From an uncultured virus (IMG/VR IMGVR_UViG_3300037119_007256) (taxonomy: Duplodnaviria; Heunggongvirae; Uroviricota; Caudoviricetes), in the IMG/VR virus record IMGVR_UViG_3300037119_007256: a DNA stretch of 20,000 nucleotides; one strand, written 5' to 3'. Below, one piece after another: positions 1 to 20,000 of this stretch; the stretch's first letter is position 1; each line of letters begins with the position of its first letter. The notes beneath the pieces are model-generated. The model was not told where the DNA came from. It ran no database searches and saw nothing but the letters and a program-made list of their open reading frames with translations. Both the position numbers and the translations under genes were made by a program.

Positions 1-309
1 AACCCGATGGGCTACTCCGGGGTTAACCTCAAGCTCCCAACGTCGGCCGGCATGGTCGCAGAGGTTCAGCTCAATAGCCCGGCGATGATCTATGCCAAGG
101 AGCCAGAGAAGACGGCCAGGGGTATCCTGGGGGACGCCCTTTACGATAAGCTCAGGGCGGCGTCGGGGGTCGAGGGCGGCAAAGGGCATGCGCTGTATGA
201 GGAGTACCGGGCGCTGCCGGAGAAGCACCCACGAAGGGCTGAGATAGAGGCCGAGAGCCGGGCGTATTATGACCACATGCGGGGGTTCACACATGGGCGT
301 ATCGAGTAA
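1..309 (+). CDS. C-terminal part of a RelA/SpoT-like (small alarmone synthetase-type) nucleotidyltransferase domain protein; 5' truncated by the window edge
   Basis: Frame is open from base 1. GYSGVNLKL...AEVQLNSPAMIYAKE...GHALYEEYR matches the GY(R/S)...E-x-Q...H-x-x-Y succession of the RelA/SpoT synthetase domain. TAA at 307-309. Confidence 0.7.
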   Translation, partial: NPMGYSGVNLKLPTSAGMVAEVQLNSPAMIYAKEPEKTARGILGDALYDKLRAASGVEGGKGHALYEEYRALPEKHPRRAEIEAESRAYYDHMRGFTHGRIE

Positions 310-2143
310 GCGGTTCCAGGAGGGCGACGTCTATCTGCGCGAGGACTACTTCAAGGTATTCTTCCGTTACGATAGCGCGGCCGAGAAGTTCTACCGCAAG
401 TTCATGGACAACCCCGGGGTCGAGAAAGAAGTCCACTATAGTAACGGTTTGCTCAACGAGGCGCTCCAGACCGGTGAGGAGGTCACGGCGGAGGAGTACC
501 AGGCTGGGCGGCCGGGGGCGCCGCCGGGCAAGTCACCAAATACCGAGGGTGACCTGGATTTTAGTGTGGCCACCGGCACGGACCTCGACGTGTGGGTGGC
601 CAGGTTCGCCTTCGAGGAGGGGCAGCACCCACGGGACGCCGGCGGCAGGTTCGCGCCGGCGGGTGGTGGAGCGGATGCCCTGTCCCATGAGTTGTTCAGC
701 AATGGCGACTATATATTTCATCGCATAACGGATCAGAACGAATTGGACGGGGCCACTACAGACCTATTCGGCAGGCCACTTACGAACAAAGAGATTAGCA
801 ACTTGGTGGGGGCAATAGACGGGGCCACGCTGAGGGTGTATGCCGCTCATATGAGGGTCCCTATCGCGGGTGTCGCCTCGTCTATCACTGTCGAAGTGGA
901 GCACCCGCTGTATCGGCAGCGCCGGGAGATTATCAAGGATAGGGACGGGAAGACCATCATCAGGAACAAGTCGTTCACCGCCGTCCCTAATGCTCCATAT
1001 GGGATGGGTACACGAATTACAGCAAAACAAGTTCAAACAGCCAGGGCATTGGGGGTGGATCGTATTGAAACATGGGCGGCTGGTGGGCCGGCGGAGTCTG
1101 CCAACAATGGGTACTACACCTGGCCGCGGCTTGGGTATGAAATGCCGCTGATCGGCGGCACCCTAGACGCGGCATGGGCTGCCGGGTTCGAAGGCGCTAA
1201 GACAACGATTGACCTCATGCGGGCGCCAGGCGGAGCTAAATGGTGGGAAAAACACGGTACTGGTGGATTGGCGAAATTCGACCTGGACCCGGATAGTGCG
1301 TCTTCCCAGGTACTGGACAATTATCTCGAGGAACGGGGTGTGCGGCTAGGCGGATCAGCGGCGTTCAGGTCCGACATGGAAACGTGGCAAGAGGAAGCGG
1401 CGTTCGCCTTTGACGAAGCCGAGCACCCGCGGGACGCGGCTGGCAAGTTCGCCACAGCCGCCGGCGGCGGGGCAGATGCTTTATCGGCGGCCATGTTCGG
1501 CAGCCATAAACGGGAGTTCAAGGTCGAGGACGAGGAGGAGTTGCTCGCGGCTCAGGAGCACCTGTTCGGTAAGGCCATAACTAACGACGAGATCGCCGAC
1601 CTGGTTGGCGCGGCGGATGGGGCCACCTTAGGGATAGAGGCCTACTACAATTACCATGCCTCCACTGAGTCACACATCACGGTGGAGGTAGACCACCCGT
1701 GGTATACTCAAAACCGGGTGATATGCAAGTCGCCTGCCGGGGAGCTGGTCATCTACAACAAGTCGTTCGAGGCCGAGAAGGACGCCCCGGCGGGCATGGG
1801 GACGCGGATCATAGCCAGGCAGGTTCAGGCAGCCCGGGCCATGGGCGTCAAGCGGCTCGAGACATGGGGCGCCGGTAGTTTCAATGGGAGCATGAATGGG
1901 TATTACACGTGGCCGCGGCTAGGATATGTGGCGGAGCTGGACTACACCCAGAGGGAGATGGCGCGGGAGGCCGGGCTTGGGGAGGTTGAGACCACGGCGG
2001 ACGTCATGCGGGCGCCGGGCGGGCCGGCCTGGTGGAAGAGGAACGGGTCCGCTGGAGTGATGAAGTTTGACCTGGACCCGGACAGTGTGTCCTCCCAGGC
2101 GCTGGAATACTACCTCGAGGAAAAGGGGGTGAAATTGTCATGA
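293..2143 (+). CDS. Fusion protein: about 75-aa small acidic/aromatic domain + [leader + GNAT-like domain] x2
   Basis: ATG at 293 has GGGGGT at 281-286 and overlaps the upstream gene end, so it is preferred to ATG 269. Two internal copies of FAFxExxHPRDAxG[RK]F each precede a domain containing GMGTRI..Q...AR..GV..(I/L)ETW and NGYYTWPRLGY. Confidence 0.8.
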   Translation: MGVSSKRFQEGDVYLREDYFKVFFRYDSAAEKFYRKFMDNPGVEKEVHYSNGLLNEALQTGEEVTAEEYQAGRPGAPPGKSPNTEGDLDFSVATGTDLDVWVARFAFEEGQHPRDAGGRFAPAGGGADALSHELFSNGDYIFHRITDQNELDGATTDLFGRPLTNKEISNLVGAIDGATLRVYAAHMRVPIAGVASSITVEVEHPLYRQRREIIKDRDGKTIIRNKSFTAVPNAPYGMGTRITAKQVQTARALGVDRIETWAAGGPAESANNGYYTWPRLGYEMPLIGGTLDAAWAAGFEGAKTTIDLMRAPGGAKWWEKHGTGGLAKFDLDPDSASSQVLDNYLEERGVRLGGSAAFRSDMETWQEEAAFAFDEAEHPRDAAGKFATAAGGGADALSAAMFGSHKREFKVEDEEELLAAQEHLFGKAITNDEIADLVGAADGATLGIEAYYNYHASTESHITVEVDHPWYTQNRVICKSPAGELVIYNKSFEAEKDAPAGMGTRIIARQVQAARAMGVKRLETWGAGSFNGSMNGYYTWPRLGYVAELDYTQREMAREAGLGEVETTADVMRAPGGPAWWKRNGSAGVMKFDLDPDSVSSQALEYYLEEKGVKLS

Positions 2144-2274
2144 CGGAACCGAACAAGGACAAGGGGGTCGAGGAGCCGCCCAAGCTGACGCCGGCGGATG
2201 AGCGGGCGCTGGACAGGGCATGGGCCAAGGTCCGCGACAAGCCCAAGGCGCCGCCACCGCCTAAGGAGAAGTAA
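2140..2274 (+). CDS. 44-aa small protein, candidate antitoxin/partner of the GNAT-like domain (absent from the ORF track)
   Basis: ATGA overlap with the upstream stop, purine-rich SD (GAGGAAAAGGGGG) upstream. Translation MTEPNKDKGVEEPPKLTPADERALDRAWAKVRDKPKAPPPPKEK*. It fills the gap exactly and its 3' end carries the AAGGAG SD of the next gene. Confidence 0.7.
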   Translation: MTEPNKDKGVEEPPKLTPADERALDRAWAKVRDKPKAPPPPKEK

Positions 2275-2275
2275 C

Positions 2276-3100
2276 GTGTCGTACGACGGCGACCTGGACG
2301 ACGCTGGTGTCGCGGCGCCGGCGCATATCGACATGTCGGGGTGGGCTATGTTCTCGTTCGACGAGAACGAGGCCCGTGACAAAGCGGGGAAGTGGACCAA
2401 GGCTGGCGGTGAGGGCGCCGGTGACGCCCTCTCGCAGCAGTTGTTCGGCAAGGGCGAGCGGGCGTTCAAGGCGCCCGGCGATAAGAGGCTGGCCACGGCC
2501 ACGGAGGAGCTCTTCGGCAAAGCCGTGACCAAGGACCAGATCGCGGACCTGGCCGGCGCGACGAACGGGGCCATCGTGAAGATAACCTTGGGCCAGTCCG
2601 GTGTTGGCGGCGTGTGGAGGACCATCGTCAAGGTGGACGTGAAGCACGCGCTGTATACGCAGAAGCGCGAGATCGTCAAGGGCAAGGACGGCAAGCTCGT
2701 CGTCAAGAACAAGTCGTTCTACTCCACCGAAGAGGCGCCGCCGGGCATGGGAACGCGAATGATGGCGAAGCAGGTGGAGACCGCCAGAGAGTTAGGCGTC
2801 GCGCAGCTCGAGACGTGGGCCGACGGCAACAAGCACTCGCACAACAACGGGTACTACACGTGGCCGCGGCTGGGGTACGACATGCCATTGCCTGATTATT
2901 TCACGCTCATGGCGGAAAAGAACGGGTTCAAAAGTCCTAAAACGGTGACTGATCTTATGTGTCAACCAGGCGGGGCTGAATGGTGGAAGGAATGGGGCCG
3001 TGGCGGGGCCGCGACGTTCGACCTGGACCCCGACAGTGTGTCCTCACAGGTGCATGCCGCCTACCTCGAGGAGAAGGGGGTGAGGCTTGGCACTGCTTGA
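2276..3100 (+). CDS. Leader + GNAT-like domain protein (third paralogue)
   Basis: GTG at 2276 with AAGGAG at 2263-2268. Contains DMSGWAMFSFDENEARDKAGKW, APPGMGTRMMAKQVETARELGV and NNGYYTWPRLGYD. Clearly homologous to both domains of 293..2143. Confidence 0.8.
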   Translation: MSYDGDLDDAGVAAPAHIDMSGWAMFSFDENEARDKAGKWTKAGGEGAGDALSQQLFGKGERAFKAPGDKRLATATEELFGKAVTKDQIADLAGATNGAIVKITLGQSGVGGVWRTIVKVDVKHALYTQKREIVKGKDGKLVVKNKSFYSTEEAPPGMGTRMMAKQVETARELGVAQLETWADGNKHSHNNGYYTWPRLGYDMPLPDYFTLMAEKNGFKSPKTVTDLMCQPGGAEWWKEWGRGGAATFDLDPDSVSSQVHAAYLEEKGVRLGTA

Positions 3101-6100
3101 CAAACCAGGCCTGGTGTGGACCAGCGTGGTCGACGACCATGACGCGGATCTTGATGGGTGGGCGGCCTTCGCCTTTGAGGCCGAGAAGCACCCGCGTGGC
3201 CCTGACGGCAAGTTTATATCGCGTGAGAATATCACCGAGCAGCTGATCGCCAAGGGCTCGGAGCTCGGCGCGTCTGGTGCGGCCAAGGTGGCGGCCGTCA
3301 ATATGGCCGAGGCGGCCATCGCCGAGGGTACTGCAACGGCCATTGCCTGGAACCAGGCCGTGGCGCACCTGGAGAGCTTGACACCGGCGAAGGCCGACTT
3401 TGCCACCCCTGCTGACTATGCCGCCCATGCCGCACTCAAGGCTAAGGGTACGGCGGAGGCCATGGACCCATCCTGGGCCCTGACGGCGGGTGAGGCGGGC
3501 AAGAAGCAGTCCTTCGGCGCGGTGTTAGTTGATGATACCGGACGCTTCCTCCTTCGCGAGCCGTCCGGCCACTACGGCGGTTATGCGTGGACTTTCGCTA
3601 AAGGCGGGGGCCACGCTGGGGAGAACCCGGTCGACGTGGCCGTTCGTGAGGTAGAGGAAGAAACGGGCCATACTCCGGTCCTAATCGGCACGGTCCCGGG
3701 CAAGTTCGCCGGCGACACCACGCTGAATCGGTTCTTCCTCGCCAAGTCCGGCGGCCACGACCCGTCCAAGATGGACGAAGAGACGGCCAGCGTTAAGTGG
3801 GCGACCCCCGAGGAGGCCGCGGCCCTGATCGGCCAGACCACCTCCGCCAAAGGCAAGGCGCGGGACCTGGCACTCCTGGCGGCTGCGCAGGAGGCTCTGG
3901 CCACTCAGGGGCAGCCAAAGGCCCAGTCGGAACCCCCTGAGACCGTAGCAGGGCCCGTGGTGACCCCAGGCGGCGTCCAGCTGCACGTCGTCGGCGGCCC
4001 CAAGTGGGCGGCACGGGCCGCGGCAGGTTGGACGACCTCGGAGACCGGCACAACCGGAAAGCTGAACCTGGTAGCCCCCGATGGTGAAGTCGCCGGTCAG
4101 ATATATCCGGACAATAAGGGCGGCTATAAGGCGGTGCAGGCCGGCGGGATGCACCTAGGCGGGTCCAAGAAGTCACAGGATGCGGCATTGGAGGCGGTGG
4201 CGGCGGCACATGTGTCCAGCGGCAAAAAGCCGGGTGCCCAGCTAGGCAATCAGAATGCCTACAAGGGTGGACCGACTGTGGCGGAGCCTGGTGGCAAGAT
4301 CAGTATCGAAGAGGCCGCCGCCGAGCAGCAGGCCCTGACCGATGCCATGACGCCGGAGGACTGGGCTGAGATTATTGCGGAAGACCTGGGTGAGGATGAG
4401 GATGAAAAAGACCTGATATATCAGGTAGAATCGGTTCACAAAGAATTTGCGAAATGGGAGGTGAACCAGGCTGCTGGATGGACATTAAGCGGCTTCGGCA
4501 CTATGGAGCTCAAAAACCCATCCGGGGCCGTTGTCGGCGTTATATCCAGCGCCAGCGGCAAATGGCTAATAGTGTCGGGGCCAGGCCAAGGGCCTAAGTC
4601 GTACCCAAGCTGGTCGGCCACCACTAACGCTATGATAGCGGCCTACAAGGCTGCCGGGCCCGTGGCAACCCAAGGGGGCGACCTGGGAGAGGGCCCGTAT
4701 GGCACATGGCCGACGGCAGAGAACGTGCCAGTCGCAGAGTCCGTCGCCGAGGCCGGTCTTTCCGACCCTGAGGACGGGACCCACCTTCACCCGGACGCCA
4801 AGCCTTCTGCCGCGGTCGGGCCGGCCTCCAATCCGTACGGCTGGGTGTTCAAGAAGGGGTCGCAGTGGGCAGCCCTGGCGCCTGACGGGTCGTCGAAGAA
4901 CTTCTCCAGTGCCAAGAAGGCCGGGGCCTATCTCGGGACCAAGGCGGGCGCGGACGCCGCGGCAGAGGTGTCGAGCGGGAAGGCGCCCGGGGGCCAACCC
5001 GGGAATCAGAATGCTTACAAAGGCGGTAGTGCCCAGCAGGAGAAGGATAGGTGGGCCGCCCGTAATGACGCCGGGTGGACGGCGGTCAAGCACCCCGGCA
5101 ACTCCAATCGGCATGATGTTAAGGCCCCCGGTGGTGAGCTGGTCGGCCGTGCGGAGTACAACGACGATACCGGCTACTTCCAGGCCTATGACTCTAATGG
5201 CACACTCCTTGGGGACGACTATGCTACCAGGGCCACGGCTTTAAACGCAGTGGCGACGGTCTATAGTAACAAGAAGCCCGGGGCGCAACCAGGGAATCAG
5301 AACGCCTACAAGGGTGGGGCCGCGTGGCAGGAGAACGACAAGTGGAATGGCCTTGAGGCCACGGGGTGGGACTCGGTTCAGGACACGAGTAACACCCACC
5401 GGTATAATATCAAAGCCCCTGGCGGTCAGCCGGTCGGTCGTATAGAGTACCGCGACGCTGACGGCCACTACTCGGCCTATGACGTCAACAGCGTTTTCCT
5501 TGGCAACTACGACATTAGGGCGAGGGCCCAGAACGCCGTCGTGGCAGCCCACAACAGTAAGAATGCCCTTGAGGGAGCGCTGGGTGCCGCCGGCTGGACG
5601 AAGGGCGAGGGAATACTCGGCGGGTCGAAAGTGGTAGCCCCTAACGGCGAAGTCGCCGGCTCCGTGTGGCTGGACGGCAACGGGAATTGGGCGGCGGTCG
5701 ACGCCGCCGGGAAGGAGATCGGCGGTCACAAGAAGTCGCAGGAGGCGGCTCTAAAGGCAGTGGCGGATGCGTCGGGGTATGCCGCGGCGCTGAAGAGCGG
5801 GAAGAAGCCAGGGGCTCAACCTGGCAATAAGAACGCGTACAAGGGGGGCCCGACCGCCCTCGAATCGGACAAGTGGTGGTCAGCGGTCAGCGCCGGTTGG
5901 TCCCTTGAGGGCGAGGGCACCATGACGGTCAAGGACCCGACCGGGGCTACCGTCGGGCTCGTGTCGAACGCCGATGGCCGCTGGAAGGGGTACTACACCG
6001 CCACGGCCGGGCCGATCCAGGACCTTGGGGTCCAGCCGCACTGGTCCACCGCTGCGAACGCCGTCAAGGCCGCCCACGAGGAGCAGGGCGGTACGATGGG

Positions 6101-9100
6101 GGTTGCCCACGGGGCCGAGGCCGACCCGGATGCCAAGGAGGCGGCGATCGCCCAGTGGGGCGTGCTGAAGGACCAGGGGTGGTCCCTCGAGGCGACCATC
6201 GGCGGCATTGTCGCCGGCATGGCCACTGTCACGGCCCCGAACGGCTCCGCCGCCGGCTACGTGAAGCCGTCCGCCAGCGTCGGGGCCTGGGACGCTGTCA
6301 ACACGATGAACCAGCCGATCTCCACCCACACCAAGAAGGGGTGGGCGGTGTTGGCCGTCGTTAAGGACTGGCAGGAGAACAAGGCCGCCGCGGATCAACT
6401 GGCCGAAGAGGTGAGCATATCGCACCCGGCCCACCCGCCGCTGATGGCCCCGGTGCAGGCGACGGGGGCCATCGCCGACGCGTGGGCCGCCCATAGGGCC
6501 GCCCTGGTGGCCAAGGGCCTTCCGCCGGGCGAGCCGGGGCTGCCGGGGCTGCACAAGGCTGCGATTGACTCTGAGCTTGAGGCGGCGATCGGCCAGTCTG
6601 ACATATCGGGCACCACTCCCACGACCCAGGGTGGGTCATGGGCTAACCCCGCGGAGTGGCAGCCTGGTGGGACGTGGTCGAACCACCTCGTGCCCAAGCT
6701 GGTGGCGCTCGGCGTCGATCCAAATACGGCCACCGAGTCTGTTACCAACTACCACAACCTCCACGGGGCAGGGACAGCCGCGGTCGGCGGCGACCCGGCC
6801 GTGGCGTGGGGCAAGCAGCTCGCCGCTGGGTGGTCGGCGCAGACTAATGGAATTGGCAGCAGTGCCGAGGTATACCCGCCCGGCGGCGGCATGTCCGTGG
6901 GTTACGCGGTCAAGCAGACGGATGGGACGTGGGCGGCTGTCGGCACCACCACTGGGGTTGGGGTGGACCTCGGTAACCATGCGACCAAGGAGGGGGCCCT
7001 GGCGGCGATCGTGACGGGCAAGAAGCCCGGGGCCCAGCCAGGTAACAAGAACGCCTACAAGGGCGAGTCCCTTGAGCGCGAGGGCAAGAAGTGGGCCAAG
7101 AACGAGGGTAAGGGGTTCTGGTTCGAGAACAGCCCGCTACCCGACGGCACGCCGTCCAAGTCGGTGAAGGACCCTGGCGAGGCGGACATTGGTCGGATCG
7201 TGTCTGGCGACGGTGACAACTGGCACGCCCTAGGGCCAGACGGTGCCGCCCTCGGCACGTACGACAGTCGGTTCGGCGCCCTCAACGCTGTTGTCCACGC
7301 GGCCGCCCAGCCCGCCAGCGGCAAGGCGCCCGGGGCCCAGCCCGGTAATAAGAATGCGTGGAAGGGCGGGCCGCACGACATACCTGGTATGTCGGATCAT
7401 GAGCACGCGGCGATCGAGGTACTTAAGGGCGGGCCACTTGCCTATTCCGAGGTCCAGGCTGCCTGGCCATCGGATATGGACAAGACGTACGCGGCTCAGG
7501 CCCTTCACAGCCTCGAGGGCCGTGACCTGGCGGAGCAGAGCCAGGATGGGACATGGCACCTGACTACGATACCAACGCCGGCGGCCAGTGGCGACCTGGA
7601 CCAGCCGGCGCCTGTTACGACGGCCGGCGGTTACGTAGCGGAGCCATCTGAATTTTATCCTGGCACGCATAACGTTAAGGACCCTGTTGGTCTCACTATC
7701 GGTTCCCTGACGATTGGCCCGTCCGGTTACAAGGCGATGACGGGCACGAAGAGCCTCGGCTACTACGACTCGATGGACAAGGCGTTGGCTGCGGTTGAGA
7801 CGGCACATAAGGGGGCATCGACCACATATCAGCCCGGCACCTACAACGAGGAGGCGACCAAATGGCACGGGCTCACGGACAATGGGTGGGCGACCGAATT
7901 CGTAGACTCGAAGACTTTCAAGGTGTTGGCACCTGGCGGAGTCCACGCTGGGACCAGCCTTGAGGACGACGACGGGAATTTCGCCGCCCATGGGCCCAAT
8001 GGGGAGTCGCTCGGCACCTTCCTGTACCATGTGGATGCCGTTAACGCCGTCGCAGAGGCCTACAGTGGGAAGAAGCCCGGGGCGCAGTTGGGCAACCAGA
8101 ATGCCTACAAGGGGGGCCCGTCCGGAGACGAGCTGCACAAGTGGGTGCAGCAGCATGTAGCGGCTGGGTGGGACCATGCCTACTCCATGCTCAACGGCGA
8201 GGAGGTCGACAACGTCTACTCGCCGGCCGGCATCAAGGGCGGGTACATCAAGGAGGAGACGGTCGACGGTAATAACATCCACACGGCGACCGCCCCCGAC
8301 GGCACGGCGTTGGGCTCCTTCGACAACCACTATGCCGCCATGAACGCCATCGTGCAGTACCACAAGGACGTGGGGTACGAGTCGCTATCTGACAAGGGCC
8401 CCATCGCCCTCGGCAGCGGTATGGAGGGTATGGTAGAGGAGGGGAGCGACGACATCCGGGTCATGCATGAGGACCATGGCCACGTCGGCTGGCTGTCACC
8501 GGGGGCGTCCGGCACATGGAAGGCGATCGGCAAAGATGGGATGTTGTTGGTAGCCGGCCTGGACAGGGAGGAGGCGGCCAAGGCGCTCCTGAACGACGCC
8601 GTCACTGGTGCAGGAACGGCAGAGGCCGACGCGGCGGAGGCGGCCGATGCGGCGGCTGATGCAGCGGCACCGCCGCACTACCAGGAGGCCAGCGAGGGCA
8701 ATGGCCACATAGAGGCGGCCAAGTGGAAGGAGCGCGAGGACGCCGGGTGGACGACGGTTGTATCCGGCATGGGCTCCGAGGCTACCATCCAGGAACCGGG
8801 TGGGATGGTGGTCGGCTCGGCCGTCATGGACATCGAGGGTTACTGGACGGCCAAGGGCGCGGACGGCGGGACAATTGGTACCTACCTCTACCACACTGCC
8901 GCCCTCAATGCCGTGGCCCACGCCCACGATGGTGGGATAGGTAAGAAGCCTGGGGCTCAGCCTGGTAACCAGAACGCCGACGCCAAATGGGCTATCGCCA
9001 CCGTCGACGGGTGGGGAACATCCGTCTTTGACGACGATGGCAATATGGAGGTTTATGCGCCAAATGGGGAAACGGTTGGGAAGATCCAGCTCAGCGATAC

Positions 9101-12100
9101 GGTAGATGCTACTGTACTTGGCGAAGATGGCCTTAGCCACGATATTGGCCAGTTTGGCACTATCACGGATGCCAAGAATGCCATAGTCTCGTACCACAGC
9201 GGCAAGAAACCAGGCGCCCAGCCAGGGAACAAGAACGCATACAAGGGCGGGCCTGACCTGGAGGAACAGGCCAAGTGGGAGGCGCACGTCGACGAGGAGA
9301 ATTGGCAGGAGTCGTACGGTGCCGGTGAGGAGCTACTACTCACCTCGCCGGAAGGTGATACCGCCGGGACCGTCCACGAGAACGAGGACACCGGCAACTT
9401 CGATGCTACCGCAGTCGACGGCGCGTATCTCGGCGAGTACATGACCTCGGCGGCCGCCAAGAACGCCGTCGCGCACTACCACGAACAGACCCAGAGTGGG
9501 CCAGGGCCAGCGATTCACCCCGATGCCATATGGGGCGGCCACGTCTCTGCCGGGTGGGGGTACCACGCCGAGGGCGACGAGATACATATAACTTCGCCCA
9601 CCGGCATCACGGTCGGCGTCCTCAGTGAAGGCCCGCATGGCCTCATAATGGCGCAGGTGGTGAATGGTCCCGACCTTGGTGCGTTCGATAATAGCGCAGA
9701 GGCCAGAAACGCCATAGTCGCCCACCATAGTGGCAAGGCGCCCGGAGCCCAACCGGGGAACCAGAACGCATACAAGAACGGGCCAGCCGACGAGGAGGCC
9801 GTGAAGTGGCAAGCCGGACCCGGCGGATCCAGTTGGTACATTGACAGTGAGGGTTCGGTGTACACCGGCGCCAATATGTTTGCCGGGCGTGTTGAGGAAA
9901 CCGCTGATGGTTGGAAGGCATACAAGGCTCATGGCGGAGAGGTAGGGACATATGCAACCAAGTTAGGGGCGTACAATGCGGTCGCGTGGTCCGCCGGATA
10001 CCCCTACCCGGGGCAGTATGAGGAGTCATACACCGAGGCCACGGCCGGAGACGTGGGCGACCTGGACGTCGCCGCGCCATCGGTTGCTGCGCCGGCCGCC
10101 GCAGACCTGACGGCGGCGATTGCGGCGATCGGCCCCACTGGGCCGGTCAAGCCGGCCGCCCCGTTGCCGTCGCTCGGGACACTGCCGAAGCCCGCGACCA
10201 CCACCGAGCTCAAGGCCAAGGTGATGGAGCTCGTCGACCAGGGTTACTCCTCGGCCGACGTCGCGACCGCTCTCGGGGTCAAGCAGACCTACGTCTCGGA
10301 CCACGCCTCACGAACACGTGCCCAGCGTAAGAAGGACGTCGCCGCCCTCCAGGCCGGTGCGGCTGCGGCTCCGGCCGCTCCGGCCACTCCGGCCACTCCT
10401 GTCAAGCCCTACGTAGCGACTGGCCCCGTGCCCGCCGGCTTCCCGGCCGAGCCGCACAAGTTGGAGTTCGTCAAGGCCCTTGGCGGGTCGACCGGGGCCA
10501 AGCAGTATCGGGATGCCGAGGGCGGGCTGTGGGTGTTGAAGAAGGGTAAGTACGCGGACCACGTGAAGTCCGAGTCCGACGCCGATGCCGCCTACGCGGC
10601 CGCCGGCATCGACGTGCCGGAGCACCACCTCTACGACACCGCGGAGGGGCCGCTGAAGGTCGCCAGGTGGGTAGAGGGCGTGGAGCTCGGCAAGTGGGCG
10701 GCGAAGGCCACGCCGGCCCAGAAGGCCGAGCTGGTCGCCAGGCTGCAGCGCGGGTTCGCCATGGACGCGCTCATGGGCAACTGGGACGTCACCGGGGCGT
10801 CCGCCGACAATGTCAAGGTGGACGCCACGGGACGACCCTGGCGTATCGACAACGGCGGGTCAATGGACCACCGGGCGCAGGGGGAAAAGAAGGAGCCCGA
10901 GCAGTGGAACGAACACCCGACCGAGCTGTGGACGCTGGACGACCCTAGTAAGAAGACGGCGGAGTGGCTTGGTGCTCCCAGCCATGATACCAAGGTCGCC
11001 CAGATGAAGGACCTGTTGACCAGGCGGGCCTCTATTCTGGCGTCGATCCAGGACCCGGGGCGGCGCGGGGTCGTCGCCGGGCGGCTGGACTCCATGGCCA
11101 GAGTGGTCAAGGCGTCCGATGCGATGAAGGCCGACAATTTCTCGCAGAAGCACCGCGGGGAGTTCGCCCGCCACCAGGTCGGAATGGCGGCCCACGGGGC
11201 ATTCGGGATGCTGCCGAAAAAGCTCGTGCCGCAAGGCGGGCCCAAGTCCGTCACCCTCATCAACCCGGAGAACGGCGTAGCGTTCGACGGCATGCGGGCG
11301 GCCGGATACACTCCCGTGAAGCACTACACAGTCAATCTGGTGGAGGGGTCGCACGGGCAGGGGCAGAAGTGGAAGGAACAGGTCCTGGTCAATGGGGCGG
11401 TTGTCGGCACCGTCGAGAAGGTGTCCAGCGGCGTGTACAAGGCCACTGACTCTAAAGGGGAGGTCACGAGGTTTACCACGGGTTCGGCGGCAACCACGGC
11501 TATAGCGGAACCATACAAGGGGGCGGCAGCCGTGGCTGCCGGCGGCTCCAAGTTCAAGTCAATGACCGATGGCGTATACGACTACATCAAGCAGCAGGGC
11601 GGCAACCCGGAGATCATCAAGCAATGGACGGAGTCGCAGGGCGGCGGGTCGCAGTCCGGCCACTCGCTGGCGGTCAAGTACTACCTGGCCACGCAGAACT
11701 CCTCGGACTTGCAAGGTGACTACTATTGGACCAGCGGTTTGGCCTCTTCCAAAGCGGAGTACGAGAAAAAGGTACAGAAGTACGGCGCAGACGTCTTCCG
11801 CAAAACGATTGAGGCGTACCACGCGGCGACATATGAATTGCTGTCGCGGGTCGATTTGCCTCACCTCGACCGGGCCGCCGGCACTATCGAGGTGATGAGG
11901 TCCGAGCGGAAGGCCGTCGACAACGCCATGCAGAAGGCCGGCATACCGCAGTTGCCTCCCAGCGGCCCCAACAAAGTGGTCAAGGACCTGAACATCCTGT
12001 CCGGGCCGCTGGAGTCCTTCTCGCTGATGAAGCGGGTATTTACCGGCGACAAGTACAACTGGCGGATGAAGGTGCCGCTGCACCGGATATTCGGAACCTA

Positions 12101-12227
12101 CCTGACGGAGCGGGACCCGGGCCACGGTAACTCGCCGTTCCTCGGCGACACCGAGAACGAGATCATGGTCATGACCGACAAGAACATCAAGGCCGAGGCG
12201 ACGCTGAACAAGAATTCGGCATGGTAG
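3087..12227 (+). CDS. Giant 3046-aa polyvalent protein: leader - Nudix hydrolase - repeat array - wHTH - HTH - atypical (PI3/4K/HipA-like) kinase - ADP-ribosyltransferase-like domain
   Basis: TTG start with AAGGGGG SD at 3074-3080 and an uninterrupted 9.1-kb frame. Perfect Nudix box GGGHAGENPVDVAVREVEEETG; kinase-type GGSTG..VLKK..E..NWD....DN..RIDNGG; C-terminal R (EVMRSE), S-x-S (ESFS) and E-x-E (ENE). Confidence 0.88.
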   Translation: MALLDKPGLVWTSVVDDHDADLDGWAAFAFEAEKHPRGPDGKFISRENITEQLIAKGSELGASGAAKVAAVNMAEAAIAEGTATAIAWNQAVAHLESLTPAKADFATPADYAAHAALKAKGTAEAMDPSWALTAGEAGKKQSFGAVLVDDTGRFLLREPSGHYGGYAWTFAKGGGHAGENPVDVAVREVEEETGHTPVLIGTVPGKFAGDTTLNRFFLAKSGGHDPSKMDEETASVKWATPEEAAALIGQTTSAKGKARDLALLAAAQEALATQGQPKAQSEPPETVAGPVVTPGGVQLHVVGGPKWAARAAAGWTTSETGTTGKLNLVAPDGEVAGQIYPDNKGGYKAVQAGGMHLGGSKKSQDAALEAVAAAHVSSGKKPGAQLGNQNAYKGGPTVAEPGGKISIEEAAAEQQALTDAMTPEDWAEIIAEDLGEDEDEKDLIYQVESVHKEFAKWEVNQAAGWTLSGFGTMELKNPSGAVVGVISSASGKWLIVSGPGQGPKSYPSWSATTNAMIAAYKAAGPVATQGGDLGEGPYGTWPTAENVPVAESVAEAGLSDPEDGTHLHPDAKPSAAVGPASNPYGWVFKKGSQWAALAPDGSSKNFSSAKKAGAYLGTKAGADAAAEVSSGKAPGGQPGNQNAYKGGSAQQEKDRWAARNDAGWTAVKHPGNSNRHDVKAPGGELVGRAEYNDDTGYFQAYDSNGTLLGDDYATRATALNAVATVYSNKKPGAQPGNQNAYKGGAAWQENDKWNGLEATGWDSVQDTSNTHRYNIKAPGGQPVGRIEYRDADGHYSAYDVNSVFLGNYDIRARAQNAVVAAHNSKNALEGALGAAGWTKGEGILGGSKVVAPNGEVAGSVWLDGNGNWAAVDAAGKEIGGHKKSQEAALKAVADASGYAAALKSGKKPGAQPGNKNAYKGGPTALESDKWWSAVSAGWSLEGEGTMTVKDPTGATVGLVSNADGRWKGYYTATAGPIQDLGVQPHWSTAANAVKAAHEEQGGTMGVAHGAEADPDAKEAAIAQWGVLKDQGWSLEATIGGIVAGMATVTAPNGSAAGYVKPSASVGAWDAVNTMNQPISTHTKKGWAVLAVVKDWQENKAAADQLAEEVSISHPAHPPLMAPVQATGAIADAWAAHRAALVAKGLPPGEPGLPGLHKAAIDSELEAAIGQSDISGTTPTTQGGSWANPAEWQPGGTWSNHLVPKLVALGVDPNTATESVTNYHNLHGAGTAAVGGDPAVAWGKQLAAGWSAQTNGIGSSAEVYPPGGGMSVGYAVKQTDGTWAAVGTTTGVGVDLGNHATKEGALAAIVTGKKPGAQPGNKNAYKGESLEREGKKWAKNEGKGFWFENSPLPDGTPSKSVKDPGEADIGRIVSGDGDNWHALGPDGAALGTYDSRFGALNAVVHAAAQPASGKAPGAQPGNKNAWKGGPHDIPGMSDHEHAAIEVLKGGPLAYSEVQAAWPSDMDKTYAAQALHSLEGRDLAEQSQDGTWHLTTIPTPAASGDLDQPAPVTTAGGYVAEPSEFYPGTHNVKDPVGLTIGSLTIGPSGYKAMTGTKSLGYYDSMDKALAAVETAHKGASTTYQPGTYNEEATKWHGLTDNGWATEFVDSKTFKVLAPGGVHAGTSLEDDDGNFAAHGPNGESLGTFLYHVDAVNAVAEAYSGKKPGAQLGNQNAYKGGPSGDELHKWVQQHVAAGWDHAYSMLNGEEVDNVYSPAGIKGGYIKEETVDGNNIHTATAPDGTALGSFDNHYAAMNAIVQYHKDVGYESLSDKGPIALGSGMEGMVEEGSDDIRVMHEDHGHVGWLSPGASGTWKAIGKDGMLLVAGLDREEAAKALLNDAVTGAGTAEADAAEAADAAADAAAPPHYQEASEGNGHIEAAKWKEREDAGWTTVVSGMGSEATIQEPGGMVVGSAVMDIEGYWTAKGADGGTIGTYLYHTAALNAVAHAHDGGIGKKPGAQPGNQNADAKWAIATVDGWGTSVFDDDGNMEVYAPNGETVGKIQLSDTVDATVLGEDGLSHDIGQFGTITDAKNAIVSYHSGKKPGAQPGNKNAYKGGPDLEEQAKWEAHVDEENWQESYGAGEELLLTSPEGDTAGTVHENEDTGNFDATAVDGAYLGEYMTSAAAKNAVAHYHEQTQSGPGPAIHPDAIWGGHVSAGWGYHAEGDEIHITSPTGITVGVLSEGPHGLIMAQVVNGPDLGAFDNSAEARNAIVAHHSGKAPGAQPGNQNAYKNGPADEEAVKWQAGPGGSSWYIDSEGSVYTGANMFAGRVEETADGWKAYKAHGGEVGTYATKLGAYNAVAWSAGYPYPGQYEESYTEATAGDVGDLDVAAPSVAAPAAADLTAAIAAIGPTGPVKPAAPLPSLGTLPKPATTTELKAKVMELVDQGYSSADVATALGVKQTYVSDHASRTRAQRKKDVAALQAGAAAAPAAPATPATPVKPYVATGPVPAGFPAEPHKLEFVKALGGSTGAKQYRDAEGGLWVLKKGKYADHVKSESDADAAYAAAGIDVPEHHLYDTAEGPLKVARWVEGVELGKWAAKATPAQKAELVARLQRGFAMDALMGNWDVTGASADNVKVDATGRPWRIDNGGSMDHRAQGEKKEPEQWNEHPTELWTLDDPSKKTAEWLGAPSHDTKVAQMKDLLTRRASILASIQDPGRRGVVAGRLDSMARVVKASDAMKADNFSQKHRGEFARHQVGMAAHGAFGMLPKKLVPQGGPKSVTLINPENGVAFDGMRAAGYTPVKHYTVNLVEGSHGQGQKWKEQVLVNGAVVGTVEKVSSGVYKATDSKGEVTRFTTGSAATTAIAEPYKGAAAVAAGGSKFKSMTDGVYDYIKQQGGNPEIIKQWTESQGGGSQSGHSLAVKYYLATQNSSDLQGDYYWTSGLASSKAEYEKKVQKYGADVFRKTIEAYHAATYELLSRVDLPHLDRAAGTIEVMRSERKAVDNAMQKAGIPQLPPSGPNKVVKDLNILSGPLESFSLMKRVFTGDKYNWRMKVPLHRIFGTYLTERDPGHGNSPFLGDTENEIMVMTDKNIKAEATLNKNSAW
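3505..3900 (+). other. Nudix hydrolase domain within the giant protein
   Basis: G-x5-E-x7-RE-U-x-EE-x-G at 3603-3668, preceded by GAVLVDDTGRFLLR and W-x-F-x-KG, followed by ETASVKWATPEEA. Confidence 0.9.
4002..9990 (+). repeat. Intragenic array of about 19 diverged 60-75-aa domains punctuated by 10 conserved K[KA]PG[AG]Q[PL]GN[QK]NA(YKGG) linkers
   Basis: Linkers begin at about 4224, 4980, 5271, 5802, 7020, 7323, 8070, 8943, 9204, 9735. Domain consensus KW.....GW.....v..P.G..vG.v.....w.A...G..lG.y.....A.nAv...h. Confidence 0.9.
10461..11095 (+). other. Atypical protein/lipid kinase-like domain (PI3/4-kinase/HipA-like fold)
   Basis: Gly-rich LGGSTGA, beta3 Lys (WVLKK), helix-C Glu (KSE), catalytic-loop-like MDALMGNWDVTGASADN and DFG-equivalent RIDNGG. 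Confidence 0.7.
11560..12200 (+). other. ADP-ribosyltransferase-like domain (R-S-E class, DraT-like motif spacing)
   Basis: Arg at 11898 (IEVMRSE), PLESFS at 12006-12023, KVPLHRI, and GDTENEIMV with E-x-E at 12153-12161. Confidence 0.65.
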
Positions 12228-12235
12228 GAGGGGCG

Positions 12236-12634
12236 ATGAACCTTGAGGTGTGGGGTGGGCGGAGGGGGTTCGACGACCACGGCATGGCCTGGCTGGAGCT
12301 CGACATAGCCGGGTGGCCCGCGCACCCCGACGGCACGTCGGCAGGGCGGGCACGAATTCCAATAGAGGACAGCGCGAGTAGGCCAGCCTTGCGCGCGGGG
12401 TATATATTCATGGGGGCGGAGGCGGAGGGGTTCCTCCCGGCGCTCCCGCTTCCACCGGACCCGGAGGCCGGGCGGTATGAGGTTCATCGCCTCGAGGGCT
12501 TCACAGACGACCCCGCCGTGCGGTGGTTGTTCAACGAGGCCGAGGAGGCGATAGAAGCCGGGCTGGACTACGAGCGCGAGCTGACGGCGGTCGACCTGGC
12601 TGAGGCGGTTAAGGCCCGGAAGGGGGTATTATGA
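12236..12634 (+). CDS. Acidic 132-aa hypothetical protein, candidate immunity/partner of the giant protein's C-terminal ART domain
   Basis: ATG 12236 preceded by AGGAGG (12226-12231), directly after the giant ORF stop. Its stop overlaps the protease start (ATGA). Function is inferred from position only. Confidence 0.7.
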   Translation: MNLEVWGGRRGFDDHGMAWLELDIAGWPAHPDGTSAGRARIPIEDSASRPALRAGYIFMGAEAEGFLPALPLPPDPEAGRYEVHRLEGFTDDPAVRWLFNEAEEAIEAGLDYERELTAVDLAEAVKARKGVL

Positions 12635-13593
12635 GCGAAGTTGTGCGTAAAGGCCTGTTGTTCCGGGCTGGCCAGTACCCCGACAAGGGCTATTCGATGA
12701 CCCCTGAGGAGCTTACCGCGGCTGCCGCGGCGTTCTCCGGGCCGCTCAAGCTCGACATGGAGCACACGCCGACCCCACTGGACGGGGCGCTGGGCGAACT
12801 CAGGTCGGTTGAGGTCCGCGATGGGGTGATGTACGGCGAGGTCGCCCTGCCGACGTGGCTTGACGGCGAGCTCGAGAAGTCCGGCAATGGACGCAAGGTC
12901 TCCTGCCTGTGGGACCGCGCAACCAAACAGCTGCGGGGCCTGTCGCTGGTCCGTACCGGTCGCCTCGAGGACGCCGCCCTGATGGCCGCATTCTCGGCGG
13001 CCCACCCCGTAGAGGAGCAACCTGCCCAGCGTAAGGGTTGGCTGGCTTCTCTGGTTGCCAAGTTCACCAGGGCCGCCGAGGAGACAGCTGACGAAGCCGC
13101 CGCTGAGGCCAAGGCCGCTGCTGAGGCGGCGTTCACCGCCGAGGTGGCCCGGATTAGGGCCGACGCCGAGGAGACCGTCAAGGAGCAGCGCCGGGTCGCC
13201 GCGGTTGAGCGAGCCGCCAGGGTCGAGTCCGAGTCGGCGGCGTTCGCCGACTGGGCTGTGACGTCCGAGCGGGCGATGCCGGCCGAGCGAGACCAGCTCA
13301 AGGCGCAGTTCGCGCAAGCCCTGTCCGACGACCTCGCGTCCCCCGCCAAGTTCACGATCGGCAACAAAGAGGGCGGGCGGGCCGACCTGCTTCGGTCACA
13401 GGTCGCGGCTCGCCTGCCCCATGGATTAGGCCGCGAATTGGTGGAAGCTCGGCCGGCAGCCGGTGTCACGATCCTCGCGGCAGAGTTCAGCGGCGAGGCC
13501 GGCCCGAGCGGCGGTAACGGCATGAGCGCCGAGCGGAAGCAGAAGCTGATGGAAATGACCTCGCTCGGGCGTTCTGCCCGCGGGTCCAATTAA
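12631..13593 (+). CDS. Prohead protease/scaffold protein (Mu gpI-like)
   Basis: N-terminal LFRAGQY...T.EEL...F...L.LDMEH...ALG...RKVS pattern (putative catalytic His and Ser) followed by an Ala/Glu-rich coiled-coil scaffold. Lies upstream of the decoration and capsid genes. Confidence 0.8.
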   Translation: MSEVVRKGLLFRAGQYPDKGYSMTPEELTAAAAAFSGPLKLDMEHTPTPLDGALGELRSVEVRDGVMYGEVALPTWLDGELEKSGNGRKVSCLWDRATKQLRGLSLVRTGRLEDAALMAAFSAAHPVEEQPAQRKGWLASLVAKFTRAAEETADEAAAEAKAAAEAAFTAEVARIRADAEETVKEQRRVAAVERAARVESESAAFADWAVTSERAMPAERDQLKAQFAQALSDDLASPAKFTIGNKEGGRADLLRSQVAARLPHGLGRELVEARPAAGVTILAAEFSGEAGPSGGNGMSAERKQKLMEMTSLGRSARGSN

Positions 13594-13622
13594 AGCCAGA
13601 TGATTGGCTGGAGGGCGACGAA

Positions 13623-14051
13623 GTGCCGACCGCACCGAGCGTGATATTCACCAATAACGGCCTCACCCCGTGGCAGAACCCGGAGGAGGCGCGGACCATC
13701 CAGGTCAAGTTCCCGAATGCCACCGGAGCTGTTGCCAAGGGCACGGTCATCGGGCAGCTGACGGGCGTCGGAACCAACTGGGGCGCGTACAATGACGGCG
13801 TGGCGACGGGGCTCGAAGTGGCCAGGGCCATCCTCCAGTACGACGTCTACGTGGACGCCAATGGGGTCCATACCATCACCGGCGCCGGGTCCACGCAAGG
13901 CGAGAAGGGTGAGAAGGCTGAGGGGTGCCCCGCCTTCGTCGCCGGCACCTTTGCGACGGCCGAGCTGGTGGGCCTGAACGCTGCTGGAGTAACGGACCTT
14001 GGCCGACTGATCCAGGGCACCCTGGCTGACGGCATACTGCGCATGGGCTGA
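13623..14051 (+). CDS. Head decoration (capsid cement, lambda gpD-like) protein
   Basis: GTG with GGAGG SD; 142 aa; KGTVIG...YNDG..TG.EVARAIL.YD...AFVAGTF pattern; sits between scaffold and capsid genes. Confidence 0.75.
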   Translation: MPTAPSVIFTNNGLTPWQNPEEARTIQVKFPNATGAVAKGTVIGQLTGVGTNWGAYNDGVATGLEVARAILQYDVYVDANGVHTITGAGSTQGEKGEKAEGCPAFVAGTFATAELVGLNAAGVTDLGRLIQGTLADGILRMG

Positions 14052-14069
14052 TAGGAAAGAGAGACAACA

Positions 14070-15101
14070 GTGCCCACATATGTATATCCGACCAGCCAGG
14101 AGTTGTCGGAGATCGCACAGGAGAAGGCGCCGCGCCTGATGCAGGACCGGCCCGTCTTCCAGATTCTGCCCATCCGTACCGTCGACGCCTTCCTGGTCTC
14201 CTGGGAGCAGAAAGACAACTACACCGGGCTACAGCAGTTGCGCGGCATCAACGGCGAGCCAGCCCGTGTCAAGCACGTCGGCGGCAAGCGATTCGATGTG
14301 CAGCCAGGCATCTACGGCGAGTTCAAGAACATCGACGAGCTGATGCTGATGCAGCGCCGCCAGTGGGGTACCTTCGGGACCCCGATCGACATCTCGGACC
14401 TCGTCATGGAGGCACAGGACCACCTGCTCGAGAGGCGGCTCGACCGGATCGAGCTGATCGGGTGGACCCTACTGTCGACCGGGACATTCTCGGTCGCGAT
14501 GCCCGGGGTCACTGCGTCGCAGGGCGGCATTGCCCATACCGACACTTATCCCCTCCAGACGTATGGGGCGGGCGTGGCGTGGGCGACGGTAGCGACAGCG
14601 ACGCCGCTTCTGGACTTCAGGGCGGTCAAGCTGCTGGGGCGGGGCAAGGGCGTGTCGTTCGGCACCGGGGCGCGGGCGCTGATGAATCAGACGACCGCCA
14701 ACAACATGCTGAACAACACGAACCCCAACGACCTGTTTGGTCGGCGCCACACGGGGCTTCAGACGCTGAACAACATGGGTGACATCAATCGCCTGCTGGC
14801 CGGCGACGACCTGCCTCAGCTTGAGATCTATGACGAGGGCTACCTGGACGATGCCGGTACCTTCCAGCTGTACATCCCGAACAACAAGGTCATCTTGATC
14901 GGCAAGCGATCGGCCGGGCAACAGATCGGCGAGTACCAGATGGTGCGGAACGTCAACAACGCGAACCTGGAGCCTGGCGTGTACATGAAGGTCATCGACC
15001 GTGGCGACACTGAGGTACCACGCAGCATCGAGGTCCACGACGGGCACAACGGCGGGCCGGCGCTCCATTACCCCGGTTCCGTGGTTGTCATGACGGTCTA
15101 G
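14070..15101 (+). CDS. Major capsid protein (lambda gpE-like, HK97 fold)
   Basis: 343 aa; L..R.DRIE..GW..L.TG.F and W......TPL.D motifs, EIYDEGYLDDAGTFQLYIPNNKVIL, terminal P...P..VVVMTV; synteny. Confidence 0.9.
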   Translation: MPTYVYPTSQELSEIAQEKAPRLMQDRPVFQILPIRTVDAFLVSWEQKDNYTGLQQLRGINGEPARVKHVGGKRFDVQPGIYGEFKNIDELMLMQRRQWGTFGTPIDISDLVMEAQDHLLERRLDRIELIGWTLLSTGTFSVAMPGVTASQGGIAHTDTYPLQTYGAGVAWATVATATPLLDFRAVKLLGRGKGVSFGTGARALMNQTTANNMLNNTNPNDLFGRRHTGLQTLNNMGDINRLLAGDDLPQLEIYDEGYLDDAGTFQLYIPNNKVILIGKRSAGQQIGEYQMVRNVNNANLEPGVYMKVIDRGDTEVPRSIEVHDGHNGGPALHYPGSVVVMTV

Positions 15102-15111
15102 GGAGAGAGAC

Positions 15112-15582
15112 ATGCCCAGCGAATCGAAGTTCGGCACCGGGCCGGAGCCCGGCGAAGGGTTAGCGGCGATGCCGGAGGCCAGTGCCCCGGCGACCGGTGC
15201 GATAGCAGGCCCGGCCCGGCGCCGCGGTGGCCGGAGGGTGGGCGAGGACGAGTCGGACAGGCCGACCGGGCGCGGCGGCGAGGCGCCCAGCGACGACACT
15301 GTCCTGTGCGTCACAGTAACGAGCCTGATGGGCATGTGGGGCCGCGACGAGCTGGTGACGGCCGGCGAACTGGCCGACAACGGGGCCGACGTCGCGCACG
15401 TGCTGAAGTCCGGCTCGGCCAGGAAGGCCACCGCCGAGGAGGCGGAGGAATACGTCCGGTTCGAGGGCGCCGCCGAGGCGGCCGAGGCGAAGAAGGTAGA
15501 GGCCGTGGAAGCGAAGAAGGTGGAGGCTGCCGAGCCGCCAAGGCCGACCCAGGCGCCGGCGCTGGGGCCCCTGAGGCGCTGA
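15112..15582 (+). CDS. Hypothetical protein immediately after the capsid gene (low-complexity termini)
   Basis: AGGGAG SD, fills the gap between MCP and neck genes. Core ELVTAGEL...DVAHVLKSGSARKA; duplicated EAKKVEA at 15484-15528. Confidence 0.65.
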   Translation: MPSESKFGTGPEPGEGLAAMPEASAPATGAIAGPARRRGGRRVGEDESDRPTGRGGEAPSDDTVLCVTVTSLMGMWGRDELVTAGELADNGADVAHVLKSGSARKATAEEAEEYVRFEGAAEAAEAKKVEAVEAKKVEAAEPPRPTQAPALGPLRR

Positions 15583-15583
15583 G

Positions 15584-16027
15584 ATGCCCGTCTCGGAACC
15601 GGGTTACAAGGAGTTGATTCTGTCGAGCCTCGGCCAGGGTCCCACGGACCCCCTGGCCGGGGCCCTTGACGTGATATGGGAAGACAACGCGGATAAGGCG
15701 TCCGGGGCGTACCTCAGGCTGCAGTACTTGTGCTCGCGGCGTGATGCCGTGGCCTGGATGCGGGACAACCGGTTTCAGTACCACCAGGTGTCGGAGCAGG
15801 GCGTCAGTGAGGCCCTCAACCAGGTATTCCAGAACCTGGATGCGATCTACAAGTCCACGGTCGAGGCGATAACGCTGGAGGAGAAGAAGAGGGCGGCCAG
15901 CCGGGGTGGGGCATATGCCACCATCGAGAGGGTGCAACCGGTTGCACCGCCGAGTGTTGGGCCCGATCCGTCGGACCGGGCGTACAGGGGGGACCCGTTG
16001 CGCCGCACGGCATGGGATAGGCGCTGA
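15584..16027 (+). CDS. Putative head-tail adaptor (head completion) protein
   Basis: 147 aa, predicted mostly helical, first neck position after the capsid genes. Product inferred from synteny. Confidence 0.55.
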   Translation: MPVSEPGYKELILSSLGQGPTDPLAGALDVIWEDNADKASGAYLRLQYLCSRRDAVAWMRDNRFQYHQVSEQGVSEALNQVFQNLDAIYKSTVEAITLEEKKRAASRGGAYATIERVQPVAPPSVGPDPSDRAYRGDPLRRTAWDRR

Positions 16028-16057
16028 GCCGTGCGGCGGGCGGGGCTGGAGGAAACC

Positions 16058-16255
16058 ATGGCCGAGCTGAGCGCCAAGAAACGGGACAGGCTGAAGACAG
16101 GTTCCTTCGCGCTGCCGAGGGAGCGGGCGTACCCAATCCACGACATCTCCCACGCAAGGAATGCCCTCGCCAGGGCGGCGCAGCACGCGTCGCCGGTGGA
16201 ACAGGCGAAGATCAGGGCGGCGGTGTGCAAGAAGTACCCGTCGCTTAAGAAGTGA
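16058..16255 (+). CDS. Small basic protein, DUF6582-like
   Basis: ATG 16058 with GGAGG at 16048-16052. LSAKKRDRLKTGSFALPRERAYPIHDISHARNALARAAQ fits the FA.P..R.yP..D..H.RNA.AR pattern recalled for DUF6582. Confidence 0.65.
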   Translation: MAELSAKKRDRLKTGSFALPRERAYPIHDISHARNALARAAQHASPVEQAKIRAAVCKKYPSLKK

Positions 16256-16258
16256 GCC

Positions 16259-16690
16259 ATGCCGGCGCCGCTCACGTGGAGGCAGGACTACCTCTACCAG
16301 CATACCTTCGACATCTGGAAGGTGGTGGTATACGGCGGCGAGCACCCCGACGACAATGAGTACGAGCTGGTCGAGGAGGGCGTGCGTGGGCTGCTAGTGA
16401 CGAAATCGTCCATCGACTCGGTCTCGGACCTGGCGTTGATGGAGGGCGACGACATGCTCACCGTCGACACGCTTAATATGGCAGAGGCCCAGCCGATAGC
16501 GTCGAGCTGGATTGCGCTAAACCGGTCGAAACTGTCGGACGGGTCTAACCACCCGCAGTACGGCATCGGGTGGGTGGTCCGTGGGGCGCCGCTGAGGGTG
16601 ACGGGAACGGCGACCAGGCCGACCGGACACTCGACGGTCTATGCCGCGAGGATGCCTAAGCTCCCGCGGCAGATACAGGCGGCGGTCTGA
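16259..16690 (+). CDS. Putative head closure (stopper) protein
   Basis: 143 aa, beta-rich pattern, neck position, coupled to the next gene (TGATG). Product inferred from synteny. Confidence 0.5.
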   Translation: MPAPLTWRQDYLYQHTFDIWKVVVYGGEHPDDNEYELVEEGVRGLLVTKSSIDSVSDLALMEGDDMLTVDTLNMAEAQPIASSWIALNRSKLSDGSNHPQYGIGWVVRGAPLRVTGTATRPTGHSTVYAARMPKLPRQIQAAV

Positions 16691-17193
16691 TGCCGGCGCC
16701 TGGCGGGCAGACCAATGCTCTGCTGGACGAGCTCCAGAGTGGGCTGTGGGCGCTGTGGCCCGAACTACAAGCCACGCCCAGCGTCGGGCAGGTGCGAGGC
16801 GTGTGGATCGGCGAGCATGTCGAGAATGTGCCTTTCGACCTGATCGACGCGCCGTACGCGGTGATAGCGGTACCGGACTGGTCGGTGGGCGACTGGTCGC
16901 CGGACGTGTTCTCGTGGGAGCAGCCCGTCCACATCTACTACGTGGGGCGGACGGAGGAGGACCCGGGCGCCGAGACACCGGGCCAGGACGGCAGTGGGAT
17001 CAGGGACAAGCTGGAGCAGTTGGCGCACTGGCTCGAGCCGGGCAACCAGCCTGACCCGCTGGTGTACGGGCAGGTGATGGACGTAATGGGGATATCGACG
17101 AGCCGCGGGCTGCCGTTCAACCAGATACTGCGGAGCAAGAAGTTGCCGCTGATGGCTGGTAGGTTGATGACGAAGATTCTGATGGAGCACTGA
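16690..17193 (+). CDS. Putative tail terminator protein
   Basis: 167 aa, acidic. N-terminal helix (LLDELQSGLWAL), PYAVI strand, VHIYYV strand then a helix: the usual terminator layout. Confidence 0.5.
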   Translation: MPAPGGQTNALLDELQSGLWALWPELQATPSVGQVRGVWIGEHVENVPFDLIDAPYAVIAVPDWSVGDWSPDVFSWEQPVHIYYVGRTEEDPGAETPGQDGSGIRDKLEQLAHWLEPGNQPDPLVYGQVMDVMGISTSRGLPFNQILRSKKLPLMAGRLMTKILMEH

Positions 17194-17200
17194 GGGTACC

Positions 17201-17674
17201 ATGGACCCGGCAGAGGCGGCACGAAGGTTCGAGAAGGGCGCGGATCGGCTTGGGCCCGAACTCGTGCGGGCGACCGAGGCGGCGATCCGGCACACGCTGG
17301 ATATGGCCCGTATGGTATCATCCGGGCCCCACAGTACAGCCGCCCTGCGCCGGGCCGGTCACCCGTACGCCAGGAGGGGCGGACCACGAGTGCAGGCAGG
17401 GTCCCCCGGCTACCCGTCCGGTATCATCAACGTCCAATCTGGCGACTTCCTGGCCGGCTGGCGACGCGGGGGGCCATTCGCGACCTCGGACGGCGTGACG
17501 GGGCACGTGTTCCAGTCCGACTGGAAGGGGCCGCTGCTGCAGGGCGGGACGACAACGATGATCGCCAGGCCGGCCGCCGAGGAGGCCGCTGAGGAAGCGC
17601 AGGACATGTGGGAGGACGGGGTCACCGCCGCGGTCACCTCCATCCTCGAGTGGATGGCTGAGGAGGGACCATGA
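17201..17674 (+). CDS. HK97 gp10-like tail completion/neck protein
   Basis: GAGGG SD; INVQSG.F...W and LLQGGTTTMIARP resemble the 'GT.kM.arP' motif of HK97-gp10-like proteins. Confidence 0.65.
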   Translation: MDPAEAARRFEKGADRLGPELVRATEAAIRHTLDMARMVSSGPHSTAALRRAGHPYARRGGPRVQAGSPGYPSGIINVQSGDFLAGWRRGGPFATSDGVTGHVFQSDWKGPLLQGGTTTMIARPAAEEAAEEAQDMWEDGVTAAVTSILEWMAEEGP

Positions 17675-17880
17675 GCAAGGACGACGAGGCCAAGGCGACC
17701 CCGGCCCTGAAGGCGGGGAGGAAGGTGCGCGAGCGGCGCGCCGGCGAGGTGGGCTTCTCCGGCCGTCCGGAGTCCCGGGTCCGCGAGCTGGCCGAGGGCG
17801 AGGCGGTGCCGGAGGGCGCCGAAACGACCAACGAAGCGCCGCACGACTGGCGCCCGGAGGGGAAGGCGACCCATGCCTGA
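17671..17880 (+). CDS. Small charged hypothetical protein (69 aa)
   Basis: ATGA overlap with the upstream stop, GAGGAGGG SD, end overlaps the tail tube start. Confidence 0.6.
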   Translation: MSKDDEAKATPALKAGRKVRERRAGEVGFSGRPESRVRELAEGEAVPEGAETTNEAPHDWRPEGKATHA

Positions 17881-18325
17881 GGCCATCACAAAGAAGCTCA
17901 TCCAGCGTAACGTGGTCGGCACGGTGACGCCGCTGACCGAGTCAGGTGGCACCCTGACGGAGGGAACCGCCTTCGCCATGCTGGGGCGCATGGGGCGCCT
18001 CTCGTTCAACCTCCGCAACACGCTGGAGGAGATCAGCGGCGGCGACTCGTTGCACGAGAACCACGTCAAGATCAAGCGCGGGTGGCGTCTGTCCCTCGAG
18101 GCCATCAAGCACATGGCCGGCACCGAGCTCGAGGACATCGCCATGTCCACCGACTACGCGAAGGTAACCATTGTTACACCGCGTAGCGCCGGCACCGTAA
18201 CCCGAGTCTGGTACGGTATCATCGAAGAGCACAACTGGGACGCGGAGCCCGGCAAGAACATGGACCGGCTCAGCATCGTCCCCGTGGACATCGGGGCGAC
18301 GGCGAACCCCTACTTCGGCGTATGA
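17873..18325 (+). CDS. Major tail (tube) protein
   Basis: 150 aa, beta-rich with EEISGGDS..E....IKRGWRLSLE loop-strand pattern; lies directly before the frameshifting chaperone and tape measure genes. Confidence 0.7.
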   Translation: MPEAITKKLIQRNVVGTVTPLTESGGTLTEGTAFAMLGRMGRLSFNLRNTLEEISGGDSLHENHVKIKRGWRLSLEAIKHMAGTELEDIAMSTDYAKVTIVTPRSAGTVTRVWYGIIEEHNWDAEPGKNMDRLSIVPVDIGATANPYFGV

Positions 18326-18822
18326 CACTAACCAAAGCTGTAAAACCGATAGAGGACAAGTCCAACGGGGGCGCCGGAGCCGGCGCCCCCGTGTCGGCGT
18401 CTGCCCCCACCGTGGTGACAGACATCGAGTACAACCCCTGGGACGAGCCGCGCCCAGAGCCGCCCCGCGAGCGCAAGCTCATCGCCCTGCCCGGTGGACG
18501 GGCGATGTGGGTGGAGCTGGAGGGCCTGGCCCCGATACCCGCGGCCGGCGTCATGGGTGAGGCCCAGAAGCTGATCGAGAAGTTTTGCCCTGGGGACGAC
18601 TCGGATGCAACGCCTGAGCCGTTCTACGGGCCGGATGGCAGTGCGATCGAGTTGAACCCGCTCATCGTCAAGGACGCCGTGTTCCTGCAGTACATGGACA
18701 CCGGCACGCGGAAGTCCTTCATCTGGTGGATCGGGCTCGCCGACCGGTGCTACGACGCGTTCACCGAGATCAGCACGATGGCGGGGCGGTTGAACCGGAG
18801 GGCGTCGCAACAGGGAAACTAG
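18322..18822 (+). CDS. Tail assembly chaperone (lambda gpG equivalent)
   Basis: ATGA overlap with the tail tube gene; ends CAG GGA AAC TAG with a slippery heptamer immediately before the stop. Confidence 0.8.
   Translation: MTLTKAVKPIEDKSNGGAGAGAPVSASAPTVVTDIEYNPWDEPRPEPPRERKLIALPGGRAMWVELEGLAPIPAAGVMGEAQKLIEKFCPGDDSDATPEPFYGPDGSAIELNPLIVKDAVFLQYMDTGTRKSFIWWIGLADRCYDAFTEISTMAGRLNRRASQQGN
18813..18819 (+). promoter_or_regulatory. Programmed -1 ribosomal frameshift site G GGA AAC
   Basis: X XXY YYZ heptamer in the correct phase; the -1 frame (GGG AAA CTA GCC...) stays open to TAG at 19125-19127. Confidence 0.88.
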
Positions 18823-19127
18823 CCGAGGGCGCGGAGCCCGCCGACGAGGACCTGTGGTACTCGGCGGTTCGGCTCGGCGCCAGGTACCACCAGGACCACC
18901 CTGAGCTTGTGTCCAGGCGGGACTGGTGCGACAGGGCGCAGGTGGCGCTGCTGACGGCGATCGCCGAGGCGGTCGGAGCGGCCGTGCCGGATTGGACGAG
19001 GGCTGCGCCGCCTCCGCTTCGGCGGGACTGGCTGAACGACTACCTCCAGGTGTGGGCGAGGGACAGGGCGGACAAGGAGGAGGAGGCCAGGAACCTCCTC
19101 GACGGGTTGGACAAAGGGAGCGGGTAG
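18813..19127 (+). CDS. Frameshift extension of the tail assembly chaperone (gpT equivalent; full G-T product spans 18322-19127)
   Basis: -1 frame reads GKLAEGAEPADEDLWYSAVRLGARYHQDHPELV...LDKGSG*; ends 2 nt before the tape measure ATG. Confidence 0.8.
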   Translation, partial: GKLAEGAEPADEDLWYSAVRLGARYHQDHPELVSRRDWCDRAQVALLTAIAEAVGAAVPDWTRAAPPPLRRDWLNDYLQVWARDRADKEEEARNLLDGLDKGSG

Positions 19128-19129
19128 CG

Positions 19130-20000
19130 ATGGCTGTTTCGATGGTCATAAACCTGTCGGCGACGGGCGTGGCCCCGATCAGGGCCGACTTCAGGTCCGT
19201 GGCCTCGTCCCTCCGCGCCATCGCGGACGCCCAGGCCCGGGTTATCGCCGGCGCCAGCGCCATCGCCAGGGCCATGCCCCGGTTCACGGAGTCCGACACC
19301 AAGCGGCTTGAGCGGGCGGCGGACGCCTACGAGCGGATCGCTTCAGCCTCCGGCGCTGTCAGTTCGCCGGCCGGCGCCGCTTCTTCCCGGCCTACCCCGG
19401 CCGCAGCCGCGGCGTCCAGGGCGGCGGCCGCCACACCGGCTGCTGCCCCGGCCGCCGCTCCGAAGGCGGCCGCGGCTGCCCCGCCTCCGGCGACCCAACA
19501 GAAGTTCCTTGTTGGTCCATCTCAGCGACTCCTTCAGATACAACAGCAGCGGGCAGCCGCGGCTGACATCGCCGACCCCTCCCAACGGGCAGCCGTGCTG
19601 AAGGACTTGGAGATTAGGGAGTTCTTCGCCAAGCGGGCGCTGGCTGTGAACCAGCGTAAGTTGGACCGCGGGCAAGAGGCCATCGACGAGCCAGGTCTCC
19701 TTGAGCGGCTCGAGGCTATCGAGAACGTCACCAAGGGCATCCAACAGGTCGCCTCCGCGAGGGGCCTGGCGTCTTCCATACGCCAGGGGGATGTGCTCGG
19801 CTCGGTCCAGCACGCTGGGAACATCCTGAGGGGCGCCAGCGACCCCACGAGCGGCATAGGGCGTTTCGTGAGGGCAGTGGGCGGCGCTGGTGGGGCGGCC
19901 CCGGGTGGGGCCGGTGGGGCGGCCGGCGGGGCTGGTCCCGGCATGTTGGCCAGGATGCTCGGCATGGCCGCGCCGGCCGGCGGGGCGGCGGGCGCGGGCC
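19130..20000 (+). CDS. Tape measure protein, N-terminal part (runs off the window; absent from the ORF track)
   Basis: ATG 19130 after AGGGAG. Manual translation MAVSMVINLSATGVAPIRADFRSVASSLRAIADAQARV... has no stop to base 20000; Ala/Gly-rich and helical; canonical position after G/G-T. Confidence 0.8.
   Translation, partial: MAVSMVINLSATGVAPIRADFRSVASSLRAIADAQARVIAGASAIARAMPRFTESDTKRLERAADAYERIASASGAVSSPAGAASSRPTPAAAAASRAAAATPAAAPAAAPKAAAAAPPPATQQKFLVGPSQRLLQIQQQRAAAADIADPSQRAAVLKDLEIREFFAKRALAVNQRKLDRGQEAIDEPGLLERLEAIENVTKGIQQVASARGLASSIRQGDVLGSVQHAGNILRGASDPTSGIGRFVRAVGGAGGAAPGGAGGAAGGAGPGMLARMLGMAAPAGGAAGAG

Follow-up and report, generated by a model that had tools for sequence, protein, structure and literature searches.

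The window analysed here, a 20,000-nucleotide stretch from an uncultured tailed phage, encodes a 320-aa protein in which a predicted His/Ser prohead protease is fused to a scaffold. This protein probably follows a simple cleavage code, under which it would cut after Phe in the motif [AV]-x-F/[AST] (the slash marks the predicted cut bond). The evidence was obtained by computation and consists of the fold, the invariant residues, the enrichment of the motif, a match in register with other head proteases, and co-variation across phages.

The protease-scaffold gene and its surroundings

The window holds the head and tail region of the phage, with cargo-like genes, the 320-aa gene, a gene for a putative decoration protein, a Phage_cap_E capsid gene and tail genes. 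Its main genes are as follows, where HPR denotes a short module defined below.

293..2143, + strand: polyprotein of a Tis1-like immunity domain (Pfam Tis1_ImmP, E 4e-14), an HPR module, a predicted GNAT-fold domain, an HPR module and a second predicted GNAT-fold domain
2276..3100, + strand: leader and predicted GNAT-fold cargo domain 3 (AF2 pLDDT 95; Foldseek GNAT-fold matches)
3087..12227, + strand: 3046-aa polyvalent-type protein with a leader, Nudix domain (NUDIX, E 1e-13), long repeat region and HTH
12631..13593, + strand: predicted prohead protease (residues ~3-121) fused to a helical scaffold (AF2 model, Foldseek, VIA)
13623..15101, + strand: putative decoration protein and major capsid protein (Phage_cap_E)

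Among the candidate starts of the polyprotein, ATG 293 has the better Shine-Dalgarno sequence, and the gene for cargo domain 3 probably starts at GTG 2276. The C-terminal 600 aa of the 3046-aa protein look kinase-like and ART-like, as a lead from the Atlas only. The same protein carries the motif G-[NK]-x-N-A ten times (consensus KKPGAQPGNQNAYKGG), spaced by repeat units of ~75 aa. A GDL[DG] motif lies upstream of two leaders (545-560 and 2288-2300) and occurs three times inside the 3087-12227 protein.

The gene end at positions 1-309 has an EVQL-type motif and, judged by eye, is presumably RelA/SpoT-like. It lies directly upstream of the Tis1-like immunity domain (293-510), which is joined in frame to the cargo polyprotein, and the two probably form a pair of (p)ppApp-synthetase toxin and immunity protein. 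Among the head-completion genes, a stand-alone gene at 16058-16255 is DUF6582-like with a weak Pfam score; relatives have a similar module fused N-terminally to the protease, also with weak Pfam scores.

The 320-aa protein has no match in Pfam (E ≤ 0.1) or PHROG (E ≤ 0.01), its protease domain has no NCBIfam match, and it does not reach the curated cut-offs of the Phage_GPO, Peptidase_S78, S78_2, Mu-like_Pro and DUF2213 profiles. A search of annotated phages found no relatives. Related proteins form 937 clusters at 50% identity, and the longest contig that encodes the 320-aa protein measures 72,255 bases. A fixed-gap DNA pattern for the family hit 23 genome loci; an HMM confirmed 18 of them, the other five were false, and 15 of the 18 confirmed loci are labelled Armatimonadota or its genera. 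A pattern derived from a 12-sequence alignment found the family in viral and metagenome contigs, and nothing in genome contigs.

In an AF2 model (pLDDT 86), a beta-barrel (residues 3-118) is followed by a low-confidence linker (120-137) and then by the helical scaffold. The best Foldseek matches of this model are herpesvirus proteases (E 2e-4), and VIA aligns 113 residues with VZV protease (Z 11.3, rmsd 3.1) and 108 with T4 gp21 (Z 9.5, rmsd 3.0). This is the assemblin beta-barrel fold by which membership in the SH-clan procapsid proteases is recognized, and the gene sits, as theirs do, in the head module upstream of the capsid gene. Counts over 152 homologues refer to a set made up of the best 150 proteins and two more. 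His45, Gly55 and Ser91 are invariant in this set, and two of them are predicted to be catalytic.

12763..12765, + strand: His45, predicted catalytic His from invariance (152 of 152 homologues, the best 150 plus two) and position
12901..12903, + strand: Ser91, predicted catalytic Ser from invariance (152 of 152 homologues, the best 150 plus two) and position

His45 also aligns with the P2 gpO His in hhalign, at a weak probability of 19%. Judged by its model, the 320-aa protein is an SH-clan procapsid protease fused to a scaffold, and is presumably active. The Shine-Dalgarno signal of an internal scaffold start, Met118, is at background level. Relatives more often fuse small modules onto the protease itself, with linkers that carry [AV]-x-F.

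The phenylalanine motif and the predicted cut bond

As the initial annotation had noticed, eight of the nine Phe residues in the 320-aa protein (F35, F121, F145, F168, F205, F227, F241 and F286) lie in A-x-F-[AST]. When the composition of the protein was shuffled, the mean was 0.51 matches and none of 20,000 shuffles reached eight, although the p-value is post hoc because the motif was defined on this same protein. In 139 homologous scaffolds, the motif occurs 302 times against 58 expected, with 121 of the 139 above expectation; 64 protease ORFs of related loci hold 166 against 33.5 expected. Across 66 distinct family loci, the motif ratio is 5.0 in protease ORFs, 1.5 in portals, 1.1 in capsid proteins and 0.8 in decoration proteins, and just 1.5 in the genes between portal and protease. 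The capsid proteins show no sign of a P2-like propeptide ending in Phe, with 0 of 10 capsid Phe residues in the motif here and the family ratio of 1.1. The four Phe residues of the decoration protein are likewise free of the motif, as had been claimed for both proteins.

Scaffold enrichment of the Phe motif is 5.4-fold, and 3.5-fold once conserved Phe columns are excluded. In the same context, Leu, Ile, Val and Trp are near or under background; Met is about 2-2.4-fold enriched, so the specificity may be wider than Phe. As a control, the HK97 tail plus delta domain is significantly enriched in K/[AST] (9 vs 3.9); the corresponding scaffold enrichment is not significant in TLS (p 0.16) or P2 (p 0.23).

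The sites in the protease-scaffold and the loop that anchors their register are given here.

12958..12963, + strand: Pro110-Arg111 loop, which anchors the register (residue 110 is Gly here and Pro in 147 of 152 homologues, the best 150 plus two)
12979..12996 (Phe codon 12991-12993), + strand: LMAAF/S, predicted self-cleavage site at the protease/scaffold border, Phe121
13057..13491, + strand: six scaffold A-x-F-[AST] sites (F145, F168, F205, F227, F241, F286)

The protease core includes F35, which is conserved in 143 of 152 homologues (the best 150 plus two). F205 and F227 lie in conserved columns of confident helices, where Phe is found in 104 and 56 of 142 sequences, respectively, and a column near residue 241 has Phe in 122 of 142. 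These four residues may be structural, and because they are conserved or lie in confident structure, not all eight motif residues need be cut sites.

The conservation of these four would also fit a motif that is a structural or binding signal and is never cut, with Phe on an Ala-rich helix face or on the last protease strand, and with the leader F-A-F belonging to the HPR module. Ala makes up 19% of the scaffold, and the boundary Phe moves in 3-residue steps, which is near the helical repeat. However, the enrichment remains in non-conserved columns and is confined to Phe and Met, other phages have D, N, K, L, R or A in place of the first leader Phe, depending on their protease, and in three phages this register marks true cut sites. 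An uncut signal is therefore unlikely.

Cleavage after Phe is best placed by the boundary between protease and scaffold. The motif that had been reported at this boundary is indeed there, with Phe121 at the start of the low-confidence linker. In the 151 parsed homologues of the best-150-plus-two set, the first Phe after Pro110 is at +11 in 107, at +8 in 21, at +14 in 13 and elsewhere in seven, and is absent in three. Across the 3-residue shifts, the boundary thus retains a Phe in 148 of 151. A Phe is also found shortly ahead of the protease domain in 88 of 94 homologues that have an N-terminal extension. The residue after the boundary Phe varies (A, S, T, N, G or D), and Ala is common on both sides of the motif Phe. 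An apparent co-variation between Tyr and Phe at the boundary was rejected, as the 18 "Tyr" cases carry a 3-residue insertion, mostly followed by a Phe.

Other head proteases have their own residue at this register. In HK97 gp4, Pro148+11 is Lys159, followed by Ser, and the HK97 capsid protein carries Lys103-Ser, which we take to be its maturation site. A gp4 self-cleavage site at K166 would misfit the sequence, in which the boundary Lys is residue 159; the support from HK97 thus comes from the register and from K103 of the capsid protein. The DUF2213 protease of TLS has Asp-Ser at its end, and the residue ahead of the N-terminus of the capsid protein, determined by Edman degradation according to the available part of PMC11447400, is also Asp. 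The Edman peptide starts at residue 28 of the annotated TLS capsid protein (L232 6088-7062), whereas the removal of 45 residues is inferred in that part of PMC11447400. In P2 gpO, Pro131+10 is Phe141, and residues 31-32 of gpN read Phe-Thr; the available text of PMC7552001 gives residues 1-141 as the gpO protease domain and a gpN cut between 31 and 32. The register residue (K in HK97, D in TLS, F in P2) is in each case followed by a small or cysteine residue. This match makes F/[AST] the likely bond, and the P2 precedent for a cut after Phe means that Phe specificity is not new.

It is improbable that the motif is recognized and another bond is cut, for instance one residue further on (behind Ala or Ser) or behind the Ala upstream of Phe. 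Herpesvirus proteases cut Ala/Ser and are the nearest solved folds, and the Ala residues that flank the motif Phe would fit such a cut. But the position that corresponds to HK97 K, TLS D and P2 F is held by Phe, not Ala, and the residue that follows Phe is variable. Cleavage after Phe remains the preferred reading. The Phe-specific protease proposed in the initial annotation thus stands with respect to its SH-clan protease-scaffold fold and its F/[AST] register, and was overstated where all eight sites were taken as cuts.

The HPR module and its protease-matched leader

All four cargo leaders carry A-x-F-[AST], as first observed. They are distributed over three ORFs, the first of which has two; a further match lies before the Nudix domain.

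599..652 (F codon 605), + strand: leader ARF/A, then HPR module 1, between the Tis1-like immunity domain and predicted GNAT-fold domain 1
1397..1450 (F codon 1403), + strand: leader AAF/A, then HPR module 2, between predicted GNAT-fold domains 1 and 2
2345..2395 (F codon 2351), + strand: leader AMF/S, then a degenerate (EAR) module
3162..3215 (F codon 3168), + strand: leader AAF/A, then HPR module 4, at the start of the 3046-aa protein
3393..3404 (F codon 3399), + strand: ADFA before the Nudix domain

Behind every leader site comes [AS]-F-[DE]-E-x-x-H-P-R-D-x-x-G-[KR]-[FW], with one of the four copies degenerate. The signal in the leaders lies in their position, with the motif directly ahead of the HPR module; whole-ORF motif counts in the three cargo ORFs are not significant (2 vs 0.8, 1 vs 0.23 and 2 vs 1.86). 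The ADFA match had been counted as a further motif, but it lies within chance (one of 2 matches in 3046 aa, against 1.86 expected). For this reason, the 3046-aa protein is predicted to lose its leader only, and not to be cut into domains.

The putative module [FW]DExxHPRDxxGKF behind each leader motif is new and widespread in phages, and had been missed in the initial annotation. It has no match in PDB sequences or NCBIfam, and phrog_38358 touches it weakly. A scan of viral contigs for F-[AST]-F-[DN]-xxx-HPR gave 0 matches. The mostly open-access literature covered contains no description of the protease family, the HPR module or the co-variation described below.

Three of the four cargo domains are members of a paralogous 230-aa domain, with 48-52% identity to the first member. 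The domain model has a pLDDT of 95, and its Foldseek list consists mostly of GNAT-fold proteins (E 2e-4 to 3e-3, with low TM-scores); as modelled, the cargo domain has a GNAT fold. Other phages have homologues of it behind HPR modules, and one family locus has such a homologue joined to MuF. In many phages, HPR modules are also part of portal, MuF and protease fusions. Few members of the protease family have HPR cargo (1 of 66 other loci), and the strict HPR pattern is present in 2 of 152 homologues (the best 150 plus two), with AAF just upstream in each. The GNAT-fold and Nudix-bearing proteins, which are unrelated, have the common leader D[LM]xxWxxA-x-F/[AS]FDE.

Co-variation between leader and protease was scored from a scan for HPR modules that was blind to the upstream residue. 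The scan gave 131 stretches, 78 loci with flanks, and 67 loci after 11 overlaps were dropped. To locate proteases, 300 segments taken from 250 of the 724 ORFs were run against Pfam, followed by iterated profiles and inspection. The boundary residue of each protease was compared with the four residues before the first aromatic residue of the module. The resulting table has 38 lineages, of which two come from the protease family of the window and one is without an unselected module. Nine of the 38 lineages came from a Lys-selected scan, and the selected modules were removed for Lys-type proteases. The table omits eight actinophage-type loci that lack the aromatic anchor and one locus whose boundary was unreadable, and two spurious off-frame modules are counted within one of its units.

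The residue ahead of the HPR module equals the protease boundary residue (D, N, K, L, R, A or F) in 29.5 of 37 lineages, against 15.4 under permutation (p ≤ 5e-5), with labels that were not fully blind and a p-value that is optimistic because the lineages are related. For unselected loci only, the match is 21.5 of 27 against 11.0; with Asp types excluded, it is 13.5 of 21 against 5.2. Seven lineages are complete misses and one is a half miss. In control windows further upstream of the HPR module, the match is not significant. Among DUF2213 proteases, two lineages were scored with a switch from Asp to Asn, with Asn at both the boundary and the leader.

A hold-out set was then drawn from a new scan, in which an alignment column gave P1 automatically ahead of any display of the leaders. 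A protease was matched in 30 of the 75 loci, and a filter written before the leaders were seen kept 17 (16 after removal of one duplicate). In these, the match is 15.7 of 16 (12 Asp, 4 Lys), against 10.7 under permutation (p 4e-4, optimistic for the same reason). Of the other 13 loci, three fell in gaps of the alignment, one had a weak Lys call, which missed, and nine had weak Ser calls. The Ser calls represent one DUF2213 subfamily, in which the boundary is unreadable, and nearly all were missed. This subfamily has Asp leaders, so its Asn label in the lineage table is probably wrong.

The initial annotation had asked whether scaffold and leader motifs co-vary across related phages, and in both data sets the leader residue follows the protease type. 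Switching of the predicted P1 residue across protease families at HPR leaders is new, and had been missed. Cut sites look predictable from sequence.

That self-cleavage and scaffold cleavage are real while the upstream proteins are neither packaged nor trimmed, with leaders as remnants of a duplicated module, would fit the paralogy of the three cargo domains and the rarity of HPR cargo in the protease family, but is very improbable given that the unrelated Nudix-bearing protein has the same leader, that HPR modules sit on portal, MuF and protease fusions (with the GNAT-fold domain fused to MuF in a family locus), and that the pre-HPR residue is tuned to the protease of each phage.

Proposed maturation and comparison with known systems

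In the maturation pathway that we infer, which includes cleavage itself, the packaging of cargo and any role of the HPR module, the scaffold part would carry the protease into the prohead. The protease would free itself at LMAAF/S (Phe121) and fragment the scaffold at some internal sites, so that the scaffold could leave. The same protease would trim cargo precursors at A-x-F/[AS], one residue ahead of [FW]DExxHPRDxxGKF. Cuts at the leaders would split the immunity and GNAT units of the polyprotein and make the HPR module the new N-terminus of the cargo. The trimmed GNAT-fold and Nudix-bearing proteins, HPR module first, would probably be injected. The release of cargo domains inside the head, as proposed in the initial annotation, is favoured by the co-variation of leader and protease, and needs revision at the Nudix domain and for the 3046-aa protein.

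A start codon with a good Shine-Dalgarno sequence lies within 10 codons upstream in 28 of 107 modules without an assigned protease, a group with some truncated loci and with at least four of actinophage type in which a protease is present, versus 3 of 77 modules with an assigned protease. This suggests an N-terminal function of the HPR module, with the N-terminus supplied by either translation or cleavage. In three loci with portal, scaffold and capsid genes and no detected protease (L034, L051 and L099), the HPR module begins 1-3 residues after the start codon. Actinophage-type loci (L032, L048, L049, L053, L057, L089, L094 and L096) have an N-terminal WG[ST]REExLHPRD ~9 residues past the start, and a protease gene with seemingly two protease-like domains.

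A broader reading, which we hold tentatively and at somewhat less than even chances, is that HPR is a widespread virion-cargo tag that needs a free N-terminus and has its function after maturation, perhaps in ejection or in tethering DNA. Phages with a protease would write their own P1 (D, N, K, R, L, A or F) 1-4 residues ahead of the tag, and phages without an evident protease would put the tag right after the start codon. If this is true, the residue that ends any SH-clan protease domain would predict its specificity, also for host sensors (CBASS). Prohead protease specificity is relevant to CBASS sensing, according to the available part of PMC12991175.

A different short module, GHPFRGNQY, is found in head proteins (L050 8148-10166; L070 oriented 12548-14032). 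In L050, it follows Lys at a similar distance, and may be a second post-cleavage tag. An unannotated protease-scaffold-like protein (L085 4439-6325) has a scaffold full of Tyr-[SAT] and is a candidate Tyr-specific head protease.

To our knowledge, cleavage rules are established for just a handful of phage head proteases. The present analysis offers a testable cut rule for a large unannotated protease family, and the simple sequence rule behind it recovered the specificities of three other head proteases as well as the hold-out set. The HPR module is a short, searchable tag for probable injected cargo, and would let virion-delivered effectors be listed across many phages.

Polyvalent proteins and effectors fused to MuF, portal or peptidase resemble the cargo described here, in that Nudix, ART-like and toxin/immunity domains lie beside or are fused to head proteins. 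Such effectors are predicted to be packaged and injected in the available text of Iyer et al. (PMC5512222, PMC9503650). The string "HPR" is absent from the main text of PMC5512222, and the available parts of these two papers describe no protease-matched leader.

HK97 gp4 (Peptidase_S78) and the TLS DUF2213 protease are similar to the 320-aa protein in that the boundary residue at the same register is the capsid-maturation P1. They differ in that this P1 is Lys or Asp, and the 320-aa protein has no Pfam match. According to the available text of PMC7552001, P2 gpO is likewise an N-terminal His/Ser protease joined to a scaffold. Phe is at the C-terminal boundary of its protease, at +10 from the conserved Pro versus +11 here. 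The profile similarity to gpO is weak (hhalign 19%), with no Pfam match, and a capsid substrate is not indicated here.

T4 gp21, phiKZ gp175 and SPN3US gp245 cut themselves, their scaffolds and the propeptides of cargo at a short repeated motif, according to the available text of PMC10052503. T4 gp21 also has the same fold as the 320-aa protease (Z 9.5). These three proteases are not fused to a scaffold and have Glu as P1 (I/L-x-E, A-x-E), whereas P1 is predicted to be Phe here. As with T4-type capsid-targeting leaders, unrelated proteins share a leader that ends in the protease motif. The T4 capsid-targeting sequence is the part that is removed, whereas here a conserved module would stay on the cargo.
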